From the IMG/VR virus record IMGVR_UViG_3300023174_005338, positions 62,001 through 126,000 of that record: a DNA stretch of 64,000 bases. One strand, 5' to 3'. Below are positions 1 through 64,000 of the stretch, one piece after another; positions within the stretch are counted from its first letter, which is position 1; the number at the start of each line of letters is the position of its first letter. Under the pieces are notes generated by a model. The model worked only from the letters and a program-made list of their open reading frames with translations. It ran no database searches and was not told where the DNA came from. Position numbers and translations under genes: made by a program.

Positions 1-694
1 GCTCCAGCACATGTTCTGGTCGCCAAACAGGATTATGAAAGTTATAGTCAGAGTAGTGTATATCTGTGTCGGAATCCACAGGGTTACAGTGGGTCAGGCA
101 TTGATCAACCAGTTGATGCGTGATCAGTAGATCCGTAAATTTCAGTCTATATTCTCTGGTGCCGGTCCAGGCGCGATTGTATATTAAAAATTTCTTTTTG
201 CTATTTTTCTTAAAAACTTCGTGTTGCGCATATCTAAACCAATCTCTAGCTATGATTGCATGACTCCAGTAGTAGACCGACAACAATTGACTTTGATGAT
301 TGGCCGGAGGCTCGAGATATTTTTCTAAATTTTTTGACCTGCGTTCACTGTGCAGTAACAGGCTTTTACCAAATAAATTTTTTCGAAAATTTATGTTAAA
401 GGCAGGTTTGGCCAAGTTCAGATCATTTAAAATTTGCACCAGTTTTGCGGGTAAAATATCGTCTGATTTTTGTTGTTGATTCAATCGTTCATAATCTAGT
501 GCTTCTTGGTCGTGGCAAAAAACAATTGGCCATAAAAAATTTGCCAAAAAAGATTCATGTTCTCTCAATGGCAACAATTGATCAATATTTTTTGCACCAT
601 CTGGATAAAAACGATAAATTAATACACGCCCATCATAGCTGTGACAGGCAATATTGTCAATAAAATGATACAGACTATCTAATGGAACACTCAT
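1..694 (-). CDS. Partial ORF running off the window edge, conserved phage hypothetical protein
   Basis: Manual minus-strand translation from ATG at 694: MSVPLDSLYHFIDNIACHSYDGRVLIYRFYPDG...KKFLIYNRAWTGTREYRLKFTDLL..., open to position 1; missing from the ORF track because it has no stop in the window. Confidence 0.8.
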   Translation of the reverse strand, partial: MSVPLDSLYHFIDNIACHSYDGRVLIYRFYPDGAKNIDQLLPLREHESFLANFLWPIVFCHDQEALDYERLNQQQKSDDILPAKLVQILNDLNLAKPAFNINFRKNLFGKSLLLHSERRSKNLEKYLEPPANHQSQLLSVYYWSHAIIARDWFRYAQHEVFKKNSKKKFLIYNRAWTGTREYRLKFTDLLITHQLVDQCLTHCNPVDSDTDIHYSDYNFHNPVWRPEHVLE

Positions 695-723
695 AGCAGA
701 TTATATATTTACTTGAATGATCA

Positions 724-1254
724 ATGTCAAATAAAAATTACTACCTACACAAGTACCAATTGTATCCTTTTTGGGATGATGAATACCAACGACTGAACTA
801 TGTGAATGAATCATTCAACGATGCCGATCAACTACAGGACTGGCAACAGCTGGGTTACGGTTGCAAGTTTACCGGAGACATGTGTGACATGCGTGATCCG
901 CAACCGATCTGGAATCAGAGATTTATTGACATATTTTCCGGACAAGGATGGCATGATGTTGGTACCAGCTACTACCGAATGGGCACAGGTACAGTGTTGC
1001 CCACACATCAGGATCGTTATGTCAAATACATTTCCTTGTTTGGTCTGCAGGGTCGAGAACACACCATACGTAGAGCCATTGTATTCCTGGAAGACTGGCA
1101 ACAGGGGCACTATGCTGAATATAAAGGTCGGCCCTATGTAAATTGGCGTGCCGGAGCTGTCATAGAATGGACCTATGACACACCACACATGGCGGCTAAT
1201 CTAGGGCCAACTCCAAGATACACCTTGCAAATAACTGGACATGTACCTGATTAA
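724..1254 (+). CDS. 2OG-Fe(II) oxygenase / cupin-fold protein
   Basis: HxD (PTHQD) plus distal His (HMAANLG) facial triad and terminal RYTLQITG strand. Confidence 0.65.
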   Translation: MSNKNYYLHKYQLYPFWDDEYQRLNYVNESFNDADQLQDWQQLGYGCKFTGDMCDMRDPQPIWNQRFIDIFSGQGWHDVGTSYYRMGTGTVLPTHQDRYVKYISLFGLQGREHTIRRAIVFLEDWQQGHYAEYKGRPYVNWRAGAVIEWTYDTPHMAANLGPTPRYTLQITGHVPD

Positions 1255-2170
1255 TACCTGTAACGAATGGGACCCACTGGAAACTGTAGTAGTGGGTTCG
1301 GCCACCGCGGCCAATTGGCCCTCATCTGATCCGGTATTTGCCGAAGAAGGTCAAAAAACAACCTGGACTGAAACACCTGTGCCACAAGGTCCAGTGCCCA
1401 AATTCATTGTTGATCAAGCCAACAGAGAATTAGACACACTGAGTGAGACCTTGTTACGATATGGCGCCACTGTACATAGACCTCGTCCCATGGACTTTGT
1501 AGAAGAAAAAGGCCTGTACAACTATTGCCCCAGAGACCGACTTTTGGTTTGGGGCAACACCGTGGTTGATGTCAACATGATGTATCCTTGTCGCAATCAA
1601 GAAATTACAAATTATTATCGTGTGTTATCACAGGCTCGAACTATACTGACTATGCCTAGAGATAGTGGCATGGTCCTGGATGCAGCCAATGTGTGTAGAT
1701 TGGGCGATACTTGGTTGTTCCTGGAATCGGCTTCGGGCAATCGTGCAGCCTATGAGTGGCTGTGCGAAAAATTTCCTCAAGTGAACATTGAACTGTGCAA
1801 CTTTTATTCGGGAGTTCATATTGACTCAACCATAGTGCCGTTGCGCGAAGGTTTGGTCATGCTCAACGCCAGTCGTGTCAACAAAGACAACTGTCCTCGA
1901 GCATTTGACTATTGGGAAAAGATCTGGGTCACCGACGACATGATAGTAGCGCACGATTTTTACCAATATCCCTATGCAAGCAAATGGATAGCCATGAACA
2001 TGCTGGTATTGGACCCAGAAACTGTTATTTTAGATGCGGCACAATCCCAACTAATTACATTACTAAAGCGGCACGGAATTGACAGCATACCTTTGACTTT
2101 GAGTCATAGCAGGACTCTAGGCGGTGGCTTTCATTGTGTGACTTTGGACACACGGAGACGTCATGACTGA
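1241..2170 (+). CDS. Amidinotransferase (glycine / inosamine-phosphate amidinotransferase family)
   Basis: NEWDPLETVVVG, CPRD, HID and C-terminal GGGFHCVTLD with catalytic Cys. Confidence 0.9.
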   Translation: MYLINTCNEWDPLETVVVGSATAANWPSSDPVFAEEGQKTTWTETPVPQGPVPKFIVDQANRELDTLSETLLRYGATVHRPRPMDFVEEKGLYNYCPRDRLLVWGNTVVDVNMMYPCRNQEITNYYRVLSQARTILTMPRDSGMVLDAANVCRLGDTWLFLESASGNRAAYEWLCEKFPQVNIELCNFYSGVHIDSTIVPLREGLVMLNASRVNKDNCPRAFDYWEKIWVTDDMIVAHDFYQYPYASKWIAMNMLVLDPETVILDAAQSQLITLLKRHGIDSIPLTLSHSRTLGGGFHCVTLDTRRRHD

Positions 2171-3212
2171 CACGGCAATTACAATTGATCCAAACTTGAT
2201 CAGGCAATTGGTTGAACAAGCAATCGAAGACAACATAAATCAATTGCTGTCTCAACTTTGTTCAGATTCATCATGGACGCAGCGAGTAGAAAATCTGATC
2301 AATCAAGCAATTGTACAAGAAACTTTAGCTCGTCTAGGATCAATCGATCTTGGTCCAGTGATCAAACAGCATGTGGATGCCAACATGCACAAGTTCACTG
2401 CTGACATGTTAAAAAACTTTGCCAGCACAGGTATTTCAGACCTGGCCGCACAGTGTGAGCTCACAGTTATGGACGGAGTGGTTGTGGCTGAAAATAGCCT
2501 GACCAGTAAAAATTTACAAATCATTGATTCAGCTGAAATACAACACCTGGTAGTCACCGGCAGCATCAACACCGACAATCTGTCCTGGTCTGCGCTGTCG
2601 GCTGATATCAGTCAGCGTACATTGGATCAGTTGACTGCAAGCTGGAAAACTACCTTGGTTGAGCAAGTAACCAAACATGTCCAACAACAGGGCATAGAAT
2701 TTGAAAACGTACACATGGGTGGAGAAAAATTACTAGATGCCGGCAAACTGTCTCGCGCCATCACTGAATCCAATATCCAGACCCTGGGCACACTTCGAAC
2801 CTTGCAGGTCCAAGGAGAAGCACGCTTCAACAACAACACTGTCAATGTGATGAACAAGCGCTTGGGCATCAACACCGACACTCCAGAAAAGGCACTCAGC
2901 ATCTGGGATGAAGAAGTCAGCATAGTGATTGGCAAACACAAGGTCAATCAGGCCTATGTGGGCACCAACAGAGATCAGGGCATGGCTATAGGAGTGAATC
3001 GCGAACCACAGATTGAAATTTCAGCAGATGGCATGACCAGCATAAAACGCCTGCAAGTAGGTGCCTACAAGATCGGGCATGCCACACAGGTGCCCGGTTG
3101 GTCTGGCACCCGCGGCGATTTGATTTTCAATTCCAATCCAGGACAGGATCGGGTTTTTGCCTGGCAGTGCCTGGGCGGTCTTCGCTGGCAAGCTCTCAAA
3201 GGTTCAGAATGA
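2163..3212 (+). CDS. Hypothetical protein, possibly virion-associated
   Basis: 349-aa ORF overlapping its neighbours; C-terminal RGDLIFNSNP...FAWQC resembles tail-protein ends. Confidence 0.5.
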   Translation: MTDTAITIDPNLIRQLVEQAIEDNINQLLSQLCSDSSWTQRVENLINQAIVQETLARLGSIDLGPVIKQHVDANMHKFTADMLKNFASTGISDLAAQCELTVMDGVVVAENSLTSKNLQIIDSAEIQHLVVTGSINTDNLSWSALSADISQRTLDQLTASWKTTLVEQVTKHVQQQGIEFENVHMGGEKLLDAGKLSRAITESNIQTLGTLRTLQVQGEARFNNNTVNVMNKRLGINTDTPEKALSIWDEEVSIVIGKHKVNQAYVGTNRDQGMAIGVNREPQIEISADGMTSIKRLQVGAYKIGHATQVPGWSGTRGDLIFNSNPGQDRVFAWQCLGGLRWQALKGSE

Positions 3213-3766
3213 AAATCAGTTGGGTGTTGTCGGATTCGGTGCAATTGGATCCCATGCAAAACGTGGATGATCTCAAACAACTGGGTGTGTTCTGGGGTTC
3301 TTGGCTGACCTGGCGTGCCTGTGCCACTGACAACGTGATTTGTCATGACATGACACAGGCCGCAGAACTGATCAAACGAGATTTCCATCGTTGTTGTAAC
3401 TTTTACATACCCAATGATATCTATGTGAGTCTAGATCGTCCTGCCGGAGTAAATCTGTATGAAGGTAAATTTGTGCATGATGTGATACATCAAGAAGAAA
3501 TAGTGGCCATGCACCTTGCAGCCACAACCAGTGACATAGTGCTGTTGTTGGGATTTGATTTAAGCGAATTGTCTCCAGATACAGATCGTTTAACAACTCA
3601 TCAGGCGCATCATCATCGAAACATGATACGCCAAGTCATAAAAGATTCTGAAAACAAACAATGGGTGATCGTTGATCATGCGCAAGCACTGGACCCAATT
3701 TTGATGTCGTTGCCCAACGTGGGCACAGACTCGTTGTCGGCTGTGCTGAATCTCAGCAATAGCTAA
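3209..3766 (+). CDS. Hypothetical protein
   Basis: ATG at 3209 overlaps the upstream stop (ATGA); MKISWVLSDSV... Confidence 0.7.
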   Translation: MKISWVLSDSVQLDPMQNVDDLKQLGVFWGSWLTWRACATDNVICHDMTQAAELIKRDFHRCCNFYIPNDIYVSLDRPAGVNLYEGKFVHDVIHQEEIVAMHLAATTSDIVLLLGFDLSELSPDTDRLTTHQAHHHRNMIRQVIKDSENKQWVIVDHAQALDPILMSLPNVGTDSLSAVLNLSNS

Positions 3767-3773
3767 GATTTTT

Positions 3774-4046
3774 CTATGCTATCACGGCCTGATACAATTC
3801 TGTAGCACCAACTTGTGCGGCAGTTGGTGTAACTACGGTATCCAACCAATTTTGTGCCAACTCGACAGTGGTCCATGTGCGTTGAACTTCGTATTGATTT
3901 TCTGGAATTGTTTCGGTAGGACCATATATGATAGTGGTAATACCGTCGGTATTACCTGCAGCCACATAGGGTTGAATTGCTGATTCAAAAGCATTTACCA
4001 GCAACGGGCCACTTGACGTATTCCAGCGTGTGATTGATTTTGCCAT
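3774..4046 (-). CDS. Hypothetical protein
   Basis: 90-aa ORF with AGAGGAG-like RBS. Confidence 0.65.
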   Translation of the reverse strand: MAKSITRWNTSSGPLLVNAFESAIQPYVAAGNTDGITTIIYGPTETIPENQYEVQRTWTTVELAQNWLDTVVTPTAAQVGATELYQAVIA

Positions 4047-4092
4047 ACATTAACTCCTCTAATAAGTTATTAACCTTATTTAGCACATCTGT

Positions 4093-4121
4093 TTGACAAA
4101 TACATCTTAATTGTGTATACT
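4093..4121 (+). promoter_or_regulatory. Sigma70-type promoter for uvsE, probably leaderless
   Basis: TTGACA-N17-TATACT; ATG 8 nt downstream. Confidence 0.75.
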
Positions 4122-4129
4122 AAAGCTCT

Positions 4130-5161
4130 ATGAATACACTAAAGCGTATTGGTTTCTGTTGCAAATGGCTCAATGATCCTAGCGAATGCGGGGGTATGAA
4201 GGTCAATGCCAAAGACCGTGATCTCAACGGACGAAGCACCACCATGCGTTGGTTGCGTGAGCATCCGGCCGAAGCTGAACAGCGCCAGTGGGACATCATG
4301 AATCACAACACCTCAGCCGCGGTCAAGTTGATTGAGCGTGTGGCCACACTACCAGCCAACCGTAGAATGGTTCGTTTGGGTTCGGAAATGTTACAGGGCT
4401 ACACAGAGAAAGATTGGAAAGCCTGGTGGCAACGTCAGGAAATACAAGATCATTGTGAACGTATTTTTGCACCTATTGGAGAAACAGCCCGCAGACTGGA
4501 TGTGCGACTCAGCTTCCACCCTGGACAGTTCTGTGTGTTGGGTTCAGAGTCAGAAGAAATAGTAAATAGAAGCATAGAGGAGTTTGAATATCATGCGGAT
4601 ATGGCCAGATGGATGGGTTATGGGAAATCCTTCCAGGATTTTAAAATCAACGTACACATATCAGGTAAAGCCGGTGCCGCCGGTGCGCGACGTTCGTATG
4701 GACGACTCAGCCCCACAGCCCGCAGTTGTATTACATTTGAAAACGAAGAAATAACACATGGCCTGGATCGTTGTCTTGAACTTGCTGATATTGTGCCTAC
4801 TGTGCTTGATGTTCACCATCACTGGATCAAGACTGGAGAATATATTTCGCCCACAGATGATCGTGTTGCGAGGGTTGTGGACAGTTGGCGTGGTGTTCGT
4901 CCTGCTATGCACTACAGCGTTAGCCGTGAAGACGTACTTGTTGACCATGCCGTTCACCATAAACCAGATCATGCAGTTTTGCTAGAGTCTGGTCACAAGA
5001 AACAAAAACTGCGAGCACATTCAGATTTTTATTGGAACCCGGCAGTCACCGACTGGGCCCTGAGTTTTTGGTCCAAGTTTGACATACAGTGCGAGGCCAA
5101 AGGCAAGAACCTGGCCAGTGAGCAAGTTTACCGTCGTGCGGTAGAACTGGGGTTGGTATGA
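4130..5161 (+). CDS. uvsE: UV damage endonuclease
   Basis: IGFCCK, RLSFHPGQF, INVHISG, ITFENEE, LDVHHHW, RAHSD motifs. Confidence 0.93.
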   Translation: MNTLKRIGFCCKWLNDPSECGGMKVNAKDRDLNGRSTTMRWLREHPAEAEQRQWDIMNHNTSAAVKLIERVATLPANRRMVRLGSEMLQGYTEKDWKAWWQRQEIQDHCERIFAPIGETARRLDVRLSFHPGQFCVLGSESEEIVNRSIEEFEYHADMARWMGYGKSFQDFKINVHISGKAGAAGARRSYGRLSPTARSCITFENEEITHGLDRCLELADIVPTVLDVHHHWIKTGEYISPTDDRVARVVDSWRGVRPAMHYSVSREDVLVDHAVHHKPDHAVLLESGHKKQKLRAHSDFYWNPAVTDWALSFWSKFDIQCEAKGKNLASEQVYRRAVELGLV

Positions 5162-5337
5162 GCATGGGATTTGGTGTCTTTTTACTTGTGGTGATATTTG
5201 GTGCATTTGTTGTCACTCACATGATCAAGATGGACGGCGATGTCGACAGCATAGAACTGGCCGCAACACTAGCCTTGATCCTGTTCTCGGGATTTGTGAT
5301 CTATTGTGCCATGTATTTCTTGCGTGGCCTGTTATGA
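5158..5337 (+). CDS. Small two-TM membrane protein
   Basis: Manual translation MSMGFGVFLLVVIFGAFVV...MYFLRGLL; ATGA coupling at both ends. Confidence 0.6.
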   Translation: MSMGFGVFLLVVIFGAFVVTHMIKMDGDVDSIELAATLALILFSGFVIYCAMYFLRGLL

Positions 5338-5627
5338 AGAAGATCGTTCAGGATGTTGTACAATATGTGCGACACGATTGGCACAGCAATCGCTTGAGAT
5401 TCTGTGCTGAAGTGTTTGCCTGGGCGTGCAGTGTAGTATCGGCTGTGATATTTGCCGCCACAGTTCCTCACATACCAGTGGTGCCCTTGTACACAATCTT
5501 TATCGCGGGCTGTGTCAGCAGTGCCTGGGCCTGTTACACCCGAAGGAGTTTTGGCTTGATGGCCAATTCGGTGTTCTTGGTCATCATCGACGGAATAGGC
5601 CTGGTCAGATATTTCTTGGTTAATTAG
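5334..5627 (+). CDS. Membrane protein
   Basis: MKKIVQDVVQ...; three hydrophobic segments. Confidence 0.7.
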   Translation: MKKIVQDVVQYVRHDWHSNRLRFCAEVFAWACSVVSAVIFAATVPHIPVVPLYTIFIAGCVSSAWACYTRRSFGLMANSVFLVIIDGIGLVRYFLVN

Positions 5628-5818
5628 GCTTTTGGAGTCTTAGGGGCACGTGGCTTTTTGACTGCAGGCTTTTTGACTGCAGGCTTTTTGGCCGCTGGTT
5701 TCTTTTCTTCTGCCACAGTTTTGGGGAATGGAAAATGTTCAGAACCTTCGACCTTGTAAGGTGCCTCAGTAGGTTCGGCAGGTTTTGCTCCAAAAATTCG
5801 CTTTAATAATGATAGCAT
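5624..5818 (-). CDS. Small basic protein with KKPA repeats
   Basis: AGGAG RBS; MLSLLKRIFG...KKPAAKKPAVKKPAVKK encoded by a 15-bp tandem repeat. Confidence 0.7.
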   Translation of the reverse strand: MLSLLKRIFGAKPAEPTEAPYKVEGSEHFPFPKTVAEEKKPAAKKPAVKKPAVKKPRAPKTPKA

Positions 5819-5969
5819 GGTAGTTCTCCTTGTAGAATATTTATTTTCTGTTGGATCATTATGTTTTGTTATTATGTGGCACTGCACAATATAAATACAA
5901 AGTCAGTGTTTTCACTGAGAGATTTTGATCACGAGTCAAAATCAAAATACAACCCAAAAGGAAAAAACA

Positions 5970-6089
5970 ATGAAATCAATCTTATCAACAGTATGGCAAT
6001 TCATGTGCGATCTTGGTCATGCCAGTTATGCTGCACACTTGGCACGCAATGGACAGGTGCAACGAGCACAGTCCATGTATAAAAAATAA
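5970..6089 (+). CDS. 39-aa small protein
   Basis: AAGGA RBS; MKSILSTVWQFMCDLGHASYAAHLARNGQVQRAQSMYKK; stop overlaps the GNAT start. Confidence 0.6.
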   Translation: MKSILSTVWQFMCDLGHASYAAHLARNGQVQRAQSMYKK

Positions 6090-6643
6090 TGTACACCACC
6101 CAGTTTCTAGACTCTGACAAATACTACCGCTACGGCGAATGGTTACAGGAGCAAGATTCTGATACCCTACAGATTTATTTTGGCAGCGCAGGTCCTGGTA
6201 TCGTAGAAAGCCTCATGCTACGCATAGAAGCTGAGCCAGATCGGCATGCTTTCCTGGTGGCCGCCAACTGCGCGGGCTGGCTGGGCACCTTGCACATAGC
6301 AGAAGTCACTCCAGCACAGGTAGAATTTGGCTTAATAGTCCATAAAAACTATCGTGGACTGGGCATTGGAGATGATCTGCTGACACAAGGCATAACTTGG
6401 GCACGCAATCGTGGCTATAGCGAACTGTTCATGCACTGTTTGACCCACAATGCAACCATAAGGCACCTGTGTTACAAGCACGGACTAGAACCACGAGATC
6501 TGGGCGGCGACAGTGAAACCAAGATTGCACTAGCACCTGCTACCTGGATCACGGTCAATCAAGAACTGGTCACACGTCAACGCAACCTGTTCTATATGGC
6601 TCTGCAACAAACTTGGCGGCCGTTCCAGGAAAATTTGGGCTAA
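6089..6643 (+). CDS. GNAT family N-acetyltransferase
   Basis: Motif A VHKNYRGLGIG and HCLTHN. Confidence 0.85.
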   Translation: MYTTQFLDSDKYYRYGEWLQEQDSDTLQIYFGSAGPGIVESLMLRIEAEPDRHAFLVAANCAGWLGTLHIAEVTPAQVEFGLIVHKNYRGLGIGDDLLTQGITWARNRGYSELFMHCLTHNATIRHLCYKHGLEPRDLGGDSETKIALAPATWITVNQELVTRQRNLFYMALQQTWRPFQENLG

Positions 6644-6650
6644 GTAAAAC

Positions 6651-7367
6651 ATGGGCCTACTCATCTACATCCTGGTGATGACACACATCACCATAGCCTG
6701 TGTCACACTTTACTTGCACCGCAGTCAAGCACATAGAGGGGTATCATTTGACCCACGTGTGACACACTTCATGAGATTCTGGCTGTGGCTGACCACAGGC
6801 ATGGTCACCAAGCAGTGGGTGGCCACACATAGAAAACATCACAGATTCACCGACAAAGAAGGTGACCCGCACAGCCCACAAAATGAAGGAATCTGGCAGA
6901 TCTTGCTGGGCGGTGCTTTCTACTATGCCTGGGCAGCCCAAGACAAAAAAATGGTCGAACAGTATGGCGTGGGCACACCTGATGACTGGATGGAACGCAA
7001 CATCTATACTCCATTCAATTGGCTGGGTATTGTGATCATGTTCTTTATTAATTGCATGATATTTGGCTGGGCCTGGGGGTGGTTGGCCTGGGGGTGGCAG
7101 ATGATCTGGATACCCTTATGGGCCGCTGGAGTCATCAACGGCTTAGGTCACTGGTGGGGATATCGTAACACAGCCACCAACGACTATTCAACCAACATTG
7201 TGCCTTGGGCATTTTTCATCGGCGGCGAAGAATTACACAACAATCATCACGCTGATCCGGCTAGCCCTAAATTAAGCCAAAAACCCTGGGAATGGGATCT
7301 GGGTTGGACCTACATCCGACTGCTGGAACGCTACAATCTGGCCACACTTCGCGAAAGGTCAGTTTAG
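6651..7367 (+). CDS. Membrane fatty-acid (acyl-CoA delta-9 type) desaturase
   Basis: Three His boxes HRSQAH, HRKHH, HNNHH plus TM segments. Confidence 0.92.
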   Translation: MGLLIYILVMTHITIACVTLYLHRSQAHRGVSFDPRVTHFMRFWLWLTTGMVTKQWVATHRKHHRFTDKEGDPHSPQNEGIWQILLGGAFYYAWAAQDKKMVEQYGVGTPDDWMERNIYTPFNWLGIVIMFFINCMIFGWAWGWLAWGWQMIWIPLWAAGVINGLGHWWGYRNTATNDYSTNIVPWAFFIGGEELHNNHHADPASPKLSQKPWEWDLGWTYIRLLERYNLATLRERSV

Positions 7368-7409
7368 CCAAAATCTTCTGAAACGAGTAATATAGGTATA
7401 TAATAATTG

Positions 7410-7438
7410 TTGCACTGCAATAAATATTCTTGTATAAT
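7410..7438 (+). promoter_or_regulatory. Promoter overlapped by a TTGCA-C-TGCAA inverted repeat
   Basis: TTGCAC-N17-TATAAT upstream of the phasin-like gene. Confidence 0.6.
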
Positions 7439-7476
7439 ACTAGAGTAGTAAACCATTTCAACATAGGAGAAACCAA

Positions 7477-7743
7477 ATGGAATTCAACAAAATCGACTTC
7501 GCAAAATTATTTGATGTAACTGTTGCCATTGACAACATGCACAAAGGTGTCACAAACATGATCACTTACATGCCCGAGCAAGTTCGCTCCAGTGCCCACA
7601 CTGTGGTAGATGCACAGTTCGGTTTGATCCGCACAACCAACAAGGCCGTGAAAGAGTTTGCTGAAACTGTAGAATCTGTAGCCAAAGAAGCACAAAAAGA
7701 AATCACCAAAACCATCGAAAAGGCCACCAAAGTATCTGCCTAA
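7477..7743 (+). CDS. Phasin-like helical protein
   Basis: 88 aa, predicted all-helical and amphipathic, Ala/Thr/Glu/Lys-rich; strong AGGAG RBS; family assignment by composition only. Confidence 0.5.
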   Translation: MEFNKIDFAKLFDVTVAIDNMHKGVTNMITYMPEQVRSSAHTVVDAQFGLIRTTNKAVKEFAETVESVAKEAQKEITKTIEKATKVSA

Positions 7744-7761
7744 TTTGTCGTTTTACAACAT

Positions 7762-7785
7762 AAAAAGCCCCCATGGGGGCTTTTT
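7762..7785. terminator. Bidirectional intrinsic terminator
   Basis: AAAAA-GCCCC-CATG-GGGGC-TTTTT. Confidence 0.85.
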
Positions 7786-7871
7786 ATTTGAATAAATTGT
7801 TTGGACAAAATCGTCATAAGTAGTTGAGTGGCCCAGAATCTTGTGCTATAATATACGTAGAGAATTCCAAA

Positions 7872-8450
7872 ATGCCAATCATTCAAGATCAGGACAATTC
7901 CGAAAAAGAACCATCACGCCTGTTGCAGGAAGCCGGCATGTATGTGTTCATGGGCGAAGTCAACGATGACACCATCAAGCCCATCATCGAGTGGATCTTG
8001 GTAGAAAATCATGTAGTAAAAAAGAAGAAAAAAGAGTTGTTGCTCATGGTCTGTAGCGAAGGCGGCAGCGTAGAAGATGCCTTTGCCTTGATCGACGTGA
8101 TGAAAGCATCGAGCATAGCAATCAAGACCGTGGGTCTGGGCGTGATAGCCAGTGCCGGACTCATGATATTCCTAGCTGGACATGCAGGACGCAGGGTGCT
8201 GACACCCAACACTTCAATACTGAGCCATCAGTATAGCAACAGTCACGAAGGCAAACATCACGAACTGTTTGCCATAGCCAAAGAACACAATCTCATACAG
8301 TGGCGCATGCTGGAACATTATCGTGCGGCCACGGGCTTGGACACTGACACTATCCTGGAAAAATTGTTGCCACCCAGTGATATCTACCTGTCAGCAGAAG
8401 AAGCACTAGAATTAAAAATCTGCGACTACGTCAGCGACTTGAAAAAATAA
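7872..8450 (+). CDS. ClpP-family protease (divergent copy)
   Basis: CSEGGSV, catalytic Ser in IASAG, His in LSHQY, Asp in SDIYLSAEEA. Confidence 0.85.
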   Translation: MPIIQDQDNSEKEPSRLLQEAGMYVFMGEVNDDTIKPIIEWILVENHVVKKKKKELLLMVCSEGGSVEDAFALIDVMKASSIAIKTVGLGVIASAGLMIFLAGHAGRRVLTPNTSILSHQYSNSHEGKHHELFAIAKEHNLIQWRMLEHYRAATGLDTDTILEKLLPPSDIYLSAEEALELKICDYVSDLKK

Positions 8451-10022
8451 TTACCGTTGTCTTTTACGGCCCAGGGTTTTTTCTGTGCCGTATTTTTTTG
8501 GCAGTTCAGGAGCAGCCTTGACAGCACTGCGTTTTTGTGTGACCAGGTCAAGATCTTTTGTTTTTGTTTTGACTTTTTTCTCTGTGCCTGTGTCAACTTC
8601 TGGGCCCATGTCATCGTTACTTTTTCCTGGGCTGACCTCAACTGAAATTTTACCTTTGGTAGGGTCTGAGGCAGATCCTTTGGTTTTAAGGCGTACTTCT
8701 CCAGAGATAGTAGCGGGCCAAAATGCTTCCGTGACCAATTTGTTGCCTTTGACATTGGTGTAAAGTTGTATAAAATTGTAGCCAAGACTTTGGATAATAG
8801 CTGGACGGAATCCTTCAATGACTTCTTGATTGTTGACCATGTCTATGACGTCTTTGGTCACTGCATACCAAACTTTTCCGCCGTCGGTATTGGTGCTTTC
8901 TTGTACCTTGGGCGATAGACGTTTATTGAATACCGACATTATGCCTCGTGGCATTGGCTTGCCGGTCTTGTAAGAATTCAAGGCAACCGCAATCAAGGCG
9001 TCATCAAATGGCAAGAGTTTTTTGTAGGCCGCCGGAACCTTGTCGGGGACATTTTTGTTCATCCAGTTCATTATTACAAATGGCTGGGTAAATGCACTGT
9101 TACTAGGATCCGTGGCTTCTTTGTAAAAACTGTAGGCTTCGGGATATTTCTTTTGCACATTGGCCGGTATCTTGATACTGCTCAAGGCAGGTGGTGCTCC
9201 CTTTCCTGCAGCCTTGCTAGAAATTTTGACAGCATGTCCAGTATCATCATTAACCACGCTGAAACTGTCGGCCAATGGATTGTCGCTGGCCTTGGGAAAA
9301 TACATGATCATGTCATTGAGATTGGCTCCTACAAACTTGTCAAATTCTTCTCGACTGCCGCGCTTGAACCGAGTAGCTCCTGACAACAGGCCTAACACTC
9401 CAATGTACTCGCTGGCGTACAGTTCGATGGCTTTAATTTCGGCCGGAGTTAAATTTTTAGGAAATTCTGGAACATTGCCTTGTGATGCCTGTCTGGACAT
9501 GTAAATCACTGCATCGCCTATACGTCCCAATTTTTGCATTTGTGGACTGTTGGAAATTTTTTCATACATTTCACCAGCAGGGAATCCACCGGCTTGCAAT
9601 AATTGGTCTACGCTGTTACCAAAGTCTGCAACTTCTTGATCTGTGGTGTCAAAAATATCACTGCCTTTGAGCTTGATGGTTTCTGACTCTTTGCTACCAA
9701 ACTCGACTGTTTTTAATAATTCAGTGTTTTTGACTTCGCCGCCGTCGGTCGTTTTGAGACTGATACTGCCTTTGGGGCCTTTGGGACCACTTTTTAACCA
9801 TTCAGCCACTCGGTTGGCTTCTGATGGATCAATCACAACATCGCCGCCAGTGACCAGAGTAAATGGAGTGCCGTTTTGTACCTTGTATAAGAAAAGTGCT
9901 GGACGACTCATAGGCTCGCCAGTGATCGGATCTTTGACTGCACTGGCTTTGTTGGCAGGGATTTCTGGTGCACCTAAGTTGGCTTCCATTAGATTGTCTA
10001 GTAGATTGAGAATATCACGCAT
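8451..10022 (-). CDS. Hypothetical 523-aa protein, possible PD-(D/E)xK-like nuclease fold
   Basis: Long ORF; YFPKASDNPLADS...VKISSK weakly resembles a restriction-endonuclease core. Confidence 0.6.
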   Translation of the reverse strand: MRDILNLLDNLMEANLGAPEIPANKASAVKDPITGEPMSRPALFLYKVQNGTPFTLVTGGDVVIDPSEANRVAEWLKSGPKGPKGSISLKTTDGGEVKNTELLKTVEFGSKESETIKLKGSDIFDTTDQEVADFGNSVDQLLQAGGFPAGEMYEKISNSPQMQKLGRIGDAVIYMSRQASQGNVPEFPKNLTPAEIKAIELYASEYIGVLGLLSGATRFKRGSREEFDKFVGANLNDMIMYFPKASDNPLADSFSVVNDDTGHAVKISSKAAGKGAPPALSSIKIPANVQKKYPEAYSFYKEATDPSNSAFTQPFVIMNWMNKNVPDKVPAAYKKLLPFDDALIAVALNSYKTGKPMPRGIMSVFNKRLSPKVQESTNTDGGKVWYAVTKDVIDMVNNQEVIEGFRPAIIQSLGYNFIQLYTNVKGNKLVTEAFWPATISGEVRLKTKGSASDPTKGKISVEVSPGKSNDDMGPEVDTGTEKKVKTKTKDLDLVTQKRSAVKAAPELPKKYGTEKTLGRKRQR

Positions 10023-10055
10023 TTGCTTTTTTTCACAGTTAATGTTATACTTATC

Positions 10056-10772
10056 TTATATTTCGAGATATTGTCTGACATATTTTTTATCTTGTTCAAT
10101 GATCTCAGTTGGATCAACATCGAGTAGTGTTTTGAGTAGATAAGATATGACTTCATAATTATTACGAACCGAAGAAGCAGATATTTTCTTGTTGTTGATG
10201 ATCACATGATCGTTTTTGTCTCTATTGAACTTGGCCGAAACTGCTTGTAAATTCTGTCTACTATCAAGAAATTTATACAAGGGTCTTTCCTTCACCCAGT
10301 CATTGTGTTGTTTTTTTGATGATTTAACAATAGATAATGGAATGATATGGTCATAATGAATATGCCATTTTTTCTTGGCAGTTCTAGCAGGACAACCGTG
10401 CGAGTTAAGGTGTTGATAAGGACTTTGCCAGAATTCACCAAATTCTGGATCAATGATACAAACTTTGCTATCGCAATCTGTGTAAATAACTTTTGAATAG
10501 TCATAAAGATCACCGTGTTTTTTCCTAGCCCGAGCTATAAATTCATCCAATGGTTGGCGCCTTGCTTGTGCTGCTTTTTGCTTACCTCTAGCAGGGTGTC
10601 CTTGTTTTTGTAAGTGACCCATTGGTGCTTGCCAGAATTCGCCAAACTCGGGATCGATAATTTTGACTTTGTCATGCATTTTAGTGTAAACTGTCTGTGA
10701 GTAGTCGTAAAAATAATTGTGTATTTTGTTTGCTCTTGCAACGAATTCTTGAGTGGTAATTTGTTTAGGCAT
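10056..10772 (-). mobile_element. HNH homing endonuclease with two DUF723-like repeats
   Basis: Two (F)xxRA.K.HxxxYDYS.V.Y...KV.IIDPEFGEFWQ.P..HL...G.P repeats, then YDHIIPLS...NLQAVSAKFNRDK. Confidence 0.8.
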
Positions 10773-10821
10773 ACGGAGGTCCAATGTATAATATGTTTAT
10801 TTATATAAGAAAGATAGAAAA

Positions 10822-11415
10822 ATGAATTTAGTTCCAATGGTCATTGAGACAACCTCCAAGGGCGAAAGAGCCATGGACATACAATCTAGGCTACTAAGAG
10901 ACAGAATTATATTGCTCATGGATGATGTAAATGATCATACAGCAAGTCTTGTAGTTGCCCAAATGTTGTTTTTAGAAGCTGAAGATCCAGACCGCGACAT
11001 ACTTCTCTATATAAATTCTAGAGGCGGCAGCGTTACCGCTGGCATGAGCATATATGATACCATGCAGTACATAAAATGCGATGTCAGCACCATAGTCATG
11101 GGCCAGGCATGCAGTATGGGTAGTTTGTTGGCCACAGCCGGAGCCGCAGGCAAGCGTTTTATGTTGCCACACAGCCGTAACATGATACATCAACCGTCAG
11201 GTGGTGCAGAAGGTCAGGCCACCGACATTGAAATACAGGCCCGAGAAATACTAAAGATGAAACGATATTTGACAGAAATCTATGTCGCACACAACAGCGC
11301 AGGCAAGGCCTACGATGATTTTGCACGTGACATGGAACGTGATTTCTTCATGAGTGCCGAAGAGGCCGTGGCCTATGGTCTAGCAGATCAGGTAATATCC
11401 AAGCGTGACATTTAA
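10822..11415 (+). CDS. clpP: ATP-dependent Clp protease proteolytic subunit
   Basis: LVPMVIE...[53 protein letters not shown]. Confidence 0.96.
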
Positions 11416-12706
11416 GCATACCTTTTGTCCTAGTCCGTGGTTCCACATGCGAATCACCAACTCAGGCTCCTATGAACCTTGCAGATGGATGAACAAAAAT
11501 GTTAGCACTCGAGTAAATTTTGACCGTAACATAAAGACCTTGTCTCCTCTGAAGTATTTTCAAACCAACATGGCCAAGCTACGCACAGAATTGTTGCAAG
11601 GGCATGCTCCTGAAATGTGCGCAGACTGTCACGTCATGGAAGATCATGGCAAACCCAGTGGTCGGCAACGACAACTACTCAAGGTCGGCGTTCTTGGTGA
11701 ACATTTTGAAAAAAGTCTGGCCAGCTCGCCCATGCGTGCAGCGTTTGATCATAGCAATCAAAACCAAGGCGTCACAGATCGAACTGTGACAGACTGGCAG
11801 ATAGATCTAGGCAACTACTGCAATGGTGCCTGTGTGTTTTGTGTCCCTGAAAGTTCCAGTACCTTGGCCACTGAATTCTACCAACTGGGGCTCATTGATA
11901 CCATGCCACCTAGATCCTGGTGCGATGATCCGGATCTTCTGGAACAATTCATAGCAGACCTGACAGCCAGCCCTGACCTGCAATACCTGCATTTCCTTGG
12001 TGGCGAAACAGTGATCACTCCAGGATTTCAAAAAATATTGTCAGCCTTGATTGCGGCCGGCTTATCCCAACAGATCACCATTGGGTTTACCACCAATCTC
12101 ACGGTTTGGTCCGACACAGTAGTTGATCTATTGACTCAGTTCCGACAGGTGAATTTAGGCATGAGTGTGGAAACCTTGACTGCTGTCAATGACTATGTGA
12201 GATATCCCAGTCGGCAGGCCCGCACCCGACAATTATTGGATCAATGGCAGGACTTGGCCACCCGCCAGGCCTGGTTGACACAACTCAGAATCACTCCTAC
12301 TTGCCTGACCATGCACGATCTGACCACGGTATATGATTATGCCTGGCAACACAATTTGGCAGTGGAAAGTTGTAGTTTTTTTGATCGGCCTGAATTTCTC
12401 AGGATCAGTGTGCTTCCAACACAACAAAGACAAATTGCCATACACAGATTACAACAGTGGATCGAATCACATGTTGCAAATCCTTGTTCTCATCAAATCA
12501 TCAACACCAGAGATCCAAATCTAGCTCGTCAACAGATTGTGCAAGACGCTCGAAGCTATCTGCACTATCTACAATCTGCAGCAGATGAAAGTCACAGACT
12601 GCCGGATCTTGTGGCATATCTCAAACTGCTGGAAAGCCGTCGTGGCAACAGCATCTTAGACTATCTACCCCAATATGAAGACCTATTCAGATCTGCAGGC
12701 TATTGA
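11405..12706 (+). CDS. Radical SAM protein with N-terminal Cys-rich domain
   Basis: CNGACVFC (CX3CX2C), LGGET, FTTN; N-terminal CPSPW...PC. Confidence 0.9.
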
Positions 12707-13097
12707 TCAGCGGTTGCACTGCCACGTGGAACTGGAACCCGTGGGCAATCCCGAAGTGTCGGTGATCATTGCCGGTGTGTATGGAGGCGGAAAACTTTTC
12801 AAGTCCGTTGAGTTCAATATCAACGTTGACTTATTGAAGCCTTTCACTATTGAAATTGAACTTCGAAATAAAACATACTCCACTGATCATGAAACTGCTG
12901 TGATCGTCAAACAGTTACAAATTGACGATATTGATCTTGTGCCCAGATTTGACTATCTAGCTGTGTACAACAACGATCACAACAACACCAACCCTACCAG
13001 CTACCTGGGTTTTAATGGTAAGTGGACACTAACTATTGATAGGCCTTTTTATCAATGGTTGCATCAGACCACAGCACAAGGCTGGCTTATAAGTTAG
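12675..13097 (+). CDS. Hypothetical protein
   Basis: 140-aa ORF coupled to the radical SAM gene. Confidence 0.65.
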   Translation: MKTYSDLQAIDQRLHCHVELEPVGNPEVSVIIAGVYGGGKLFKSVEFNINVDLLKPFTIEIELRNKTYSTDHETAVIVKQLQIDDIDLVPRFDYLAVYNNDHNNTNPTSYLGFNGKWTLTIDRPFYQWLHQTTAQGWLIS

Positions 13098-13155
13098 TGC
13101 GCACTAACCCTTTGATTTTGCTACGGTTGACCAAAAATGCCCGATTTGCTATACT
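13093..13155 (+). promoter_or_regulatory. 16-bp palindrome plus early promoter
   Basis: GTTAGTGCGCACTAAC (13093-13108), then TTGACC-N17-TATACT (13127-13155). Confidence 0.75.
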
Positions 13156-13184
13156 AGTTCTATAGTAAACAAAAAGGAGCAACC

Positions 13185-13598
13185 GTGAGCAAACAAATCC
13201 AATACGCAGGTTACAGCATCGTGAAAGACGGCACCTGGAAATTCCGTACTGCCACCGATGAAAAACGCATCGCCCAACTAGAAGCATTTGGTGAATCGGT
13301 GTACATGGTCAGTATCAAACCCGTGGCCACCAAGGGTGCGGCTGCCAAAGAACTCTTGGCCATGGATTACATGGGCAAAGATCCCGAGTGTGTGGCGTTC
13401 TTTGTGAAACATGCAAAAGACGAGAATCCGTTCAAGCCCAAAAAGGTTCGCACTGTAAAAGTCAAGGTCTCCAAGTCTAATCCAGTGGAGGCCTATTTCT
13501 TGGCAGTGGAGGCTGATCAACCCGTGAGTCGTAAAGAAGCGGCCCGTTTGCGTGCCGAGTTCAACGAGCGTGTCAGAATTGCTTACGAAGCCAACTAA
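13185..13598 (+). CDS. Hypothetical early protein
   Basis: AAGGAG RBS, GTG start. Confidence 0.75.
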   Translation: MSKQIQYAGYSIVKDGTWKFRTATDEKRIAQLEAFGESVYMVSIKPVATKGAAAKELLAMDYMGKDPECVAFFVKHAKDENPFKPKKVRTVKVKVSKSNPVEAYFLAVEADQPVSRKEAARLRAEFNERVRIAYEAN

Positions 13599-13608
13599 GG
13601 AGACCCAC

Positions 13609-13788
13609 ATGGCCAAATTCCGAGTACTAGCCAGCGAAACTGTTTTTTACGAGTTCTTTGTAGAAGCCGAAACCGAAGCCGAAGTCCATAGACGCATCGA
13701 CATCGGCGACTACGACACAGGTCCAGCCTACGATGGCGACAATTTTGAAATCGACAGCATTGAACAGGAGACAGAACATGTCAGTTAA
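13609..13788 (+). CDS. Small acidic hypothetical protein
   Basis: AAGGAG RBS; MAKFRVLASE... Confidence 0.7.
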   Translation: MAKFRVLASETVFYEFFVEAETEAEVHRRIDIGDYDTGPAYDGDNFEIDSIEQETEHVS

Positions 13789-14050
13789 TCACATCGTAAC
13801 AGAACTCATGAGCGGCACCTTGACCAACGATGACATCGAGAAGGTGGCCCAGGCTCTCAAATACGCCCGTGCCCAAGTTGGTCGAGAAGTCAAGCGTCAA
13901 CTGGCTCCGGGAGCAAGCGTGAGGTTTTATCATCCCAAACAGAATTTTTACATCGCCGGCACTGTGAACCGCATCAAACAGAAATATGTCCTGGTCGACA
14001 CACCCAGGGGACGATACAATGTGCCGGCTAACTTGTTGGAAGTGGCATGA
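13778..14050 (+). CDS. Hypothetical protein (SH3-like C-terminus)
   Basis: CAGGAG RBS; GASVRF...GTVNRIKQKYVLV...RYNVPANLL. Confidence 0.7.
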   Translation: MSVNHIVTELMSGTLTNDDIEKVAQALKYARAQVGREVKRQLAPGASVRFYHPKQNFYIAGTVNRIKQKYVLVDTPRGRYNVPANLLEVA

Positions 14051-14286
14051 AACACCTGCCGGTAGAAACTTTTATCGCAGGCTTTGCGGAGTTTCACATG
14101 TTGTTGAAGGACTATCCAGGTCTGCGTATGGTGCCTATCCAGCATTACGACACAGTGAAATCTGGTTTGACCAACCTGGGCTACAGATTCCGTATCCGAT
14201 ATCGTGGTCCACACAGACCCGAACACGATACACTCAAGCAAGATGCCCGAGCATTCACAGTTTACCTACAAGAGGAAATCATATGA
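14047..14286 (+). CDS. Hypothetical protein
   Basis: ATGA-coupled 79-aa ORF. Confidence 0.65.
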   Translation: MKHLPVETFIAGFAEFHMLLKDYPGLRMVPIQHYDTVKSGLTNLGYRFRIRYRGPHRPEHDTLKQDARAFTVYLQEEII

Positions 14287-14447
14287 TCAACATCAGCGAT
14301 TTTGTACAAGTCAAAAATCAACCTGGAATAACCGGGCAAATCATTGAACTACACGGCAACAAGGCTGTGATCATTGACGATGCCAGTGAATATGAATACC
14401 CAGAAAACTGCCTGGAATTTAAAATTTCGGACTTGCAACCCTTGTAA
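14283..14447 (+). CDS. Small hypothetical protein
   Basis: GAGG RBS; MINISDFVQVK... Confidence 0.6.
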   Translation: MINISDFVQVKNQPGITGQIIELHGNKAVIIDDASEYEYPENCLEFKISDLQPL

Positions 14448-14456
14448 ACACAAGGA

Positions 14457-14526
14457 AAAAAGTCTTTAAAAATCAATGACTTACAGCGCCTAAAAAGTTC
14501 TTAAAAATCAATGACTTACACGACCT
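14457..14526. repeat. Tandem 2 x 35-bp intergenic repeat
   Basis: Identical 20-bp core TTAAAAATCAATGACTTACA at 14466 and 14501. Confidence 0.9.
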
Positions 14527-14548
14527 AAAAAAGCTGGATATTTTTTGG

Positions 14549-14577
14549 TTGACCAAAAACACCATTTAGGGTATAAT
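14549..14577 (+). promoter_or_regulatory. Early promoter
   Basis: TTGACC-N17-TATAAT. Confidence 0.8.
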
Positions 14578-14608
14578 GTATGTATAGTGATTAATAAGGA
14601 GCTGAAAA

Positions 14609-14872
14609 ATGGTTGGACTAACAATAGTAGATGGTGACGTAATCCGTGCATATGACTTCAAGCCCATGGCGGGCCGTGAAGACTGCTTCATCGAAGGTGA
14701 GGTTTTGGATTCTGGTGATACTAGTCAAGGTTACCAAGCATACCGGATCCGTGTGACCCGTGACAGCTGGTCAGATAGTGAAGACAAGGGTCGTGTTGGT
14801 ATTGAGATGTTTGTGCCTTGGAGAGTGAGTTTTAACGAGTTCCAAGGTCGTGTAATGAACCTGAGCAGATAA
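14609..14872 (+). CDS. Hypothetical early protein
   Basis: TAAGGAG RBS. Confidence 0.7.
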   Translation: MVGLTIVDGDVIRAYDFKPMAGREDCFIEGEVLDSGDTSQGYQAYRIRVTRDSWSDSEDKGRVGIEMFVPWRVSFNEFQGRVMNLSR

Positions 14873-14873
14873 C

Positions 14874-15245
14874 GTGAAGGCCTTTCAAGAGATCACAGAA
14901 TGGGACAGCGACTTCGCTGTCCCAAACCACGTTTATTTTTTGTCAGACGCAAAGGACAAGATGTACGGCTATGTTCAAGCTGGCACTGGCCTTGTGCAGA
15001 CCATGCGCTCACCATATAGATTTCATGTGCGTGGTCGTAAGTTCCGAGAGGTCAAAAATGTCTGGAACTTTGGTGTGGATGATACTCCAGAACCTTCCAA
15101 CGGAAAAGAATATCGAGTGTTAGGTAGCCGGAACAACGTCTACACAGTGACCAATGACCGCGGAAGTTGGTCTTGCACTTGCCCTGCCGCAAAATGGCAA
15201 AAGGGCGAATGCAAGCATATTGTAAAATTAAAGTCCGAATCTTGA
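14874..15245 (+). CDS. SWIM zinc-finger protein
   Basis: WSCTCPAAKWQKGECKHI (CxC...CxH). Confidence 0.8.
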   Translation: MKAFQEITEWDSDFAVPNHVYFLSDAKDKMYGYVQAGTGLVQTMRSPYRFHVRGRKFREVKNVWNFGVDDTPEPSNGKEYRVLGSRNNVYTVTNDRGSWSCTCPAAKWQKGECKHIVKLKSES

Positions 15246-15959
15246 CCGGTAGTAGTTGAAGTTTTGAGCAACCTCTGTACCAGTTAGTGCTGAGTTGTAG
15301 ACATTAACAATGGCCAATCGGCCGCCCCATAACCCACCCGGATCCCAGCGAGTCATCAAACCATATCCAATTCCAGGGTTGGCAGCAGCACCGGGCGGTG
15401 CAACAGCAGTTTGCACCAGGGTGTTGTTTACATACAAGTTGAGAGTGGTGCCGTCAAATGTGCCCACAATCTGATACCATGCTCCGGGTGTTAGTGAATA
15501 CCCCGACGGAGTAGTTTGAAATCCCGCACTATAATACCATACCTGTAGATCAGTATCAGCGGCGTTGGCACCCAGACCAAGATTTATGGTACCGCCACCA
15601 TATTGATATTCTGTGAATATGTTGGGTCCAGAGGATGTGTTGGTTCCGTCATAGTAGTGCCAGGCTTCGATTGACCAGTTGGCCAATGTGCCCAAGTTTG
15701 GTGTTGTGCTATAGCCAAACTGTCCAGCGTTGGGATTGAACTGTAGATATCCACCGTTGGCACTGTTATAGGTGGGACCGTTTACCAGCGTAAATGACAT
15801 GGATCCTACTGTGTCGGTCCATGTGCTACCTGACCCAGGATAGCTGGCAGGATTGCCAGCGTCAAGACTCAAGACTTGATTAGTCAACGGAGATGCCGAT
15901 GAGGAACTAATCTCTACACCAGCTCCAACGGTGATTCCGGGTCCTATTGTTATGGCCAT
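15228..15959 (-). CDS. LamG / ConA-like lectin domain virion protein
   Basis: SLDAGNPASYPGSGSTWTD, GAWYQIVGTFDG, VYNSALTGTEVAQNFNY. Confidence 0.85.
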   Translation of the reverse strand: MAITIGPGITVGAGVEISSSSASPLTNQVLSLDAGNPASYPGSGSTWTDTVGSMSFTLVNGPTYNSANGGYLQFNPNAGQFGYSTTPNLGTLANWSIEAWHYYDGTNTSSGPNIFTEYQYGGGTINLGLGANAADTDLQVWYYSAGFQTTPSGYSLTPGAWYQIVGTFDGTTLNLYVNNTLVQTAVAPPGAAANPGIGYGLMTRWDPGGLWGGRLAIVNVYNSALTGTEVAQNFNYYRSRFGL

Positions 15960-15972
15960 ATTAGTATCCCGT

Positions 15973-18900
15973 TCAACTTATTTGCGCCCAACCGTAACGC
16001 ACAGTTACAGCATTGCCGCTGGCGTTGTTGATGCCAAAGTCAAATCTATTGGTAGTTGCAGTAGGAGCCGTACTGGATCGCACAATGGTATTTGATGTTC
16101 CCACGAACTGATTAGGTATGCTGGTAAAGTCAATGGGTGTTCCACCACCTGTGTAGACCCAGGCATACTGAGCACCCACAACAGGTACGTTGGTGTTGGT
16201 AATGGTAGCCGTGGCATTCCAAGTCAAGATACCATTGGGGATATTACAATCCACCCACATGTAGTAGGTGTTGCTGGGAGTCACTGTGAAACTCTGAGTG
16301 CTGTTGCCGGTAGGCACAGTCCAAGTGCTTTCAAATGTTGTAGTAACATTGGATAATGTTGCGCCATTGCCAACAAAACTGTTAGCTGTAACAACATTGG
16401 CACCTGTAATGTTGCCGCCTGTCATGGTAATGTTGCCGGCCGAGCCTGAGGTGATCAAATTGCCACCTGTAACGTTGCTTGTAGCAACCACATTGCCAGA
16501 GGCACTTAAAGTTATGGCCGATACGCTGTCAAATCCTGACAGATAAGGTGCTGGACTTGCATTCGAGCCCACAATACCACCAGAAGATACAATTAAATTT
16601 CCACCCGCTGGCAGAGTCAAATTACCAGCAGTGTCAAATGTCCATTGAGCTGTGTTGCCAGCGGTGTTGACTATAATATTACCTGTGTTGGCCAATTTGA
16701 CATAAAAGTCATCATTGCCCAAATACAATTCGGTATTGAGTAAGTTGCCCGTGGTAAGATGTAAATGGTTACCTTCGACAATATTGCCAGTTGGGTATAC
16801 CAACAGTTGTTGGTCGGCGTCAGATCCGCCCGACGGTGTTATAGCAATGGTATTTCCAAGACCCGTTGGTGCTGCACCTTCTGATACAACGCCACCCGAT
16901 GGTAGTGTCAAATTACCGTTTTCATCGAATGTCCAACGAAGTGCTATACCGTCACTTGCTTTCTGATTTTCAATGTATACTTGAGGTTTGTTTATTAGAT
17001 TATCTTTGAATGTTACATCTATCCAAGACCATGCATCATTAGGTCCAGTAGCAACATCTTCTACGTATACATCCCAAACACCTGCTGTTTGATACTCTAC
17101 TGTTCTATAATTTCCAAATGTTGTTGTGAGTTGCAATGATATATCAGAAGTTATGTTACCTGTAGGGAATGTTGTAGACCCATCTGCGGCAAAGGTCCAG
17201 GTATTACCGCCAGTTTCAATATTGACATGACCTTCATTTGCTTGACCGTTGCCCGAAGCACCGCCCCAGATATTGACATTACCGCCCGTTGCTGTACCAT
17301 AGCCGCCATACATCTTTACATCACCGCCTACAGTAGCACCTTGCCCGCCAGTAATTTCAACGTAGCCGCCTGTGGTATTGCCACCTTGACCGCCGGTGAT
17401 TTCAATAAAGCCAGGGGCACCATTGGCCTGTGAGGCACCACCATCTATGCGGATATAACCGCCGGTGCCGTCTGCTGGAGCATAACCACCACGGATCTTG
17501 ACGTCACCACCGGAACCGTTGTTGTTGCCACCACGACCGGCCCATAAGTAGATGTCGCCACCTTCTCCGCCGTTGCTGTCTTCACCTTTGCCAGGATTGA
17601 TAACTAATCGTTGGCTATTAATACCATCTGCATTACTACCATCTGGAGTGGAGATAATGGCTTCTTGTGTGGCATCTCCAAACAACAGGGTTTGACCAGT
17701 AATAGTACCGCTCGAGATATCACCACGCTGTGTGGTCAGGGTTGGGAATATTGTGCCGCCATCAGGAGCAAAGGTCCAGGTATGTGGTGTTCCGTTGCTG
17801 GCCTGTATAGATACATTGCCATCAACATTAACAGTGACATTGGCAAAGTCGTCAGTTCCAAGAATAACAGTTTCACCGTTGCCAGCAATGTGAATATCTG
17901 GACCTGTGGTCAGATAGATGTTCAAGTATGCGTCAGCATTAGCAGGATCTGGCTGTAAATATAAGTTACCATCACCGATTATGTTGACATCATTGAATGT
18001 GACATTGCCGGTGTTGGCAGTTGAAATTCCAGTGAGTTGACTCCCGTCGCCAAGGAAAAAGTTGGCAGATACATTGCCCGTGGTATTGATGTTGCCATTG
18101 GTAGCAAACGTACCATCAAGGCCAAATTGCCAAACAAATGCATTTGCTGTGCCGTAACCTGCGCCAATCTCAATAAACAAATCATCGTTTACCTGTATGT
18201 ATTGCTGACCGTCTTGGCTGGAAATACCACCAGTACCGTTGCCGGGTGTTACAAACCAACTGTTGTTGGCACCTGTGAGGCCTGGATAATTTGATATTAG
18301 GCCACCAGTTGGGAATGTGGTAGTACCAGTGTTGTCAAAGGTCCATTGATGACTGTTACCAGTTTCATTGTATTGTGTGGCGATGTAAGCACCGTTGGCA
18401 TCAACCCACATCCAGGAGTTTTCACCATCGTTGGTAGTGAGTCCGGCATAGCCGCCGGCCACTGCTCGCAGGGTGGATCCATTGATGATACTTTGATCTG
18501 GCAAGATGACCACACCATTGGTGTCTACTTGCAACGCATAGTGCTGTGCAGGATTTGAGATATTGGTATTGTATAGGCTACTGGTACTAACTTGATTGCT
18601 GGCATTTAATGAGAATCCGTTGCCCAGAGCAACTACACCCGGTGTAGAGTTGGTGGCCACGGGCAAATTGGCCACGGGCAAATTGGAAAGTTGACTGCCA
18701 TCGCCGATGAAGTAGTCAGCAGTGATGTTGCCTGTTGTAGAGATTGAAGTGTTGCTATCGTTGCTCAATAATGCTTCGCCGTTGACTGTGAGCACATTGC
18801 CTGCACTTAAACTAATAGGCACATTGTTCATGAAGATGGTGGCATTGCTCACATACAAATCATTCCACTGATTTGTAGCATTACCTAAACTGTAAACTGC

Positions 18901-19491
18901 ATTGCCACTGGGAATGATATTGCCAGTGACATTGAGGCCAATGTTGGTGTTCCAAGCATTGTTGGCGCTGTTAAACAAGAATGTGGCTATGGCATCGTTG
19001 GCACCCACGGTCATGCCCGACCCGTTGGCTGCATTAGCCGAAGCCGCTGTGTTGGCCAACTGTATGGTCTTGGCATCTGTGACAAGATTACCAATTTGGA
19101 TGGTATTTCCGGTCACTGTCAGATTGCCGGTCACTGTCAAATCGCCCACATTGAATGTGCCGGCAAGATCTATGTTGCCCGAAATGTTGGCATACTGAAT
19201 GTAAAGTTCGCTCCATCTGCGTGTGGACGACCCTAGATTTCTTATATTTGCGAGATTTGGTAATATGCTAACATTACTCTGCACCACTCCTATGCCGTTG
19301 GGGGCCAGGATCAAGTTGCCATTGGTGTTGGTGGTTAAAATTTTGTTGTTGGCGATTTGGATGTTGCTGAGCACTGGACCCGCGGCAAAAACCTGATCAA
19401 AATTCAAGTTGGTTTCGTTGAAAGCGGTTCTCAGCGGATCGCCGGTGCCATCATTAGGTATAGCGCCGATGTTGATTACATATTGGGTCAT
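15973..19491 (-). CDS. Tail fibre protein
   Basis: N-terminal INIGAIPNDGTGDPLRTAF, repeated WTFxxDGxxxFP modules, Gly-rich segment, GN/ANN-rich low complexity. Confidence 0.85.
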   Translation of the reverse strand: MTQYVINIGAIPNDGTGDPLRTAFNETNLNFDQVFAAGPVLSNIQIANNKILTTNTNGNLILAPNGIGVVQSNVSILPNLANIRNLGSSTRRWSELYIQYANISGNIDLAGTFNVGDLTVTGNLTVTGNTIQIGNLVTDAKTIQLANTAASANAANGSGMTVGANDAIATFLFNSANNAWNTNIGLNVTGNIIPSGNAVYSLGNATNQWNDLYVSNATIFMNNVPISLSAGNVLTVNGEALLSNDSNTSISTTGNITADYFIGDGSQLSNLPVANLPVATNSTPGVVALGNGFSLNASNQVSTSSLYNTNISNPAQHYALQVDTNGVVILPDQSIINGSTLRAVAGGYAGLTTNDGENSWMWVDANGAYIATQYNETGNSHQWTFDNTGTTTFPTGGLISNYPGLTGANNSWFVTPGNGTGGISSQDGQQYIQVNDDLFIEIGAGYGTANAFVWQFGLDGTFATNGNINTTGNVSANFFLGDGSQLTGISTANTGNVTFNDVNIIGDGNLYLQPDPANADAYLNIYLTTGPDIHIAGNGETVILGTDDFANVTVNVDGNVSIQASNGTPHTWTFAPDGGTIFPTLTTQRGDISSGTITGQTLLFGDATQEAIISTPDGSNADGINSQRLVINPGKGEDSNGGEGGDIYLWAGRGGNNNGSGGDVKIRGGYAPADGTGGYIRIDGGASQANGAPGFIEITGGQGGNTTGGYVEITGGQGATVGGDVKMYGGYGTATGGNVNIWGGASGNGQANEGHVNIETGGNTWTFAADGSTTFPTGNITSDISLQLTTTFGNYRTVEYQTAGVWDVYVEDVATGPNDAWSWIDVTFKDNLINKPQVYIENQKASDGIALRWTFDENGNLTLPSGGVVSEGAAPTGLGNTIAITPSGGSDADQQLLVYPTGNIVEGNHLHLTTGNLLNTELYLGNDDFYVKLANTGNIIVNTAGNTAQWTFDTAGNLTLPAGGNLIVSSGGIVGSNASPAPYLSGFDSVSAITLSASGNVVATSNVTGGNLITSGSAGNITMTGGNITGANVVTANSFVGNGATLSNVTTTFESTWTVPTGNSTQSFTVTPSNTYYMWVDCNIPNGILTWNATATITNTNVPVVGAQYAWVYTGGGTPIDFTSIPNQFVGTSNTIVRSSTAPTATTNRFDFGINNASGNAVTVRYGWAQIS

Positions 19492-19621
19492 AGGTGGATT
19501 CAGCCTTTTTCATTATTTATGGCTAAATGCTGATCCAAACTGTGTTGCGCATTGTGCAATAGCATGCTATACTAGTCCTACGCTGTGTAAAAGCAGTGAA
19601 CTATTTAGAAAGGTAACACAA

Positions 19622-19885
19622 ATGAAGTTTATCAATCCAGAAACAAAAACGTTTCGTGTATTCCAAGCACTACAAAGTGGTAAAGCCTTGACAGCCAGCC
19701 AAGCCAAGAAAATGGGCATTGGCAACTTGGGCGCAGAAGTACACCGCATTCGCCAACATGGATTCGCAGTATATACGAATTCACGCAAAGCCGGCAATGG
19801 TGTAAATGTAACCGAGTATGTGATCGGAAAACCCAGCCGTAACTTGGTAGCCGCTGGCTATCGTGCTCTCGCTTTAGGTATCTAA
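19622..19885 (+). CDS. Small winged-helix-like DNA-binding protein
   Basis: VFQALQSGKALTASQA...LGAEVHRIRQHGFAVY; RBS AAGGT. Confidence 0.65.
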   Translation: MKFINPETKTFRVFQALQSGKALTASQAKKMGIGNLGAEVHRIRQHGFAVYTNSRKAGNGVNVTEYVIGKPSRNLVAAGYRALALGI

Positions 19886-19926
19886 TACCCATCCGCTGTC
19901 CGATTCAGACCGGACACCGAGCACCC

Positions 19927-19954
19927 AAGCCCTAGTGCAATACTAGGGCTTTTT
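19927..19954 (+). terminator. Intrinsic terminator
   Basis: AAGCCCTAGT-GCAAT-ACTAGGGCTTTTT. Confidence 0.85.
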
Positions 19955-19961
19955 CTTTAGC

Positions 19962-19990
19962 TTGACCATAAATGCAGGATCTTGTATAAT
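19962..19990 (+). promoter_or_regulatory. Early promoter
   Basis: TTGACC-N17-TATAAT. Confidence 0.8.
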
Positions 19991-20018
19991 ATAGTTTTAC
20001 AAGTAAATAGAGGATATC

Positions 20019-20534
20019 ATGCCAAACTGGGTATCAAATCGTGCAACCATTTCAGGACCTGCTCCGGTTATAAAGGAAATCACAGATATACTCAACAATG
20101 AAGATGGTAACCTGTTAGCTTGGATGGTTCCAGAACCCCGGTATGAGGGTGATCAGGATTGGTATATGTGGCGTGTGAACAACTGGGGAACAAAATGGCC
20201 GATCAGTGATATCTATTTTGAACATCAGGCCGACGAAGACGAAATCCAGTTCTCGTTTAGCACGGCCTGGGGACCACCAGTAGAAGCATTCAGTCGTTGG
20301 GCCCAGGCCGATGGACGTGTCGAGTTCACCCTGGAATACTGGGAACCTGGCATGGCCTTTGCCGGGCGTGTGACCTGGGATGGAGAGTACCTGGATGACG
20401 ATCACAGAGACATGAGTTCAGATCGTGAGGGGTATTTTGAGTTGGCCGAAGAAGTGTTTGGTTATGTGGAAGAAGATGAAGAGCCGCTCACTGAGTGGTA
20501 CACACAAGGTGTCAAAGACAAAGGACTGAAATAA
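20019..20534 (+). CDS. YubB/Api92-like ferredoxin-fold phage protein
   Basis: MPNWVSN...WRVNNWGTKW...FSTAWGPP...YWEPGMAF. Confidence 0.8.
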   Translation: MPNWVSNRATISGPAPVIKEITDILNNEDGNLLAWMVPEPRYEGDQDWYMWRVNNWGTKWPISDIYFEHQADEDEIQFSFSTAWGPPVEAFSRWAQADGRVEFTLEYWEPGMAFAGRVTWDGEYLDDDHRDMSSDREGYFELAEEVFGYVEEDEEPLTEWYTQGVKDKGLK

Positions 20535-20926
20535 TGGAATATGATATAACAACCATAGTAGCAAACATCCTGATCGGCCTGGGCCTGGGCATTGGCCTGG
20601 TGGTGTTCTGGGTCTGGCACACAGTAAGAAAATTTGAAGATGAACTACGTGGCTTGGTGCGTGAAACCATCCGGGAAGTTGAAGCCGACATGGTGGGCAT
20701 AGTGGTTGAAGAAGATGCCGGACAACTGTATTTTTATCGTGAGTCTGATCGCCAGTTCCTGTGTCAAGGCACCACATTGGCCGAGATCAGGAAAAAGTTC
20801 AACGACATGTATCCCGAAAAGATCGCTTTCTTGGCCGGCGGTGACCCAGCCCTGATCGAGCGATTAAAGGCCGAACTAAAAACCTTAAAAGAACAGGAAA
20901 AGAATGAAGGTAGCATTAGCGTCTGA
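20534..20926 (+). CDS. Membrane-anchored hypothetical protein
   Basis: N-terminal TM helix; TAATG coupling. Confidence 0.7.
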   Translation: MEYDITTIVANILIGLGLGIGLVVFWVWHTVRKFEDELRGLVRETIREVEADMVGIVVEEDAGQLYFYRESDRQFLCQGTTLAEIRKKFNDMYPEKIAFLAGGDPALIERLKAELKTLKEQEKNEGSISV

Positions 20927-21719
20927 CATCCACTTAGAGTTCGGTGCCATTGAACTTGAAAACACAGAATCAGCCGATGTGCTGATTCTTGCTGGCGACA
21001 TCTGCCAGGCCGTGGATGCACTGAGTCAGAACAAGCATGGCGAAGTTGTGAGAAATTTTTTTCAGCAGGTCAGTGCTCGTTTTCCACGAGTGATCTATGT
21101 GCTTGGAAATCACGAGCACTATCAAGGGGACTATGCCCGCAGCCGCGAACGCCTGCAGGCCATGTTAGATGATCTTGATTGTAAAAACGTTCATTTGTTG
21201 GAAAAAGATACCATGGTCATAGATGATGTGACTTTTGTGGGTGGCACCTTGTGGACTGACTTCAACCGCGAGGACAGCCTGACCATGTGGAATGCCAGCC
21301 GGAGCATGAATGATTACAGAGTGTGTAAAAACAGTGGTCGTGGTATCAGTGGTGGTGGATATGCCAGCCGACTACAGCCAGAAGACACCTTGGCTGATCA
21401 TAGAGCCATGCTGGACTACGTGCGGATGGTTACCGAAGGACAAGCAGATCGGAAGTTTGTGGTGGCAGTGCATCATGCGCCCAGCAGTGCCAGCGTGGCT
21501 GCGTGCTACAAGGGCGACTTGTTGATGAATGGCAACTTCTACACAGACCTCAGTGAGTTTATCCTGGATCGACCACAGATTAAACTATGGGTTCATGGTC
21601 ACATGCACAATGTAAGTGATTATGAAATTGGCACCACTAGAGTGGTCTGCAATCCTAGAGGATATGTGGGTCACGAGCGTCGTGCCGAAATGTTTGAACT
21701 TAAATACCTGGAGGTTTAA
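20904..21719 (+). CDS. Calcineurin-like metallophosphoesterase
   Basis: SDIH, AGDI, GNHEHY, HHAP, HGHMH. Confidence 0.92.
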   Translation: MKVALASDIHLEFGAIELENTESADVLILAGDICQAVDALSQNKHGEVVRNFFQQVSARFPRVIYVLGNHEHYQGDYARSRERLQAMLDDLDCKNVHLLEKDTMVIDDVTFVGGTLWTDFNREDSLTMWNASRSMNDYRVCKNSGRGISGGGYASRLQPEDTLADHRAMLDYVRMVTEGQADRKFVVAVHHAPSSASVAACYKGDLLMNGNFYTDLSEFILDRPQIKLWVHGHMHNVSDYEIGTTRVVCNPRGYVGHERRAEMFELKYLEV

Positions 21720-22090
21720 TGAGTGATTACACACCAGACCGTTGGACCATCATACGCATACACGCACCAGGCGAGGTCATATACAAGGTGTTTGCCTCCT
21801 GGTCGGCGGGCTATGCTGGGTCGGATAGCTGGAAGTTGAATTCGGGCATTGTCCGTGCCACCTGGGCAGACCCTTATTGGGAGTTTGACGGAAGTTCAGG
21901 ATCGGTATATCGTTGCCACCGGGATGCATATGGCACCAACGGTTATGGCGGCACGGTCTTGAGCAACTTGATCGACCGTGCTGAAAAGCAAGGCACGCAG
22001 ATTGATGTGCTGGGTGGCGAAACTGATTGGGGTCGATTGCAGTATGAGCCCTTGGCACAATGGATGGAAAGTGGGGTAAGAGATGTTTAA
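21719..22090 (+). CDS. Conserved phage hypothetical protein
   Basis: YTPDRW...YKVFASWSAGY...WKLNSGI. Confidence 0.75.
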   Translation: MSDYTPDRWTIIRIHAPGEVIYKVFASWSAGYAGSDSWKLNSGIVRATWADPYWEFDGSSGSVYRCHRDAYGTNGYGGTVLSNLIDRAEKQGTQIDVLGGETDWGRLQYEPLAQWMESGVRDV

Positions 22091-22265
22091 ATGGTTGCGG
22101 TACAGCGGAGCCTGTGTTATAATAACGGTGAATCCGGCCCACTGGCGGTGGGTTCCTTGGGCAAACCGTTTTCAAGACGAGTGGGCTGGACCCAGGGAGC
22201 GCACAGTGAGCCTGGGTTGGCTATTCTTGACCGTAAGACTATGGAAGGATGATGGGAGTTGGTGA
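22083..22265 (+). CDS. Hypothetical protein
   Basis: Overlap-coupled 60-aa ORF. Confidence 0.6.
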   Translation: MFKWLRYSGACVIITVNPAHWRWVPWANRFQDEWAGPRERTVSLGWLFLTVRLWKDDGSW

Positions 22266-22486
22266 TGACAAGTAAAACTGCAAATGGTGTGGTGGGAGAT
22301 CTGATCTACTGCCAAGCTACCAAAAATTACATGTTTAGAGTCTATGATCAAGACCATGATTTCACGGACTATGACATACGTCACTGTGACATGCGCATCA
22401 AGATCATAGATGCTGACGCACATTTTTATGAAGACAACGGCCAACTGACTCTGGATCATAGTCCAGCTACCTTGGGCATAAAATAA
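22259..22486 (+). CDS. Hypothetical protein
   Basis: Overlap-coupled 75-aa ORF. Confidence 0.6.
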   Translation: MVMTSKTANGVVGDLIYCQATKNYMFRVYDQDHDFTDYDIRHCDMRIKIIDADAHFYEDNGQLTLDHSPATLGIK

Positions 22487-22869
22487 TGGGCATGTTTGAC
22501 TGGGTAGAGTTTGAGGGTCAGCAGTATCAGACCAAAGATACTCCTAATCAGCTGTGTGATAACTATCGCATAGACGAACTTGGCAGATTGTGGGAAGAGC
22601 AGTATGATGCCGAGTGGCAAACAGACAGTCAAAGCCTGTTTGGTGGACACATACATCAGAGCAACCAACGTTGGGTAGAATGTCAGGATTTCACCGGCGC
22701 CATGCGTTTTTATCGTGAAGATGCTGAACGTGGTGGGCACAAAAAGGATGCCTGGGTAGAGTGGCAGGCCGAGTTCAAATGCGGACAGATGATTGGATTG
22801 AAGATGATGGACGGGGATAGGTTTTTGACCTGGTATCATGAAGCCATAGAAAAAAGAGGATTGGAATGA
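22486..22869 (+). CDS. Hypothetical protein
   Basis: MGMFD...YQTKD motif typical of phage ORFs. Confidence 0.7.
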   Translation: MGMFDWVEFEGQQYQTKDTPNQLCDNYRIDELGRLWEEQYDAEWQTDSQSLFGGHIHQSNQRWVECQDFTGAMRFYREDAERGGHKKDAWVEWQAEFKCGQMIGLKMMDGDRFLTWYHEAIEKRGLE

Positions 22870-23543
22870 AAATATACAAAAGCAACTACAGAAATCACTG
22901 GATCAGCCCATATACTGTTTTGGAATACGTATTCTTTTGGACTGCGTGGAGCAAATGTGGCCGCAACCGAGGAGTAATAGAGGATAAGGACTATGTGGAC
23001 CATCCGGCCTGGGTTGAGAGTGCCACAAACTATATCGAGCCTGCATGCCGAGCCATCAAGTGGGTGCTGGATCTTGTGCATCCACAGATCAACTACATCC
23101 GGATTGATCGCTATGATACCTGGAGCTTGGATCATACCTTAGCTGATATCATCTTGCCCATGCTCAAACAATTACAGGACACCAAGCATGGTGCTCCACA
23201 TGTGGACGATGAAGATGTGCCCGAATACTTGCGTAGCCACATGGCCCAACCCAAGGAATACGAGTGGGACACTGACAGCCTGCACTTCCAGCGTTGGGAC
23301 TGGATCTTGGACGAAATGATCTGGGCCTTTGAGCAAAAGGTCGTAGATGATGCCGAAGGCCAGTTCTTTGATCACAGCGCCTATGACACAGGCGATACTC
23401 TCAATGTCAAACAATGGTGCGAAGATGTAAACAATCGAGTCAGCAAAATCAAATACGACGAAGCCGGACATCGTGCCTGGCAGGCCCGCAAGGCCAATGG
23501 TTTGCGATTGTTTGGCAAATACTACGAAGCACTCTGGGATTAA
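22866..23543 (+). CDS. Hypothetical protein
   Basis: DTWSLDHTL...WDWILDEMIWAF...GLRLFGKYYEALWD. Confidence 0.75.
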   Translation: MKIYKSNYRNHWISPYTVLEYVFFWTAWSKCGRNRGVIEDKDYVDHPAWVESATNYIEPACRAIKWVLDLVHPQINYIRIDRYDTWSLDHTLADIILPMLKQLQDTKHGAPHVDDEDVPEYLRSHMAQPKEYEWDTDSLHFQRWDWILDEMIWAFEQKVVDDAEGQFFDHSAYDTGDTLNVKQWCEDVNNRVSKIKYDEAGHRAWQARKANGLRLFGKYYEALWD

Positions 23544-23546
23544 AAT

Positions 23547-24215
23547 ATGAAAGTTCAATTACTAAGTTACAGTCAACCCACCGCAGAATTTGAAAACATG
23601 GGCATCGCAGATGCCCAGGAACTTATTGCGTATTGTGCCCGGGTCAGCAATCCTGACAACCAACTCAATAAAGACACATCAGAGAAGCTGATCAGATACT
23701 TGGTCAAGCACCAACACTGGAGCCCACTTGAAATGGTCTCGGCCTGTATTGAAATAACCACCACCCGAGACATCGCCCGACAAATCCTGCGACATAGAAG
23801 CTTCAGCTTCCAAGAGTTTTCTCAACGCTATGCTGACCCAATCAAAGATCTCAATTTTGTTACAAGAGATGCACGACTTCAAGACACAAAAAATAGACAG
23901 AACAGTATAGCCACCAATGACGAACGCTTGCAAACAGATTGGGAACAACATCAACGCCAGGTTATTGCCTATGCAAAAATCGCCTACAATTGGGCTATTG
24001 CCCGAGGCATAGCCAAAGAACAAGCTCGAGCTGTTTTGCCCGAAGGACTTACCGAAAGCCGATTATACATGAATGGCACCCTGCGCAGCTGGATACACTT
24101 TATTGAATTACGTTCAGCGAATGGCACACAACTTGAACATCAACAAGTGGCCAGAGCCTGTGCTGAGGTCATTGCCAGAGTGTTTCCATTGGCCACAGAG
24201 TTCATTGGTGACTAA
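23547..24215 (+). CDS. thyX: Flavin-dependent thymidylate synthase
   Basis: HWSPLE, RQILRHRSFSFQEFSQRY, EQARAVLP, LRSWIHFIELR. Confidence 0.96.
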   Translation: MKVQLLSYSQPTAEFENMGIADAQELIAYCARVSNPDNQLNKDTSEKLIRYLVKHQHWSPLEMVSACIEITTTRDIARQILRHRSFSFQEFSQRYADPIKDLNFVTRDARLQDTKNRQNSIATNDERLQTDWEQHQRQVIAYAKIAYNWAIARGIAKEQARAVLPEGLTESRLYMNGTLRSWIHFIELRSANGTQLEHQQVARACAEVIARVFPLATEFIGD

Positions 24216-24699
24216 AAAGAAAACCAACGTCGCAGACGGTCGAAACAGTGCGGACATGGAAGTGGGTGGTGATCTTGTGGCATTCATCAACCGTAATGTC
24301 ACACCATATCCCACCGAAGTTGGTGGCCCTGCGTTTGATCTCATACCCATCGAGAAGCAAAAAGACATCATGGTCAATGTGGCCCGCATGCACGGCCAAC
24401 AGGAATACGACCGAATTATGGCACTTGTGGCAGTGTTGCAACAGCAGGCCGAAGCAGTAAAACGCAGGTTAGAAATAACGGATTGGGTGCATGCGGCCAA
24501 GTACGGTTTCCAAATCTATCACGGACAGTGCTATTGGTTGGCACATGATCTACGCCATGGTGGAACCTTGTTGACCCAAACCGGACCTGAGGATTGGACC
24601 ACGGGCCAACCGGTTGATTGGGAATATATCTGCCGGGTAAAATGGTTGGGAGATTATACCTGGGTAGAAGTTGACACAAATGGCCGTCATATAGTATAA
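24208..24699 (+). CDS. DUF2452-like protein
   Basis: PYPTEVGGPAF...EYDRI...YGFQIYHGQCYWL. Confidence 0.65.
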   Translation: MTKKKTNVADGRNSADMEVGGDLVAFINRNVTPYPTEVGGPAFDLIPIEKQKDIMVNVARMHGQQEYDRIMALVAVLQQQAEAVKRRLEITDWVHAAKYGFQIYHGQCYWLAHDLRHGGTLLTQTGPEDWTTGQPVDWEYICRVKWLGDYTWVEVDTNGRHIV

Positions 24700-24706
24700 T
24701 AAAAAG

Positions 24707-24934
24707 ATGAAGAATATATCCGCTGTAGAAACAATGAAATGGATCAGCACAGCAATCATGTTGCTGGCGGCTTTGGCCATAGTGGAAGGCCTACACCCTA
24801 CCAGCATTTACCTGCTAAACCTGGGTAGCCTGGCCTGGCTGATCACGTCCATCATGTGGCGTGAGTGGAGTCTGATCGTGGTCAATGCTAGCCTGTTGTT
24901 GGTGTATGTTTATGGGTTAACCAAGGTCATATAA
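24707..24934 (+). CDS. Small membrane protein
   Basis: Three hydrophobic segments; preceded by TTGACA-N18-TATAAT (24671-24700). Confidence 0.7.
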   Translation: MKNISAVETMKWISTAIMLLAALAIVEGLHPTSIYLLNLGSLAWLITSIMWREWSLIVVNASLLLVYVYGLTKVI

Positions 24935-25185
24935 TGACAGGACAACAAGTGTTTGAACAAGTGGTTGCTTTTGCCGATCAGTCGAGTCAAATCAACCGAG
25001 CTATAGCCATCACCCAGGAAGATTACGAACAGTGGCGACACGACTACATCTGGGAAGCCTTGCATGGCATCCGTTATGGTCAAAGTTTTTGCAATCACTT
25101 CGGAATCACCGACAATCATTTGTATTATGCACCTGGAGACATAGTCTGGTGTGACCGATATATCAAGAAGACCTATCTTGCGTGA
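24934..25185 (+). CDS. Hypothetical protein
   Basis: TAATG-coupled ORF. Confidence 0.65.
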   Translation: MTGQQVFEQVVAFADQSSQINRAIAITQEDYEQWRHDYIWEALHGIRYGQSFCNHFGITDNHLYYAPGDIVWCDRYIKKTYLA

Positions 25186-25399
25186 ACCTGGCTACATACA
25201 TCATTGCACTGTGCCTTGGACTGAAAGAAAGAATCCCATGTTCTACTGGGACAACCTGTGTGCCAGTGCGGTAGAACTGTTTGGCTTGCCTGGCGACAGA
25301 TACATCACTGACATCAGTGAAAAGTCAATGACCTGGAGTTTTCGCAGTGATCAGGACGCTGTGTTGTTTAGATTAAAGTTTGCCGAGGCCCTGACATGA
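25151..25399 (+). CDS. Hypothetical protein
   Basis: ORF in operon; start uncertain. Confidence 0.6.
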   Translation: MTDISRRPILREPGYIHHCTVPWTERKNPMFYWDNLCASAVELFGLPGDRYITDISEKSMTWSFRSDQDAVLFRLKFAEALT

Positions 25400-25800
25400 T
25401 GGAAAATTTGTATTTTGCTTATGGTGCCAACATGCACCCAGGACAAATGCACTGGCGTTGCCCCAACGCACAGGCCCAGGGAGCATTCATATTGCGTGAC
25501 TGGGAACTGAAATTCTACTGCCATGCCACCATTGAACCAAAGAAAGATGCAGAATGTGCCGGCGTGTTGTGGAGTCTCACCGCCGAGTGTGAACAGGCAC
25601 TGGACAGATTTGAAGGATTTCCCTACTATTATACCAAACGCACCTGGATACAAGACGGCGTGCAGTTTTTCTTTTACGAAATGAATGACCCTAAAACCGG
25701 CACACCAGGTTCGGGCTATGTGCGTGACATAGTGGAAAGCTATGACTTTTGGAACATACCCCGACAGCGCCTGAACCACTTGCTCTATGACCCAGCTTAG
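25396..25800 (+). CDS. Gamma-glutamylcyclotransferase-like protein
   Basis: YFAYGANM, ALDRFEGFP..Y. Confidence 0.85.
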   Translation: MMENLYFAYGANMHPGQMHWRCPNAQAQGAFILRDWELKFYCHATIEPKKDAECAGVLWSLTAECEQALDRFEGFPYYYTKRTWIQDGVQFFFYEMNDPKTGTPGSGYVRDIVESYDFWNIPRQRLNHLLYDPA

Positions 25801-26053
25801 ACGCAAAGCCGTATCATGTAAACAGTTACCACCCATGGACTGGATGCGTGACAAGGATAGTTTTGACCATGCTCACGAGATCGTCAAGCCCTTTGGTGTG
25901 ATCGAACATGTGTTAAACTGGTGCAAGGTCGAACTGCGTGGCGAATGGCGCTGGCAACTTTTGGAGATGAGTAGTGACATCAAACCTGGACGTTATATAT
26001 TTTATTTTGATGACGAGCGTGATTACTTGGCATTCCTGATGAAATGGTCCTAG
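25787..26053 (+). CDS. Hypothetical protein
   Basis: Overlap-coupled 88-aa ORF. Confidence 0.65.
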   Translation: MTQLRRKAVSCKQLPPMDWMRDKDSFDHAHEIVKPFGVIEHVLNWCKVELRGEWRWQLLEMSSDIKPGRYIFYFDDERDYLAFLMKWS

Positions 26054-26054
26054 C

Positions 26055-26804
26055 ATGAGCATAGACAATTTTGTGGTCCTAGACAGTGTTTATGGAAAAT
26101 TTATTGTGGCACGCACTTGTTTGTTCCAGGCCGAGGCCTTGGTCAAAACGGGTCGTACTCACATTGAGTCGGAATTAAACAATATTTTCGCGCTGGTTGA
26201 CACCTTGCCCGATGATGCTGTTATCGTTGATGGCGGCGCCAACATTGGATTTTTTACTGTGCCTGTGGCCCATAGAACACAAGGTCGCAATAATAGAATT
26301 ATCGCATTTGAACCACAACGACAATTGTTTCAGGCACTGGGTGGTAGTTTGGCCATCAACGGATATGATCATGTGTATCTACACAACTGTGGACTCGGTG
26401 CTGAACCTGGTAAGGCACAACTACCTGCCGTAGACTACAGCATAGCGCAAGACTTTGGCACAGTTTCATTAAATGACAAAACCACGGTTGACGAACATGG
26501 GTGGATGACAGATCGCGTAGTCGATGTGACCAGCGTAGATGCCATGGCGTTGCCTAGACTAGATTTTTTCAAGCTGGATGTAGAAGGTTATGAAGTTCCG
26601 GCACTGACTGGTGCCCTTAACACCATACAAAAATACCGACCTTGGATCTGGGTAGAATATTTTATCACCGGAGCGGAACCAATCAAACAAGCTCTGTGCT
26701 CTGTTGCAGATTATGATTATTACATAGCGGATTACCAAAACATGCTGTGCATGCCCCGAGAACAGGCCAATCGGGTCAATGTGTCTGGATTACAAAAGGT
26801 CTGA
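26055..26804 (+). CDS. FkbM family methyltransferase
   Basis: VDGGANIG, IAFEPQ, FFKLDVEGYE. Confidence 0.9.
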   Translation: MSIDNFVVLDSVYGKFIVARTCLFQAEALVKTGRTHIESELNNIFALVDTLPDDAVIVDGGANIGFFTVPVAHRTQGRNNRIIAFEPQRQLFQALGGSLAINGYDHVYLHNCGLGAEPGKAQLPAVDYSIAQDFGTVSLNDKTTVDEHGWMTDRVVDVTSVDAMALPRLDFFKLDVEGYEVPALTGALNTIQKYRPWIWVEYFITGAEPIKQALCSVADYDYYIADYQNMLCMPREQANRVNVSGLQKV

Positions 26805-26839
26805 TTGACCACTAATCTCTTTTATGATATAATACTACA

Positions 26840-27259
26840 ATGATCAATATTTTTGCTAAAAACCGCACCGTTGAATTTGTACCCATGCACACGGATCTAC
26901 GTAACTGGAGGTTCCTGGGCATGGAGATGGAGGCCCTGGGGACCAGGCTGGATGCGGCTCGAGAAGCCTTGAGTCGTGCTCGAACAGATTGGGCTCGTTG
27001 GTATTGGACTGAAACTTTGGAACGGCTCATGTTGCAGTGGCGTAGCATGCCAGCCATGCATGATGGTGATGCTACCATGACCTTGATGCCACGTTGGGTG
27101 GTGGATTATAATTATTACCAGCTCAGTGAGGAAGTGGGATATACAGGCTTGGAAGGCCTAACAGACAGCTTGTTCAACAAGGTATTCCGCGGAGAAAATT
27201 TAGACGAGGTATGGCGACGTCATAGAGATGAAAGGTTGATGCGATGCAACTGCCATTAG
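26840..27259 (+). CDS. Hypothetical protein
   Basis: Preceded by TTGACC-N17-TATAAT (26805-26833); ATG 6 nt downstream. Confidence 0.7.
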   Translation: MINIFAKNRTVEFVPMHTDLRNWRFLGMEMEALGTRLDAAREALSRARTDWARWYWTETLERLMLQWRSMPAMHDGDATMTLMPRWVVDYNYYQLSEEVGYTGLEGLTDSLFNKVFRGENLDEVWRRHRDERLMRCNCH

Positions 27260-27420
27260 GAAGTTTATGGACAGACACACAAGGTCGTGAATTTGTGATT
27301 GATGCAGTTGGTGACAACGGTGCCGAAACCTGGGTGACCTATACCCGAATAGGTGATCGGACCAGTTATAGATGTTTTGCTGAAGCTTTTACATACAGAT
27401 TTAAGGAAAAAATACAATGA
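27244..27420 (+). CDS. Small hypothetical protein
   Basis: Manual translation MQLPLGSLWTDTQGREFVIDAV...FKEKIQ; fills the gap and couples to the next ORF. Confidence 0.55.
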   Translation: MQLPLGSLWTDTQGREFVIDAVGDNGAETWVTYTRIGDRTSYRCFAEAFTYRFKEKIQ

Positions 27421-27611
27421 CACCCGAACGTGAAATGATTGTGTGGGCAGTGTTGGAGGGCAAATTGCCTGAACAAATGTTGACACAAGAAGAAGTAGAC
27501 GAAGTTCTTGTGCTGGTGCAAGAAGCCATCATGGACAAGCGCCTGCAAGAGGCCGAAGCCGCAGGTAATCCCAGCGTGTTCTGGGGCTTTGATGAGGATA
27601 CTTTGCATTGA
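27417..27611 (+). CDS. Hypothetical protein
   Basis: AAGGA RBS, ATGA coupling. Confidence 0.6.
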   Translation: MTPEREMIVWAVLEGKLPEQMLTQEEVDEVLVLVQEAIMDKRLQEAEAAGNPSVFWGFDEDTLH

Positions 27612-27925
27612 GCCAGATCTTGGCCATGTGGTGTAGCGAAGGCCTGGAGTGCGTGATCGACATCACCGAGGAGCAAAAAAAGTGCATGTGGGCCGAACTC
27701 CGTGGCAAGAAATACACACCAGGGTTCAGCGTTGACATGTTGAAACTACGAGCACAGTTCAACAGCCAACGGCACTACGAGATCTACACTTTTGACTCGG
27801 GCGACCATGGGCTGATAGAAGTGCGTGGAATGTTTGAAACCACACCGCAAACCATGGTGGATTTCGTCAGAGAGCATGGCACAAAGATTTACAGTGATCG
27901 AGTCACCGACTCGATCATAGTATGA
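27608..27925 (+). CDS. Hypothetical protein
   Basis: 105-aa coupled ORF. Confidence 0.65.
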   Translation: MSQILAMWCSEGLECVIDITEEQKKCMWAELRGKKYTPGFSVDMLKLRAQFNSQRHYEIYTFDSGDHGLIEVRGMFETTPQTMVDFVREHGTKIYSDRVTDSIIV

Positions 27926-27929
27926 CAGT

Positions 27930-28160
27930 AACGTGTTCTGTAGCAGGAACTAGTCTGACCCGGACGATTGAACTGGAGTAGCTACCAGGGGTGGCAGTCT
28001 CCCAACCTAGAGGCCGCTGGCAATGCGAAAACGGTCCCCGCGTGGAGCGGATGGTGAGGTAGAGATTGTGGTCTTGCTGAGTCCTATCGGGCAACCAAGA
28101 TGTGCTGTCATTGGATTATGGCACGGATTTCTACTATAGTAACCGCCGGGGGACGCAGAG
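27930..28160 (+). ncRNA. Putative structured non-coding RNA, family unassigned
   Basis: GC-rich gap with no convincing ORF and nested helices GTCCCC/GGGGAC, GCGG/CCGC, GTAGAGATT/GATTTCTAC closing two hairpins (TCTTG/CAAGA; GTGCTGT/ATGGCAC); strand assumed from the flanking operon. Confidence 0.55.
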
Positions 28161-28166
28161 CATTAT

Positions 28167-28219
28167 GTTAGTGAACACTAACATCAGTAGTTGACAAAGT
28201 CCAGCATTTGTAGTATAAT
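28167..28219 (+). promoter_or_regulatory. 16-bp palindrome plus promoter
   Basis: GTTAGTGAACACTAAC (28167-28182), 8 bp, then TTGACA-N17-TATAAT. Confidence 0.75.
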
Positions 28220-28305
28220 TACTAATAGCTAGCCAATTTAAACTTGAAGAAGTTGGCGGCTGTTTATTAACCGACAGTCTCAGGACTGCTATGAAAGGAT
28301 GTAAA

Positions 28306-29367
28306 ATGGCACAGCGCCTTACCCGCAAACTTACCGATGTGGCCGCGGAAGTTGAAAAGCAAATCAAGGCCCACTACAACATCACGCAACGAGAACTTGA
28401 TTCTTTCCGTGAACGAGCTCAAGCAAAACATAAATTGGGTTTAGATTTTCCTGAATCAAAAATGGTTCCTATTGATGATCTTTGGATTGACTACGAAGTC
28501 CAACGAGATGTCTTGCACAAACACATCATCAGTATCATGAAAAATTGGGATCCAAGAATTTGTAGTCCTGTGTCGGCTTGCCGTTTGCAAGATCGCGATC
28601 GCAACGATACATATGATGGTCAGCACAGAACCATCTCGGCTACTATTTTAGGCTATAAAGAAATTCCCGGAGCAGTGGTTCATACCGATGATCCAAACTT
28701 TGCTAGCCTGGCCTTTGAAATGCTCAATGACACTGGTGTAAAACGTTTAGGTCCAGGAGACTTGCATCGTAACGCCTTGGTTCGTTACAAAAATGGCAGC
28801 CGAGAAAGCCGGAATGTGTGTGCTCGCACTTTGCAAGATCAATTTGATAATTTACAAATCGACCTGCAAGACAAAGGTTCCCGGTCCAGCGATAATTTAC
28901 GTGGCGATCATGATTACTTCTTTAGTCATTTCAAGTACGCATACAAAGGCATTGAGATTGACGAATCCGGCAAGGTATTGTATGCCATACTGGAGGCTAT
29001 AAAAACAGTGTTTCCTTTGCAAGAAGAAATCGATCAAGGTGTGTTTATTGGGTTGTGCGAATTGCAACGCCTAAACAGCACAAACTCACGCAACAAATTG
29101 CCCGACGGTTGGATGAAAATTTTATTGGAATCTGCCAAGACTACTTTTAAAAGTAGTCACTTGATACATGCCAAGGCAAAAATCCAATGGGAACACAGTC
29201 ATCCAGGTGCAGGCTGGGTGGCACCCACTGCCATGAGCAACTTCCTGCGTGAGATGCACTTACGCAACGGTGGTCAGTTAAATCTCCCCTATCACGGCGA
29301 AGGTGCCAAGGTTGGTATTGTGGATGGTAATGTTGCTCCAGGACTGTTTCCACAAGGAGGCGAATAA
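28306..29367 (+). CDS. ParB/Srx-superfamily protein with DGQHR motif
   Basis: LWIDYEVQRDV...WDPRI...YDGQHRTISA...AFEMLND; AAAGGA RBS. Confidence 0.8.
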   Translation: MAQRLTRKLTDVAAEVEKQIKAHYNITQRELDSFRERAQAKHKLGLDFPESKMVPIDDLWIDYEVQRDVLHKHIISIMKNWDPRICSPVSACRLQDRDRNDTYDGQHRTISATILGYKEIPGAVVHTDDPNFASLAFEMLNDTGVKRLGPGDLHRNALVRYKNGSRESRNVCARTLQDQFDNLQIDLQDKGSRSSDNLRGDHDYFFSHFKYAYKGIEIDESGKVLYAILEAIKTVFPLQEEIDQGVFIGLCELQRLNSTNSRNKLPDGWMKILLESAKTTFKSSHLIHAKAKIQWEHSHPGAGWVAPTAMSNFLREMHLRNGGQLNLPYHGEGAKVGIVDGNVAPGLFPQGGE

Positions 29368-29368
29368 T

Positions 29369-29848
29369 ATGAAATGCGTGTTAAAAGAAACTGTATTTGG
29401 AGAACGGCTAAATGAACAAATGTCACTGAGTGATGCAATTGATTTGCTAAGTGACCTAGACCTCATTAACATTGGTGAGTTGGGTGAAAAAGCAGTAAGC
29501 ATACAAACTGGAATCAGTCAATGTGCCAAAAATACTCCTAACATTGATCTGCTCAACGGTATTCAAATCAAAACCGCTCAAACAAATCCTGATAATCCAA
29601 CAAACGGATTTCTCAAAGCCTGGTTCACTATCAAGAATTGCACGGCTCCAATTGCTGTTATTGTTACAGAACGTGTTACAAAGAAACAATACTTTTTTTA
29701 TATACCGTACTCAGGATACAAACATATGAATGCCAATGCAGTCAGTATTCCATTTGACGAGCGTGGTAGACCATACACTAAAAATGAATGGTGGTATTAT
29801 AACGTACCAACCTGGGCAGATCTTTGCAAAAAGGCATCGACATGTTAA
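29369..29848 (+). CDS. Putative PD-(D/E)xK nuclease
   Basis: GELGEKAV...PNIDLLNGIQIKTA (E...D...QxK). Confidence 0.55.
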   Translation: MKCVLKETVFGERLNEQMSLSDAIDLLSDLDLINIGELGEKAVSIQTGISQCAKNTPNIDLLNGIQIKTAQTNPDNPTNGFLKAWFTIKNCTAPIAVIVTERVTKKQYFFYIPYSGYKHMNANAVSIPFDERGRPYTKNEWWYYNVPTWADLCKKASTC

Positions 29849-30399
29849 AAGAAAGTCTTGATCAATTTACGGCACCCATCTACGGCAAAACTCAGCGCAC
29901 CCCCGATACCTATCGCACAGTGGCCGCTTACTGTAAGAAGAATCTGGATCGCTTGGTCAACAACTACAATGAAGTAGTAAATGATCAACAGTTATTGCGT
30001 GAAATCCGTAATGATATTGACACATACTTGCGTCGCTATCATGAATACTGCATCCAGCAACGTGATGGCATGCTGGCTCACTATCATGAAATAGGCGCCG
30101 ACACGGATTGTGATTTTGAACATCTGATACCAGCGGCTCGTATTCGTGATTTACTTCTTGCCGGCGCCATTACAGTAGAACAAGCTCTTAATGCTCCTAC
30201 AGTGAGATTGAGTCGGGCCAAACACCGGGCACTCAAAGATGCAGGTTGGTCCGCCAAAACTCCCAACATGTGGTTGCCGTTTGAACGCTATACCAATGTG
30301 TTTGGAGCTACTTACCAAACCCACGACGGAACGGCTGTTGATCCGTTGACATGGACCTTGGAAAAGCATTACAATTACTTTCAACACCTTGTGTTATGA
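29842..30399 (+). CDS. Hypothetical protein with HNH-like EHxxP motif
   Basis: DCDFEHLIP followed by a predicted strand/helix (PTVRLSRAKH). Confidence 0.55.
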   Translation: MLKESLDQFTAPIYGKTQRTPDTYRTVAAYCKKNLDRLVNNYNEVVNDQQLLREIRNDIDTYLRRYHEYCIQQRDGMLAHYHEIGADTDCDFEHLIPAARIRDLLLAGAITVEQALNAPTVRLSRAKHRALKDAGWSAKTPNMWLPFERYTNVFGATYQTHDGTAVDPLTWTLEKHYNYFQHLVL

Positions 30400-31457
30400 A
30401 CAATTACTTAGAAACCATCCGAACCAAGTACGACATCAAGGACTATGTTGAAACGCCTGTGACCATACCTGATTTGCCTACTGAAGGCATTGTGCTGATA
30501 GTAGGAACTTCGGGTTCAGGCAAGAGCACGATCCTGCGCAGACTTGGTCACACCCAAGCCGTGACGTCGAGTCCTTGCAGTACTGTGATAGAAAACTTTT
30601 CTACCCCTGAACGCGGCGAGGAATTACTTCTAGCCGCAGGCTTGCGTAGCATACCCACTTGGTTCCGGCCACCTAATACATTGAGCAATGGTGAATATCA
30701 CAGATTTGAAATGGCCATGGCCATAGATCAAGGTATCCGTTGCATTGACGAATTCACTAGCGTAGTTGACCGCGACACAGCCAAGAGCTTGGCCTACAGT
30801 GTGAGGAAGTATTACAATCAGAATCCTGGTGTGCTATATATTGCCAGTTGCCACAGAGACATAACGGAGTGGTTGGATCCTGACTGGGTCTACGACACAG
30901 ACCTGCAGAAACTTGATAATCGGAGGTCACTTCTTCGACTGGGGACAAGACCAAAACTCACACTCACCATCCGAAGCACAACTCCGGACTATTGGCGATA
31001 TTTCAGTAAATATCATTATCTAGATACCCGGATGAGCCGTAGCGTTCATTGCTATGTGCTGTTGCTAGGTGACAAGCCCATTGGTTTCCATGCTGCAATA
31101 CATTCAACCAATAGAGATATTCACAGTTACTGGCGTGGACACAGGACTGTGATACTGCCTGAGTTTCAAGGCATGGGTATAGGCACTGCGTTCAGTGATG
31201 CCATAGCACAGATCTATGTGGATCGCGGCCTAAGATACTTTAGCAAGACTGCTCATCCAAGTTTTGGTGAACACAGAGAAAAGAGTCCCTTATGGCGGCC
31301 AACCAGTACCAACCGTAAGAGTCGAAAAGGCAGTTATCTGCTCAAGGATGGCTCAATCAGAGCCATGCCCGGCTACGGTGGTAATGCAGAAATCGCTCGA
31401 AGAGATGCAGATCGTGTGTGTTACAGCCACGAATACATTGGCGTCAAGAAGAACTGA
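30396..31457 (+). CDS. ABC-type ATPase fused to GNAT acetyltransferase
   Basis: Walker A GTSGSGKS, signature LSNGE, Walker B IDEFTS, H-loop SCH; C-terminal WRYFSKYHYL...VILPEFQGMGIG. Confidence 0.88.
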   Translation: MNNYLETIRTKYDIKDYVETPVTIPDLPTEGIVLIVGTSGSGKSTILRRLGHTQAVTSSPCSTVIENFSTPERGEELLLAAGLRSIPTWFRPPNTLSNGEYHRFEMAMAIDQGIRCIDEFTSVVDRDTAKSLAYSVRKYYNQNPGVLYIASCHRDITEWLDPDWVYDTDLQKLDNRRSLLRLGTRPKLTLTIRSTTPDYWRYFSKYHYLDTRMSRSVHCYVLLLGDKPIGFHAAIHSTNRDIHSYWRGHRTVILPEFQGMGIGTAFSDAIAQIYVDRGLRYFSKTAHPSFGEHREKSPLWRPTSTNRKSRKGSYLLKDGSIRAMPGYGGNAEIARRDADRVCYSHEYIGVKKN

Positions 31458-31752
31458 GTTCGCATTTTAGAGTTTGATAGTCTTGTATGGTACTGACCGT
31501 TGGTGTGGTCCGAGCATCATAATGGCTTTCCATGGTCTGCCATTCTTCTTCGTCCACAGCTGAAGTCACAATCAATTCATATTCGTGACCATCGGCACTA
31601 TACAATTTTATAGTTTCAAATCCAAATCCGCCTGCGGCAGCGTTTTTGGCCGCTTCAGCAAGACCCTTCAAGGCCTGACGATCTGCTACTATGTAACCGG
31701 TGCCTCGAGGACCGGTGGGTGGATACATGTGTAATCTTCCTGTGGGTTTCAT
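31444..31752 (-). CDS. Hypothetical protein
   Basis: ATGA-coupled to dnaE. Confidence 0.65.
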   Translation of the reverse strand: MKPTGRLHMYPPTGPRGTGYIVADRQALKGLAEAAKNAAAGGFGFETIKLYSADGHEYELIVTSAVDEEEWQTMESHYDARTTPTVSTIQDYQTLKCELSSS

Positions 31753-33422
31753 TGATAGTGTTCTATGTCCTTTAAGTCTAGCTTCTTGTGTTTATACACT
31801 GTAACATATTCTGAATTATTTTTGTACCCCAGTTTGCCCTGACCCCAGAGTATGGGTTGATCATGAAAGCTAGCCGCATGTGGTAGGATTACATCAAGAT
31901 AACGACCATTGCCAGTACCTAGTGTAACAAAGGTTATGTATTTCTTTCGGTCGGATTTGAATACTCTATAGTTGGCTACTAGGCCGCAGAACTCCACAGT
32001 TCCTGGGCCACGTCGTTCTTGACAGGCCGGAATGAATCTTTGACTTGACCAGCGACCGTTGGCACGCAGTTCGGCCACTTCACCACCTTCGGTCACAGCA
32101 GGCACAGCACCAGCCAACTTGGCTTCTTGCCAGTAAACCCAGCGGGCGTAGCTACCTTGGCAGTGCTTGAGAGCCGCACGCCAGAACTGTTCAGGATTGT
32201 GTGCTTTCTGATAGGCCAAGGCCCAGATCAATCGGCCCAGGTTGATGGCATGTGCCCTACACAGTCCGAAATGGCTGAGCTCACGTAGTGCTAAAAATAT
32301 TTCTTCTTTTTTGGGATGGTCTCCTACTAGCACCATGAACTCAAAGATCTTTTCTTCATCCTTTTTGGCAAAGGCTCGCCGCCACATGTCCGCAGTGTAT
32401 TGATCACAACCCAAGATTTCTGAAATCAGCTCTATGGCATCGTCCTCAAACACTATGGTATCTTGCAGTTGATCTGTCGACCAGTCTTGGAACGCTGACG
32501 CACGACGCCGACCCATGGTAGCCACTGGTCTTATAAGTGCTGTGGCCAGCACACAATCACTTCTAGTTCTTGGACGAATGGCCTTGCACAATCGTTTCAT
32601 GGCTGGGCTTTCGGCCTGTGTAACACCCAGCACATTGCCTGAGCTCAACAACTCTGCTGTGGCTTCATCTTCTTCGGGATAGTCCAACAAGTCACGCTGA
32701 TCTATCTCCCACAGTTGACTGAGTCCGCGATTGGCCAAGATATCGATCTTGAAATGTTCAAGATCTTCTATTTCATACTTGTCCAAAAGTATTTGATTGG
32801 TGCCGTTGATTAAACTTTTTGGTACGGCACGATCAAAGATCAGGATACCGCCGCAGTGTTTTGAAATACAACGTTTTTTGCCCATGAGTTTTTGTGTGAG
32901 CCGTTCAGCATCCTCCACATAGTCGGGCACTACTTCTTCAAACCGGAAGTTTCTTTTCAGTGTGCCCTTGGCACCCAGGCGCTTGGCTGCTTCTCTGCGT
33001 GCTGATTTTTCTTTGTACATCACATAGTTGCTTACCCTGGCACTCTGTCCAGGCCAGCGCCGGAATATCCTGTTCATGACTTCTTCCTGTTGCCAGTGCG
33101 GGAAGTCTAGATCGATGTCGGGCAGGTCATCACGTTTGGGATTCATAAAGCGTGACAAGGGTATGCGTTCCTGTATAGGATCCACATCCGAAATGCCCAT
33201 GAGCCAGCATAGCAAACTACTGCCAGCTGATCCTCGAGTGATGTGTGGAATGTCTCGTGTGAGATCCAGGATTTCTCTCACACGCAAAAAATGTCGTGCG
33301 AAATTCAAGTTGGCTATGATTTCTAGTTCTTCTTCAAGCCGTGTTGCGTAAGCTGGATCGTTGGGTAGTTGTCGTGTAAATTTTGAGATTAGTATTTCTA
33401 GTTCGTCATATCTGCTTTTCAT
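31749..33422 (-). CDS. dnaE: Compact DNA polymerase III alpha-like (family C) protein lacking the PHP domain
   Basis: RGSAGSSLL, RFMNPKRDDLPDIDLDF, KHCGGI, FKIDIL, FGLCRAHA, C-terminal OB-like strand set. Confidence 0.9.
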   Translation of the reverse strand: MKSRYDELEILISKFTRQLPNDPAYATRLEEELEIIANLNFARHFLRVREILDLTRDIPHITRGSAGSSLLCWLMGISDVDPIQERIPLSRFMNPKRDDLPDIDLDFPHWQQEEVMNRIFRRWPGQSARVSNYVMYKEKSARREAAKRLGAKGTLKRNFRFEEVVPDYVEDAERLTQKLMGKKRCISKHCGGILIFDRAVPKSLINGTNQILLDKYEIEDLEHFKIDILANRGLSQLWEIDQRDLLDYPEEDEATAELLSSGNVLGVTQAESPAMKRLCKAIRPRTRSDCVLATALIRPVATMGRRRASAFQDWSTDQLQDTIVFEDDAIELISEILGCDQYTADMWRRAFAKKDEEKIFEFMVLVGDHPKKEEIFLALRELSHFGLCRAHAINLGRLIWALAYQKAHNPEQFWRAALKHCQGSYARWVYWQEAKLAGAVPAVTEGGEVAELRANGRWSSQRFIPACQERRGPGTVEFCGLVANYRVFKSDRKKYITFVTLGTGNGRYLDVILPHAASFHDQPILWGQGKLGYKNNSEYVTVYKHKKLDLKDIEHYQ

Positions 33423-33564
33423 GGTTGCCTTACTTGGGTTGCCTTGCCTACATACTTACCGATTCAAATATACCTATAAAAATATATTCGGCAAACTATA
33501 GGCACAATCTATTAAAAAGCACCATATATACTGCTATAATATAGTTTTTTAATAGGAGAATACT

Positions 33565-33696
33565 ATGGAACAATATGTGTGCCAGGTATGTGGTCACGTG
33601 CATGACGAAACCACCGAAGGTGCTTGGGAAGATCTTTCAGACAACTTCATTTGTCCAGAATGTGGTTGTTTCAAAGATGAATATGTTATAATGTAA
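33565..33696 (+). CDS. Rubredoxin
   Basis: Manual translation MEQYVCQVCGHVHD...WEDLSDNFICPECG; AGGAG RBS. Confidence 0.9.
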   Translation: MEQYVCQVCGHVHDETTEGAWEDLSDNFICPECGCFKDEYVIM

Positions 33697-33730
33697 CGTA
33701 GATTTATTTTTTTTTAAAGGAGTAGTAAAA

Positions 33731-34168
33731 ATGGCAAAATCCGTAAAAGGAACCCGTACCGAGAGCAATCTCAAAGAAGCATTTGCTGGTGAGAGCCAAG
33801 CAAACCGTCGTTATTTGTATTTCGCAAACATGGCCGACGTGGCAGGGGCACCAGACGTAGCCGCAGTGTTCCGTAGCACAGCCGAAGGTGAAACAGGACA
33901 TGCCCATGGTCACATGGAATACCTGATCACTGGTGGAGCCGGCGAACCTGGTACCAGCATGCCTGCCAGCACTGTGGCTGAAGCCCTAGAAGCTGCCATC
34001 CACGGCGAAACACATGAGTACAGTGACATGTATCCTGGCATGGCCAAGGAAGCACGTGACGAAGGTTTTGACGAAATCGCTGACTGGTTTGAAACACTAG
34101 CCAAGGCAGAACGCAGCCACGCCAACAAGTTTACCAAGACCTTAGCGGCTCACAAGGCCGAGCAGTAA
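33731..34168 (+). CDS. rbr: Rubrerythrin (ferritin-like domain only)
   Basis: [31 protein letters not shown] di-iron motifs. Confidence 0.93.
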
Positions 34169-34182
34169 TCGGAGGCAGGAGT

Positions 34183-34488
34183 GTGCAAGTAGTCAGCTGG
34201 CACGACTGGTTGGACAGGCACATTCCTTACTACGAGAAGGAACGGCAACAAAATCGTTATTACAACAATCCACCAGCGTCGGTGCTGATAGTCGACCCTG
34301 TGGATCGCAATCGACGTGTAGGCCTGCGTGGTTTTGCCTGGTCAACCTGGGAAGCCATGGATGCGGACATACGAGTTCTGCGCTACAGAGCCGAACCTGT
34401 GTTCCTGGACAATGACACACATCAACGCTGGTATTGGGTGTTCTGGGATGCCAACGAAGCACTAATGGCAGTGATAAGATTGTCATGA
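34183..34488 (+). CDS. Hypothetical protein
   Basis: GGAGG RBS, GTG start. Confidence 0.65.
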   Translation: MQVVSWHDWLDRHIPYYEKERQQNRYYNNPPASVLIVDPVDRNRRVGLRGFAWSTWEAMDADIRVLRYRAEPVFLDNDTHQRWYWVFWDANEALMAVIRLS

Positions 34489-34736
34489 ACATACGATTAC
34501 GATTCGCCTGGTTGCCTACTCAAATGACTAGTGGACAACGCATATGGTTAACACATTACTGGCATCATCAATATCTGTATGATGAAACCACAGGACGGCC
34601 GCCTTTGTGGGGTCGGCACTTTGAGTTTACAGAAACCAAGGCCGAACAAACTTTTCGAGTCTTAAAAGAAAGTGTGTTACATAATCGAAATGTTTGGAAC
34701 GAATACGAACTGACCAAAAAGGATAAAAATGCTTGA
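34485..34736 (+). CDS. Hypothetical protein
   Basis: ATGA-coupled; FAWLPTQM...IWL. Confidence 0.65.
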   Translation: MNIRLRFAWLPTQMTSGQRIWLTHYWHHQYLYDETTGRPPLWGRHFEFTETKAEQTFRVLKESVLHNRNVWNEYELTKKDKNA

Positions 34737-35361
34737 AACAATATGTGAAACACTGGTAGAAGCTTATCGCCGCAACTGGATTACCAGTCGGGATGGCAAC
34801 GTAAGTATTCGTCATCACGATAGAGATCATTTCTACATTACGCCATCCAGTGTACGCAAGCAGACTCTTCAACCAGATCAGTTCAAGAAGATTGGCATCT
34901 TGGACGATGTGTGGAGAGATGGTCCAGAATGGATAGAGTTGCCCTACACTGACATCAGTGCCAATCTAAAACCGTCGGGAGAGATCCCCTTGCATTTTGG
35001 CCTACAGAAACGTATGGGTCAGCACTCGGAAGAAGTGCGTGTAGTGCTCCATGTACATCCTACCTACTCGGTGGCGGCCATGCATGCGGGCATACAGTTA
35101 AATGAGTTGGTGCGAGATTTTCCAGAACTTTCAAGATACACACGAGTGGCCGCCAATGTTCCAGATGTGCCACCAATCAGTCAAGAACTAGCAGATCAAT
35201 GTTTTGAAAAGTTAGAACTGGATGATTTAGGCAACATAGCCTACGACATCGTGGGCATACGAGGACATGGAGTAGTGGCTGTTGATACCAATCCCTGGCG
35301 TGCCTATGAGCATATTGAAAGATTAGAACACATCTGCAAGATAGTGCTGGCCAGCAAATAA
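34729..35361 (+). CDS. Class II aldolase/adducin family protein
   Basis: SRDGNVSIR, PSGEIPLH, VLHVHP, GHGVVAV. Confidence 0.9.
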   Translation: MLETICETLVEAYRRNWITSRDGNVSIRHHDRDHFYITPSSVRKQTLQPDQFKKIGILDDVWRDGPEWIELPYTDISANLKPSGEIPLHFGLQKRMGQHSEEVRVVLHVHPTYSVAAMHAGIQLNELVRDFPELSRYTRVAANVPDVPPISQELADQCFEKLELDDLGNIAYDIVGIRGHGVVAVDTNPWRAYEHIERLEHICKIVLASK

Positions 35362-35382
35362 TTTTAAAACAACTGACCTAGA

Positions 35383-35889
35383 TCACTTGCCTTTGCGAAC
35401 TTCACCGGTTTGGTCGGGCCACCAATCAGGATCTGGATCCAGACGATTTTTATACAAGGCCTTGATTCTGCGTTCGTATTCTTCTTTGCTGCCTTTGACA
35501 CGGCCCGATACCACATCCAACACATAGTTCAAGGTCACTGCATTGGCACTCAGTGTGGCACAACGTGCTGTGACTTCATTTTTCAGCAAATCCAGCAAGA
35601 TGCTTTCAGAGCTGTCTGCCAGCACCCTAACGTATTTTTTGGGCACATGCAGGTCTATGGTGCTGTACACAAAATCATAGTGCGGAGCCGGACAACAGTG
35701 CAGGATGTATTCGTCCTTGACTTCTATGCGTTTGAACCCATCCTTGTTGTACCACACCGCACGATTGTCCGTGAGTTCATCAGGCTCGCCGAATTTCTTG
35801 GTCAAACTCTTTACAAATGCCACAGGCTCCTCGTTTTTCCAGGTAGTCAGTGACGCTCGGCTTTCCAGGATTATCTGATGTATTTTCAT
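35383..35889 (-). CDS. Hypothetical protein
   Basis: MKIHQIILES...; ATAAATA box 8 nt upstream. Confidence 0.7.
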   Translation of the reverse strand: MKIHQIILESRASLTTWKNEEPVAFVKSLTKKFGEPDELTDNRAVWYNKDGFKRIEVKDEYILHCCPAPHYDFVYSTIDLHVPKKYVRVLADSSESILLDLLKNEVTARCATLSANAVTLNYVLDVVSGRVKGSKEEYERRIKALYKNRLDPDPDWWPDQTGEVRKGK

Positions 35890-35896
35890 ATTAGTT

Positions 35897-36508
35897 CTAT
35901 TTATCGCGGGTCCAGAATCCAACACGTTCGTCTGAGGCGCTGGAATACCAACTGTAGCCCGGCGGTGGTGTAGGATCTTGACCCTGCCAAACAGGTATGA
36001 TTTCGTCACTGTTGTGATTGCGGAAATCGTCGTTGTATCTAAGATGTATTTCTATCACACGGTCACCAATGTATTCCACGTTGATCCATTCTTGAGTGCG
36101 TGCCAGCCCCTGTAACCAGGTGGGCAAGGGCAGAAAATCTGCAATGCGTCGCCATAGGCAAAATCTATCCAGACGCTCCCCATCACGAAAACCCTGTACT
36201 GTCAGTTGAGGTTGCCCCCAGTGATAGTCCACACTGATGTGTAGACCCAACAACCACTCACACCAAAAATGTCCGTCGGGCACCAGGTGGTCATCATCGG
36301 CGGTCAACCACAGCCGTTGAGCACCACGGCCCATCATGCGTATGTTGGTTATGGGTCGGACCACGTACCAGGCCGGTTCTGGAACAGTAATTCCTGCTGG
36401 TCCGGCCCGCAGGCCCTGCTGTCGTGCCACTATCAGTTTGTCGTAGATCCATAACCAGTCCTGAGGACATGTTGCCCATACATCACAGTCACTGACAGTT
36501 TCTATCAT
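35897..36508 (-). CDS. Minimal ATP-grasp-like protein
   Basis: VVRPITN...GRG, WCEW...HISVD, INVEYIG..IEIHLRYN. Confidence 0.55.
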   Translation of the reverse strand: MIETVSDCDVWATCPQDWLWIYDKLIVARQQGLRAGPAGITVPEPAWYVVRPITNIRMMGRGAQRLWLTADDDHLVPDGHFWCEWLLGLHISVDYHWGQPQLTVQGFRDGERLDRFCLWRRIADFLPLPTWLQGLARTQEWINVEYIGDRVIEIHLRYNDDFRNHNSDEIIPVWQGQDPTPPPGYSWYSSASDERVGFWTRDK

Positions 36509-36552
36509 GATCTCATTATATATCTGTTAATCTGCCTCAGACAACAGTTCTG

Positions 36553-36570
36553 GTGTCACACTGCTGTAAC
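36553..36570 (+). promoter_or_regulatory. Pho box (PhoB-binding direct repeat)
   Basis: GTGTCAC-ACTG-CTGTAAC: TGTCAC/TGTAAC half-sites exactly 11 bp apart, TAAATA about 11 bp further on. Confidence 0.65.
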
Positions 36571-36591
36571 ACACGGTCCTGTAAATAATGT

Positions 36592-37416
36592 ATGACAGGC
36601 CGCACTTATAGATCAATATTCATTTCAGACGTTCACCTTGGTACCAAGGACTGCAAGGCTGAACAACTCAACAACTTTCTCAAACACCACACCTGTGAAA
36701 CACTTTATCTTGTGGGTGACATCATAGACGCCTGGAAGATACAACAGAACAAATGGCGTTGGAAACAGAGCCATACCAATGTGATCCGTAGAGTGTTGGG
36801 TCATGCCAAACGTGGCACCAGAGTAATCTATGTGGCCGGCAATCATGACGAATTTCTCAGACCACTAATACCCTATGGCATAGGATTTGGCATGGTGGAA
36901 GTGGTCAATCAAACCGAACACATAGGTCTAGACGGACGTCACTACCTGGTCACACACGGGGATCTGTTTGATGGCATCACGAGGATCACACCTTGGCTGA
37001 GTTTCTTGGGTGATAGGCTGTATGATTTTGTGCTGAACCTCAACAGCAGATTCAACTGGCTACGTCATAGGCTGGGCTTTGGTTACTGGAGTTTGAGCAA
37101 GTTCTTGAAATATCGTGTGAAAAAAGCTGTGGACTTTGTGTTCCAGTTTGAACGCAACTTGGCCGCGTACTGCAAGAAGCGTGGGTTTGATGGGGTTATC
37201 TGCGGGCACATACATCATGCAGAAATCCGCGACATAGATGGTGTTGCCTACATGAATGATGGCGACTGGGTGGAATCAATGACTGCCCTGGTTGAACATC
37301 ACGATGGCAGGTGGGAAATAGTTACATGGACCAAGGAGATGGACGATGTGGTTGCTGATGTTGATAGCAGTTCACGTGAACAATCCCCAAGACGTGCCCG
37401 GAAGAGCAAGCATTGA
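36592..37416 (+). CDS. plcP: PlcP-type phospholipase C (LpxH-like metallophosphoesterase)
   Basis: FISDVHLG, VGDIID, GNHDEFLR, HGDLFD, YWSLSKFLKYRVKKAV, GVICGHIH, YMNDGDWVES. Confidence 0.82.
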   Translation: MTGRTYRSIFISDVHLGTKDCKAEQLNNFLKHHTCETLYLVGDIIDAWKIQQNKWRWKQSHTNVIRRVLGHAKRGTRVIYVAGNHDEFLRPLIPYGIGFGMVEVVNQTEHIGLDGRHYLVTHGDLFDGITRITPWLSFLGDRLYDFVLNLNSRFNWLRHRLGFGYWSLSKFLKYRVKKAVDFVFQFERNLAAYCKKRGFDGVICGHIHHAEIRDIDGVAYMNDGDWVESMTALVEHHDGRWEIVTWTKEMDDVVADVDSSSREQSPRRARKSKH

Positions 37417-37519
37417 GTTTGCCACCAAAGCAGAATGCATGCGAGCACAGGCCACAGTGGCCTATTGGCTCAAGTTTGACAGTTTCAAGGTAGTCACACA
37501 ATGCCAAAAACGATCCTGA
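37346..37519 (+). CDS. Small secreted or membrane protein overlapping plcP and the GT4 gene
   Basis: AAGGAG RBS; MWLLMLIAVHVNNPQDVPG...FATKAECMRA. Confidence 0.5.
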   Translation: MWLLMLIAVHVNNPQDVPGRASIEFATKAECMRAQATVAYWLKFDSFKVVTQCQKRS

Positions 37520-38508
37520 TCATAACTGACAATGTGCCCGGTCAAATCAACGGTGTGGTCACAACTTTCAAAAACTTGGAAGATTGCGCTGACCGTGACG
37601 GTTATCGTGTTGTTTATGTTGATCCCAGCCAGTTCCCTAATTTTGCTTGCCCTGGTTATGCTGAAGTTCGCTTGTGCTGGCCGCACGGTATCAGTAAAAA
37701 AATTAAGGCATTACGTCCAGACTTTATACACATCGCTACGGAAGGTCCGGTAGGTTTCTTTGCTCGCTGGTGGTGCGAACGCAATCACGTTCCTTACAAC
37801 ACAAGTTACCACACGGACTTTGCCAAGTTTTTGAAACGCATGTATCATGTTCCGGAGTCTTGGACCTGGTGGTATCTGCGTTGGTTTCATAAAAATAGTC
37901 AACGTGTGTTGGTCACAACTGCCAGCATCGAGCAAGAGTTAACGGCCCGTGGCTTTGAGAATCTTCGAGTCTGGACACGCGGTGTGGATCGAACTTATTT
38001 TTCCAGCAGTCTGCGAACTGGTTCCAATGTTAGACCCGTGTTGCTCAGCGTGGGACGTGTGTCAAAAGAAAAAGGTCTGGATGATTTCTGTCGGCTGGAT
38101 ATGCCGTGGTGTGAAAAAATCGTAGTAGGCGATGGTCCTTATCGAGCCGAACTAGAACGCAGATACCCCACGGTGAAATTTGTGGGCGCACAGCGTGGTC
38201 TGGAACTGGCCAGTTACTATGCACAGGCTGATGTGTTTGTGTTCACCAGCCGGGCCGATACATTTGGCGTGGTCAACATCGAAGCCCTGGCCTGTGGCAC
38301 TCCAGTGGCGGCCTATCCTGTGCCTGGGCCCATAGACATAGTAGAATCTGGTGTAACAGGATACCTGGACTGGAATCTTGCTCATGCCGTGGAACGCTGT
38401 TTGACTCTGGATCGTGATCGGGTGGAACAGGCCAGTCGTCGTTGGACCTGGGACGCATGTTGGCGCATATTCCGTGACAATTTAGTAGACATAAATCGGG
38501 CACAATGA
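37501..38508 (+). CDS. GT4 glycosyltransferase, Agt-like diacylglycerol glycosyltransferase
   Basis: TDNVPGQINGVVTT, HIATEGPVG, SYHT, VGRVSKEK, DTFGVVNIEALACGTPV. Confidence 0.85.
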   Translation: MPKTILIITDNVPGQINGVVTTFKNLEDCADRDGYRVVYVDPSQFPNFACPGYAEVRLCWPHGISKKIKALRPDFIHIATEGPVGFFARWWCERNHVPYNTSYHTDFAKFLKRMYHVPESWTWWYLRWFHKNSQRVLVTTASIEQELTARGFENLRVWTRGVDRTYFSSSLRTGSNVRPVLLSVGRVSKEKGLDDFCRLDMPWCEKIVVGDGPYRAELERRYPTVKFVGAQRGLELASYYAQADVFVFTSRADTFGVVNIEALACGTPVAAYPVPGPIDIVESGVTGYLDWNLAHAVERCLTLDRDRVEQASRRWTWDACWRIFRDNLVDINRAQ

Positions 38509-38568
38509 TTAGGTGCCGCCGGAGCCCGTAACCGGACATAATCTGTTGCGTAAAAACAACACCCAAAC

Positions 38569-38591
38569 GCCCTAGTAAAATAGGGCTTTTT
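38569..38591 (+). terminator. Intrinsic terminator
   Basis: GCCCTA-GTAAAA-TAGGGC-TTTTT; same stem family as 19927. Confidence 0.75.
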
Positions 38592-38609
38592 CTTGGGTTT
38601 ACCAAAAGG

Positions 38610-38638
38610 TTGACCAGAATTTACCGATTTGCTATACT
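38610..38638 (+). promoter_or_regulatory. Early promoter
   Basis: TTGACC-N17-TATACT. Confidence 0.8.
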
Positions 38639-38668
38639 AGTATTATAGTAAACAATAAGGAGCAAAAG

Positions 38669-38941
38669 ATGAGCAAACTTACAGCATACACAGTAGAAAT
38701 TTACAAAGCCGATCGCCGTGTCAAGGCTGGTCGCAGACTGGTTGAGAAGCGTGATTTTGAGCCAGTTACCCAAGATTATATCAACAGCGTGGTTGGAGGT
38801 TTCAAGTCCCGAGGCTTTATTGCAGAAGTTCACGAAACCTTTGTGACCAAGAAAAACCTCATGGGTGGTCGGGAATTCACTGAGCGGTATGATACTCCGC
38901 ACTTTTGCTCACCTGCAAGTGAGAGCTACTGGTCAGCCTAA
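38669..38941 (+). CDS. Hypothetical early protein
   Basis: TAAGGAG RBS. Confidence 0.7.
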   Translation: MSKLTAYTVEIYKADRRVKAGRRLVEKRDFEPVTQDYINSVVGGFKSRGFIAEVHETFVTKKNLMGGREFTERYDTPHFCSPASESYWSA

Positions 38942-38994
38942 GTTAGCGGGCACTAACCTGCCCGGTTGACCAGAATTTACCGATTTGCTATAAT
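38942..38994 (+). promoter_or_regulatory. Imperfect 16-bp palindrome plus early promoter
   Basis: GTTAGCGGGCACTAAC, 8 bp, then TTGACC-N17-TATAAT; promoter nearly identical to the one at 38610. Confidence 0.75.
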
Positions 38995-39024
38995 AGTTGT
39001 ATAGTTAATAAAAAGGAGCAGAAG

Positions 39025-39372
39025 ATGACAGAAATCAACAACATTATCCAAGTGAACACCATCGTAAACGAAGCCAAACAGGCCGCCCGCGAAGCCGCTG
39101 AAAAATTCTTCCAGGACAAGCTGGGTGGCAAGGATCAATACTCGTGTGGTTTTGCCTGGGTCGACATCTATGGTGTCAAAGGCAATACCCGTCTTGGTAA
39201 AGCATTCAAGGCCGCAGGTATCCGTAAAAGTTATACCGGCAGTTACCAGATCTGGAATCCGTCGGAAATGGCTGTGCAAAACATCGACACCCTTGAAGCC
39301 GGTGCCGAAGCGGCCGCAAAGGTGTTTGAGAAATATGGTTTCAGTGCATACGCAGGCAGCCGACTAGATTAA
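39025..39372 (+). CDS. Hypothetical early protein
   Basis: AAGGAG RBS; CGFAWV motif. Confidence 0.75.
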   Translation: MTEINNIIQVNTIVNEAKQAAREAAEKFFQDKLGGKDQYSCGFAWVDIYGVKGNTRLGKAFKAAGIRKSYTGSYQIWNPSEMAVQNIDTLEAGAEAAAKVFEKYGFSAYAGSRLD

Positions 39373-39429
39373 ACAGGCTGTAATGGGTCCGTGCGGTCCT
39401 TGGGGAGCCTTGATACCCCAGAAACTTGC

Positions 39430-39471
39430 AGTCTATTTTTACTGGTTATAGACTCTAAAGAAAAACCAGTA
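39430..39471 (+). promoter_or_regulatory. Predicted H-type RNA pseudoknot
   Basis: S1 AGTCTAT/ATAGACT, S2 TACTGGTT/AACCAGTA, L1 3 nt, L2 0 nt, L3 9 nt. Confidence 0.55.
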
Positions 39472-39491
39472 CTTTTTGAACAAGGAATAAA

Positions 39492-39653
39492 ATGACATTG
39501 GATCAAGCCGTAGAAATCATGAGACTGTATGCCGTAGACCAAGACATGGACGATTTGAGTTCGGTCGAGCACATGGTCCGCAACATGCGTCTGCTGACTC
39601 CAGAACAAAGCCAGGCCTTGGACACATTCATGACCGAGACTCGCAATGGCTAA
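39492..39653 (+). CDS. Small hypothetical protein
   Basis: AAGGA RBS; MTLDQAVEIMRLY...; overlaps the next ORF. Confidence 0.6.
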   Translation: MTLDQAVEIMRLYAVDQDMDDLSSVEHMVRNMRLLTPEQSQALDTFMTETRNG

Positions 39654-40308
39654 ACGTCAACGACCCACTCTAGATCTCACGGCAGATCAGGTCTGGGCCG
39701 CGGCCTCGGCCGCTTACCGAGTCAATGGTGGCTACTTCAAGCAACCCGAAGTCACTGATCAAGGTGTGATAACTCGTCCCACCAATCGCGAGTTGGTACG
39801 GCAGTATCTGGTTGAGCCTGGCACTGTCACTGCCGACGATCTAGAACAAGGACGCCGATGTCGCCAAGATCTGCTGAAACAGGCCACCATGGCGGCTTTG
39901 AAGAATCAAGCTACGGAATGGACCTTGCTCACAGCCGAGATGGCCAGCCTGGACGCCGTAACCACCGACTATCAGATCAGTGTGATCACGTCCATGCCCA
40001 AGAGCCATGCTCAGAATCTCGCACGTGAAACCGTGGACACTAGATTGACCTACTGTGATTCGGATCCTGTGGGTCGGATCAACGAACGTGTGGAAGTTGT
40101 GGGCGAAGTGGTGCGTAGCAACTACAGCAGTCAATATAACACCCACTATGTGACCGTGATCACTGATGTGAATCGTCAGGTATTCTTTGCCTATCGCGAA
40201 CGCATCGATCCTGGTGTCAATGTCAAGATTTGTGGCCGTGTCAAACGACACGCTGACCGTGCCACGCAACTGAGTCGTGTCAAAATTCAAAAACAGGAGT
40301 CAGTATGA
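39646..40308 (+). CDS. Hypothetical protein with C-terminal OB-fold-like domain
   Basis: ERVEVVGEVV...HYVTVITD...VFF...VKICGRVKRH...TQLSRVKI. Confidence 0.65.
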   Translation: MAKRQRPTLDLTADQVWAAASAAYRVNGGYFKQPEVTDQGVITRPTNRELVRQYLVEPGTVTADDLEQGRRCRQDLLKQATMAALKNQATEWTLLTAEMASLDAVTTDYQISVITSMPKSHAQNLARETVDTRLTYCDSDPVGRINERVEVVGEVVRSNYSSQYNTHYVTVITDVNRQVFFAYRERIDPGVNVKICGRVKRHADRATQLSRVKIQKQESV

Positions 40309-40481
40309 AGGATAGAATCATAGCATGGATCAGTCTCAACGGTCCTACCTTGGGCATAGCGACCTTGATCGTGGTCATGTTGATCATGTTGTCTGGTTGC
40401 GGCACCGTGGCTGGTCTGGGCAAGGATGTGACCAGCGCAGCCGAATGGACCAAGGACAAAATGGGTGGAGACAAGAAATGA
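40305..40481 (+). CDS. Entericidin EcnA/B-like lipoprotein
   Basis: Manual translation: hydrophobic signal, LSGC lipobox, GTVAGLGKDVTSAA. Confidence 0.65.
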   Translation: MKDRIIAWISLNGPTLGIATLIVVMLIMLSGCGTVAGLGKDVTSAAEWTKDKMGGDKK

Positions 40482-40609
40482 GAGGATTCATTTTGGGCAT
40501 CATAGTAACTCTAGCAGTGTTGTATCCTGCTGTGACCAAAAATCTTTTGGCCCAAGCTGTGGATGTCACAAACGGTGCGGTCACAGGAATTTTGGATCAA
40601 AACAAATGA
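40478..40609 (+). CDS. Small membrane protein
   Basis: MRGFILGIIVTLAVLYP...; ATGA coupling. Confidence 0.55.
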   Translation: MRGFILGIIVTLAVLYPAVTKNLLAQAVDVTNGAVTGILDQNK

Positions 40610-40732
40610 TTTTGGCCCACCAAATATGGCTATTATGGTTGACATTGGCATCAATATCAAGTATAATGGTTATTGTAGCAAGCGGTAAATTTTTTATTAA
40701 CTCAGTAAGGCAACTTAGAAAGGCAACACAAA

Positions 40733-41062
40733 ATGGCAGCAGAAAAATTATTCACAGTAGCAGGCACAGCAACCAATGCCGATGGCACAGTCAAGGCTCG
40801 TTTTGCCAATGACTTGGTAGCTCGTATCAAGATCCTTAATAAGGCTGGTTGTACTGACATCAACTTGATCGAATTGCCTAAAGCAATGACCAAGTTGGAA
40901 GCTCTCCAGCATTTACAGAGCTTGGGTCAGACCGGTGACGCTGGCTACGCAGTAGCCAACAAGCTGGCAGAAAAGACCAAGATCGCTAAAAAGGGCGAAG
41001 TCCGGGTCAAAGCAACCAAGTCCGCTACCACAGCAAAGTCATCTGCTAAAGTAGCAGTATAA
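40733..41062 (+). CDS. Hypothetical protein with Lys/Ala-rich tail
   Basis: Preceded by TTGACA-N17-TATAAT (40639-40667) and AAAGG RBS. Confidence 0.75.
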   Translation: MAAEKLFTVAGTATNADGTVKARFANDLVARIKILNKAGCTDINLIELPKAMTKLEALQHLQSLGQTGDAGYAVANKLAEKTKIAKKGEVRVKATKSATTAKSSAKVAV

Positions 41063-41200
41063 TTCATCAGGGGCAGGTCTGTACCATAAGTCCCCTGGTA
41101 TTAATTTTGTTGTTTGTAAGCTCAGAGGCTTGATCATGCGTTATGTAACCGAAACAAACATTCCAGTAAACTCGAGTAAAGCTGGTGAGTTAGGCAAACA

Positions 41201-41491
41201 GTGCAGACAACAAAACTAATATTTTTAGTGGTTCCTATCTTGTTGTCGGGTTGTGCGGCCGCTCCTGTGATCGTAACTGGCATGAGCGTAGGCAGTGTGG
41301 CCATTTCAGAAACCACAGGACGAACAGCCACAGACCATGCTGTCAGTGCTGTAGCCCAGCAAGACTGTCGCGTAGGACGGGCGTTCCGTGACGAACCAGT
41401 GTGTCAACCCAAAGGAACCGTGCAAGTTCAAGTAGTGACCACAGGCGTGACGCCATCAACCATTGAAGAAATAGAATCCAAATATCGTTAG
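41201..41491 (+). CDS. Putative lipoprotein
   Basis: LLSGC lipobox. Confidence 0.65.
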   Translation: MQTTKLIFLVVPILLSGCAAAPVIVTGMSVGSVAISETTGRTATDHAVSAVAQQDCRVGRAFRDEPVCQPKGTVQVQVVTTGVTPSTIEEIESKYR

Positions 41492-41505
41492 CATAAGTAC
41501 GTTTT

Positions 41506-41742
41506 ATGCTGGACAATCTCGACATAGACCAGGCTGTGCGTTTGGCTATTTTAAATCTCTGCGTGATTTTACATGATTGTGGCATCACCGAAGTTCATGT
41601 GGGCGGCATCATGCGAATACTGGGTGTGCCTGACAATTTGGCTCAGGAGCATGACGATGAACGGATCATCTTAGATAACGAATTTGTTAAATATGTAGAC
41701 CAGATCAATGAACCCAGACCCGTTGATCAAGCTCTACACTAA
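41506..41742 (+). CDS. Hypothetical protein
   Basis: ATAAGTA box 6 nt upstream. Confidence 0.7.
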   Translation: MLDNLDIDQAVRLAILNLCVILHDCGITEVHVGGIMRILGVPDNLAQEHDDERIILDNEFVKYVDQINEPRPVDQALH

Positions 41743-41985
41743 ATGACCTTACACAGTTATCGCACTTCATACCCTCTTTTTACAGTGATACATCGAGATC
41801 CTGCCGCCAAGGCACGTCTTATTGCCTGGTCGGCCACCAGCCGTAGCATACAGGCACAAGTAGAAGAAAACCGCATGCACATATTCGACCACAACACCTT
41901 GAGCCTGTTTTTATTGACTTGGACACATGGTTGGGACAACTTGGTTATCTGGGATCCGTGGTCAAAACGGCACATCAATATTTGA
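41743..41985 (+). CDS. Hypothetical protein
   Basis: Abutting 80-aa ORF. Confidence 0.6.
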   Translation: MTLHSYRTSYPLFTVIHRDPAAKARLIAWSATSRSIQAQVEENRMHIFDHNTLSLFLLTWTHGWDNLVIWDPWSKRHINI

Positions 41986-42047
41986 CATCCTGGATTTTTA
42001 TAGTATAATTATTAGGTGCCCTGGCACACTAACCTAGAGGAATCAAA

Positions 42048-42233
42048 ATGAGCAACCATGAAGCAATCAAAACAGCATTCGAAACATACATCGCCGAAAA
42101 TGACAAGTTCACAGGCAAAGGCGTTAAAGCATCTGCTGCTCGCGCTAGAAAAGCCCTGCAGGAAATGAGCAAGGCCATCAAAGAGCGACGCAAAGAAATC
42201 ACCGCGGAAAAAGAAGCCCTAGTGGCCAAGTAA
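42048..42233 (+). CDS. Histone H1-like (Hc1-type) nucleoid protein
   Basis: KGVKASAARARKALQEMSKAIKERRKEI helix; own promoter TTGACA-N16-TATAAT (41982-42009). Confidence 0.7.
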   Translation: MSNHEAIKTAFETYIAENDKFTGKGVKASAARARKALQEMSKAIKERRKEITAEKEALVAK

Positions 42234-42234
42234 C

Positions 42235-42696
42235 ATGGGTGACCATGAACAACGGCTAGAAGAGATTCTAGCCGAATGGGATCTAGATCGCGGCAAAGAT
42301 GCGGATACCTACAGCATAGATCTCGGCGGGGTTTACAGCAACGTGAGCCTTACCAGTCCTTATACAATTAGCTCAGGTATAAACTTGCCCAATGCTGTGT
42401 ACACCACAACTGGCACCGCATCTTCGCCCTGGGCCTATAGTTCCAGCACTGGTAGTTCCAAGATCAGTTTAGATGGCAAGGATGCTGACATCGAAATCAA
42501 CGGTGTGAGCCTGTGGAAGACCATGCAGGAGATATCCAACCGTCTCAACATCATGCAGGTCAATCCTGAATTAGAAGTGGAGTGGAAGGAACTGCGTGAC
42601 CTGGGTGATCAGTATAGAAAGCTGGAACAACACATAAAGGACAAGCAGGCCACATGGAACCGCCTAAAGGCTATGCCCGCACCTGACATAGATTGA
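42235..42696 (+). CDS. Hypothetical protein
   Basis: Ser/Thr-rich N-half, coiled-coil C-half. Confidence 0.7.
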   Translation: MGDHEQRLEEILAEWDLDRGKDADTYSIDLGGVYSNVSLTSPYTISSGINLPNAVYTTTGTASSPWAYSSSTGSSKISLDGKDADIEINGVSLWKTMQEISNRLNIMQVNPELEVEWKELRDLGDQYRKLEQHIKDKQATWNRLKAMPAPDID

Positions 42697-43080
42697 CAGC
42701 AACCGATTCACATGCTATAATAGCTGTATATTATGGCAAAAATGAGTGAAAATTTATGGTTATTTGGTCCTGATTCCTGTCAAGAACTAAGTATTTTAGA
42801 GAGTAGAAAACACAACCAGGCTGGCACTGACACGCTCAGCGGAGGATTACAAATCAGATCTACTCCACAACGGATTGACCAGTGCCGTGAAGCTGGTCTT
42901 TTTACAAGAGGACTTCGGAAATCCTCTTCATTGACAAATGGTATGATTTGGTCGGAAACAAAGATCAGATCTGAGAGTATGGCACTGAGGCCCGAGGTCT
43001 ACATCTGTCCTGCGACTTTGTCTATGCGCCCATCCTGGGCACTCCGGTGAACGGCTCACTAAAGCCGATGGGAGAAAACA

Positions 43081-43641
43081 TTGAAGACATCTTCAAAGTC
43101 CAATCTAGGTAGTATAGCAATAAAAGCCGTCAGTTTTGTGGCTGTGGCTCTGGCCGTGGTTTTTGTCACTGACTCAAAGTTAGAAACACTCAAAGCCACC
43201 AATGAAGTGGCACGCCAGGGTTTTGTCAGTGTGGCAGATCGTGCCAAACAGTTGGATTGTTTGACACGCAACATCTACTGGGAAAGTGCCACTGAGCCTT
43301 TTGAAGGCAAGGTAGCCGTGGCCCAGGTCACCATCAACCGTGTGGAATCTGGCAAGTTTGCCTCTGACATCTGCGGCGTGGTCTATCAAAAGAACGTGGT
43401 CTACGACAAGGTAATTTGCCAGTTCTCGTGGTTCTGTGATGGCAGCAGCAAAGTACGGCCCATATATCCAGCGCACTGGAAAGAGTCAGAAGAAGTAGCC
43501 AAAAAAGTCCTCCTAGAAGGATTCCGTTTGCCCAGCGTGAAAAACGCATTGTACTTTCACGCAGACTATGTCAAACCCCAGTGGGGCAAACCACAGGTAG
43601 CTAAATTTGGGAGACACATTTTTTATGCGGACAAAATATGA
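43081..43641 (+). CDS. Cell wall hydrolase, SleB family
   Basis: CLTRNIYWES..EPFEGKVAVAQVTINRV, CQFSW, ALYFHA, GRHIFY; N-terminal TM; TTG start with GGAG RBS. Confidence 0.9.
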   Translation: MKTSSKSNLGSIAIKAVSFVAVALAVVFVTDSKLETLKATNEVARQGFVSVADRAKQLDCLTRNIYWESATEPFEGKVAVAQVTINRVESGKFASDICGVVYQKNVVYDKVICQFSWFCDGSSKVRPIYPAHWKESEEVAKKVLLEGFRLPSVKNALYFHADYVKPQWGKPQVAKFGRHIFYADKI

Positions 43642-43952
43642 TAATCAAATTAGACGAGTTATTGAATTCTTTAAGAACCTGGTTAGATCAACACTTGCCC
43701 AAAGTAAGTGCTGAAACCCTGGGTTGGTTGGCAGTAGTAATCATACACTGTGCCACCATACCCACGCTTCTAGCCTTGCTCACAGGACTGTCTGACACTG
43801 TGCCCAACCTAGACATAGTGCTGTTCATGTGGACTGGTCTGGTGCTGTTGTTTGCTAGAGCCGTAGTGCTCAAAGACATGTTGAACATTGTCACAATTGG
43901 CATGGGTTTTACCATACAAGCCGTGATCATGGCCATGATCTTGTTCAAGTAA
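43638..43952 (+). CDS. Small multi-pass membrane protein
   Basis: Three TM segments; coupled to the SleB gene. Confidence 0.7.
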   Translation: MIIKLDELLNSLRTWLDQHLPKVSAETLGWLAVVIIHCATIPTLLALLTGLSDTVPNLDIVLFMWTGLVLLFARAVVLKDMLNIVTIGMGFTIQAVIMAMILFK

Positions 43953-44017
43953 ACGGTTGACCCAAAACTCCAAATCTGTTATAATAGTAGTATGAATAAA
44001 AGATCTGGAGGCACACA

Positions 44018-44416
44018 ATGGCATTTCATCTAGAAGGTCCTTGGTTAAGCACCACAGGTAAAAAGCGCGGTCCACGCAAATGGGCCAGTGCCGAAGCCAA
44101 AAGAAAGGCCGAGCTGTTACAACAAGAATGGGAACAACGCCTGGGCAACTTCAAAAAAATGGCGCCCAAATTCAGTAGAAACCCCACACCACCTCCAAAG
44201 CCTACAGGTACGTTAAAAAGCGGTCCAAGAATTCCGCCCGGACGTGAAACTCCCTACATTGCCAGCCGTGACACTGGCTGGGTGCCCTGTGTCAAACATC
44301 AAGATACCGAATACACTGGTACCAAAGTCAAAGGCATAGGCACCATGCATAAATCAAATGCTGTACCAATATTCAGCGACGAGGAAGCCAAGGACATAAG
44401 TAAGATGAGGAGATAA
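44018..44416 (+). CDS. Conserved T4-like hypothetical protein
   Basis: YTGTKVKGIGTMHKSNAVP...EAKDISKMRR; promoter TTGACC-N17-TATAAT at 43957-43985. Confidence 0.75.
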   Translation: MAFHLEGPWLSTTGKKRGPRKWASAEAKRKAELLQQEWEQRLGNFKKMAPKFSRNPTPPPKPTGTLKSGPRIPPGRETPYIASRDTGWVPCVKHQDTEYTGTKVKGIGTMHKSNAVPIFSDEEAKDISKMRR

Positions 44417-44425
44417 TCAGCAACT

Positions 44426-44644
44426 TTGGCCAAAGAAGACGTCATCAAAATGGAAGGTGTTATAGAAGAAGTTCTACCCAACACCATGTATCGGGTACGA
44501 ATCGAAAACTTTGACAAACCCGTTCTGGCCAGTCTCAATGGTCGCATGCGCATGAACAACATCAAGGTTCTAGGCGGCGATGTAGTCGAGCTAGAATTCA
44601 GCCCATACGATTTGACCCGAGGTCGCATCACTCGCCGGAGATAA
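44426..44644 (+). CDS. infA: Translation initiation factor IF-1
   Basis: MAKEDVIKMEGVIEEVLPN...RMRMNNIKVLGGD.V..EFSPYDLTRGRIT; TTG start. Confidence 0.95.
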   Translation: MAKEDVIKMEGVIEEVLPNTMYRVRIENFDKPVLASLNGRMRMNNIKVLGGDVVELEFSPYDLTRGRITRRR

Positions 44645-44652
44645 ATATCATT

Positions 44653-45207
44653 ATGCACTCCAGTATTCGTCAAGACCTAGATCTACTAGAAGCCACTACA
44701 CGTCCGGCCAAACTGGAAACCACACCTTTGCCCTATGCAGAAAACGGTCTGGATCCTGTGCTCAGCAAGGACAGCATCAACTATCACTACGAGCACTTGG
44801 CCAAGGGCTATGCCAAAAGATACAACGCCGGCGAAGGCAACGCCGATTTCAATCGTGCAGGCAGTTTCTTGCACAACAAGTTTTTCCCACAGCTGAAACC
44901 GCCCAAGGGTGCCAATCGCCCCCGAGGTGCTGTGCTAGAGCTCATTGAGTCAAACTTCAAAACCTATGAAGATTTCAAAGAAGCCATGAAGAAAGAATTT
45001 ATGTCTATTCAGGGAAGTGGATGGGTTTATCTTTCAACTGGTGGAGACATTAAAAAAATTGCTAACCATGCTGTGCGAACAGATATTGCAGTTTTAATTG
45101 ATGCTTGGGAACATGTATGGTCTACGGATTACCAGTGGAATAAAGAGGCATACTTTGATAACATCTGGAAAATCATCGATTGGGATGTAGTCAACGAACG
45201 TCTCTGA
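44653..45207 (+). CDS. sod: Fe/Mn superoxide dismutase-like protein
   Basis: LPY...LDP, YHY, LHN, GSGWVYL, DAWEH. Confidence 0.88.
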   Translation: MHSSIRQDLDLLEATTRPAKLETTPLPYAENGLDPVLSKDSINYHYEHLAKGYAKRYNAGEGNADFNRAGSFLHNKFFPQLKPPKGANRPRGAVLELIESNFKTYEDFKEAMKKEFMSIQGSGWVYLSTGGDIKKIANHAVRTDIAVLIDAWEHVWSTDYQWNKEAYFDNIWKIIDWDVVNERL

Positions 45208-45237
45208 CATAAATACTTGTGGGAACACACAAGGACT

Positions 45238-45885
45238 ATGTCAAAAAATTACAGAAAACTTTACGAACGCTATCACAAATGTTGTTTATTGCCCGGAACT
45301 GATATACATCATATCGACGGTAACCATGACAATAATGTTATTGCTAATTTACAAGCGGTAACTCTTCAAGAACACTATGACATTCACAAACAGCAAAACA
45401 ATCACTACGCATGTTTCATGATCGCTCAAAGAATGAAAATTAAACCAGAAGATTGGAAACAGATGGCCATAGAAAACGGTCGCAAATCTGCCATTAAAAA
45501 TAGAGATCAGGGAATAGGATTAACTGCTTGGATCAAGAACAATCCTGAGTTGGCTCAACAAATGAGATCTCAAAATGGAAAGAAAAGTGGCAAGATAGCC
45601 AAAGAACAAAAACTTGGTATACATTCTCTAAGTCCGGAAGAAAAAAAACTTATTGCTTCGATGGGTGGTCAAAAAGCATCTGAATTAGGAATGGGATTCA
45701 AATTAGGACATGCTTCTAGAGCAGGATCAGTTGGAGGCAAAAAAGGTGGGGCATACGCAAAAAAACATCGCACAGGGATTTTTGCCTTGACTCCTGAACA
45801 GAATAAACAAAGGCATTTCAATTCTGTGGTAACTAAAATGATAAAGGGTGGTAAGGCAAGTGCCTGGCCAAGAGAGAAAATATGA
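45238..45885 (+). mobile_element. HNH homing endonuclease
   Basis: IHHIDGNHDNN..ANL..V...EH..IH; C-terminal Gly/Lys-rich repeats; AT-rich. Confidence 0.85.
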
Positions 45886-46208
45886 TCACAGTAACTGAAT
45901 CAGCTGCGGCAAAAATCCAAGACATCTTGGCCGAAGAAAACAACGCCAATCTCAAACTGCGTGTATTTGTACAAGGTGGAGGTTGTAGCGGAATGACCTA
46001 TGGATTTACCTTGGATGAAACTCAAAACGAAGACGACTGGGATCTTGAAATCGCTGGTGTAAAAGTCCTGGTTGACTCCATGAGCGGTGGCTATCTGCAA
46101 GGTGCCAAAATTGACTACCGAGACGATGTCATGGGTGCCAGTTTTATCATCAACAATCCCCAAGCCCAGACCACCTGCGGTTGCGGCAGCAGTTTTAGCC
46201 CCTACTAA
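45882..46208 (+). CDS. erpA: Fe-S cluster A-type carrier (HesB/IscA/ErpA)
   Basis: [26 protein letters not shown]. Confidence 0.92.
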
Positions 46209-46268
46209 AATACCCCCAACACCCAAGAGTTTGCCTGCTGGTAAATACAAGCCAGAGGACGATTATCT

Positions 46269-48308
46269 ATGACTCAACTTACGATTGTTACCACACCCAC
46301 AAATTCTGGCGACGGTACCCCATTAGCAACTGCATTTAACTATTGCAACAGCAATTTTAACGAGTTGTATGCTCGATTTCAAGTTGATCCACCTGCGTCT
46401 TTGATAGGAACAACCGGTGATGTTCCTGGAATGTATGCTGTAGATTCTACTTATTTTTATTACTGTTTTGACGCCTATGATGGTGTCAGTACTATTTGGA
46501 GTCAAGTAACCCAAGTTGGCAACATAACCGTTAGCTCAATCAGCAGTGGCACCAGCAACGTAGCAATCGTTAACATCAGCGGTAACGTGGTTACCCGCAT
46601 AGGTGGTACTGAACTGTTGAACGTATCTCCCACTGGGATGTTTGTGAATGGGGGAATCAATGCCGCTGCAAACATCAGAGCCGAATATTTTGTCGGCAAT
46701 GGTAGCAGACTTACCGGACTTGCTGCTACCTATAGCAATGCCAATGTGGTCAGTTTATTGTCCGCTTTTGGATCCAACGTTATTTCGACCACGGGCACAG
46801 TGACAGCAGGCAATATCACTGGCGGTAATTTGCTCACCAACAACCGTATCAGTGCCACTGGTAACATTACAACCAGTGGCTTCTTTGTGGGTAACTTTGC
46901 TGGAAACATCACTGGTACCATCACCAATGTACCAGGGCCAGGCGGCGCTGTGTTATACAATGACGGCACTGGCAATGTGGCTGCTACGGCTGGATTAGTA
47001 TTTAACAACAGTGGTCCTAACGTATTAACTGTTCAAGGATCATACAGTGCCACTGGTGGTGTCATTGCTGCTGGCAACATCACAGGCGGCAACCTAAGCG
47101 GTACTAACATCACAGGTACCTTGACCACAGCCGCCCAGACCAACATTACTTCGTTAGGAACCCTGACCAGTTTGAGCGTGTCAGGCAACGTACAGGGTGG
47201 TAATTTAAGGACCGCTGGACAGATATCAGCCACAGGCAACATAAGAACTGCTGCTTATCTTTTTGCAGGTCAAGACGTCAACGTAAGTGGCGACGTCACT
47301 GCCACGTCCTACACAGGCACAAGTTCCAGCCTGTCGGGCAATGTCACTGGTGGTAACATACGCACCAGTGGGCACGTAAGTGCCACGGGCAATGTCACAG
47401 GCAACTATTTCATTGGCAATGGCAGCCAACTTACCAATTTAATTACCAACACCATACAAAACGGCAATTCAAATGTGTTGATTGGTTCCAGCGCAGGCAA
47501 TGTGTCGATCAATGTCAATGGTATAAGTCCTGTTGTTACTATCAGCCCACTTGGGATGGCCTTGGTTGGCAATCTATCTGCTACAACATCTATCACCGGC
47601 GGTAATTTGTTTACTGGTGGAGAAATAAGTGCCACTGGAGACATACGTGGAGGCAATATTAGAACCAATGGTGTGTCGTCAGCCACTGGCAATGTCACGG
47701 CTGGTAACGTGATCACAGGTGGACAAGTTAGTGCCACTGGCAATATCACTGGTGGTAACATCTTTTCCAGTGGATTGATTTCAGCCACAGGCAACATCAC
47801 CGGCGGCAATGTCACAGTTTCTACGGGCACTATCACAGTTGGAAACATTGTCAACGGCAATGGAAATACTGTGGGCAACATTGGAACGTCTACAAATTAT
47901 TTTAACACAGTATTTGCCCAAGCCACTTCAGCACAGTACGCTGACCTAGCAGAAAATTACAAATCTGATTCCATGTATGCCCCGGGTACTGTGGTTGTGT
48001 TTGGTGGTGATCAGGAAATAACCATCAGCCGCGAAGCAGCCGACGAACGTGTGGCTGGTGTGATCAGTACCAATCCCGCTCACCTGATGAATGCGGGGCA
48101 ACCAGGACTGCCAGTGGCCCTGCGTGGACGTGTGCCGGTCATGGTCATGGGACCTGTGTTCAAAGGTGACAGTTTGGTTACCAGTGACACTTCTGGGCAT
48201 GCTCAAAGTGTGGGTCGTGATCGATCCTATGGCCAGGCTGTGTTTGCCAAGGCTATTGAAACCAATACCAGCCCGGGCGAAAAAATTATTCAAGCTGTAA
48301 TCTTGTAA
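46269..48308 (+). CDS. Tail fibre/baseplate-associated structural protein with repeats and C-terminal chaperone-like domain
   Basis: NSGDGTPLATAF N-terminus, SATGNITGGN repeats, YADLAENY...VAGVISTNP...VALRGRVP. Confidence 0.8.
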   Translation: MTQLTIVTTPTNSGDGTPLATAFNYCNSNFNELYARFQVDPPASLIGTTGDVPGMYAVDSTYFYYCFDAYDGVSTIWSQVTQVGNITVSSISSGTSNVAIVNISGNVVTRIGGTELLNVSPTGMFVNGGINAAANIRAEYFVGNGSRLTGLAATYSNANVVSLLSAFGSNVISTTGTVTAGNITGGNLLTNNRISATGNITTSGFFVGNFAGNITGTITNVPGPGGAVLYNDGTGNVAATAGLVFNNSGPNVLTVQGSYSATGGVIAAGNITGGNLSGTNITGTLTTAAQTNITSLGTLTSLSVSGNVQGGNLRTAGQISATGNIRTAAYLFAGQDVNVSGDVTATSYTGTSSSLSGNVTGGNIRTSGHVSATGNVTGNYFIGNGSQLTNLITNTIQNGNSNVLIGSSAGNVSINVNGISPVVTISPLGMALVGNLSATTSITGGNLFTGGEISATGDIRGGNIRTNGVSSATGNVTAGNVITGGQVSATGNITGGNIFSSGLISATGNITGGNVTVSTGTITVGNIVNGNGNTVGNIGTSTNYFNTVFAQATSAQYADLAENYKSDSMYAPGTVVVFGGDQEITISREAADERVAGVISTNPAHLMNAGQPGLPVALRGRVPVMVMGPVFKGDSLVTSDTSGHAQSVGRDRSYGQAVFAKAIETNTSPGEKIIQAVIL

Positions 48309-48309
48309 T

Positions 48310-50685
48310 ATGTCCACTCAACCAACATGGGTCACTCCTCCAGGAACACTAGGAACCATACCCGAAGGTGTGTTCTATAGCACTCCCTTGGTGGCAACGG
48401 CCAGCAACACAGTTTTTTATTCGGTCATAGCCGGTAGATTGCCACCCGGTATCCAGATAGACCAAACTGGTATTCTGAGTGGAAACCCCTTGGCCACTAG
48501 TGATGCACAAGGTGTGCCCGCAGATGTGATCAATGATACCACCAGCCAGTTTGCTGTGCGTGCTTATACCAAGACCACGATCAACGGTGTAACTGTGATC
48601 ACAGGCCTGGCAGATCGCACATTTACCATAACAGTCACTGGCCAAAGCACAGTGACCTGGGTCACACCGGCCGGCAACATAGCTACATTTTTTGATGGTG
48701 AACAGATTGATCCTGTTACCTTGCAGTACACGGATCCCGACATCTATTCCACCAATACAGTCACGGTCATTGCCGGCGCATTGCCCACTGGATTGACTGT
48801 GTCCACAGCCGGAGTGATCACAGGATATATTACTCCCAATCCCGATGCCACAGTCACAGAAACCACATATTCATTCACGCTGAGAGTGACCAATGGGTTG
48901 ACCAGCGACGTGAGAACCTTTAATATACTGGTGTATGCTCGCAGTCTTATGACTGCGGACAATACCTTTGTCACAGCCGACAATACCTTTATCACAGCCG
49001 ACATCAGTCCTGTGCAATCACCCATCATAATCACGCCCACCGGCAGCATCGGTTCCACACGCAGTGACAATTTTTATGCATTTCAGTTTTTGGGTCTGGA
49101 TTTTGGAGGCAATGCCATTGAATTTGTTGCTACCACTGCACTGCCGCCAGGCCTGACTCTTGACCCGGTGTCGGGATGGATGTATGGATACATTCCATTT
49201 GGTGGAGTGTTGAGCGATCAATATGATTTCAGTCTAGTGGTCAGACAAATAGACAATCCCGCAGTGGTCAGTGGCAACTATGATTTTAGCCTGACCATCA
49301 CTGGTCCTGTAAATTCAGATGTGATCTGGCTGACACCTGCTGATCCGGTAGAACTGGCTCGCACTCCCAGCAGTCTGGGTTTTATTGACAACGGAGCCAC
49401 CAGTACTTTTTATGTAGCCGCTGAAAATGTGTCAGGCATACCTTTGTTGTACAGACTGTTGAGTGGCAGCGATAGTCAATTACCGCAAGGTCTACAACTG
49501 TTGCCATCGGGTCACATAGCAGGACGTGTCAGCTTCAATACTTTTTGTTTAGACAGCGGTGCCACTGTGTTTGATGTGGGTCTCAACACCGTGGATCAAC
49601 CCACTACTTTTGACATGGTGGCCACGTTCACTGTCAATGCCTACAGCATCAACGGCATTGTCAGTGTAAACAAGACATTTAGTATCACTGTGGTCAGACG
49701 CTATGACCAACCTTTTGACAATCTTTACATACAGGCCATGCCACCACAACAAGATCGAGATATCTTGGCCAGCCTGTTGCAAAGTCCTAATATATTTGTA
49801 CCTGACTTGATTTATCGCGCAGATGACCCCAATTTTGGTGTGGCGCGACGTGTAATCTACAATCATGCTTATGGACTCACAGCTGCCACGTTGGACGAGT
49901 ATGTGGCCAGTCTTGACCTCAACCACTATTGGAAAAATCTAGTGTTGGGCGAGATACGCACAGCCCAGGCCCTGGACGATGCTGGCAACGTGATCTATGA
50001 AGTGGTTTACAGCACTGTTGTTGACAATTTGGTCAACAATGACGGCGAGAGTGTGGGCAAACAAGTGGTGTTGCCGTTTCCTATCAATGCAGATGATTCC
50101 ACACAGATTGACAGCGTGTATCCCAACAGTTTACAAAACATGCGTGATCAGGTCATAGACACGGTAGGTCAAGTCAGCCGTGTGTTGCCCAGATGGATGC
50201 TGAGTCGTCAGGCCAATGGCACTGTGCTGGGTTTTACTCCTGCCTGGGTCATAGCCTATGTCAAACCCGGACAAAGTGGACAAATAGCCTACAACATCCA
50301 GACTTTGTTTCAGTCACAGCTTAATCTAATAGACTTCAAGGTGGATCGCTATGAGCTGGACAACTTCTTGACCAAGCACTGGGATCGCCAAGATCAACAT
50401 TGGACTCCACAACCTCCCACATTGACCACTTTTGATCAGAGCCGCGCATTGGCCACCTGGATCAACAATGCCAACGTGATCTGTACCTGGGAGGACAATT
50501 TCAGCACTCTGGCCACTTGGACCTACGGTACTCCAGGTGCCAACAATCTTGGTACCATATTTGATGGCGGCAGTCTGCAATTCATAACACCTGTGGACAT
50601 GTATAGTGGTGACAACAGTACTACTACCAACACCACAGAATTTGATAAATATCTGGTATTTCCAAAAATAAACATTTTACAATAG
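48310..50685 (+). CDS. Ig-like-domain structural protein (baseplate/neck region)
   Basis: PTWVTPPG.LG, LPPGIQI..TGILSG repeats, TADNTF repeats. Confidence 0.75.
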   Translation: MSTQPTWVTPPGTLGTIPEGVFYSTPLVATASNTVFYSVIAGRLPPGIQIDQTGILSGNPLATSDAQGVPADVINDTTSQFAVRAYTKTTINGVTVITGLADRTFTITVTGQSTVTWVTPAGNIATFFDGEQIDPVTLQYTDPDIYSTNTVTVIAGALPTGLTVSTAGVITGYITPNPDATVTETTYSFTLRVTNGLTSDVRTFNILVYARSLMTADNTFVTADNTFITADISPVQSPIIITPTGSIGSTRSDNFYAFQFLGLDFGGNAIEFVATTALPPGLTLDPVSGWMYGYIPFGGVLSDQYDFSLVVRQIDNPAVVSGNYDFSLTITGPVNSDVIWLTPADPVELARTPSSLGFIDNGATSTFYVAAENVSGIPLLYRLLSGSDSQLPQGLQLLPSGHIAGRVSFNTFCLDSGATVFDVGLNTVDQPTTFDMVATFTVNAYSINGIVSVNKTFSITVVRRYDQPFDNLYIQAMPPQQDRDILASLLQSPNIFVPDLIYRADDPNFGVARRVIYNHAYGLTAATLDEYVASLDLNHYWKNLVLGEIRTAQALDDAGNVIYEVVYSTVVDNLVNNDGESVGKQVVLPFPINADDSTQIDSVYPNSLQNMRDQVIDTVGQVSRVLPRWMLSRQANGTVLGFTPAWVIAYVKPGQSGQIAYNIQTLFQSQLNLIDFKVDRYELDNFLTKHWDRQDQHWTPQPPTLTTFDQSRALATWINNANVICTWEDNFSTLATWTYGTPGANNLGTIFDGGSLQFITPVDMYSGDNSTTTNTTEFDKYLVFPKINILQ

Positions 50686-50692
50686 GTTTTTT

Positions 50693-51679
50693 ATGACGAC
50701 AGTTCCATACACATTTGGCAATGAAGAAAGTCCAATTCCGCTGAGTCAGCTGGATGCCAACTTTGCGGTAACTCCGCAGTTTGCCAACGCCGCTGGCAAT
50801 GTGACCAATGCTGTACAAGCCAATATTACCAGTGTGGGCACCTTGACTTCGTTGTCTGTGAGTGGCAACGTCAACGCAGGAAATTACCGCACTGCAGGTT
50901 CGATCAGTGCCACCGGGAACATTGACACAGGAAATGTCCGCACAGGTGGTGTGGTCAGTGCATTTGGTACAATAACCGGCGGTAGTTTCGCCACAGCAGG
51001 AACAGCCAGTGCTACCGGCACTGTCACAGCCGGAAATGTGTTAACCGGAGGACTTGTCAGTGCCACAGGTAACATCACTGGTGGTAACATCACCACTGCT
51101 GGACGAATAAGTGCTCAAGGAAATATTACAGCTCAAGGTATAGTGTCAGCTATTGGTAATATTGTAACCGCTGCAAATTTTGTTGGAAATTTTTTAGGAA
51201 ACATCACTGGTAATCTCAGTGTTGGCGGCGCCAATACTCAGGTGTTGTTCAACAGCAACGGAAACGTTGGTGCAGCAGGCGGACTGACTTATGACTCTGG
51301 ATCTAACACTCTTGGTATTTTAGGGACAGTTAGTGCTCAAGGAAATATATTTGGTGGAAATCTTGTGATTGCTGGAATTACTCAATTGGTCGGTGTGGCC
51401 ACAGCACCTACAGCACCCAATGCCACTTCCAACAATCAAGTAGCCTCTACAGCATTTGTGCAGAATCAGATCAATCAAAATGCCAATGCAGTCAACATCA
51501 CCGGTGGCAACATCACTGTTACCAGCCTTAACGCTGCAGGTTTTAACACCACCAACTGGACCGTGCGCGAATTTGGCGGCAATTTGTTTTTCCAATACCT
51601 AGGAGCCAACAAAGCCAAATTAGACAGCAACGGTAACTTTACTACCACTGGCAACGTGACAGGATTTGGAACCTTGTGA
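50693..51679 (+). CDS. Tail fibre-like structural protein
   Basis: IPLSQLDANF N-terminus, SATGN repeats. Confidence 0.75.
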   Translation: MTTVPYTFGNEESPIPLSQLDANFAVTPQFANAAGNVTNAVQANITSVGTLTSLSVSGNVNAGNYRTAGSISATGNIDTGNVRTGGVVSAFGTITGGSFATAGTASATGTVTAGNVLTGGLVSATGNITGGNITTAGRISAQGNITAQGIVSAIGNIVTAANFVGNFLGNITGNLSVGGANTQVLFNSNGNVGAAGGLTYDSGSNTLGILGTVSAQGNIFGGNLVIAGITQLVGVATAPTAPNATSNNQVASTAFVQNQINQNANAVNITGGNITVTSLNAAGFNTTNWTVREFGGNLFFQYLGANKAKLDSNGNFTTTGNVTGFGTL

Positions 51680-52614
51680 TGGCCTTGCCCGAGAGTGGAC
51701 CATTATCCTTGTCAGACATACAGGCCGAATTTGGCGGTACAAATCCCATCAGCCTCAACGAATACTACAAAGGTGGCGCATTCGTGCTCAACACAGACTA
51801 TGCTCCCAATGTGCCTACGTCTGGCACTATCAATATCAGCGATTTTTACGGTGCTAGAAAAACCACTCTGACCACACTGACATTTAACGCGGTTGGCGAT
51901 AATTTCTTTACTTTACCAGCCACTGTTGTGGGCAATTTGGTTGTTACCATGACCGGTGCTGGTGGTGGCGGTGGTGGACCAGATTCACAACCTGGCGCCA
52001 GTGGATATGGCGGACTGATTGTTACCAATGCTCAAATACCAGTCAGTGCAGGTGACATTGTTAATGCCTATGTAGGTGGCGGCGGTGGCGCCGGCGGCAG
52101 TGGTGGTGGAGGTGGTGGTGGTGGCGGTAAAATTATTTGTACTAAACTGTATGAACTTGGTTTAATGAGCAAAGAAATATATCTAGCAGATCAAGCATTT
52201 GGTGCAGAGTTAGTTCAAGTGCGTCCAGATGTTTATAATGGATATCGTGCTTGGGCAGAGATTGTGGTAGATTGGATGGATGGTGCTGGTCCCAAGATGA
52301 TGCCGTGGATGACGGCCGAAGAATTTAGCGCAGCGGCCAAACTTTGGTCTACCGCCTGGGCCGTAGATATCGCTACACCATGGGCAGAAGAAATGGCCTA
52401 CAAGATGGGCAAAAAAGAATCAGGCAGTTTAACAGGACGTATGATTACAGCCACAGGCATTCCAATTTGCAAAGTGGTTGGAGTTTGGCAACGGGTGTTT
52501 GGGCCCAGCAAGAAGCCTGCAGGATTTGTCAAGGGTGCCATGTTGATTCCGGTGTTTGTATTGTTTAAATTAGTGGCTGAACTGGGTCGATTGATTGAAA
52601 GTAAAAAATCATGA
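51676..52614 (+). CDS. Gly-rich tail protein N-part fused to a KIICT-type C-terminal domain
   Basis: MALPESGPLSLSDIQAEFGG...PISLNEYY; GAGGGGGG; GGGGKIICTKLYELG...GYRAWA. Confidence 0.75.
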   Translation: MMALPESGPLSLSDIQAEFGGTNPISLNEYYKGGAFVLNTDYAPNVPTSGTINISDFYGARKTTLTTLTFNAVGDNFFTLPATVVGNLVVTMTGAGGGGGGPDSQPGASGYGGLIVTNAQIPVSAGDIVNAYVGGGGGAGGSGGGGGGGGGKIICTKLYELGLMSKEIYLADQAFGAELVQVRPDVYNGYRAWAEIVVDWMDGAGPKMMPWMTAEEFSAAAKLWSTAWAVDIATPWAEEMAYKMGKKESGSLTGRMITATGIPICKVVGVWQRVFGPSKKPAGFVKGAMLIPVFVLFKLVAELGRLIESKKS

Positions 52615-52811
52615 TAGATATAATAAATCACAACATACAAAATCTAACAGCCAGTGAACAAGATCAACTGTTCCGGATGCTGACGGATCATGCTAGAATT
52701 TTAATCAAACTGGTGCCCGACGCAGCGTTGTTGAAATACATCGTGAGTGGATATACCACCAACAATGATCCGGTTATCCAGGCCTATACCGCTTGGAAAC
52801 TCTCAAACTAA
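52611..52811 (+). CDS. Hypothetical protein
   Basis: ATGA-coupled 66-aa ORF. Confidence 0.6.
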   Translation: MIDIINHNIQNLTASEQDQLFRMLTDHARILIKLVPDAALLKYIVSGYTTNNDPVIQAYTAWKLSN

Positions 52812-52823
52812 TCAGGAACACAC

Positions 52824-53276
52824 ATGCCAGGATCAGATTATGCAGGTGGACTAGGTGGCAGTTTTGGTGGTGCTGGCTTCAGCGGTGGTGGTGGTGGTGG
52901 CGGGTCAGCTTCGGTAATATTCGTCAATGGTGTGGCCAAAGCTGTAGCCGGTGGTGGCGGTGGTGGGGGCGGTGGTGGGCAGTTTAGTGCTGGTAGACCC
53001 AATCAAGGCACTCCTGGAACAGCCGGAACCACACAAGGAGCTCCGGGCCAGGGCAAGGGCAGCGGCGATGGTGCCGGTGGCGGTGGCGGTGGCGGTGGCC
53101 AAAATGGTGGTGCTGGTGGATCTACTTTAGGTGGCGACGATGGTGCTTTTTCAGGTGAAAACGGCAACTGTTTGGCACCCGGTGGGGGTGTTATAACCGG
53201 GGGTGTTGCAGGCGGGGGCGGAGCCCCTGACACGGTCGGGCCGGCTGGCACTATAACCATAAGCTATTATTCTTAA
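52824..53276 (+). CDS. Gly-rich tail domain, C-terminal part
   Basis: GGGGGGGSASVI...AVAGGGGGGGGG...GTITISY; CAGGA RBS. Confidence 0.75.
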   Translation: MPGSDYAGGLGGSFGGAGFSGGGGGGGSASVIFVNGVAKAVAGGGGGGGGGGQFSAGRPNQGTPGTAGTTQGAPGQGKGSGDGAGGGGGGGGQNGGAGGSTLGGDDGAFSGENGNCLAPGGGVITGGVAGGGGAPDTVGPAGTITISYYS

Positions 53277-53337
53277 CAAAAGTTTTAAACTCTGAATAAA
53301 TCTTTCATAAATATTAGAAAATAACCTAGGAACATTT

Positions 53338-54222
53338 ATGACCAGTAATATCAACCCAAACAACATAGACGGCGCTTATCCAGTGGCTGGCCAAGACAAC
53401 AACAGTCAAGGTTTCCGAGATAATTTTACCAATACTGCTACAAATTTTCAGTATGCTGCCGACGAAATCACTGACCTGCAGAACAACGCAGTATTGAAAT
53501 CAGCATTGGTCGGAACCACTCTGGACAACAACATGCAAGGATCTGTGTTGAGCAATGCACAATTGCAGGACATGAGCGAAACAGTGGTGCCATTGGGCAC
53601 GGTCAGCGGTACTACCACTATCAATTATGCTTTGGGCAGTTTTCAAACTTTGACCACCAATGGTGCAGTGGCCCTGGCCTTTAGCAATTTTCCTGCAGCG
53701 GGAGCACGCGGTTCTGTCACAGTGCAAGTCACCGTGGCCAATGTGATTCATACCTTGGTATTACCGTCATCTGTTTCGGTCAATGCTCTCGGAGTACAAG
53801 GACTTAACACATCCACTGGAGTCATAAGTTTTTCTTCTACCGGCGTATACAGTTTTACATTTTCCACATCCAACGGTGGAACCACGGTTTCACTTGTTGA
53901 AGTCAACAAACAAATACAACCATTCAACAACAGCTCTGAAAATCTAACTGACACGTCGGCTGCTAATTTGGCACTCACCACCAGCTATTTCAGCACTGTT
54001 ACTGCCAGCACAGCCACCTTGGCAGCCGGAGTCAACGGACAGATAAAAACTTTTGCTATGTATGCACAGTCTGGTAACATGGTAATCACCGTGGCCAATG
54101 CAGGTTGGAAAACATCCGGATCTGGTACCATTACATTCAATGCCATTGGTGAGGGTGTCATCTTGCAATACATCAACAGCAAATGGTTCTGTATCGGCAA
54201 CAATGGGGCTACGTTTGCCTAA
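53338..54222 (+). CDS. Putative virion structural protein
   Basis: IDGAYPVAGQDNNSQGFRDNF; ATAAATA box at 53307. Confidence 0.75.
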   Translation: MTSNINPNNIDGAYPVAGQDNNSQGFRDNFTNTATNFQYAADEITDLQNNAVLKSALVGTTLDNNMQGSVLSNAQLQDMSETVVPLGTVSGTTTINYALGSFQTLTTNGAVALAFSNFPAAGARGSVTVQVTVANVIHTLVLPSSVSVNALGVQGLNTSTGVISFSSTGVYSFTFSTSNGGTTVSLVEVNKQIQPFNNSSENLTDTSAANLALTTSYFSTVTASTATLAAGVNGQIKTFAMYAQSGNMVITVANAGWKTSGSGTITFNAIGEGVILQYINSKWFCIGNNGATFA

Positions 54223-54266
54223 TCAAAATCATTGACTTGGCTCAATGAATCATGTACAATTAAAGC

Positions 54267-54488
54267 ATGGAACATCCTTTAATTGGCAGTTTGGACGACT
54301 GTACCGCTGAACAACTGCTGGACAAGATCACCGAACTCAATAAAAAATTAGGCATAGCCATGCGCATGGGCAACCATTATTTGTGCAATCAACTGCGCAT
54401 GGCCATAGAAAGTCATCAGACCAAATATCAAGAAAAGATTCGATCTGGTCCCAACAACAACTTTGATGATGTGATCGACATATCATGA
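54267..54488 (+). CDS. Hypothetical protein
   Basis: Promoter TTGACT-N17-TACAAT (54232-54260), ATG 6 nt downstream. Confidence 0.7.
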   Translation: MEHPLIGSLDDCTAEQLLDKITELNKKLGIAMRMGNHYLCNQLRMAIESHQTKYQEKIRSGPNNNFDDVIDIS

Positions 54489-55099
54489 ACGTGCGACTCA
54501 AATACGATCTTGTGTTCACAGCCGGGGTATATCACGACAGCCGCCTGCGCATGAACAACTACAATCTCAGACTGTGGATGATCACCAACTCTGAAGATTA
54601 CACCGATCAAAACACATCATTTGAACGCATCAAGTACTTCATGTACAATCAAATTGACAGTGGTATTTTTATCAACACAGAACACGCCGAGCAGTGTAAA
54701 AAATTTGTAGTCGCTGGACTGAACATCACGACCATGCCAGGAGATCCTACAGACCAATTGGTGGGCATAATGTTATATCACAAACTCAATGCCATCATGG
54801 AAAATCGCATGATCATAGTGGAAACTGAACTGTCCAGTGTCTATGGCGAAAACATGACTTACTTGCACAACGAAAGCGAAAACACCTGGGGCATTGAATC
54901 ACCAGCCTGGTGGAACACTGTTGATCTTGTTCACAGCGACTTTGTGTCCAAAGATTCTGACAACATAGTGTCCATGACCTCTGGTACTACCTGGCGAGAT
55001 TTAGACATGGCCTGGGTCAATAACCCTGATACTAATACTGATGTTGCCACTGGCAACGTCGTATTTGCTGATTTCAAAGCGGATCATGAAGCAAAATAA
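54485..55099 (+). CDS. Hypothetical protein
   Basis: ATGA-coupled 204-aa ORF. Confidence 0.7.
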   Translation: MNVRLKYDLVFTAGVYHDSRLRMNNYNLRLWMITNSEDYTDQNTSFERIKYFMYNQIDSGIFINTEHAEQCKKFVVAGLNITTMPGDPTDQLVGIMLYHKLNAIMENRMIIVETELSSVYGENMTYLHNESENTWGIESPAWWNTVDLVHSDFVSKDSDNIVSMTSGTTWRDLDMAWVNNPDTNTDVATGNVVFADFKADHEAK

Positions 55100-55598
55100 A
55101 TTTGGCGAACTAGTATTCAACCAAACTGATGTGATTGATCTGATCATGCAAGGACAAGATTTGACTGTGCTGGATGGCATGATCGTGGACGATTCTGTGG
55201 ACCTGCATCACTGGCCAGAATTTTTATCAACTGTGCCTAAATTACAGCAACAACAGTCTCGCACCTGTTCAGTCGAAGAATTCCACACACAGCAACAACA
55301 AAATTGGCACATGCCCGAATCATACAAGCACATGGACATAGCCGCACATGTATTGGGTCTGTGTACCGGCGAGGCCGAATTGCAACGCTGTGGTCAAGAA
55401 TTATTGCTGTACCAAGAACGTGACCTGTTTGATCTGTTGAAGTATCTCAAGTATCTAGTAGATGTCATGCAAGAGCATGCAATCATATGGGGAGTTGGCC
55501 GCGGCAGCAGCGTGGCCAGTCATGTGTTGTACAAGCTGGGAGTGCATAGGATCGACAGTTTGTATTATAATTTAGACATCAGCGAATTCTTGCGTTAA
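55086..55598 (+). CDS. N-terminal fragment of a split DNA polymerase III alpha subunit
   Basis: RCGQELLLY...YLVDVM...WGVGRGSSVASHVLYKLGVHRID..YNLDISEFLR; ends just before the PDxD catalytic motif. Confidence 0.85.
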   Translation: MKQNKFGELVFNQTDVIDLIMQGQDLTVLDGMIVDDSVDLHHWPEFLSTVPKLQQQQSRTCSVEEFHTQQQQNWHMPESYKHMDIAAHVLGLCTGEAELQRCGQELLLYQERDLFDLLKYLKYLVDVMQEHAIIWGVGRGSSVASHVLYKLGVHRIDSLYYNLDISEFLR

Positions 55599-55624
55599 AT
55601 AGCAACAACTACAAGGAACCAATT

Positions 55625-56110
55625 ATGACCAGCAAAGTTTACAAATCAGCACAGGGCAAGTCAGTTGATCTAGGAACTATAATTCTACAAAACGAACATG
55701 TGCGGGCCGTGGGCAACATGAATGTCAATGCTCGCGGCGATCTGTTGGACAATGAGAATCGTGTGATTGAAACTAAGCCGCGCCAGATACAACGGCAGAA
55801 TGCTCGCACTACCAATGTGTCTACTACTCCAGTCCAGACCAGTGTGATCCGAGCACGCAAAGAAAGAAAAAATCCAGTTGAATCCGATTCGGTAAATGTG
55901 CCCGATTCGGTAAATGTGCCCGATTTGGTTCCTTTGCCCGAATCATCACCGGCGGTGCTCGCAGAGCCGCCAGCTCAAGATGAAGTGGCGGCTGGAAAAA
56001 TACCCGCTGGCGGCCTGGCAGCTGCCATAGCCCGCAGTCGAGAAGTCAAACAAGAGCTGGAAAAAACTCGGCGCCAGCAACAACAGGCCCAGGGCGTAAG
56101 AAAAATCTAA
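55625..56110 (+). CDS. Hypothetical protein
   Basis: YKSAQGKSVDL...AVGNMNVNARGD; 18-bp tandem repeat (DSVNVP x2). Confidence 0.75.
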   Translation: MTSKVYKSAQGKSVDLGTIILQNEHVRAVGNMNVNARGDLLDNENRVIETKPRQIQRQNARTTNVSTTPVQTSVIRARKERKNPVESDSVNVPDSVNVPDLVPLPESSPAVLAEPPAQDEVAAGKIPAGGLAAAIARSREVKQELEKTRRQQQQAQGVRKI

Positions 56111-56118
56111 GAGGACTT

Positions 56119-56517
56119 ATGAAATCAGCATTTGCACCACATCAAATCACTCAACAACAAATCAAGGCTTTGCACGACAACGTCATAGTGTCAGATATGG
56201 AGTTTGACACACGCATCACACAAAGCGGTCTTATACTGCCCAACGACAACGGTACTACCTTGGGCATACGTCCCAGATGGGGTCGTGTGTATGCAGTAGG
56301 CCGGGATCAACAGGATGTCAAAGTAGGACAGTGGATCTTGGTGGCACACGGTCGTTGGACTCGTGGCATCGACATCGAAGACGGACAACAGGACCACAAG
56401 CGCACCATACGAAAAATTGATCCCGATGATATTCTGCTGATTGCCGACGGTGATCAACGTCCACAAGATGATACCATGAGCACAGCGATACATGTGCAGA
56501 AACAGACAAGAGAATAA
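56119..56517 (+). CDS. groES: Co-chaperonin GroES-like protein
   Basis: IKALHDNVIV...TQSGLILP...GRVYAVG...VKVGQWIL. Confidence 0.88.
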   Translation: MKSAFAPHQITQQQIKALHDNVIVSDMEFDTRITQSGLILPNDNGTTLGIRPRWGRVYAVGRDQQDVKVGQWILVAHGRWTRGIDIEDGQQDHKRTIRKIDPDDILLIADGDQRPQDDTMSTAIHVQKQTRE

Positions 56518-56519
56518 TC

Positions 56520-56669
56520 ATGCCCATGTATGAAACTACAGTGCGCACACCCGAAGGTGAACGGAAAGATCGAGTGTATGCCAAAGACTTGCAAGAAGCC
56601 CGAGTGCTGTTTGAACAACGCCACGGCCCCAGAAACGTTCCTTACATTCCACATATCATACCAAGTTAA
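56520..56669 (+). CDS. Small hypothetical protein
   Basis: Manual translation MPMYETTVRTPEG...; TAATG coupling. Confidence 0.55.
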   Translation: MPMYETTVRTPEGERKDRVYAKDLQEARVLFEQRHGPRNVPYIPHIIPS

Positions 56670-56890
56670 TGGGATTCCGAAAACCCAATCTCGACGATGC
56701 CCGATCTGCCATACAAACCAGTTTGATCGAAATACATAGTCCCTACAACGATGGTTGGACAAGTAGCAGTTGCAAACAAGAACTTTATCAGTTAAAATGT
56801 TGGTTAGAAGATGAGTATCGGCATTTACCAACATTTTCAGGAGAAGAAACATGGGAACAGGAACGACTGGTAGAAATACTCAAGCGGTAA
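56669..56890 (+). CDS. Hypothetical protein
   Basis: Coupled 73-aa ORF. Confidence 0.65.
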   Translation: MGFRKPNLDDARSAIQTSLIEIHSPYNDGWTSSSCKQELYQLKCWLEDEYRHLPTFSGEETWEQERLVEILKR

Positions 56891-57026
56891 AGCTGGCCAA
56901 ATGCAGTATTTGTTACCGGGTCCCTACTCCTGATTGCGATTGGCGTCAAGGACGTTGCCCACATCGCGAGCCCAGCGTGACAGAAACGGCAATGCGTAAT
57001 TTTTTTAATCTTTTCTGGCGCAGATA

Positions 57027-57383
57027 ATGCAAGACCTATTTCGAATTCATGCATGGTATCAAGAATTACCTAGATGGCAACAGTGGCTGACTTTGATCGG
57101 TTTGGGTGTTTGGATCTCGGCCATGGGCTTGTGGATCACACACGAACCCAGAGAACGCAAGAACAAACCGCCTTATATCTTGAAAAACTGTGACACCTGT
57201 GGTGTGGATCCAGCACGACAGATCAGTGCTCAAGAATACAACACCACAAAAAAACAGGCCTGGCGTTCCAGCTACGAACAAGAACAACAACGCCTACGCC
57301 AAGAAAAATGGGATCGTCAAGGTCGTGAACGCTGGTGTCGTAATAATCCTCGAGACCCAAATTGCAAAAAATTTCAACAATAA
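57027..57383 (+). CDS. Membrane-anchored hypothetical protein
   Basis: N-terminal TM segment. Confidence 0.6.
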   Translation: MQDLFRIHAWYQELPRWQQWLTLIGLGVWISAMGLWITHEPRERKNKPPYILKNCDTCGVDPARQISAQEYNTTKKQAWRSSYEQEQQRLRQEKWDRQGRERWCRNNPRDPNCKKFQQ

Positions 57384-57446
57384 ACGTCTTGACTCAAGAT
57401 TGTAATCATGTTATAATGTTTAATCTAAATTCCAAAGGAGAAGTAT

Positions 57447-57629
57447 ATGGCACTAACCAAACCAACCCGAACACAACTACCACAATCGCGACTGCGCAAA
57501 GTTGCTGCATTCAGTAAAAACGCCATCAGGCTTGTGGCCTTTGGCTTCCTGGCCTATTATGAAATACAAGCAGCCGCGGTATTGTTGGTCGTGGCCGAAC
57601 TGATTGCTGTTGCGGAACAGGCTTCATGA
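57447..57629 (+). CDS. Small membrane protein
   Basis: AAGGAG RBS; promoter TTGACT-N17-TATAAT (57389-57417). Confidence 0.65.
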   Translation: MALTKPTRTQLPQSRLRKVAAFSKNAIRLVAFGFLAYYEIQAAAVLLVVAELIAVAEQAS

Positions 57630-58546
57630 AAGAACTTTGGGTAGAAAAATATCGGCCCACCACAGTGGATGGTTATGTGTTTGTGGACGTTGCTCAACGC
57701 GAACAGGTTCAGAGCTGGATACGGGATAAAAGCATACCACACCTGTTGTTTTCGGGCAGTCCCGGCACCGGCAAGACCACCTTGGCCAAGATGCTGATCA
57801 ACGAGCTGGGCATTGATGAATACGATGTGATGTGGGCCAATGGATCTAAAGAAGCCAGAAAAATCGAGTGGGTGGACAAACTGATCAGCTTTTGTCAGAC
57901 CATGCCATTTGGTGCATTCAAGGTTGTCCTGATTGACGAGGCCGACTACATGAATCCACAAAGTGTGCAACCGGCCCTGCGTAATCTCATGGAAGACTAC
58001 AGTGATCATGTGAGATTCATCCTGACCTGTAACTATCCCAACAAAATCATTCCGCCCATACACAGTCGTTGCCAACAACTGCACATAGTCAAAACAGATC
58101 AAGTGGAATTCACTGCCCGAGTGGCCACTGTGCTGGTCACAGAACAAGTGCAATTTGACATTGATACTCTTGACAGTTATGTGCGAGCCACTTATCCAGA
58201 TCTGCGCAAGTGCTTGAACCTAGTTCAACAAAACAGCACCACAGGGCAACTGCTGGCACCCAGCTCGGCAGACAAAGCCGCAGGAGACTGGAAACTGGAC
58301 TGTGTGCAACTGTTCAAAGATGGCCGTATTCGTGAAGCTAGAACATTGATTTGTCAATCAAGCACTCCAGAAGAAGCTGACGACGTATTCCGTTGGATGT
58401 ACGACAACTTGGATTTATGGGCCCAGGATCCAGAACGGCAGGATCAGGCCATCATAATCATACGCAACGGTCTGGTCAATGTGCCCATGGTGGCAGATCA
58501 GGAAATCAATCTCAGCGCAACTCTTTGTGAGCTATGTCAACTGTAA
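57626..58546 (+). CDS. Sliding-clamp loader subunit (T4 gp44 / RFC small subunit-like)
   Basis: WVEKYRP, GSPGTGKTT, IDEAD, FILTCNY, SRC motif. Confidence 0.93.
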   Translation: MKELWVEKYRPTTVDGYVFVDVAQREQVQSWIRDKSIPHLLFSGSPGTGKTTLAKMLINELGIDEYDVMWANGSKEARKIEWVDKLISFCQTMPFGAFKVVLIDEADYMNPQSVQPALRNLMEDYSDHVRFILTCNYPNKIIPPIHSRCQQLHIVKTDQVEFTARVATVLVTEQVQFDIDTLDSYVRATYPDLRKCLNLVQQNSTTGQLLAPSSADKAAGDWKLDCVQLFKDGRIREARTLICQSSTPEEADDVFRWMYDNLDLWAQDPERQDQAIIIIRNGLVNVPMVADQEINLSATLCELCQL

Positions 58547-59673
58547 CAACATCACAATTTGATACCCTAGAACCTGCTATAGATCCCAACAACCGGATCA
58601 CATTCCTGCTGGATTGGGAACTGACCATGAAATGCAATTTAGATTGCAGTTATTGTGGAACAGGTATCTATTTCGGACATGACAATACTACTCGGCACCC
58701 ATCTTTGGACAAATGTTTGGATGCCTTGGATTTTATGTTTCTCTACGTGGATTTGTATATGCGTACAAAACCTCCGGGTCTGCGCTATGTTGTATTAAAT
58801 GTGTATGGTGGCGAAAGTCTACATCATCCAGACATTGTTGAAATTTTACGTCAGGTTAGACATCGACATCAGCACTATGCTGATCGTTGGAGACTGACAG
58901 TAACCACCACCACCAATGCTATAGTATCCAACAAAAAACTTCGGCAAATCATACCCTTGATTGATGAATTTAGTGTGAGTTATCACACTGAAAATACAGC
59001 CAAACAAAAACAACAATTCAAAGACAATCTACTGACCATTGCCGGCTCTGGCGTACAACAAAAATGTGTGGTACTCATGCATCAACAACCGGAGCTTTTT
59101 CAAGATGCTGTGGACATGATTGACTGGTTGACTCATAACAATATCCGAGTATTACCAAGACAATTAGATGCTAATGAAGGTTTAGATGGTCTTAGAATTT
59201 ACAAACAAAATCAGGTGAAATGGTTCAGTAAACTCTACAAAAACAAAACATTTGGTGAGTCGATGGAGTTGTTGGATGGCAACACCGACTCCAACTTGAC
59301 CGATGTGGGCCGAGCCTGCTGTGGAGGACGGCAAATCTGTGCCGATCAAAATTACAAACAAAGACACTTTTATGTGGGAAACAAATTTCCCGACTGGTAT
59401 TGCAGCGTGAATCATTTTTTTCTTTATGTCAAACAGGTCAACGGAGAAGTTTTTGTCAACAAAGATTGTAAAATGAATTTTGATGGCAAGGTTGGCCCCA
59501 TTGGCAATCTCAGCGACACTCAACAGATTTTGTCTACGCTTCGTGACCAACTTGACACAGATTCCATGCCCGTAATACAATGTAAAAAATACAACTGTTT
59601 TTGTGGTCTGTGCGCTCCCAAAGCCAAAGATTTATCAACTTATCATTCTATCATGGAAAAATATCACATATGA
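58534..59673 (+). CDS. Radical SAM protein
   Basis: CNLDCSYC, YGGESL, TTNA, SYHTE; C-terminal Cys cluster CKKYNCFCGLC. Confidence 0.9.
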   Translation: MSTVTTSQFDTLEPAIDPNNRITFLLDWELTMKCNLDCSYCGTGIYFGHDNTTRHPSLDKCLDALDFMFLYVDLYMRTKPPGLRYVVLNVYGGESLHHPDIVEILRQVRHRHQHYADRWRLTVTTTTNAIVSNKKLRQIIPLIDEFSVSYHTENTAKQKQQFKDNLLTIAGSGVQQKCVVLMHQQPELFQDAVDMIDWLTHNNIRVLPRQLDANEGLDGLRIYKQNQVKWFSKLYKNKTFGESMELLDGNTDSNLTDVGRACCGGRQICADQNYKQRHFYVGNKFPDWYCSVNHFFLYVKQVNGEVFVNKDCKMNFDGKVGPIGNLSDTQQILSTLRDQLDTDSMPVIQCKKYNCFCGLCAPKAKDLSTYHSIMEKYHI

Positions 59674-59954
59674 GATACCTATTATTGACCTACTATACCA
59701 GGCCGTCGGGCAAAATTGACGAAGTTATGACCATCTCAAAAAGACTCAAGACTAGAGATTGGCAAATGACCAATGTGATCTTGGATTTCAAAGAGTGCCG
59801 GGTACTGACCTGTAGTGTGGCCGGTGTAACTGCCAACAAAGACTGGGACACCATAGTCGGATACTATTACAAACACTATGCTGCCACCATTGAACGCCTG
59901 TTCCAAGAAAACGGACACGAACTACCAAAGGCTGAGCCAGAGACTGCTGCTTGA
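59670..59954 (+). CDS. Hypothetical protein
   Basis: ATGA-coupled; MRYLLLTYY... Confidence 0.7.
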   Translation: MRYLLLTYYTRPSGKIDEVMTISKRLKTRDWQMTNVILDFKECRVLTCSVAGVTANKDWDTIVGYYYKHYAATIERLFQENGHELPKAEPETAA

Positions 59955-59985
59955 CACAAAATGCATTTGGTAGTATAATAAAGTT

Positions 59986-60591
59986 ATGAAATGGAAAAAT
60001 CTGGATCGCTTGATACTCACAGACTGTGATGGCGTGTGCCTGGACTGGGAATGGGCATTCAATGTATGGATGCAGGAACATGGCTTTGAAGAAGTTCCTG
60101 GCAGCAAACTACAGTATGACATGAGCCTGCGATATGGAGTCAGCAAGGATCAGATCCGTAAGTTGATCAAGGTGTTCAACGAGAGTGCCGCCATTGGCTT
60201 TTTGCCTGCCATGCGTGATGCCATGTACTATGTCAAGCGACTGCACGAGGAACATGGATTCAGATTCCATGCCATAACCAGTCTTAGTCTGGATCCCAAT
60301 GCGCAGAAACTGCGTGAGATGAACATACACAAGTTATTTGGGCCCACGGCCTTTGAGCGAATTGTATGCCTAGACACCGGAGCTCACAAAGACGAAGCCC
60401 TGGAAGAATATGAAGGCACCGGTTGTTACTGGATCGAGGACAAGCCTGACAATGCCGAGGCCGGGTATCGAGCAGGATTGAAATGTTTGCTGTTAGAGCA
60501 CGGCCATAACATGCATCACTACCATGAAGATATAAACCTGGTAAAAAACTGGAAGGAGATTTACCAGGTCATCACAGGTCAATACGTGTAG
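59986..60591 (+). CDS. HAD-superfamily hydrolase (5'-deoxyribonucleotidase-like)
   Basis: LTDCDGV (DxD), WIEDKPDN; promoter TTGACA-N17-TATAAT (59951-59979). Confidence 0.88.
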   Translation: MKWKNLDRLILTDCDGVCLDWEWAFNVWMQEHGFEEVPGSKLQYDMSLRYGVSKDQIRKLIKVFNESAAIGFLPAMRDAMYYVKRLHEEHGFRFHAITSLSLDPNAQKLREMNIHKLFGPTAFERIVCLDTGAHKDEALEEYEGTGCYWIEDKPDNAEAGYRAGLKCLLLEHGHNMHHYHEDINLVKNWKEIYQVITGQYV

Positions 60592-61316
60592 AGTCGTAAT
60601 ACACTGCCAATAATGGCATGTCGCTGTACATCGCGAGCTTGTAACTCGCACACAGCTATTCCGTCAACACCCCCTTTCCCCAGCCGTTGACTCAGGTCCA
60701 TGAGACCATTGTCGCCGTGACTGCGATCGGCTTGTTCAATGTCACCCGTTATAATGATTTTTGAATCCACACCTATGCGTGTCATCAACATCTTACATTG
60801 GGCTGGCGTGGCATTTTGCATTTCATCTGCAATGATCCAGCTACGCTTGAACGTTCGACCCCGCATGAAAGCCAAGGGGGCTATTTCTATGACCTGATCC
60901 TCAATCATCGCACTGATGTCTTGAGGGCGGTAACTCTCGCGCAGTACGTCTAACAAGGGGCGAGTCCATGGTTCCATTTTTGCCACAAGATTGCCCGGCA
61001 GGAATCCGTGCCGTTCATTTTCTACTCCCACTGCAGGTCGTGTCATTACTATGCGTTCTGTGGTTCCTTCTTGAAGAGCTCGTACAGCGGCCTGCATGGC
61101 CAAGTAAGTTTTACCTGTGCCAGCGGGTCCTACTGTGACAACAATGTGTTGAGAACTATCCTGCAAGGCCAAGACCAGGCGTTCTTGATTTCTTGTGCGT
61201 GGCACAAGTTCAATGGCGCGAGGGCGGTACTGCTTGGGTTGGGCTTGGCTAAACTGGATGGTGTTCTCGACTTGTTGCATACGCTTTTGTGCTTTTTGTG
61301 CGCGATTTCTACTCAA
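60579..61316 (-). CDS. phoH: PhoH-like ATPase
   Basis: GPAGTGKTYLA, TRPAV, GFLPG, LAFMRGRTF, DEMQN, GDIEQAD; TTG start at 61316 with GGAG RBS. Confidence 0.95.
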   Translation of the reverse strand: MSRNRAQKAQKRMQQVENTIQFSQAQPKQYRPRAIELVPRTRNQERLVLALQDSSQHIVVTVGPAGTGKTYLAMQAAVRALQEGTTERIVMTRPAVGVENERHGFLPGNLVAKMEPWTRPLLDVLRESYRPQDISAMIEDQVIEIAPLAFMRGRTFKRSWIIADEMQNATPAQCKMLMTRIGVDSKIIITGDIEQADRSHGDNGLMDLSQRLGKGGVDGIAVCELQARDVQRHAIIGSVLRLYTY

Positions 61317-61493
61317 GTGCGATTCTCCGTTTTGGTTAAATTGTACTTCAACAGTGATTACTGTCACAGGTATTTAGGTTGTAATTTTAAAAAATAGTAT
61401 GGGTACTGATATTTGAAAAAATTATGCTAAGTATTAAGCTACACTCAAAATCCTTCAAATCTGCCGCACAACAAAATCACCATAAATAAAAAC

Positions 61494-62075
61494 ATGAGTA
61501 AAACTATTGATCAAGCCATATTCCGCGACGGAGAAGATTATTGGCAGGTGGCTGAAAATATCAAAGATATCTATCTTAGCGAAGGCAGCCTGCTGACCTT
61601 GTTAGACTTCGAGCGTGTGCTGGACGAGCTGGATTTGTATGCTTTCCGAAACTGGCAGATTGGGGAACTAGTAAGTGGACCCAACATTGGCAAATATCGT
61701 GTGACCTGCATATTCATGTGGCCCGAGAAACTCATGCCCGACCCACGTGGTGCCCGTAGATTATTGCCCTTTGACTGCGAAGTAAAATTCAAAAAAACTG
61801 CCATGAAAGTGCCCATGAAAATCACGGATCCGTCGGACTATCGTCCTGGCACAAAAAAAGCAAGGCTCATAGAAAAGAAAATCTGGCTGGTGCAGATCAC
61901 CATGCCCAAGGCTCTCATGAGCGACATACGCACAGGTTCAGTGGAATTAGAAGATCAAGACATTGATTTAGAAGATCTAGATGATGCTTATGAACAGGAT
62001 CTGGATCAAGAAAGTTATCAAAGCGACCAACAGGCACAAAATGCACAACAAACACTCCAACAACCAGCTATTTGA
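61494..62075 (+). CDS. Conserved hypothetical late protein
   Basis: ATAAATA box 5 nt upstream; LDFERVLDELD...MPDPRGARRLL. Confidence 0.75.
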   Translation: MSKTIDQAIFRDGEDYWQVAENIKDIYLSEGSLLTLLDFERVLDELDLYAFRNWQIGELVSGPNIGKYRVTCIFMWPEKLMPDPRGARRLLPFDCEVKFKKTAMKVPMKITDPSDYRPGTKKARLIEKKIWLVQITMPKALMSDIRTGSVELEDQDIDLEDLDDAYEQDLDQESYQSDQQAQNAQQTLQQPAI

Positions 62076-62601
62076 AAGCCTGAGCTTCAAGGACCTTGAT
62101 GGCTTGCTCAAGCCCACCATCCACGTGGATGAATTTAGTAGTAAAATGGGCGATGACGATGACATCATAGTGATCAGTTTTTTTGTGCGTGATCAACAAG
62201 CCGCCAAGGACCTCATGATGTGGTTTGAAAAAGGCTATGACTTTGTACTAGATGCCGATCGCAGTCCAGGAGAAATTCGACCCGGACGTTACTTGGTTTA
62301 TGTGGAAATACGACGTAGAAGCACAGCTGGTGGCAATGTAGAACAGTTGCTCAACGATCTCAATACTTTGACTGAGTTTGAATCAGCCGATCAATGGCTC
62401 ATGCATTACAAGGGCAAAGAAATCCCGTTTAGCCGCGACACATTTGACAGCACAGTGCCCTTGACTCCCAAGGCCTATCGCGACCGCTATGAAAAAGATC
62501 TAAATGAAGTACGTGTGGCAGCCGGTATTCCTGTGATCACCAGCTACGACAAACGAGATCGCGCACTGCAAACCATACAAAGCGCTGCTGGAATTATCTA
62601 A
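62041..62601 (+). CDS. Conserved hypothetical protein
   Basis: IHVDEFSSKMGDDDD...FEKGYDFVLDAD.SPGE. Confidence 0.75.
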   Translation: MHNKHSNNQLFESLSFKDLDGLLKPTIHVDEFSSKMGDDDDIIVISFFVRDQQAAKDLMMWFEKGYDFVLDADRSPGEIRPGRYLVYVEIRRRSTAGGNVEQLLNDLNTLTEFESADQWLMHYKGKEIPFSRDTFDSTVPLTPKAYRDRYEKDLNEVRVAAGIPVITSYDKRDRALQTIQSAAGII

Positions 62602-62634
62602 AGCTCTATTCTAAAAGTAGGTATATATGTACCT

Positions 62635-63315
62635 ATGAAATTAAAAAGTTTTGGTTGCAGTTTTACCTACGGAAGCGATCTTGCTGACTGTACCGATCAA
62701 CGTCACAGTTGTTTGACCTGGCCGGCCCTGATAGCACAAAAACTTGATCTAGCCTATGAATGTCATGCCTGGCCCGGCATAGGAAATTTACAAATCATGC
62801 ACAGGGTACTGGAACAAATCTCAGACTCAGAACCCAATGTATTTGTTATAAATTGGACCTGGTTGGACAGGTTTGACTACATGCATCCGGTCAACGAATC
62901 TTTTTTGACCCTACGGCCGGATGGAGATCTTGAGGAACATCAGTTGTATTACAAACACTTTTACAATCAGTATCATACTGTGTTGACCAATGCGGCCTGG
63001 ATTATGGCCGTGATTTTACTCTTAAAAGCAAGAAATGTTAAATTTCTAATGACCTGTATGGATCCGATACTGATGGAGATCATCAATCCCAATTGGCAAG
63101 ATCCTAGATCTGTCACACTGTTACAAAATCAGATTGGTCCGTATCTGAGCTGGTTTGATGATAAGTCATTTCTAGAGTGGAGTCGTAGCAAAGGATACCC
63201 AGAATCCGATGCCTGGCATCCATTGCAACAGGCACACGAAGCAGCAGCAGCTTATATGATCACAGTTTTTGATAAACAAAAAACAAGCGACCCAGCTCTG
63301 CAGGTTCGCGTTTGA
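62635..63315 (+). CDS. SGNH/GDSL hydrolase-like protein
   Basis: FGCSFTYG block I, G-N block, DAWHP terminal motif. Confidence 0.7.
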   Translation: MKLKSFGCSFTYGSDLADCTDQRHSCLTWPALIAQKLDLAYECHAWPGIGNLQIMHRVLEQISDSEPNVFVINWTWLDRFDYMHPVNESFLTLRPDGDLEEHQLYYKHFYNQYHTVLTNAAWIMAVILLLKARNVKFLMTCMDPILMEIINPNWQDPRSVTLLQNQIGPYLSWFDDKSFLEWSRSKGYPESDAWHPLQQAHEAAAAYMITVFDKQKTSDPALQVRV

Positions 63316-64000
63316 ATTCCAATAGTTTTAAATTGTAACGTTCAGCAAACTCATTTACTATTTCAAAGGTCCAAGGAAATATATCTACATAAGGACCAGC
63401 CTTGTGCGGAATACCTGGATTGGCACGCAGATAGAATCGACCACCTGGTGCCAACAAGTTTATGCAATGGGCAAATCTTTCTTCGATTTCATCCTGGCTG
63501 TTGAAATTGATTGATCCCAGGGCAATGATATGATCATGTGTACCTGCACGCACTCGGTAATCCAGGATGTCAACTTCGTAGTCTGCGCAATCGTTGTAAG
63601 GGTCAATTCCGATCAAGTTTGGAATACGACCTTTAAACGGATGATATCCGCAACCCACGTCTAATACATTTTGGGGATTTTGTTTGGCAATGGTTTCGGC
63701 CAAGGCCCAGCCCGAGTGATCATATTCACCAGTCCTGGGCTTCCATATTTCGGCAAAAAATCTATGGGTGTAACGCTCACTGAGATCATCTACGATATGT
63801 TTTAGGGTGCCACGGTATTCACAAGGCAAGCCCAGTTCAGCTTCCACAGCATCTTTGAACTTGCGATAGCGTGCCGGAGTCCAAGGCAGGTCCTCTACTA
63901 TGGTGTCAGTGCCAACATTGGCACGTACACTTTCGTATTTGGGCAAGGCAAAAGCTGTGTCCAAATTTTTCTTGATTAAGGCAAAAATTTTGGTATTCAT
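63260..64000 (-). CDS. Class I SAM-dependent methyltransferase with helical N-terminal extension; start at the window edge
   Basis: VLDVGCG, IGIDP, LAPGG. Confidence 0.85.
   Translation of the reverse strand: MNTKIFALIKKNLDTAFALPKYESVRANVGTDTIVEDLPWTPARYRKFKDAVEAELGLPCEYRGTLKHIVDDLSERYTHRFFAEIWKPRTGEYDHSGWALAETIAKQNPQNVLDVGCGYHPFKGRIPNLIGIDPYNDCADYEVDILDYRVRAGTHDHIIALGSINFNSQDEIEERFAHCINLLAPGGRFYLRANPGIPHKAGPYVDIFPWTFEIVNEFAERYNLKLLEFKREPAELGRLFFVYQKL

What the first reader, a model, noticed from the sequence alone, without database searches (positions are those of the whole stretch)
28306..31457. Four-gene operon: DGQHR ParB-like protein, PD-(D/E)xK nuclease, HNH-like protein and ABC-ATPase-GNAT fusion
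Seen: four tightly coupled ORFs (1-nt gap, then 7- and 4-nt overlaps) behind one promoter carrying the palindromic operator. Motifs are YQR-like EVQRD plus DGQHR, E..D..QxK, FEHLIP, and Walker A/B with LSNGE plus GNAT motif A. Known: DGQHR/DGQQR ParB-fold NTPases pair with EHxxP HNH domains in GmrSD and SspE modification-dependent nucleases, and ParB-like proteins and ABC-GNAT fusions recur in predicted phage DNA-modification loci. Inference: either a split GmrSD-like system used against the host or competing phages, or a modify-and-restrict pair in which ABC-GNAT acylates phage DNA and the nucleases cut unmodified DNA. I do not know of this exact arrangement being described.
Basis: partly seen in the sequence, partly recalled or inferred. 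Interest (0 to 1): 0.75.

Follow-up and report, generated by a model that had tools for sequence, protein, structure and literature searches.

The report
Composite phage locus, not one system
The four overlapping genes are real, but comparison with about 80 related huge-phage genomes shows three separate things: a conserved two-gene core (a ParB-like nucleotide-binding protein and a small enzyme-like partner), a mobile selfish nuclease gene between them, and an optional enzyme gene after them.

Summary
Four same-strand ORFs (28306-31457) have a 1-nt gap and 7- and 4-nt overlaps. They lie behind a perfect sigma70-type promoter with a recurring 16-bp palindrome, and all quoted motifs are present.

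The four-gene-system interpretation is not supported. The window comes from a 337-kb uncultured huge phage.

- **ORF1 and ORF3:** in 80 related contigs they stay together, same order and strand, in all 79 informative loci and in distant relatives.
- **The slot between them:** it is empty in 18 loci. In 61 it holds one or two genes from at least 8 unrelated families. Six have nuclease-family HMM matches, ORF2's has a nuclease motif, and one single-locus family is unassigned. ORF2's family fills it in 8 relatives and also occurs elsewhere without ORF1/ORF3. ORF2 is best read as a free-standing homing-endonuclease-like insert.
- **ORF4 (ABC-ATPase+GNAT, PHROG 11143):** it is present in 8 of 56 informative relatives and absent from five near-complete relative genomes. 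It needs at least 5-6 gains or losses on the ORF1 tree, usually has its own promoter inside the end of ORF3, and occurs alone in many unrelated phages. The Aravind group had already predicted it to acylate DNA bases.
- **Folds:** ORF1 has a confirmed ParB/Srx fold. ORF3 (pLDDT 97) matches no Pfam model or solved structure and shows only an HNH-like motif and topology.

A GmrS/GmrD-like NTP-gated nuclease is my preferred reading of the core pair. It is unproven.

The parts
28167..28182 (.). 16-bp palindrome GTTAGTG-AA-CACTAAC, an operator-like site 8 nt upstream of the -35 box
   Evidence: The genome holds 5 copies against 0 for the reversed control. Every copy lies 5-26 nt upstream of a sigma70-like -35. 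The motif is present upstream of ORF1 in 12 of 76 relatives. The binding protein is unknown.
28191..28219 (+). Sigma70-type promoter TTGACA-17-TATAAT (12/12)
   Evidence: A promoter scoring at least 10/12 lies about 80-130 nt upstream of ORF1 in 68 of 76 relatives.
28306..29367 (+). ORF1: ParB/Srx-fold NTP-binding-type protein (QR...D-G/A-QHR motifs) with helical C-terminal domains; conserved core gene 1
29369..29848 (+). ORF2: small PD-(D/E)xK restriction-endonuclease-like protein; a free-standing homing-endonuclease-like insert in the ORF1/ORF3 intergenic slot
   Evidence: E37, E40, D60, Q66 and K68 are invariant. Atlas feature neighbours are PvuII, Bsp6I, MamI and PDDEXK_16 clusters, which are leads only. 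Only 18 relatives were found in 5.8 billion proteins. The family is in the slot in 8 of 79 relatives, and the slot is otherwise empty or filled by other gene families. Relatives occur in other contexts.
29842..30399 (+). ORF3: 185-aa partner of ORF1; a helical hairpin plus an alpha/beta core carrying invariant Y81, E/D93-H94, P97, P119, R149-Y150 and H176, with D/H/N at position 128; conserved core gene 2; catalytic type unproven (His-Me-finger-like motif)
   Evidence: AF2 model pLDDT 97, pTM 0.89. The family has 112 clusters at 50% identity, and none of 66 members matches Pfam. No significant PDB, BFVD or Swiss-Prot fold match was found; AFDB-cluster matches are weak. It is paired with ORF1 in 79 of 79 loci and in distant relatives.
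30346..30375 (+). Internal sigma70-like promoter TTGACA-18-TACAAT (11/12) inside the 3' end of ORF3, 21 nt upstream of the ORF4 start
   Evidence: At the same position it scores at least 10/12 in 6 of 9 loci that carry ABC-GNAT, against 6 of 71 that do not.
30396..31457 (+). ORF4: single ABC-type ATPase domain fused to a GNAT acyltransferase (PHROG 11143); an accessory gene
   Evidence: PHROG 11143 at 2.3e-81. Pfam Acetyltransf_1 at 1.3e-5, above its cut-off, and ABC_tran at 1.1e-4. Homologues occur in 79 phage records across many hosts. It is present in 8 of 56 informative relatives with at least 5-6 gains or losses, and absent from 5 near-complete relative genomes.

Best explanation
The locus is a composite of three independent elements that happen to be co-transcribed early from host-type promoters.

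**1. A conserved two-gene module, ORF1 + ORF3.** ORF1 is a ParB/Srx-fold protein whose D-(G/A)-QHR motif sits where ParB carries its phosphate-binding GERRxRA box. I infer that it binds and probably hydrolyses an NTP. ORF3 is its obligate partner. It has an enzyme-like set of invariant polar residues arranged as (E/D)H-x2-P ... strand ... helix with D/H/N, as in a His-Me (HNH-type) finger. My preferred mechanism is inferred and not shown. I propose that the two form an NTP-gated DNase analogous to the two-subunit GmrS/GmrD form of GmrSD type IV enzymes. It would be made early to act on host or competitor DNA.

**2. ORF2.** This is a free-standing homing-endonuclease-like selfish gene of the PD-(D/E)xK type. 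It has lodged in the few-nucleotide gap between the two core genes, a site that different nuclease genes invade in different relatives.

**3. ORF4.** This is an accessory ABC-ATPase+GNAT enzyme that usually has its own promoter inside the end of ORF3. It belongs to a widespread phage family previously predicted to add an acyl group to a DNA base in an ATP-dependent way.

**Shown:** the gene structure, promoters, motif conservation, ParB fold, strict ORF1-ORF3 linkage, slot polymorphism, and dispensability of ORF2 and ORF4.

**Inferred:** NTP binding by ORF1, nuclease chemistry of ORF3, physical interaction of the pair, homing by ORF2, and the DNA substrate of ORF4.
For: **Composite nature**
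- ORF1 and ORF3 are adjacent, in the same order and strand, in 79 of 79 informative related loci.
- The pairing holds in distant relatives. In L152, ORF1 is 41% identical (hhalign 7.5e-64) and ORF3 27% identical. It also holds in TARA contig L149. In L150, a 396-aa EGQH ParB-like gene overlaps the ORF3-like gene.
- The slot between them is 2-26 nt in 18 loci. In 61 loci it holds inserts from at least 8 unrelated families.
- Six of those families match nuclease HMMs. They are HNH (PF13392), endonuclease VII/HNH-like (phrog_3322 3e-23), an HNH-NUMOD homing endonuclease (phrog_655 2.7e-44), MvaI/BcnI-like (PF15515 2e-8), phrog_681 and phrog_1111. ORF2's family has only a nuclease motif, and the L030 family is unassigned.
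- The same insert families also appear upstream of ORF1 or downstream of ORF3 in other loci.
- ORF2 relatives P0250 and P0246 lie in loci with no ORF1 or ORF3.

**ABC-GNAT**
- It is present in 8 relatives and scattered on the ORF1 tree, needing at least 5-6 changes.
- It is absent from five 317-374 kb relative genomes.
- An internal promoter is enriched where it is present, 6 of 9 against 6 of 71.
- It stands alone in unrelated phages.
- An earlier prediction of DNA-base acylation is reported in PMC7824862.

**ORF1 fold**
- Searches support the ParB/Srx fold.
- Phage DUF6551-type ParB-fold proteins bind ATP or CTP in vitro (bioRxiv 10.1101/2025.10.10.680097).

**ORF3**
- Position 128 is D40/H16/N5/E3 of 66.
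- One AFDB cluster hit is named HNH endonuclease (E 3.7e-3).
Against: **Against the nuclease reading of the core pair**
- No HNH, GmrSD_C or GmrSD_N HMM matches ORF3 or ORF1, even at E up to 10.
- No solved His-Me finger appeared in any fold search of ORF3. These whole-chain searches were dominated by its helical hairpin.
- The complex prediction gave no answer.
- No self-protecting DNA modification gene was found in the genome. N6_N4 methylase and TGT were absent with valid controls. The Tet_JBP search was uninformative because its controls did not respond.

**Against 'ORF4 is unrelated'**
- Whenever ABC-GNAT occurs in this clade (9 of 9, window included) it lies directly downstream of ORF3, or one inserted gene away. 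Some functional tie cannot be excluded.

**Against pure selfishness of ORF2**
- It is translationally coupled within the operon.
- No cleavage or homing data exist.
Confidence: 0.55

Rival explanations
1. ORF1 is a ParB/KorB/Noc/DndB-like NTP-gated DNA-binding switch, either a regulator or a DNA organiser. It would recognise the 16-bp palindromes next to early promoters, including its own. ORF3 would be a non-nuclease partner or modulator, as KorA is for KorB. No DNA cleavage would be involved.
For: - ORF1's best structural matches are ParB, Noc and KorB. With Noc and ParB the alignment runs through residues 50-257, covering the nucleotide-binding domain plus the following helical (DNA-binding) domain.
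- A 16-bp palindrome recurs 5 times, always beside promoters, and one copy sits 8 nt upstream of ORF1's own -35.
- DndB, the best-known DGQHR protein, is reported to be an ATP-modulated repressor (cited in PMC10853773).
- ORF3 has no detectable nuclease homology.
Against: - Only 12 of 76 relatives have the palindrome upstream of ORF1, so autoregulation through it is not a conserved feature.
- ORF3's invariant residues (E/D-H, R-Y, H, Y) look catalytic and not structural.
- No HTH model matched ORF1.
- Any other DNA-binding protein of this 337-kb phage could bind the palindrome.
Confidence: 0.2
2. All four genes form one modify-and-restrict (or split GmrSD plus helpers) system. ABC-GNAT acylates phage DNA, and the ORF1/ORF2/ORF3 nucleases destroy unmodified DNA.
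For: - The four ORFs are tightly packed on one strand behind an early promoter.
- ABC-GNAT, when present in the clade, is always immediately downstream of ORF3.
- The ABC-GNAT family has been predicted to modify DNA (PMC7824862).
Against: - 48 of 56 informative relatives keep ORF1-ORF3 without ABC-GNAT. Five near-complete genomes lack it entirely, so the nuclease pair would be lethal to its own phage under this model.
- ORF2's family is in the slot in only 8 of 79 loci and is replaced by unrelated gene families or by nothing.
- ABC-GNAT in other phages has no ParB- or ORF3-like neighbour.
Confidence: 0.07
3. The genes in the ORF1/ORF3 slot, ORF2 included, are interchangeable effector subunits of the ORF1-ORF3 system. 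This would be effector swapping as seen in conflict systems, and not selfish homing endonucleases.
For: - Most inserts are nuclease-like: six of the eight families by HMM match and ORF2's by motif. All are on the same strand and translationally coupled.
- In one distant lineage the slot holds a CTP-synthase-N-like gene that overlaps both neighbours. That looks functional and not selfish.
Against: - 18 of 79 loci have no insert.
- One insert is a textbook HNH-NUMOD homing endonuclease (phrog_655 2.7e-44).
- The same insert families also sit at other intergenic sites around the pair.
- ORF2 relatives occur far from any ORF1/ORF3.
Confidence: 0.1
4. ORF1-ORF3 acts on nucleotides or in DNA or nucleotide modification and not in DNA cleavage. 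For example, a ParB/Srx-fold kinase or NTPase (like SerK, SbnI, Srx, DpdB or DndB) could work with ORF3 as a transferase or hydrolase.
For: - Local matches of ORF1 to the ParB-fold kinases SbnI and SerK show 27-32% identity over about 75 residues at rmsd 2.7-3.3 A.
- The only NCBIfam hit is SbnI, at a weak E of 0.11.
- A CTP-synthase-N-like gene is embedded in the pair in L151 and L152.
- The pair lies next to nucleotide-metabolism genes such as ThyX.
Against: - No DpdA/TGT or N6_N4 DNA methylase was found in the genome, so two of the known partners of modification-linked ParBs are missing. The Tet_JBP search was uninformative.
- The CTP-synthase-like insert is confined to one distant lineage.
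- The SbnI and SerK similarity covers only the shared ParB core.
Confidence: 0.08

Closest known systems
GmrS/GmrD, the two-subunit form of the GmrSD type IV restriction enzymes; fused relatives are BrxU, SspE and Eco94GmrSD (family knowledge from memory; BrxU is PDB 7p9k)
   Same: A ParB/Srx-type NTPase component with QR...DGQ(Q/H)R motifs is paired with a smaller component carrying an (D/E)H..P His-Me-type motif. The two are adjacent, translationally coupled genes.
   Different: - Neither the GmrSD_N nor the GmrSD_C HMM matches.
- ORF1 is structurally closer to ParB, Noc and KorB than to BrxU.
- ORF3 has an N-terminal helical hairpin and extra invariant residues (R149-Y150, H176, Y81), with no detectable homology to HNH families.
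- The pair is encoded by a phage as a clade-wide core gene pair, not by a host defence island.
- Its substrate is unknown.
Phage DUF6551 / orphan ParB-CTPase-fold proteins, and DndB (the DGQHR ParB-like regulator of dnd operons)
   Same: They share the ParB/Srx nucleotide-binding fold with a DGQHR-type P-motif followed by helical domains. DUF6551 clusters are the nearest named Atlas neighbours. Members bind ATP or CTP in vitro (bioRxiv 10.1101/2025.10.10.680097).
   Different: - No Pfam DUF6551 or ParB_N hit and no NCBIfam DGQHR or DndB hit.
- No dnd-type context is visible among the neighbours annotated.
- The obligate ORF3 partner has, to my knowledge, not been described for those families.
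Free-standing homing endonucleases of large phages, such as the T4 seg and mob genes (from memory)
   Same: - The small nuclease genes show presence/absence polymorphism at one intergenic site between two highly conserved genes.
- Different nuclease families occupy the same site in different relatives.
- Copies also lie at other sites.
   Different: ORF2 is a type II restriction-endonuclease-like PD-(D/E)xK protein and not GIY-YIG or HNH. It has no promoter of its own and is read through from ORF1. No cleavage or homing data exist.
Phage ABC-ATPase+GNAT fusion family (PHROG 11143), predicted to acylate DNA bases by Iyer et al. 2013 as cited in PMC7824862; functional analogy to Mu Mom (GNAT-fold DNA adenine acyl-modifier) and to TmcA (ATPase+GNAT cytidine acetyltransferase; from memory)
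   Same: ORF4 matches PHROG 11143 over its full length (2.3e-81) and has every ABC and GNAT motif. It is 32-38% identical to homologues in Aeromonas PX29, Tenacibaculum pT24, Nonlabens P12024S and Burkholderia phiE255.
   Different: Nothing distinguishes it from the family except its fixed position after ORF3 in this clade. As far as the searched literature shows, the family's substrate has never been demonstrated.

Membership tests
ParB/Srx superfamily (ORF1) | N-terminal alpha/beta nucleotide-binding fold | tested here: met
ParB/Srx superfamily (ORF1) | Phosphate-binding motif at the strand-to-helix junction (Box II equivalent) and nucleotide binding | tested here: inconclusive
   D104-x-QHR108 lies at the end of strand 100-104 and the start of helix 106-114 in the model, and it is invariant. 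Nucleotide binding itself cannot be tested here.
GmrSD type IV restriction enzymes (ORF1 as GmrS/DUF262) | Match to the GmrSD_N (PF03235) profile | tested here: not met
GmrSD type IV restriction enzymes (ORF1 as GmrS/DUF262) | QR ... DGQ(Q/H)R sequence motifs | tested here: met
   IDYEVQRD and YD(G/A)QHRT are invariant or nearly invariant in 26 relatives.
GmrSD type IV restriction enzymes (ORF3 as GmrD/DUF1524) | Match to the GmrSD_C (PF07510) profile | tested here: not met
   No hit for ORF3. The only weak genome hit lies elsewhere, at window 10209-10370 on the minus strand, E 0.04. None of 66 family members matches any HNH-type Pfam model.
GmrSD type IV restriction enzymes (ORF3 as GmrD/DUF1524) | Modification-dependent DNA cleavage controlled by NTP | not testable with these tools
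   This needs biochemistry.
His-Me finger / HNH nucleases (ORF3) | beta-beta-alpha-metal core with a catalytic His at a strand end and a metal ligand (H/N/D) in the helix | tested here: inconclusive
   **For:** the model has strand 90-94 ending in E93-H94, strand 120-124, and helix 125-133 with position 128 as D40/H16/N5/E3 of 66. One AFDB cluster hit is named HNH endonuclease at E 3.7e-3.

**Against:** no solved His-Me finger was found by Foldseek or VIA. hhalign against two in-session HNH-type alignments gave 0.1% probability.
DndB / DGQHR-domain proteins (ORF1) | Match to the NCBIfam DGQHR or DndB models | tested here: not met
   The only NCBIfam hit is SbnI at E 0.11.
DndB / DGQHR-domain proteins (ORF1) | Linkage to dndCDE or other phosphorothioation genes | not tested
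   None was seen among the annotated neighbours. No genome-wide search for dnd genes was run.
Free-standing homing endonuclease (ORF2) | Presence/absence polymorphism at a fixed intergenic site between conserved genes, with other nuclease families at the same site | tested here: met
   18 loci are empty and 61 are occupied by at least 8 families. ORF2's family is in the slot in 8 of 79.
Free-standing homing endonuclease (ORF2) | Nuclease fold | tested here: inconclusive
   E37, E40, D60, Q66-x-K68 and E101 are invariant. Atlas neighbours at scores 0.91-0.93 are PvuII, Bsp6I, MamI and PDDEXK_16 clusters, which are leads only. No Pfam, PHROG or PADLOC hit was found.
Free-standing homing endonuclease (ORF2) | Cleavage of the insert-free allele and biased inheritance | not testable with these tools
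   This needs experiments.
Phage ABC-ATPase+GNAT family, PHROG 11143 (ORF4) | Full-length profile match plus ABC (Walker A, signature, Walker B, H-loop) and GNAT motif A | tested here: met
   PHROG 11143 matches residues 4-351 at 2.3e-81. Acetyltransf_1 scores 25.8 bits, above its 20.7-bit cut-off. The motifs were read in the translation.
Phage ABC-ATPase+GNAT family, PHROG 11143 (ORF4) | Acylation of a DNA base | not testable with these tools
   This is a literature prediction only (PMC7824862).
Known anti-phage defence systems (PADLOC) | Profile match of any of the four proteins at a meaningful level | tested here: not met
   ORF1-3 have no hits. ORF4 has only P-loop-level matches to mad3 and mad8.

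The most novel reading that the evidence does not exclude
The ORF1-ORF3 pair is a previously undescribed two-component enzyme system that is a core feature of a large clade of uncultured freshwater and marine huge phages. A DGQHR ParB-fold NTP switch would control ORF3. ORF3 is the founding member of a virus-wide protein family (112 clusters at 50% identity; Atlas clusters of 430 and 1371 members) with no Pfam model and no solved structural relative. It could be a new catalytic scaffold and not a divergent HNH. The locus is also a natural hot spot where many different homing nucleases compete for one site.
Probability: 0.3. Interest if true: 0.65.

Novelty: new variant of a known kind. Interest (0 to 1): 0.45.

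Why it matters
**Annotation.** Tight packing and overlapping stop/start codons in a phage do not make a functional operon. Here a selfish nuclease gene and an accessory modifier are threaded into and behind a conserved pair.

**Biology.** The conserved pair is the interesting part. It is a clade-wide, early-expressed ParB-fold protein with an obligate small partner of confidently predicted but unmatched structure. ParB-fold proteins outside chromosome segregation are an active question, including NTP specificity, activation of DNA dioxygenases, DndB and GmrSD. A phage-core ParB-plus-enzyme pair would give a tractable new example.

**Homing endonucleases.** The slot between the two genes is a clean natural experiment in homing-endonuclease turnover, with at least 8 families at one site.

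**ORF4.** It adds nothing new to an already predicted, still uncharacterised family. It does show that the family is dispensable and mobile within a clade.

Tried and rejected
- **Family scans.** Pfam, PHROG, NCBIfam and PADLOC scans of the four proteins were informative only for ORF4. ORF1 gave a weak PHROG ParB hit at 1.5e-3.
- **Cultured phages.** Nucleotide and protein searches found no relative of ORF1 or ORF3. The nearest DnaE-like polymerase match is an uncultured 484-kb phage.
- **ORF3 fold searches.** Six libraries gave no characterised match. They were PDB by Foldseek, VIA wide, VIA second look, BFVD, Swiss-Prot AFDB and Atlas. The long helical hairpin dominates the alignments, and I could not submit the C-terminal core alone.
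- **PDB profile searches.** Profile searches with A1 and A2 returned only spurious hits.
- **hhalign.** The ORF3 family against two in-session HNH-type alignments was negative.
- **Complex prediction.** ORF1+ORF3 scored 0.00, with the verdict 'no answer'. I do not use it as evidence either way.
- **Known partners of modification-linked ParBs.** Searches of the phage genome for N6_N4 methylase and TGT found none. The Tet_JBP search was uninformative because its controls did not respond.
- **Recurring ParB/ABC-GNAT pairing.** I rejected this idea. None was seen in PX29, pT24, P12024S or phiE255.
- **Structured RNA.** The intergenic stretch 27926-28165 is not unusually structured: z is -0.68, with no Rfam family and no tRNA.
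- **Literature.** Iyer et al. 2013 and Krishnan et al. 2020 are not held. The ABC-GNAT prediction is therefore cited second-hand from PMC7824862.
- **Tool limits.** With the ORF1 alignment it found four contigs binned into MAGs, which are probably phage contigs.

Full report
**Source and observation.** The window is positions 62001-126000 of a 337,119-bp virus record with direct terminal repeats. It has no cultured relatives. The closest match to its DnaE-like polymerase is an uncultured 484-kb phage.

The four ORFs are exactly as described:

| ORF | Coordinates | Junction with the previous ORF |
|---|---|---|
| ORF1 | 28306-29367 | - |
| ORF2 | 29369-29848 | 1-nt gap |
| ORF3 | 29842-30399 | 7-nt overlap |
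| ORF4 | 30396-31457 | 4-nt overlap |

A perfect TTGACA-17-TATAAT promoter lies at 28191-28219. Such promoters are over-represented in the window: 12 within one mismatch against 0.37 expected. A promoter scoring at least 10/12 lies upstream of ORF1 in 68 of 76 relatives.

The palindrome just upstream of the -35 box (core 28167-28182) is one of five copies of GTTAG(T/C)G-NN-C(A/G)CTAAC in the genome. The reversed control pattern gave none. All five copies lie 5-26 nt upstream of a sigma70-like -35. One addition: a second promoter-like site (30346-30375, 11/12) lies inside the end of ORF3, just before ORF4.

**Are the four genes one unit?** A scan of viral contigs with ORF1 and ORF3 returned 80 loci each, from a large clade of 320-375 kb phages. 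Mapping all four proteins onto the 80 ORF1 loci by tblastn gave three results:
- ORF1 and ORF3 are adjacent, in the same order and strand, in 79 of 79 informative loci. The eightieth locus is cut off at the contig end.
- An ORF2 homologue (40-48% identity) is present in only 8 loci.
- ORF4 is present in only 8 loci.

Even the closest relative (L006, ORF1 97% identical) carries a different gene in ORF2's place.

**The slot between ORF1 and ORF3.** The gap is 2-26 nt in 18 loci. In 61 loci it holds one or two same-strand ORFs of 117-330 aa. These inserts fall into at least eight mutually unrelated clusters. HMM scans assign six of them to nuclease families:
- HNH (PF13392; 21 loci).
- Endonuclease VII/HNH-like (phrog_3322, 3e-23; 23 loci).
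- An HNH-NUMOD homing endonuclease (phrog_655, 2.7e-44).
- An MvaI/BcnI-like restriction fold (PF15515, 2e-8).
- Two further 'endonuclease' PHROGs (phrog_681 and phrog_1111).

The other two are ORF2's own family, which has only a nuclease motif, and the single-locus L030 family, which matched nothing.

The same insert families also turn up at other intergenic positions around the pair.

ORF2's family is tiny: 18 proteins among 5.8 billion. It keeps an invariant E37/E40...D60...Q66-x-K68 pattern. Its nearest named Atlas neighbours are PvuII, Bsp6I and MamI-type restriction endonucleases. Two members (P0250, P0246) lie in contigs with no ORF1 or ORF3 nearby.

This is the classic signature of free-standing homing endonuclease genes invading one site between two conserved genes. 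I conclude that ORF2 is such an insert and not a subunit of a system. Cleavage and homing themselves remain untested.

**ORF4.** It has all ABC motifs and GNAT motif A. It matches PHROG 11143 end to end (2.3e-81) and Pfam Acetyltransf_1 above its cut-off.

Homologues at 29-38% identity occur in 79 phage records from very different hosts. In four of these phages the neighbours were inspected, and none is ParB-like or ORF3-like. In phiE255 the gene sits beside a formyltransferase, after the tail-fibre genes. By my inference this is the position that mom occupies in Mu.

The family was already predicted to perform an uncharacterised acyl modification of a DNA base (PMC7824862, citing Iyer et al. 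2013, which I could not read).

Within this clade ORF4 is dispensable:
- Five near-complete relative genomes that carry ORF1-ORF3 lack it entirely.
- On an ORF1 tree, its presence needs at least 5-6 gains or losses among 48 rows.
- Where present, it is always directly after ORF3, or one inserted gene away.
- The promoter-like site in the end of ORF3 scores at least 10/12 in 6 of 9 such loci, against 6 of 71 loci without ORF4.

This suggests that ORF4 travels as a cassette with the ORF3 3' end and is expressed on its own. An obligatory modify-and-restrict coupling is contradicted.

**The conserved core: ORF1.** The AF2 model (pLDDT 84) has a ParB/Srx nucleotide-binding domain at residues 50-146:
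- The top 50 Foldseek PDB hits are almost all ParB/Srx superfamily members: Noc, KorB, ParB, PadC, SbnI, serine kinase and sulfiredoxin.

The invariant D104-x-QHR108 lies at the strand-to-helix junction where ParB has its phosphate-binding box. No Pfam or NCBIfam model matches. The nearest named Atlas families are DUF6551 and ParB_N. Phage DUF6551-type ParB-fold proteins bind ATP or CTP in vitro (bioRxiv 10.1101/2025.10.10.680097). More than 1,000 close homologues exist, and none is annotated.

**The conserved core: ORF3.** An exhaustive search found 112 clusters at 50% identity, almost all stand-alone proteins of about 185 aa. None of 66 diverse members matches any Pfam model.

The model is excellent (pLDDT 97, pTM 0.89). 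It shows a long helical hairpin followed by an alpha/beta core. Invariant or nearly invariant residues are Y81, E/D93, H94, P97, P119, R149, Y150 and H176. Position 128 is D, H, N or E in 64 of 66 sequences.

The order of elements is that of a His-Me finger with an inserted pair of helices: a strand ending in E-H, then P, then a second strand, then a helix carrying D/H/N.

Nothing beyond motif and topology supports this reading:
- No solved structure matched.
- No BFVD or Swiss-Prot model matched.
- AFDB-cluster hits are uncharacterised proteins at E 5.6e-5 to 1e-2, with a single one named 'HNH endonuclease'.
- Profile-profile comparison with two HNH-type alignments was negative.

**Depth of the pairing.** Distant ORF3 relatives (27-30% identity) are still preceded by an ORF1-like gene:
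- L152 has a 362-aa DGQHR protein, hhalign 7.5e-64.
- TARA contig L149 has an ORF1-like C-terminus.
- In L150, a 396-aa EGQH ParB-like gene overlaps the ORF3-like start.

At 25% identity (P0226) the upstream gene is not ParB-like. In L151 and L152 the slot holds a CTP-synthase-N-like gene (PF06418, 2.9e-39) that overlaps both neighbours. This is an unexplained hint of a nucleotide connection.

**Mechanism.** I commit to the following model. ORF1 is an NTP-binding switch. ORF3 is its catalytic partner. Together they most resemble the two-subunit GmrS/GmrD arrangement of GmrSD enzymes (recalled from memory). They would be made early to act on DNA.

- **Shown:** the fold of ORF1, the conservation patterns, and the strict linkage.
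- **Inferred:** NTP binding, interaction of the two proteins, DNase chemistry, and the target.
- **No evidence either way:** the complex prediction gave no answer.

The main rival is a ParB/KorB/DndB-like regulator or DNA organiser that uses the promoter-proximal palindromes. ORF1's closer structural resemblance to ParB, Noc and KorB than to BrxU favours this rival. Against it, the palindrome is present upstream of ORF1 in only 12 of 76 relatives, and ORF3's conservation looks catalytic.

No N6/N4 methylase or TGT gene is present in the genome. The Tet_JBP search was uninformative. Two of the known partners of modification-linked ParBs are therefore missing.

**Verdict.** The four-gene system is not supported. 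ORF2 and ORF4 are ordinary for large phages, a selfish nuclease and an already predicted accessory modifier. The ORF1-ORF3 pair is a new variant of the 'ParB-fold NTPase plus small enzyme' theme, and ORF3's family is uncharacterised. Interest is moderate.

Noticed in passing
window 13093-13108, 28167-28182, 38942-38957 (also genome positions 40702 and 173428, outside the window): The 16-bp palindrome GTTAG(T/C)G-NN-C(A/G)CTAAC occurs 5 times in the genome against 0 for the reversed control. Each copy lies 5-26 nt upstream of a sigma70-like -35 box. It is probably the site of a phage- or host-encoded regulator of a promoter subclass.
   Followed up: partly
window, whole length (for example 4093, 14549, 19962, 26805, 28191, 38966, 40639, 42693, 43957, 57389, 59951): Near-consensus sigma70 promoters (TTGACA-17-TATAAT within one mismatch) are about 30-fold over-represented: 12 against 0.37 expected. 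Nearly all are on the + strand, which fits a large early region read by host RNA polymerase.
   Followed up: partly
L151:539-1174 and L152:5369-6004 (distant relatives): A 211-aa CTP-synthase N-terminal-domain-like gene (PF06418, 2.9e-39) sits between the ORF1-like and ORF3-like genes and overlaps both. This may link the ParB-fold protein to CTP or to pyrimidine amination. It was seen in one lineage only.
   Followed up: partly
window 30346-30375: A promoter-like site is embedded in the coding 3' end of ORF3. It is strongly associated with the presence of the downstream ABC-GNAT gene across relatives (6 of 9 against 6 of 71). This suggests that the ORF3 end and ABC-GNAT move together as a cassette.
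   Followed up: yes
window 10209-10370 (- strand), inside a 246-aa ORF: This is the only match to the GmrSD_C (DUF1524) profile in the genome. It is weak (E 0.04, below the cut-off). It may be a separate HNH-type gene.
   Followed up: no
window 23547-24215, 25396-25800, 26055-26804, 33565-33696, 33731-34168, 34729-35361: The neighbourhood is rich in auxiliary metabolic genes: ThyX, a gamma-glutamyl cyclotransferase-like protein, an FkbM-family methyltransferase, a rubrerythrin (with a rubredoxin-like 43-aa ORF read by eye) and a class II aldolase. A 557-aa DnaE-like polymerase piece lies at 31749-33422 on the minus strand.
   Followed up: partly
L158-L161 (genome contigs): ORF1 homologues (64-73% identity) lie on contigs binned into freshwater MAGs named Haliscomenobacter, Chitinophagales, Polynucleobacter and a deltaproteobacterium. 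These are probably mis-binned phage contigs. At most they are a weak hint towards a Bacteroidota host.
   Followed up: no
L001:5754-6998 (Aeromonas phage PX29) and L003:5062-5676 (Burkholderia phage phiE255): In unrelated phages the ABC-GNAT gene lies near a borderline N6-DNA-methylase-like gene (PX29) and next to a formyltransferase after the tail-fibre genes (phiE255). This context fits a DNA-modification role for the family but does not prove it.
   Followed up: no

What the first reader, a model, noticed from the sequence alone, without database searches (positions are those of the whole stretch)
31749..33422. Miniature family-C polymerase (557 aa DnaE without PHP domain)
Seen: the RGS motif is only about 60 aa from the N-terminus. 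The catalytic PDIDLDF and KIDIL acids are intact, the fingers are shortened and an OB-like C-terminus is retained. This is about half the length of bacterial DnaE. It is convergent on the nuclease/ABC-GNAT operon and lies in the same genome as uvsE and a second DnaE fragment. Inference: a non-proofreading accessory polymerase for lesion bypass, repair or copying modified DNA rather than the replicase.
Basis: partly seen in the sequence, partly recalled or inferred. Interest (0 to 1): 0.6.

Follow-up and report, generated by a model that had tools for sequence, protein, structure and literature searches.

The report
Half-size bacterial-type polymerase in giant phage
A 337-kb freshwater phage carries an intact, strongly conserved half-length version of the bacterial replicative DNA polymerase that lacks the domains for proofreading, clamp binding and tau binding. 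It belongs to a large family found almost only in viruses, usually sits beside the phage helicase and primase genes, and accompanies an ordinary proofreading polymerase.

Summary
Window 31749-33422 (-) is an intact 557-aa ORF with the Pol III alpha palm and finger domains, the RGS motif at residues 63-65, the three catalytic Asp residues and a C-terminal OB fold. It has no PHP domain, no beta-binding domain and no tau-binding tail. The AlphaFold model (pLDDT 90) superposes on DnaE structures from just after PHP to the end of the OB fold (Z 25-35). The whole 337-kb jumbo-phage genome has no PHP or DnaQ match, but it does have an intact proofreading family-B polymerase. So "accessory, non-proofreading" is supported.

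The lesion-bypass role is not specifically supported. In 52 of 54 related loci (50-65% identity) the gene lies within 3 kb of a DnaB-like helicase, mostly with a DnaG-like primase. In a nested clade it is fused to an SF2 helicase. I favour a helicase-coupled second polymerase at the fork or in recombination-dependent synthesis.

The protein belongs to a diverse PHP-less clade that is nearly virus-only and separate from canonical DnaEs (support 100). The "second DnaE fragment" is the N-terminal unit of the split minimal Pol III alpha described by Iyer et al. 2021, and its C-terminal unit lies elsewhere in the genome. I rate this a new variant of a known kind, of moderate interest.

The parts
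31749..33422 (-). mini-DnaE coding sequence (557 aa, P0001): palm, reduced thumb, core fingers and OB fold. It has no PHP domain, no beta-binding domain and no tau-binding tail.
   Evidence: ORF and translation. Pfam PF07733 and PF17657. AF2 model with pLDDT 89.8 and pTM 0.88. VIA-align Z 35.3 to Mtb DnaE1 313-843, Z 33.3 to Taq 300-1122 and Z 25.8 to E. coli 285-1073.
33228..33236 (-). RGS motif (R63-G64-S65), the nucleotide-binding motif of the Pol-beta-like palm.
   Evidence: Translation check. Invariant in alignment A1. Aligned to RGS in Taq and E. coli.
33102..33122 (-). PDIDLDF (residues 101-107). D104 and D106 are the first two catalytic aspartates.
   Evidence: Translation. Aligned to Taq D463/D465 and to E. 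coli PDFDVDF. P101, D102, D104 and D106 are invariant.
32736..32750 (-). KIDIL (residues 225-229). D227 is the third catalytic aspartate.
   Evidence: Translation. Aligned to Taq KMDFL (D618) and E. coli KFDFL. K225 and D227 are invariant.
32247..32693 (-). Core fingers (residues about 244-392). They carry RP (298-299), the RR pair (348-349) that aligns with E. coli RRAMGKK, and the C-x-x-H motif (388-391) that aligns with E. coli KSH.
   Evidence: PF17657 match. HMMER alignments. R298, P299, R348, C388 and H391 are invariant. Residue check.
31779..32021 (-). C-terminal OB fold (residues 468-548).
   Evidence: AF2 beta-barrel. Foldseek and VIA-align matches to SSB/PriB with Z about 8 and rmsd about 2.1 A over about 77 residues. 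The whole-model alignment to DnaE runs through the DnaE OB fold.
31444..31752 (-). orf102 (P0273, 102 aa), which overlaps the mini-DnaE stop codon by ATGA. It is conserved downstream of the gene in the closest clade. Its function is unknown.
   Evidence: The junction sequence shows the ATGA overlap. It is present in 16 of 19 loci at 75% identity or more. The alignment has invariant R6, H8, P15, D54, G55, H56, Y58, E70, W71 and Q72. No Pfam or PHROG hit and no fold match (best Z 4.0).
33423..33730 (.). 308-bp divergent intergenic region between the mini-DnaE gene and the rubrerythrin gene. It is the presumed promoter region.
   Evidence: ORF map. There is one sigma-70-like match on the - strand at 33494-33467, which is no more than shuffled sequence gives.
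55041..55598 (+). The 'second DnaE fragment' is the N-terminal (RGS-bearing) unit of a split minimal Pol III alpha (P0121). The likely true start is the ATG at 55086. It is a separate system and not part of the mini-DnaE gene.
   Evidence: PF07733 positions 29-94 match residues 119-184. hhalign to P0001 residues 24-93. The protein ends just before the DxD strand. It fits the description in PMC7824862. The partner C-terminal unit lies outside the window at G000:C1:17469-18053 (P0272).
36592..37416 (+). Calcineurin-like metallophosphoesterase. In five related loci it lies downstream of mini-DnaE and orf102, directly after orf102 in two of them (L015, L021). The association is only contextual.
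   Evidence: PF00149. Weak PHROG metallophosphoesterase / DNA repair exonuclease hits. Synteny in L011, L013, L015, L020 and L021.

Best explanation
The ORF encodes a catalytically competent, compact family-C (DnaE-type) DNA polymerase. It consists only of the palm, a trimmed thumb, the core fingers and an OB fold.

Three modules that tie bacterial DnaE to its holoenzyme are missing:
- the PHP domain, which proofreads or docks epsilon;
- the beta-clamp-binding (HhH)2 domain;
- the tau-binding tail.

It is a second, non-proofreading polymerase of a T4-style jumbo phage whose main replicase is a proofreading, clamp-tailed family-B polymerase.

Most likely (inferred) it works coupled to a helicase, in one of two ways. 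It may act at the fork with the phage DnaB-like helicase and DnaG-like primase, for example extending primers or synthesising one strand before hand-off to PolB. Or it may act in recombination-dependent or strand-displacement synthesis. The OB fold would hold the single-stranded template.

Shown: the architecture, the intact and conserved active site, purifying selection, the absence of PHP and DnaQ from the genome, the presence of PolB, and the synteny and fusion pattern.
Inferred: activity, the partners and the step of DNA synthesis it performs.
For: - Architecture and active site.
- The family is conserved and under purifying selection: more than 1200 homologues, and dN/dS about 0.1 with dS saturated.
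- No PHP, no RNase_T/DnaQ and no family-A polymerase in the complete, terminally repeated 337-kb genome.
- An intact PolB with an exonuclease domain, DINSLYP, KKINLNSLYG, YGDTD and a hydrophobic C-terminal tail.
- A second complete relative genome, LR756508.1 (484 kb), also has PolB and no PHP.
- Synteny: in the 50-65% identity clade a DnaB homologue lies within 3 kb in 52 of 54 loci (21 upstream on the same strand, 31 convergent). A primase is present in 39 loci and the split Pol III C-terminal unit in 29.
- Fusion: 20 of the 150 best cluster representatives carry an N-terminal SF2 helicase (ResIII/DEAD plus Helicase_C) in place of PHP. They form one nested clade.
- Iyer et al. [quoted passage not shown]
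Against: - There is no biochemical or expression evidence. No RNA run holds the sequence.
- In this genome and its closest clade (75% identity or more) the gene has moved away from the DnaB-primase module, which lies at G000:C1:13-23 kb. Here it sits among auxiliary-metabolism-like genes.
- Adjacency is convergent rather than co-transcribed in 31 of 52 loci.
- The fused helicase is only generically similar to the phage's own UvsW-like helicase.
- No clamp-binding motif was found, so processive fork synthesis would need another tether.
- A helicase-polymerase fusion next to UDG in one giant-virus-like contig fits repair as well as replication.
Confidence: 0.55

Rival explanations
1. One reading: a dedicated lesion-bypass, repair-synthesis or modified-DNA polymerase. 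One example would be filling gaps after UvdE incision. Another would be copying templates that the proofreading PolB handles poorly.
For: - No proofreading domain in cis or in trans.
- UvdE lies in the same window at 4130-5161, and its homologue lies 8 kb from the gene in L015.
- The best NCBIfam model is the DnaE2 'error-prone' subfamily.
- A metallophosphoesterase with weak 'DNA repair exonuclease' PHROG similarity follows the gene in five relatives.
- UDG is adjacent to a helicase-fused relative.
- Glycosyltransferase and methyltransferase genes lie nearby.
Against: - The DnaE2 hit scores 165 bits against a cut-off of 939, and the DnaE1 and other models score nearly as well.
- No ImuA/ImuB-like genes were seen among the neighbours scanned.
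- The dominant synteny is with the replicative helicase and primase.
- Nothing tested here shows that the phage DNA is modified.
Confidence: 0.28
2. It is the main replicative polymerase of the phage, and the family-B enzyme plays the auxiliary role.
For: - It is adjacent to DnaB and primase in relatives.
- PF07733 is reported as the signature gene of the largest marine jumbo-phage cluster, PGC_A (PMC9123017).
Against: - It has no proofreading, no clamp-binding domain or motif and no tau-like tether.
- PolB is intact, with an exonuclease domain and a clamp-tail-like C-terminus, and an RFC-like clamp loader is present.
- Group 2 jumbo phages are described as PolB-replicating.
Confidence: 0.1
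3. It is a degenerate or non-catalytic remnant of a captured DnaE, for example a DNA-binding or regulatory protein.
For: About half of the ancestral protein has been lost, and there are no expression data.
Against: - All catalytic and dNTP-binding residues are invariant across relatives down to 31% identity.
- Purifying selection is strong.
- The family is large and diverse.
- The predicted fold is confident and DnaE-like.
Confidence: 0.04

Closest known systems
Split minimal Pol III alpha of group 2.2 jumbo phages (Iyer, Anantharaman, Krishnan, Burroughs and Aravind 2021, Viruses 13:63; PMC7824862)
   Same: It is phage-specific and lacks PHP, as this protein does. It is a family-C catalytic module that accompanies a family-B replicase in T4-style jumbo phages. 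The same genome carries it: the N-terminal unit at window 55041-55598 and the C-terminal unit at G000:C1:17469-18053. C-terminal unit homologues occur in 96 cultured jumbo phages, including PA5oct, Atu_ph07 and CBB.
   Different: The mini-DnaE is one contiguous 557-aa chain. It keeps a thumb remnant, the full core fingers and an OB fold. It is much closer to bacterial DnaE than the split units are, which match it only weakly in profile comparisons (hhalign E about 1e-5). No cultured phage in the collection has a close copy: the best full-length hit is an uncultured 484-kb phage at 36.5% identity.
Bacterial DnaE1 (Pol III alpha; PDB 2HNH, 5FKU, 2HPI, 3E0D, 5LEW, 7PU7)
   Same: It shares the Pol-beta-like palm with three aspartates, the RGS motif, the fingers motifs (RP, RRAxxKK, KSH-like) and the OB fold. 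Structural Z is 25-35 and the family profile scores E 2.5e-65 against E. coli alpha.
   Different: PHP (E. coli 1 to about 285), the distal fingers plus the beta-binding domain, and the tau-binding tail (E. coli 1074-1160) are all absent. It scores far below every NCBIfam DnaE cut-off. It forms a separate clade from the PHP-bearing DnaEs.
DnaE2 / ImuC error-prone polymerase
   Same: Both are accessory family-C polymerases without proofreading. NF004225 is the top NCBIfam model for this protein.
   Different: DnaE2 keeps a (degenerate) PHP domain and is full length, and it works with ImuA/ImuB and the beta clamp (established knowledge). This protein scores 165 bits against a cut-off of 939. No imuA/imuB-like neighbours were seen.
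DnaE3 in PolC-plus-DnaE3 bacteria (functional analogy only)
   Same: It is a second family-C polymerase working beside the main proofreading replicase, thought to extend primers before hand-off (established knowledge, also summarised in PMC12926913).
   Different: DnaE3 is full length with PHP and clamp binding. In this phage the partner replicase is family B, not PolC. The analogy is untested.
Full-length phage DnaE-like polymerases (phrog_405; Streptomyces, Mycobacterium, Bacillus and Pseudomonas phages; Iyer group 3.2)
   Same: They share the same Pfam domains and are phage-encoded.
   Different: They carry the N-terminal PHP domain and are the sole replicase of their phages. Identity to the mini-DnaE is 27% or less.
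SF2-helicase::mini-DnaE fusion proteins (uncharacterised metagenomic proteins such as P0147 and P0159)
   Same: The polymerase module is the same PHP-less type at 38-41% identity, and the fusions nest inside the same clade.
   Different: They carry about 400 aa of ResIII/DEAD plus Helicase_C at the N-terminus. They are encoded on contigs with eukaryote-virus-like gene content.

Membership tests
Family C DNA polymerase catalytic core (Pol III alpha, PF07733 + PF17657) | Pol-beta-like nucleotidyltransferase palm with the RGS motif and three catalytic aspartates | tested here: met
   PF07733 at E 1.5e-38, above its gathering score. R63-G64-S65, D104, D106 and D227 align to the catalytic residues of Taq and E. 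coli and are invariant in the family.
Family C DNA polymerase catalytic core (Pol III alpha, PF07733 + PF17657) | Fingers domain with the conserved dNTP-binding motifs | tested here: met
   PF17657 at E 1.9e-14. RP 298-299, RR 348-349 and H391 are conserved. The structural alignment covers the fingers.
Canonical DnaE1/DnaE2/DnaE3/PolC groups | N-terminal PHP domain, active or degenerate | tested here: not met
   No PHP hit in the protein. The model starts at the residue equivalent to E. coli 285 and Taq 300. No PF02811 match anywhere in the genome at E of 1 or less, while 14 of 14 control genomes gave a hit.
Canonical DnaE1/DnaE2/DnaE3/PolC groups | Beta-clamp-binding domain or motif | tested here: not met
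   The sequence alignment ends at residue 419 (E. coli 788), and only about 48 residues precede the OB fold. There is no QLxLF, QxxLF, PIP-type or T4-tail-type motif. A non-canonical tether cannot be excluded.
Canonical DnaE1/DnaE2/DnaE3/PolC groups | Curated NCBIfam equivalog or subfamily score | tested here: not met
   The best scores are NF004225 at 165 bits (cut-off 939), TIGR00594 at 134.5 (cut-off 434) and NF004226 at 124 (cut-off 1002).
Canonical DnaE1 (replicase) | OB fold followed by a tau-binding C-terminal domain | tested here: inconclusive
   The OB fold is present at residues 468-548. The protein ends 9 residues after it, so the tau-binding domain is absent. The feature is half met.
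DnaE2 / ImuC mutasome | Genetic linkage to imuA/imuB-like genes | tested here: not met
   The neighbours in the window that were scanned gave no such hits, and none was recognised among the gene matches in the 80 related loci. There was no dedicated genome-wide ImuA/ImuB search.
Split minimal Pol III alpha of jumbo phages (Iyer et al. 2021) | Catalytic module split into separate N-terminal and C-terminal proteins encoded by distant genes | tested here: not met
   P0001 is contiguous. The split pair exists separately in the same genome.
Split minimal Pol III alpha of jumbo phages (Iyer et al. 2021) | PHP-less family-C module co-occurring with a family-B replicase in a jumbo phage | tested here: met
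   PolB is present and PHP is absent in this genome and in LR756508.1.
PHP-less viral mini-DnaE clade (defined here) | Monophyly against PHP-bearing DnaEs, a length of about 540-650 aa, and near-exclusive occurrence in viral sequence | tested here: met
   - Tree support: FastTree on 124 rows gives SH-like 100. IQ-TREE on 50 rows gives SH-aLRT 100.
- Composition: of the 150 best cluster representatives, 55 are minis, 20 helicase fusions, 12 carry a small N-terminal extension and 41 carry PHP.
- Distribution: in species genomes of bacteria and archaea only two loci carry it. One of them is plainly a phage contig.

The most novel reading that the evidence does not exclude
The mini-DnaE defines a virus-borne lineage of family-C polymerases that never needs PHP, a clamp or tau. 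It would serve as a helicase-coupled second polymerase in replisomes built on PolB. The lineage would span jumbo phages, where the gene stands alone beside DnaB and primase, and giant viruses of eukaryotes, where it is fused to an SF2 helicase. That would be a viral counterpart of the PolC/DnaE3 or Pol alpha/delta division of labour, and the first family-C polymerases outside bacteria and their phages. It might also approximate the ancestral minimal form of Pol III alpha.
Probability: 0.2. Interest if true: 0.8.

Novelty: new variant of a known kind. Interest (0 to 1): 0.55.

Why it matters
PHP is treated as a universal part of family-C polymerases. The recent survey of bacterial polymerases classifies all four groups using PHP plus the polymerase domain (PMC12926913). 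A natural, conserved 557-aa enzyme without PHP, a clamp-binding domain or a tau tail would show which parts of DnaE are needed for catalysis and folding. It would be the smallest contiguous DnaE-type polymerase available for structural and enzymological work or for use as a tool.

It also sharpens an open question raised by Iyer et al. 2021: why do PolB-replicating jumbo phages keep Pol III-derived modules? This genome keeps two different ones, a split form and a contiguous form.

The helicase fusions and the DnaB/primase synteny give directly testable partners. The fusions on giant-virus-like contigs, if confirmed, would contradict the view that family-C polymerases are confined to bacteriophages among viruses (PMC4889955).

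Tried and rejected
- Complex prediction of mini-DnaE with orf102, using alignments A1 and A2, scored 0.00 and gave no verdict. It is not evidence either way.
- orf102 gave no Pfam or PHROG hit. The Atlas offered only a weak Imm32 lead at 0.89. Its AF2 model (pLDDT 79) has no convincing fold match, with best Z 4.0.
- I looked for an orthologue of the fused helicase in this genome by BLASTP and by a 5-sequence HMM and found none. Direct comparison with the phage's UvsW-like helicase showed only generic SF2 motifs. I dropped the idea of a specific Rosetta-stone link to UvsW. Both helicases fall in the broad phrog_16.
- Pfam searches of the genome for a beta clamp (PF00712), the T4 gp45 clamp (PF02916), DnaQ (PF00929), PHP (PF02811) and a family-A polymerase (PF00476) were all negative. 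The clamp was therefore not identified, and clamp binding could not be tested.
- I used NCBIfam to place the protein in DnaE1 or DnaE2. All scores are below the cut-offs. The nearest cellular DnaEs found by motif scan (Gemmatimonadota, Nitrospinota, Acidobacteriota and others) pass only the superfamily model, so they give no labelled DnaE1/DnaE2 anchor. A tree with labelled DnaE1/2/3/PolC sequences was therefore not built.
- Expression: no RNA run holds the sequence. It is present only in freshwater DNA metagenomes, from 11 studies.
- An NCLDV capsid search on the fusion-bearing contigs was not possible because those records are not held.
The first IQ-TREE run timed out, and I replaced it with FastTree and a 50-row IQ-TREE run.
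- The promoter and terminator scan around the gene found nothing beyond what shuffled sequence gives.
Full report
**What is there.** The window is bases 62001-126000 of a 337,119-bp virus record with direct terminal repeats, that is, a complete jumbo-phage genome. Its DNA is found in freshwater and lake metagenomes from 11 studies. At 31749-33422 on the minus strand there is an uninterrupted 557-codon ORF. Pfam finds the Pol III alpha 'NTPase' (palm/thumb) domain at residues 21-230 (E 1.5e-38) and the finger domain at 243-360 (E 1.9e-14), and nothing else. PHROGs aligns residues 20-424 to positions 359-828 of the 1190-position phage DnaE family, so the protein begins where the PHP domain of its full-length relatives ends. 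RGS is at residues 63-65, PDIDLDF at 101-107 and KIDIL at 225-229. They align with the catalytic residues of Thermus aquaticus (D463, D465, D618) and E. coli Pol III alpha.

**Structure.** I built an alignment of 36 family members at 31-93% identity (A1). With it AlphaFold2 gives a confident model (pLDDT 89.8, pTM 0.88), ending in a beta-barrel at residues 468-548. Foldseek and VIA-align place the model on every solved DnaE:
- M. tuberculosis DnaE1: Z 35.3, model 1-450 on chain 313-843.
- Taq ternary complex: Z 33.3, model 1-552 on chain 300-1122, 510 residues aligned.
- E. coli alpha: Z 25.8, model 1-548 on chain 285-1073.
- PolC: Z about 29.

The barrel alone matches SSB and PriB OB folds (Z about 8, rmsd about 2.1 A). 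The protein therefore covers exactly the stretch from the end of PHP to the end of the OB fold. It does so in about 550 residues where Taq uses about 820. The thumb is about 20 residues shorter. The segment that in E. coli runs from 789 to about 1000 is reduced to about 48 residues (420-467). By my recollection of the published domain limits, that E. coli segment is the distal fingers plus the beta-binding (HhH)2 domain. The tau-binding tail is absent. No clamp-binding motif of the usual bacterial, PIP or T4-tail kinds is present.

**Is it a working gene?** Several results say yes.
- R63, G64, S65, P101, D102, D104, D106, K225, D227, R298, P299, R348, C388 and H391 are invariant across A1.
- The family consensus reproduces the E. 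coli motifs ALFRPG, ADMLRRAMGKKK and GFNKSHSAAYA.
- More than 1200 homologues, nearly all 554-558 aa among those listed, are in the 90%-clustered protein collection.
- Against relatives at 75-83% amino-acid identity, dN is 0.15-0.24 while dS is saturated. Where dS can be computed, dN/dS is 0.08-0.13.

A decayed remnant is therefore very unlikely.

**What else the genome has.**
- There is no PHP domain anywhere (E of 1 or less, with controls positive in 14 of 14 genomes).
- There is no DnaQ/RNase_T domain and no family-A polymerase.
- An 885-aa family-B polymerase lies at G000:C1:161994-164651. It has an exonuclease domain, Exo I DIE, motif A DINSLYP, motif B KKINLNSLYG, motif C YGDTD and a hydrophobic C-terminal tail.
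- An RFC-like clamp-loader ATPase is at window 57626-58546.
- The clamp itself was not recognised by Pfam.

The only other complete genome with a relative, the uncultured 484-kb phage LR756508.1 (36.5% identity over 97% of the protein), likewise has PolB and no PHP.

**The family.** An exhaustive HMMER search of 1.84 billion cluster representatives gives 477 hits below 1e-30. I classified the best 150 with HMMs built here:
- 55 are stand-alone proteins of about 480-700 aa.
- 12 carry short N-terminal extensions with no PHP or helicase match.
- 20 carry an N-terminal SF2 helicase.
- 41 are canonical PHP-bearing DnaEs, which appear only from E of about 1e-50 downwards.
- 22 are fragments or other forms.

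Pfam confirms ResIII/DEAD/SWI2_SNF2 plus Helicase_C in the long relatives and no PHP. One of them also carries an intein.

Two trees separate the PHP-less proteins from the PHP-bearing ones. FastTree on 124 rows gives local support of 100. IQ-TREE (LG+G4) on 50 rows gives SH-aLRT 100. The helicase fusions form one nested clade with support 99. For the IQ-TREE run I left out one long-branch row (P0214) and two probable truncated canonical proteins (P0212, P0263), and I subsampled the remaining rows at random.

The clade is essentially viral. A scan of one genome for each of 185,579 bacterial and archaeal species found only two true members. One is a 'Legionellales' MAG contig that is plainly a phage fragment with the same DnaB-primase neighbours. 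Every other hit is a full-length DnaE at 31% identity or less. Those cellular hits pass only the TIGR00594 superfamily cut-off. P0001 itself is below every NCBIfam cut-off, and its best hit is the DnaE2 subfamily at 165 against 939 bits.

**Context and function.** In this window the gene is convergent with a plus-strand gene run whose last member has weak P-loop/ABC and GNAT hits. It is divergent from a rubrerythrin gene. Its stop codon overlaps by ATGA the start of a conserved 102-aa ORF of unknown function.

Eighty related viral loci tell more.
- In the 54 loci at 50-65% identity, a DnaB-like helicase lies within 3 kb in 52 loci. In 21 it is upstream on the same strand and in 31 it is convergent.
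- A DnaG-like primase is present in 39 of those loci and the split Pol III C-terminal unit in 29. A UvsW-like SF2 helicase is present in 9, wherever the flank reaches far enough.
- Pfam and PHROGs confirm the identities of these genes in this genome, where the module sits at G000:C1:13-23 kb.
- In the 19 loci at 75% identity or more (this phage's own lineage) the gene has moved. It is followed by orf102 in 16 loci, a calcineurin-like metallophosphoesterase lies nearby in 5, and PolB lies within 10 kb in 3.

Two independent lines therefore tie this polymerase module to DNA unwinding: adjacency to the replicative helicase and primase, and a fusion to an SF2 helicase. For that reason I favour a helicase-coupled second polymerase working beside PolB, either at the fork or in recombination-dependent or strand-displacement synthesis. 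This is an inference. Iyer et al. proposed the same general idea for minimal Pol III modules.

The repair and lesion-bypass reading remains a serious rival. UvdE is in the window at 4130-5161. UDG is adjacent to one fusion. The enzyme has no proofreading. On the other side, no mutasome partners were seen among the scanned neighbours, and the DnaE2 similarity is not specific.

**The 'second DnaE fragment'.** Window 55041-55598 (likely start 55086) matches PF07733 positions 29-94. By profile comparison it corresponds to residues 24-93 of the mini-DnaE, and it ends just before the DxD strand. A 194-aa protein at G000:C1:17469-18053 starts with SADIDIDL and carries FKIDLL, IIRPG and FKQSH. It aligns to residues 189-302. 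Together they are the 'split minimal DNA polymerase III alpha' that Iyer et al. 2021 described in group 2.2 jumbo phages, which replicate with PolB. The C-terminal unit has homologues in 96 cultured jumbo phages, such as PA5oct, Atu_ph07 and CBB. That places this phage in the same broad group. The genome thus holds three polymerase systems: PolB, the split minimal Pol III and the contiguous mini-DnaE.

**Known or new?**
- JGI already labels family members 'DNA polymerase III alpha subunit' or 'error-prone DNA polymerase'.
- PF07733 has been noted as the signature of the largest marine jumbo-phage cluster (PMC9123017).
- Minimal PHP-less Pol III modules in jumbo phages were described in split form (PMC7824862).
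- I found no description of the contiguous form (palm, thumb, fingers and OB fold), of its clade, or of the helicase fusions. Full-text searches for the relevant phrases returned nothing. The library is incomplete, so this is absence of evidence only.

I classify it as a new variant of a known kind.

**Limits.**
- There is no biochemical or expression evidence.
- The clamp was not identified.
- The complex prediction with orf102 gave no verdict.
- The giant-virus nature of the fusion-bearing contigs rests on gene content alone.
- No tree with curated DnaE1/2/3/PolC anchors was built.

Noticed in passing
window 55041-55598 (+), and G000:C1:17469-18053 (outside the window; L090:5469-6053): This genome carries both units of the split minimal Pol III alpha (Iyer et al. 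2021) as well as the contiguous mini-DnaE and PolB. That makes three polymerase systems in one phage. The C-terminal unit keeps DIDID, KIDLL, RPG and KQSH motifs within 194 aa.
   Followed up: partly
L091/L092 (JGI 3300007609 and ENA ERZ27257077 contigs), L176 (GCA_006365055.1 contig VFQS010000164.1), L093, L178: SF2-helicase::mini-DnaE fusion proteins (about 930-1180 aa, no PHP) sit on contigs with eukaryote-virus-like genes. These include viral-type rhodopsin, eIF-1A, RING and AN1 zinc fingers, HMG boxes, PI-PLC and an aquaporin. In L176 and L177 a UDG gene is adjacent. One fusion (P0179) has an intein in its helicase part. If these contigs are giant viruses, family-C polymerases are not confined to bacteriophages among viruses.
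   Followed up: partly
window 31444-31752 (-): orf102 is a conserved small protein with invariant R6, H8, D54-G55-H56, Y58 and E70-W71-Q72. It is translationally coupled to the mini-DnaE gene. It evolves much faster than the polymerase (34-44% against 75-84% identity). It has no family or fold match.
   Followed up: yes
window 36592-37416 (+): A calcineurin-like metallophosphoesterase, 77-81% identical in relatives, lies downstream of mini-DnaE and orf102 in five related loci, directly after orf102 in L015 and L021. PolD and eukaryotic B-family polymerases use this fold as an exonuclease subunit, so a trans-acting nuclease partner is conceivable. This was not tested.
   Followed up: no
window 4130-5161 (+): A UV-damage endonuclease (UvdE, PF03851, E 5.9e-29) is encoded by the phage. 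Its homologue lies 8 kb from the mini-DnaE gene in L015.
   Followed up: partly
L095 (PBLX01000009.1, 'Legionellales bacterium' MAG): A 42-kb contig binned into a bacterial MAG carries mini-DnaE (59% identity), DnaB (64%) and primase (43%) in phage order. It is either a mis-binned jumbo-phage fragment or a hint about the host.
   Followed up: partly
L097-L174 (Gemmatimonadota, Nitrospinota, Acidobacteriota, Spirochaetota and FCPU426 MAGs): The nearest cellular relatives by motif are DnaE proteins of about 1000-1090 aa. The nine sampled reach neither the DnaE1 nor the DnaE2 NCBIfam cut-off and pass only the superfamily model. They may be an unclassified DnaE paralogue group.
   Followed up: no
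window 33731-35361, 56119-56517, 58534-61367: Host-metabolism-like genes surround the replication genes: rubrerythrin, a class II aldolase, Cpn10/GroES, a radical SAM protein, a weak NT5C-like 5'-nucleotidase hit and PhoH.
   Followed up: no
LR756508.1 positions 260623-266900 (W01): In the 484-kb relative the family-B polymerase matches are spread over two open frames (1022 and 625 aa) about 4 kb apart. This suggests a split or intein- or intron-interrupted PolB.
   Followed up: no

What the first reader, a model, noticed from the sequence alone, without database searches (positions are those of the whole stretch)
36553..38508. Phage-encoded, Pho-box-preceded PlcP-Agt membrane lipid remodelling system
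Seen: an 18-bp Pho box (TGTCAC/TGTAAC, 11-bp period) at the -35 position, then a metallophosphoesterase with PlcP-type features along its whole length, then a GT4 with Agt-type motifs, then a terminator. Known: in proteobacteria PhoB-induced PlcP cleaves phospholipids to diacylglycerol and releases phosphate, and Agt glycosylates diacylglycerol to P-free glycolipids; such remodelling alters surface properties. Inference: the phage uses host PhoB to strip phosphate from the host membrane for its own DNA synthesis while keeping the envelope intact, and may also change superinfection susceptibility. phoH, the desaturase and a second phosphoesterase fit this picture. I am not aware of this complete regulated module being characterised in a phage.
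Basis: partly seen in the sequence, partly recalled or inferred. Interest (0 to 1): 0.85.

Follow-up and report, generated by a model that had tools for sequence, protein, structure and literature searches.

The report
Phage phosphate-stress lipid remodelling cassette
A widespread group of very large phages carries, behind a phosphate-starvation switch, a bacterial-type gene set that should replace the host's phosphorus-containing membrane lipids with sugar lipids, which would free phosphorus for phage DNA. Public records have filed such phage genes under the wrong pathway.

Summary
At 36553-38595 (+) there is a Pho box, a TAAATA -10-like element 11 nt further on, a PlcP-type metallophosphoesterase, an Agt-type GT4 glycosyltransferase and an intrinsic terminator.

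The window is part of a 337-kb IMG/VR viral contig, and 504 viral contigs carry a relative. The 62 huge-phage PlcPs form one clade. It is sister to proteobacterial PlcPs, which sit next to agt in 49 of 80 species, and far from LpxH.

The single Pho box is not significant alone (0.35 expected per window). In about 1 Mb of related phage DNA there are 76 strict boxes, 46 before plcP and 17 before pstS, at a fixed distance from TAAATA.

- a conserved 57-aa gene (37346-37519) that overlaps both enzymes and is kept more often than agt;
- a covarying two-hairpin RNA motif (38492-38542) with no Rfam family, which in relatives can be a stand-alone Pho-box-driven transcript.

No phoH was found.

Enzyme activities, PhoB dependence and the phosphorus-scavenging purpose are inferred, not shown. 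I found no paper describing a phage PlcP-Agt module; phage copies are annotated as LpxH. I rate it a new variant of a known kind, of moderate to high interest.

The parts
36553..36570 (+). Pho box: two direct repeats (TGTCAC, TGTAAC) with an 11-bp period, in place of a -35 element
   Evidence: The same motif at the same distance from TAAATA occurs upstream of plcP (46 copies) and pstS (17 copies) in related viral loci.
36582..36587 (+). TAAATA, the presumed -10 element, 11 nt after the Pho box and 4 nt before the ATG. This spacing implies a leaderless or nearly leaderless plcP mRNA.
   Evidence: TAAATA is invariant in 51 of 61 distinct plcP upstream regions, and the ATG follows after 4-5 nt in 42 of those 51. 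pstS promoters use the same box-11 nt-TAAATA layout but add a leader with a Shine-Dalgarno sequence (SD). The transcription start site is inferred, not mapped.
36574..36602 (+). Inverted repeat (GGTCCTGT / ACAGGCC) bracketing TAAATA and the start codon. Weak in the window, strong in relatives.
   Evidence: Window: -10 kcal/mol, z -1.9. L010 z -3.8, L007 z -7.1, L020 z -7.5. The arm sequences differ between lineages but stay complementary. Function unknown.
36592..37416 (+). plcP: a PlcP-type metallophosphoesterase (phospholipase C of the lipid-remodelling pathway), 274 aa
   Evidence: Pfam Metallophos. Below the LpxH cut-offs. Metal-binding residues D13, H15, D43, N84, H122, H206 and H208 are conserved in 142-143 of the 143 PlcP-like proteins, as are D46 and H85 of the GDxxD and GNHD motifs. 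50-57% identical to proteobacterial genes that precede agt. Forms a phage clade sister to those.
37346..37519 (+). orfX: a 57-aa conserved small protein of unknown function. It has its own AAGGAG Shine-Dalgarno sequence (SD), overlaps the plcP 3' end by 71 nt in another frame, and overlaps the agt start by 19 nt.
   Evidence: Present in 74 of 86 viral loci, including 36 with no GT detected nearby. Length is constant. Entropy by codon position is 0.80/0.57/1.10 in this frame. Invariant M1, W2, D16, P18, F25, C31, C53. AlphaFold pLDDT 94.6, fold beta-beta-alpha-beta. No Pfam hit, no PDB fold match, no hit in GenBank phages or bacterial plcP loci. The ESM Atlas holds only viral 'hypothetical protein' clusters.
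37501..38508 (+). agt: an Agt/GTcp-type GT4 glycosyltransferase (diacylglycerol glycosyltransferase), 335 aa
   Evidence: Pfam GT4 domains. Has H104, D253-T-F-G, E261, R186, K191, G18, G82, G85, T159-R160 and W317, plus the motifs GRVSKEKG and FTSRADTFG. These match the mutagenised residues and motifs of GTcp. 39-45% identical to the GTs downstream of bacterial plcP. Phage GTs form one clade.
38492..38542 (+). Structured RNA motif: two adjacent 5-bp hairpins with loops AAnGAUAGA and ARCYCGUAA, and a possible pseudoknot. It spans the agt stop codon.
   Evidence: 18-sequence alignment: 96.8% of cells paired, 7 pairs with changes on both sides, 33 such cells against 7.1 in shuffles (0 of 500), slid controls 27-37%. 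The covariance model finds 38 hits of 37-73 bits in viral loci, all on the plcP strand, and nothing above 15 bits in bacterial loci. No Rfam family. Function unknown.
38569..38592 (+). Intrinsic terminator closing the operon
   Evidence: stem GCCCTA/TAGGGC, 6-nt loop, TTTTT tail. A promoter-like site for the next gene follows at 38610-38638.

Best explanation
This is a phage-borne, phosphate-starvation-controlled membrane-lipid remodelling operon: Pho box/TAAATA promoter, plcP, orfX, agt, RNA motif, terminator.

**Proposed mechanism.**
1. When the infected proteobacterial host is phosphate-starved, its phosphorylated PhoB binds the two direct repeats. They sit where a -35 element would be, and PhoB recruits RNA polymerase to the TAAATA element.
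2. PlcP, a Mn-type metallophosphoesterase, cleaves glycerophospholipids into diacylglycerol plus a phospho-head group.
3. Agt transfers glucose or glucuronate from a UDP-sugar to diacylglycerol. Phosphorus-free glycolipids then keep the membrane intact.
4. The released phospho-head groups can feed the nucleotide pool that a 337-kb genome needs, after a phosphatase step.
5. In relatives the same switch also drives a phage pstS.

**Shown here:** gene identities at family level, conserved catalytic and substrate-binding residues, operon order, and conservation and positioning of the Pho box in a large phage clade.

**Inferred:** PhoB binding, induction at low phosphate, the lipid products, the fate of the phosphorus, a leaderless plcP mRNA, and any role of orfX or the RNA motif.
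For: **The element is a phage.**
- The window is identical to a 337,119-bp IMG/VR contig, and 504 viral contigs encode a relative.
- It has PHROG matches, and related contigs of up to 513 kb have phage-like gene content.

**PlcP.**
- All metal-binding ligands are conserved, and it has GNHD rather than the GNRD of LpxH.
- LpxH models score 47 against 134 and 37.5 against 190.
- LpxH lies on a branch of length 10 in the tree.
- It is 50-57% identical to proteobacterial homologues. Characterised PlcPs share 46-51% with each other.

**Operon.** A GT homologue lies directly downstream in 49 of 80 bacterial species. This is the arrangement described for plcP-agt.

**Agt.** Every residue shown by mutagenesis to be essential in GTcp has a counterpart, and both UDP-sugar motifs are present.

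**Regulation.**
- 76 strict Pho boxes occur in about 1 Mb of related loci: 46 before plcP and 17 before pstS.
- 12 of the 13 phage pstS genes near plcP have a box.
- The box-to-TAAATA gap is 10-11 or 21-22 nt, one helical turn apart.
- Bacterial plcP upstream regions also carry Pho-box-like repeats: 46 of 80 score at least 10 of 12, against 6 of 80 control windows.
- The promoter stays with plcP across at least five different upstream contexts.
- In L053 and L064, plcP lacks its own box and lies directly behind a Pho-boxed pstS.
Against: - No activity, binding or expression data exist.
- No sequence of an experimentally characterised PlcP or Agt could be fetched, so direct identity to one was not measured.
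- The window's own box matches only 10 of the 14 positions of the two CTGTCAT heptamers (the 18-bp consensus is CTGTCAT-NNNN-CTGTCAT) and is not significant on its own.
- TAAATA could be a T4-type late promoter (NATAAATA copies lie before other genes) rather than a sigma-70 -10 element.
- The ATG lies only 4 nt after TAAATA, which is tight even for a leaderless start.
- agt is missing from about 40% of related phages, so glycolipid synthesis is not indispensable to them.
- The host is unknown. The PlcP tree points to no donor lineage.
- Only 64 kb of the 337-kb genome was seen, so a phage-encoded regulator cannot be excluded.
Confidence: 0.68

Rival explanations
1. The direct repeats and TAAATA are not a host-PhoB promoter. 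TAAATA is a phage late-type promoter of the T4 NATAAATA kind. The repeats are then bound by another winged-helix regulator, host or phage-encoded, so expression follows the infection programme rather than phosphate.
For: - NATAAATA copies lie just upstream of several other genes in the window (5892, 7421, 44642, 45210, 53308, 61483).
- The phage group has T4-like traits: a clamp loader, gp38 and regA-like genes in motif-bearing contigs.
- The T4-like pelagiphage Mosig has TAAATA followed 5 nt later by the ATG before its plcP-like gene.
- Only a fifth of the genome was inspected for regulators.
Against: - TAAATA is not enriched in the window: 26 copies against 27.5 expected.
- The repeats match the PhoB half-site TGT(C/A)A(C/T), with the 11-bp period and the E. 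coli-like 10-11 nt distance to the -10 element.
- They occur almost only before plcP and pstS, the archetypal Pho-regulon gene.
Confidence: 0.15
2. The enzymes remodel the envelope for a purpose other than phosphorus supply. Possibilities are changing surface charge or receptor display to block superinfection, or supplying diacylglycerol or glycolipid for phage-induced membranes. Phosphate control would then be secondary.
For: - Lipid remodelling changes membrane protein content and phage-receptor context in bacteria.
- The window also encodes a fatty-acid desaturase.
- plcP is kept without agt in about 40% of relatives, which fits a role for diacylglycerol or membrane breakdown in itself.
- The orfX partner is unexplained.
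Against: - The cassette is physically and regulatorily linked to pstS.
- A 337-kb genome has a very high phosphorus cost per virion.
- No membrane-vesicle or exclusion genes were identified nearby.
Confidence: 0.12
3. The first gene is an LpxH-like UDP-2,3-diacylglucosamine hydrolase and the GT acts on LPS or another glycan. This would make it an LPS-biosynthesis auxiliary gene, as public annotation says.
For: JGI and GenBank annotate the homologues as LpxH. Virome surveys list lpxH among LPS auxiliary genes. The nearest solved structures are LpxH, at E 4e-5.
Against: - Scores are far below both curated LpxH cut-offs.
- It has GNHD rather than GNRD, and D46 where LpxH has E.
- It is separated from LpxH by a very long branch.
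- The synteny is with Agt-type GTs, not lpx genes.
- The GT carries the DAG-binding residues of GTcp.
Confidence: 0.03
4. The region is bacterial DNA, either a chimeric assembly or a cargo island, rather than a stable part of a phage genome.
For: The genes are of bacterial type, and the contig comes from a metagenome.
Against: - The cassette lies between phage-family genes in many independent assemblies from different samples.
- Phage PlcPs and GTs each form one clade, only 50-57% and 39-45% identical to any bacterial homologue.
- G+C content is uniform across the window.
- orfX and the RNA motif are absent from the bacterial loci.
Confidence: 0.02

Closest known systems
Bacterial PlcP-Agt lipid-remodelling operon. 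Characterised examples: Sinorhizobium meliloti SMc00171, Phaeobacter sp. MED193, SAR11 HTCC7211, Pseudomonas aeruginosa PA3219-PA3218, Burkholderia cenocepacia BCAL2364-2366 and Methylosinus trichosporium OB3b (papers read).
   Same: - A metallophosphoesterase followed by an Agt-clade GT4 on one strand, with a Pho box upstream.
- The same catalytic and substrate-binding residues.
- Identity to proteobacterial homologues (50-57% for PlcP, 39-45% for the GT) is in the range seen between characterised members.
   Different: - It is carried by a huge phage, as a monophyletic viral lineage.
- A phage-specific 57-aa gene is inserted between and overlapping the two enzymes.
- A structured RNA motif lies at the 3' end.
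- The boxes are A-rich (TGTAAC/TGTAAT rather than TGTCAC/TGTCAT).
- plcP starts 4-5 nt after the -10-like element.
- There is no dagK, and agt is often lost.
Cyanophage and pelagiphage phosphate auxiliary genes (pstS, phoA, phoH), with pstS induced through the host PhoR/PhoB system (own knowledge: Zeng and Chisholm 2012)
   Same: A phage gene of the host Pho regulon placed behind a Pho box, so that the host's starvation signal drives it. In relatives pstS sits in the same cassette.
   Different: The target is the host's own membrane phospholipid pool rather than external phosphate. The set is two enzymes plus a small protein plus an RNA element.
Pelagibacter phage Mosig EXVC030M gene Mosig_00120 and Synechococcus phage S-SRM01 QPX48289, both annotated as UDP-2,3-diacylglucosamine hydrolase/diphosphatase
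   Same: PlcP-like proteins in cultured phages, 48.5% and 35.6% identical. The Mosig gene is divergent from pstS and also has TAAATA followed 5 nt later by its ATG.
   Different: Neither has an adjacent agt, an orfX homologue or a TGTAAC-type box. Neither belongs to the huge-phage clade. The Mosig genome announcement does not mention phosphate, lipid or pstS; no paper on S-SRM01 was examined.
LpxH (UDP-2,3-diacylglucosamine diphosphatase of lipid A synthesis)
   Same: The same calcineurin-like fold family with a lipid-binding insertion. It is the nearest solved structure.
   Different: The window protein scores below the family cut-offs, has GNHD rather than GNRD, and is separated from LpxH by a very long branch.

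Membership tests
PlcP (metallophosphoesterase phospholipase C of lipid remodelling) | Calcineurin-like metallophosphoesterase with the full set of metal-binding motifs (DxH, GDxxD, GNH[DE], H, GH, GHxH) | tested here: met
   Pfam Metallophos 42.6 bits. D13, H15, D43, D46, N84, H85, H122, H206 and H208 are conserved in 142-143 of 143 family members.
PlcP (metallophosphoesterase phospholipase C of lipid remodelling) | Groups with PlcP-type proteins and apart from LpxH | tested here: met
   On the tree, E. coli LpxH sits on a branch of length 10. The phage clade (99*) is sister to 79 proteobacterial homologues. LpxH HMMs score below their cut-offs.
PlcP (metallophosphoesterase phospholipase C of lipid remodelling) | Sequence identity to an experimentally characterised PlcP in the range seen among them (46-51%) | not testable with these tools
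   No characterised sequence could be fetched. The only proxy is 50-57% identity to homologues in plcP-agt operons of 80 species.
PlcP (metallophosphoesterase phospholipase C of lipid remodelling) | Encoded next to a gene for non-phosphorus lipid synthesis, typically agt, behind a Pho box | tested here: met
   agt is downstream in the window. The same order occurs in 47 of 85 viral and 49 of 80 bacterial loci. Pho box.
PlcP (metallophosphoesterase phospholipase C of lipid remodelling) | Mn-dependent cleavage of PE/PG/PC to diacylglycerol | not testable with these tools
   This needs an enzyme assay or lipidomics.
Agt/GTcp clade of GT4 (diacylglycerol glucosyl/glucuronosyl transferase) | GT-B GT4 architecture, about 334 aa | tested here: met
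   335 aa, with Glyco_transf_4 plus Glycos_transf_1 domains. GTcp is 334 aa.
Agt/GTcp clade of GT4 (diacylglycerol glucosyl/glucuronosyl transferase) | Catalytic dyad His104-Asp256, with Asp in place of the usual GT4 Glu | tested here: met
   H104 is invariant and the window has D253. At that position the phage homologues have D in 21 and E in 16, the bacterial ones D in 32 and E in 13.
Agt/GTcp clade of GT4 (diacylglycerol glucosyl/glucuronosyl transferase) | UDP-sugar motifs GRVAxEKN and FPSxTDTFG; essential residues G16, G82, G85, R190, K195, T257, F258, G259, E264 | tested here: met
   GRVSKEKG at 185 and FTSRADTFG at 248. G18, G82, G85, R186, K191, T254, F255, G256 and E261 are conserved.
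Agt/GTcp clade of GT4 (diacylglycerol glucosyl/glucuronosyl transferase) | Diacylglycerol-binding residues T162, R163 and W320 | tested here: met
   The window has T159-R160 and W317. R160 and W317 are invariant in the 37 phage GTs.
Agt/GTcp clade of GT4 (diacylglycerol glucosyl/glucuronosyl transferase) | Makes MGlc-DAG and/or GlcA-DAG from UDP-sugars and diacylglycerol | not testable with these tools
   This needs expression and lipidomics. Sugar specificity cannot be read from the sequence: Agt1 and Agt2 of P. aeruginosa differ.
PhoB-dependent (Pho regulon) promoter | Two direct repeats related to CTGTCAT with an 11-bp period, ending about 10 bp upstream of the -10 element and replacing the -35 | tested here: met
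   Window: gTGTCAC-actg-cTGTAAC, 10 of the 14 heptamer positions, then 11 nt to TAAATA. The gap is 10-11 nt in 17 of the 27 distinct plcP promoters that have a strict box (23 with a looser box definition) and 21-22 nt in the other 10.
PhoB-dependent (Pho regulon) promoter | The same motif upstream of other Pho-regulon genes of the same genomes | tested here: met
   17 boxes upstream of phage pstS, and 12 of 13 pstS genes near plcP have one. The window itself has no pstS.
PhoB-dependent (Pho regulon) promoter | PhoB binding and induction at low phosphate | not testable with these tools
   This needs EMSA or footprinting, reporters or transcriptomes.
LpxH | Reaches the curated equivalog score; GNRD motif | tested here: not met
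   47 against 134 bits (NF003743) and 37.5 against 190.35 (TIGR01854). The window has GNHD, with H85 where E. coli LpxH has R.

The most novel reading that the evidence does not exclude
The locus is an autonomous, mobile 'phosphate-stress cassette' of huge phages with three layers beyond the bacterial operon:

1. A phage-specific 57-aa partner protein (orfX) that is more strictly kept than agt and may target or restrain PlcP.
2. A new structured RNA class. It is either fused to cassette mRNAs (as the 5' leader of plcP, or in the 3' UTR of agt or pstS) or made as a stand-alone Pho-box-driven small RNA. That would make it a virus-encoded member of the host's Pho regulon.
3. A leaderless plcP start bracketed by a covarying hairpin, so that the phospholipase is translated only from PhoB-initiated transcripts and not from read-through RNA.
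Probability: 0.3. Interest if true: 0.8.

Novelty: new variant of a known kind. Interest (0 to 1): 0.63.

Why it matters
**Ecology.** If the module works as inferred, phages do more than import phosphate (pstS) or scavenge it (phoA): they also take phosphorus out of the host's own membrane while keeping the cell intact. A 337-kb genome holds about 674,000 phosphorus atoms. By my own rough estimate from textbook lipid counts, the phospholipids of a small bacterium hold only enough for a handful to a few tens of such genomes. The pool is therefore worth taking, and that would explain why plcP stays 76-100% identical across this clade.

**Annotation.** Viral 'lpxH' entries, now counted as LPS-biosynthesis auxiliary genes in virome surveys and in the records of cultured phages, probably need refiling as PlcP. 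This changes how viral effects on lipid and phosphorus cycling in phosphate-poor lakes and oceans are read.

**New leads.** The small protein and the RNA motif are both testable and have no known family.

Tried and rejected
**Reaching characterised sequences**
- I looked for a direct comparison with characterised PlcP or Agt sequences. None could be fetched. The one genome-contig scan returned the 80 closest species, and none of them is a characterised strain. The paper with PlcP mutagenesis data (PMC6052262) is not held.
- DNA-level search of the window against GenBank phages found nothing.

**Identifying the new parts**
- Rfam gave no family for the RNA motif or any other part of the window. 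The weak RnaG hit (E 0.66) is chance.
- I considered a preQ1-I-like riboswitch and a fragment of the two-piece tmRNA for the RNA motif. Neither is supported: no Rfam model covers the motif, even in loci that do hold a full tmRNA.
- The orfX fold search against the PDB gave nothing below E 1.6. Pfam and GenBank phages also gave nothing.
- The N-terminal hydrophobic stretch of orfX looked like a signal peptide or membrane helix. The confident model makes it a beta strand, so I dropped that reading.

**Hairpin, host and literature**
- A fixed 5-bp helix between RCGRT (just before TAAATA) and the Tyr-Arg codons shows only modest support: 80.8% paired against 75.3% in shuffles. I do not claim it.
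- Host assignment from the PlcP tree failed, because the phage clade is not nested in any sampled lineage. The only hints are beta-proteobacterial-type two-piece tmRNAs in relatives, and that many of the closest PlcPs come from Burkholderiales, some of them lake metagenome bins.
- Literature searches for a phage PlcP or a lipid-remodelling auxiliary gene found nothing relevant.


Full report
**What is in the sequence.** Two same-strand ORFs lie at 36592-37416 (274 aa) and 37501-38508 (335 aa). The first is a calcineurin-like metallophosphoesterase. The second is a GT4 glycosyltransferase with both Rossmann halves. Upstream, TGTCAC-actgc-TGTAAC (36554-36570) has an 11-bp period. It ends 11 nt before TAAATA (36582-36587), and the ATG follows 4 nt later. 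Downstream, a G+C-rich hairpin with a T-run at 38569-38592 is a terminator-like site, followed by a strong promoter-like site for the next gene.

**Is it a phage?**
- The window has no DNA match in GenBank phages.
- The protein search placed it, at 100% identity, on IMG/VR contig IMGVR_UViG_3300023174_005338 (337,119 bp). In all, 504 viral contigs encode a relative.
- Related genes lie on contigs of up to 513 kb that carry gp38-like and many small unknown genes.
- Window ORFs match phage families: clamp loader phrog_168 at 253 bits, and phrog_3577, phrog_420 and phrog_11543 at 126-132 bits, plus homing endonucleases.
- G+C content is even.
- Context genes include a fragmented DnaE-type polymerase, rubredoxin, rubrerythrin, a class II aldolase, two ClpP, ThyX, UvdE, Fe/Mn SOD, a fatty-acid desaturase and a second metallophosphoesterase.
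- No PhoH domain turned up in any ORF scanned.

**PlcP or LpxH?**
- The curated LpxH models score 47 bits (cut-off 134) and 37.5 bits (cut-off 190). Solved LpxH structures match only at E 4e-5.
- A library-wide search shows a large family: 943 clusters at E up to 1e-30. Its nearest non-phage members are 45-56% identical.
- In one genome per species, the 80 best relatives (48-57% identical) are Beta-, Alpha- and Gammaproteobacteria, many of them Burkholderiales, some from lake metagenome bins.
- In 49 of those 80, a homologue of the window's GT (39-45% identical) follows directly on the same strand. This is the plcP-agt arrangement reported for marine bacteria, P. aeruginosa, B. cenocepacia and M. 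trichosporium.
- Characterised PlcPs are 46-51% identical to one another, so the phage protein lies within the family's normal spread.
- In a tree of 143 PlcP-like proteins rooted on E. coli LpxH, LpxH sits on a branch of length 10. The 62 huge-phage proteins form one clade (SH-aLRT 99), sister to the bacterial set.
- All metal ligands are conserved. The family has GNHD and GDxxD where LpxH has GNRD and GDxxE.
- I could not fetch a characterised PlcP sequence, so that direct comparison is missing.

**Agt?** The GTcp study defines the clade by four things: a length of about 334 aa; a His104-Asp256 dyad; the motifs GRVAxEKN and FPSxTDTFG; and essential residues G16, G82, G85, R190, K195, T257, F258, G259, E264, T162, R163 and W320. 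The window protein (335 aa) has:
- H104 and D253-T254-F255-G256, with E261;
- GRVSKEKG and FTSRADTFG;
- G18, G82, G85, R186, K191, T159-R160 and W317.

Nearly all of these are invariant in 37 phage and 45 bacterial plcP-linked GTs. The phage GTs form one clade. They are far more diverged (50-100% identity) than the PlcPs (76-100%).

**The Pho box.**
- Alone it proves nothing: one match against 0.35 expected.
- Across 85 related viral loci (about 1 Mb) there are 76 strict boxes. Of these, 46 lie upstream of plcP, 17 upstream of a PstS-type binding protein (Pfam PBP_like_2, 126 bits), 3 before other genes, and 10 in reverse orientation a few hundred bases upstream of plcP.
- Twelve of the 13 pstS genes near plcP have a box.
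- The box stands 10-11 nt from TAAATA, or one helical turn more at 21-22 nt. This is the geometry of E. coli PhoB promoters (own knowledge; consensus as quoted).
- The promoter travels with plcP through at least five different upstream contexts.
- Where plcP lacks its own box, it lies directly behind a boxed pstS (L053, L064).
- Bacterial plcP genes also carry Pho-box-like repeats: 46 of 80 score at least 10 of 12, against 6 of 80 controls.

Regulation by a PhoB-type activator is thus well supported at sequence level. Binding and induction remain untested.

**An unusual start.** In 42 of 51 distinct promoters the plcP ATG lies 4-5 nt after TAAATA, with no Shine-Dalgarno sequence. pstS, behind the same box and TAAATA, has a 25-40 nt leader with AAGGAG. 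The simplest reading is a leaderless plcP mRNA. The plcP-like gene of pelagiphage Mosig shows the same TAAATA-5 nt-ATG layout.

There is a caveat. TAAATA is not enriched in the window, and several copies are NATAAATA, like T4 late promoters. The polymerase form that uses it is therefore uncertain.

In some lineages a strong inverted repeat brackets TAAATA and the ATG: L020 z -7.5, L007 z -7.1, L010 z -3.8, window only z -1.9. The arm sequences differ between lineages. Cognate arms pair better than swapped ones, -7.3 against -5.1 kcal/mol, with 0 of 10,000 permutations as low, but about ten related loci drive this result. The 5' arm lies upstream of the presumed start site, so only read-through RNA could form the hairpin. 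A gate against translation from read-through transcripts is possible but speculative.

**A missed gene.** The 'spacer' between plcP and agt has a constant length of 201 nt, measured from PlcP residue 240 to shortly after the agt start codon, in loci that differ at half their bases. It encodes a 56-59 aa protein: 37346-37519 in the window, with AAGGAG 7 nt before its ATG.
- It is present in 74 of 86 viral loci, including 36 where no GT was detected.
- Variability by codon position is 0.80/0.57/1.10 in its frame, both inside and outside the overlap with plcP.
- Seven residues are invariant, including two cysteines.
- AlphaFold gives a confident beta-beta-alpha-beta fold, pLDDT 94.6, with no PDB neighbour.
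- It has no Pfam family, no relative in GenBank phages and no counterpart in bacterial plcP loci. The ESM Atlas holds only viral hypothetical clusters.

The conserved core of the phage cassette is therefore plcP plus this gene. agt is present in 45 of the 76 loci long enough to judge.

**A structured RNA.** Directly over the agt stop codon (38492-38542) lies a motif of two adjacent hairpins with conserved loops.
- In 18 copies, 96.8% of cells pair, 7 of 12 pairs show changes on both sides, and 33 cells do so against 7.1 in shuffles. Slid controls fall to 27-37%. The G:U pairs point to RNA rather than DNA.
- A covariance model finds 38 copies (37-73 bits) in the viral loci, all on the plcP strand. 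It finds one in the 64-kb window, and nothing above 15 bits in 0.75 Mb of bacterial plcP loci.
- Rfam has no such family.
- The motif occurs just 5' of plcP, just 3' of agt or pstS, or alone behind its own Pho box and TAAATA and before a terminator (for example L015, L022, L040, L076). The last arrangement looks like a Pho-controlled small RNA.
- In an independent pattern scan of IMG/VR (at least 120 contigs), 58 of 80 fetched loci have plcP, agt or pstS close by on the same strand. Other settings include a regA-like/hsp20-like gene pair.
- Its function is unknown.

**Mechanism and rivals.** The best-supported reading is a PhoB-switched operon. PlcP cleaves host phospholipids to diacylglycerol plus phospho-head groups, and Agt turns the diacylglycerol into phosphorus-free glycolipid. 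The freed phosphorus supports synthesis of a very large genome, and pstS is co-regulated in relatives. The parts and their regulation signals are shown here. The chemistry, the switch and the benefit are inferred from the characterised bacterial pathway.

The rivals are:
- a phage-programmed rather than phosphate-programmed promoter;
- envelope remodelling for exclusion or membrane building;
- an LpxH/LPS role, tested here and not met;
- bacterial contamination, contradicted by the monophyletic viral clades and the phage-only parts.

**Novelty.** The bacterial pathway is known. Phage copies exist in cultured phages, where they are annotated as LpxH. They lack agt there, and the Mosig genome announcement does not mention them. 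Virome surveys count 'lpxH' under LPS synthesis. Five literature searches found no description of a phage PlcP-Agt module. This is a new variant of a known kind, with two components of unknown family.

Noticed in passing
L086:5565-5937, L031:2661-3097, L053:4386-4823: Related huge-phage contigs encode two-piece (permuted) tmRNAs. Two of them score best against the beta-proteobacterial model (163 and 133 bits). In L086 the tmRNA lies directly upstream of plcP. This hints at a beta-proteobacterial host. The window itself has no tRNA or tmRNA.
   Followed up: partly
window 38610-38649 and 38966-39005: Two near-identical promoter-like modules (TTGACC-17 nt-TATACT/TATAAT, each with an overlapping TTTACC-18 nt-TATAGT) precede the two small genes after the cassette. 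They look like a repeated phage early or middle promoter.
   Followed up: no
window 31749-33422 (-) and 55041-55598 (+): DNA polymerase III alpha (DnaE-type) domains are split over at least two distant ORFs on opposite strands. HNH/homing endonuclease genes lie at 10056-10784 and 45217-45885. This suggests a fragmented replicative polymerase.
   Followed up: no
window 33565-34168, 44653-45207, 7824-8450, 10822-11415, 6651-7367, 20904-21719: The window carries a set of stress and metabolism genes: rubredoxin plus rubrerythrin, Fe/Mn superoxide dismutase, two ClpP homologues, a fatty-acid desaturase and a second metallophosphoesterase. The rubrerythrin-rubredoxin pair also sits next to plcP in the 513-kb relative.
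   Followed up: no
window 44642-44655 and 61483-61496: The SOD gene and a 193-aa ORF also have (N)ATAAATA followed after 5 nt by the ATG, with no Pho box. Starts immediately after TAAATA may be a wider habit of this phage.
   Followed up: partly
L001:4842-4991 (Pelagibacter phage Mosig): In this cultured phage the plcP-like gene (annotated as an LpxH-type hydrolase) is divergent from pstS. The shared 150-bp spacer holds TTAAC repeats with an 11-bp period and TAAATA-5 nt-ATG. The annotation probably needs revision.
   Followed up: partly
L015:4950-5621 and 5797-5955; L214:12668-13789: Other genes sit next to cassette elements in relatives: an integral-membrane protein I read by eye as TerC-like (not run through Pfam), a conserved 52-aa protein just upstream of plcP, and a 373-aa porin-like protein directly followed by the RNA motif. 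These are possible further members of a phage phosphate-stress set.
   Followed up: no
L207, L228, L235, L236, L239, L243 (motif-anchored IMG/VR loci): The same RNA motif lies between a 135-aa protein resembling T4 RegA and a 148-150 aa protein resembling a small heat-shock protein (resemblance judged by eye, not tested). The motif is therefore not exclusive to the Pho cassette.
   Followed up: no
L015:5762-5778 and equivalents in L020, L021, L029, L054: A Pho box in reverse orientation (TGTAATATAACTGTAAC on the minus strand) lies about 220 bp upstream of plcP, with no minus-strand ORF of 60 aa or more after it. It may serve a divergent small transcript.
   Followed up: no
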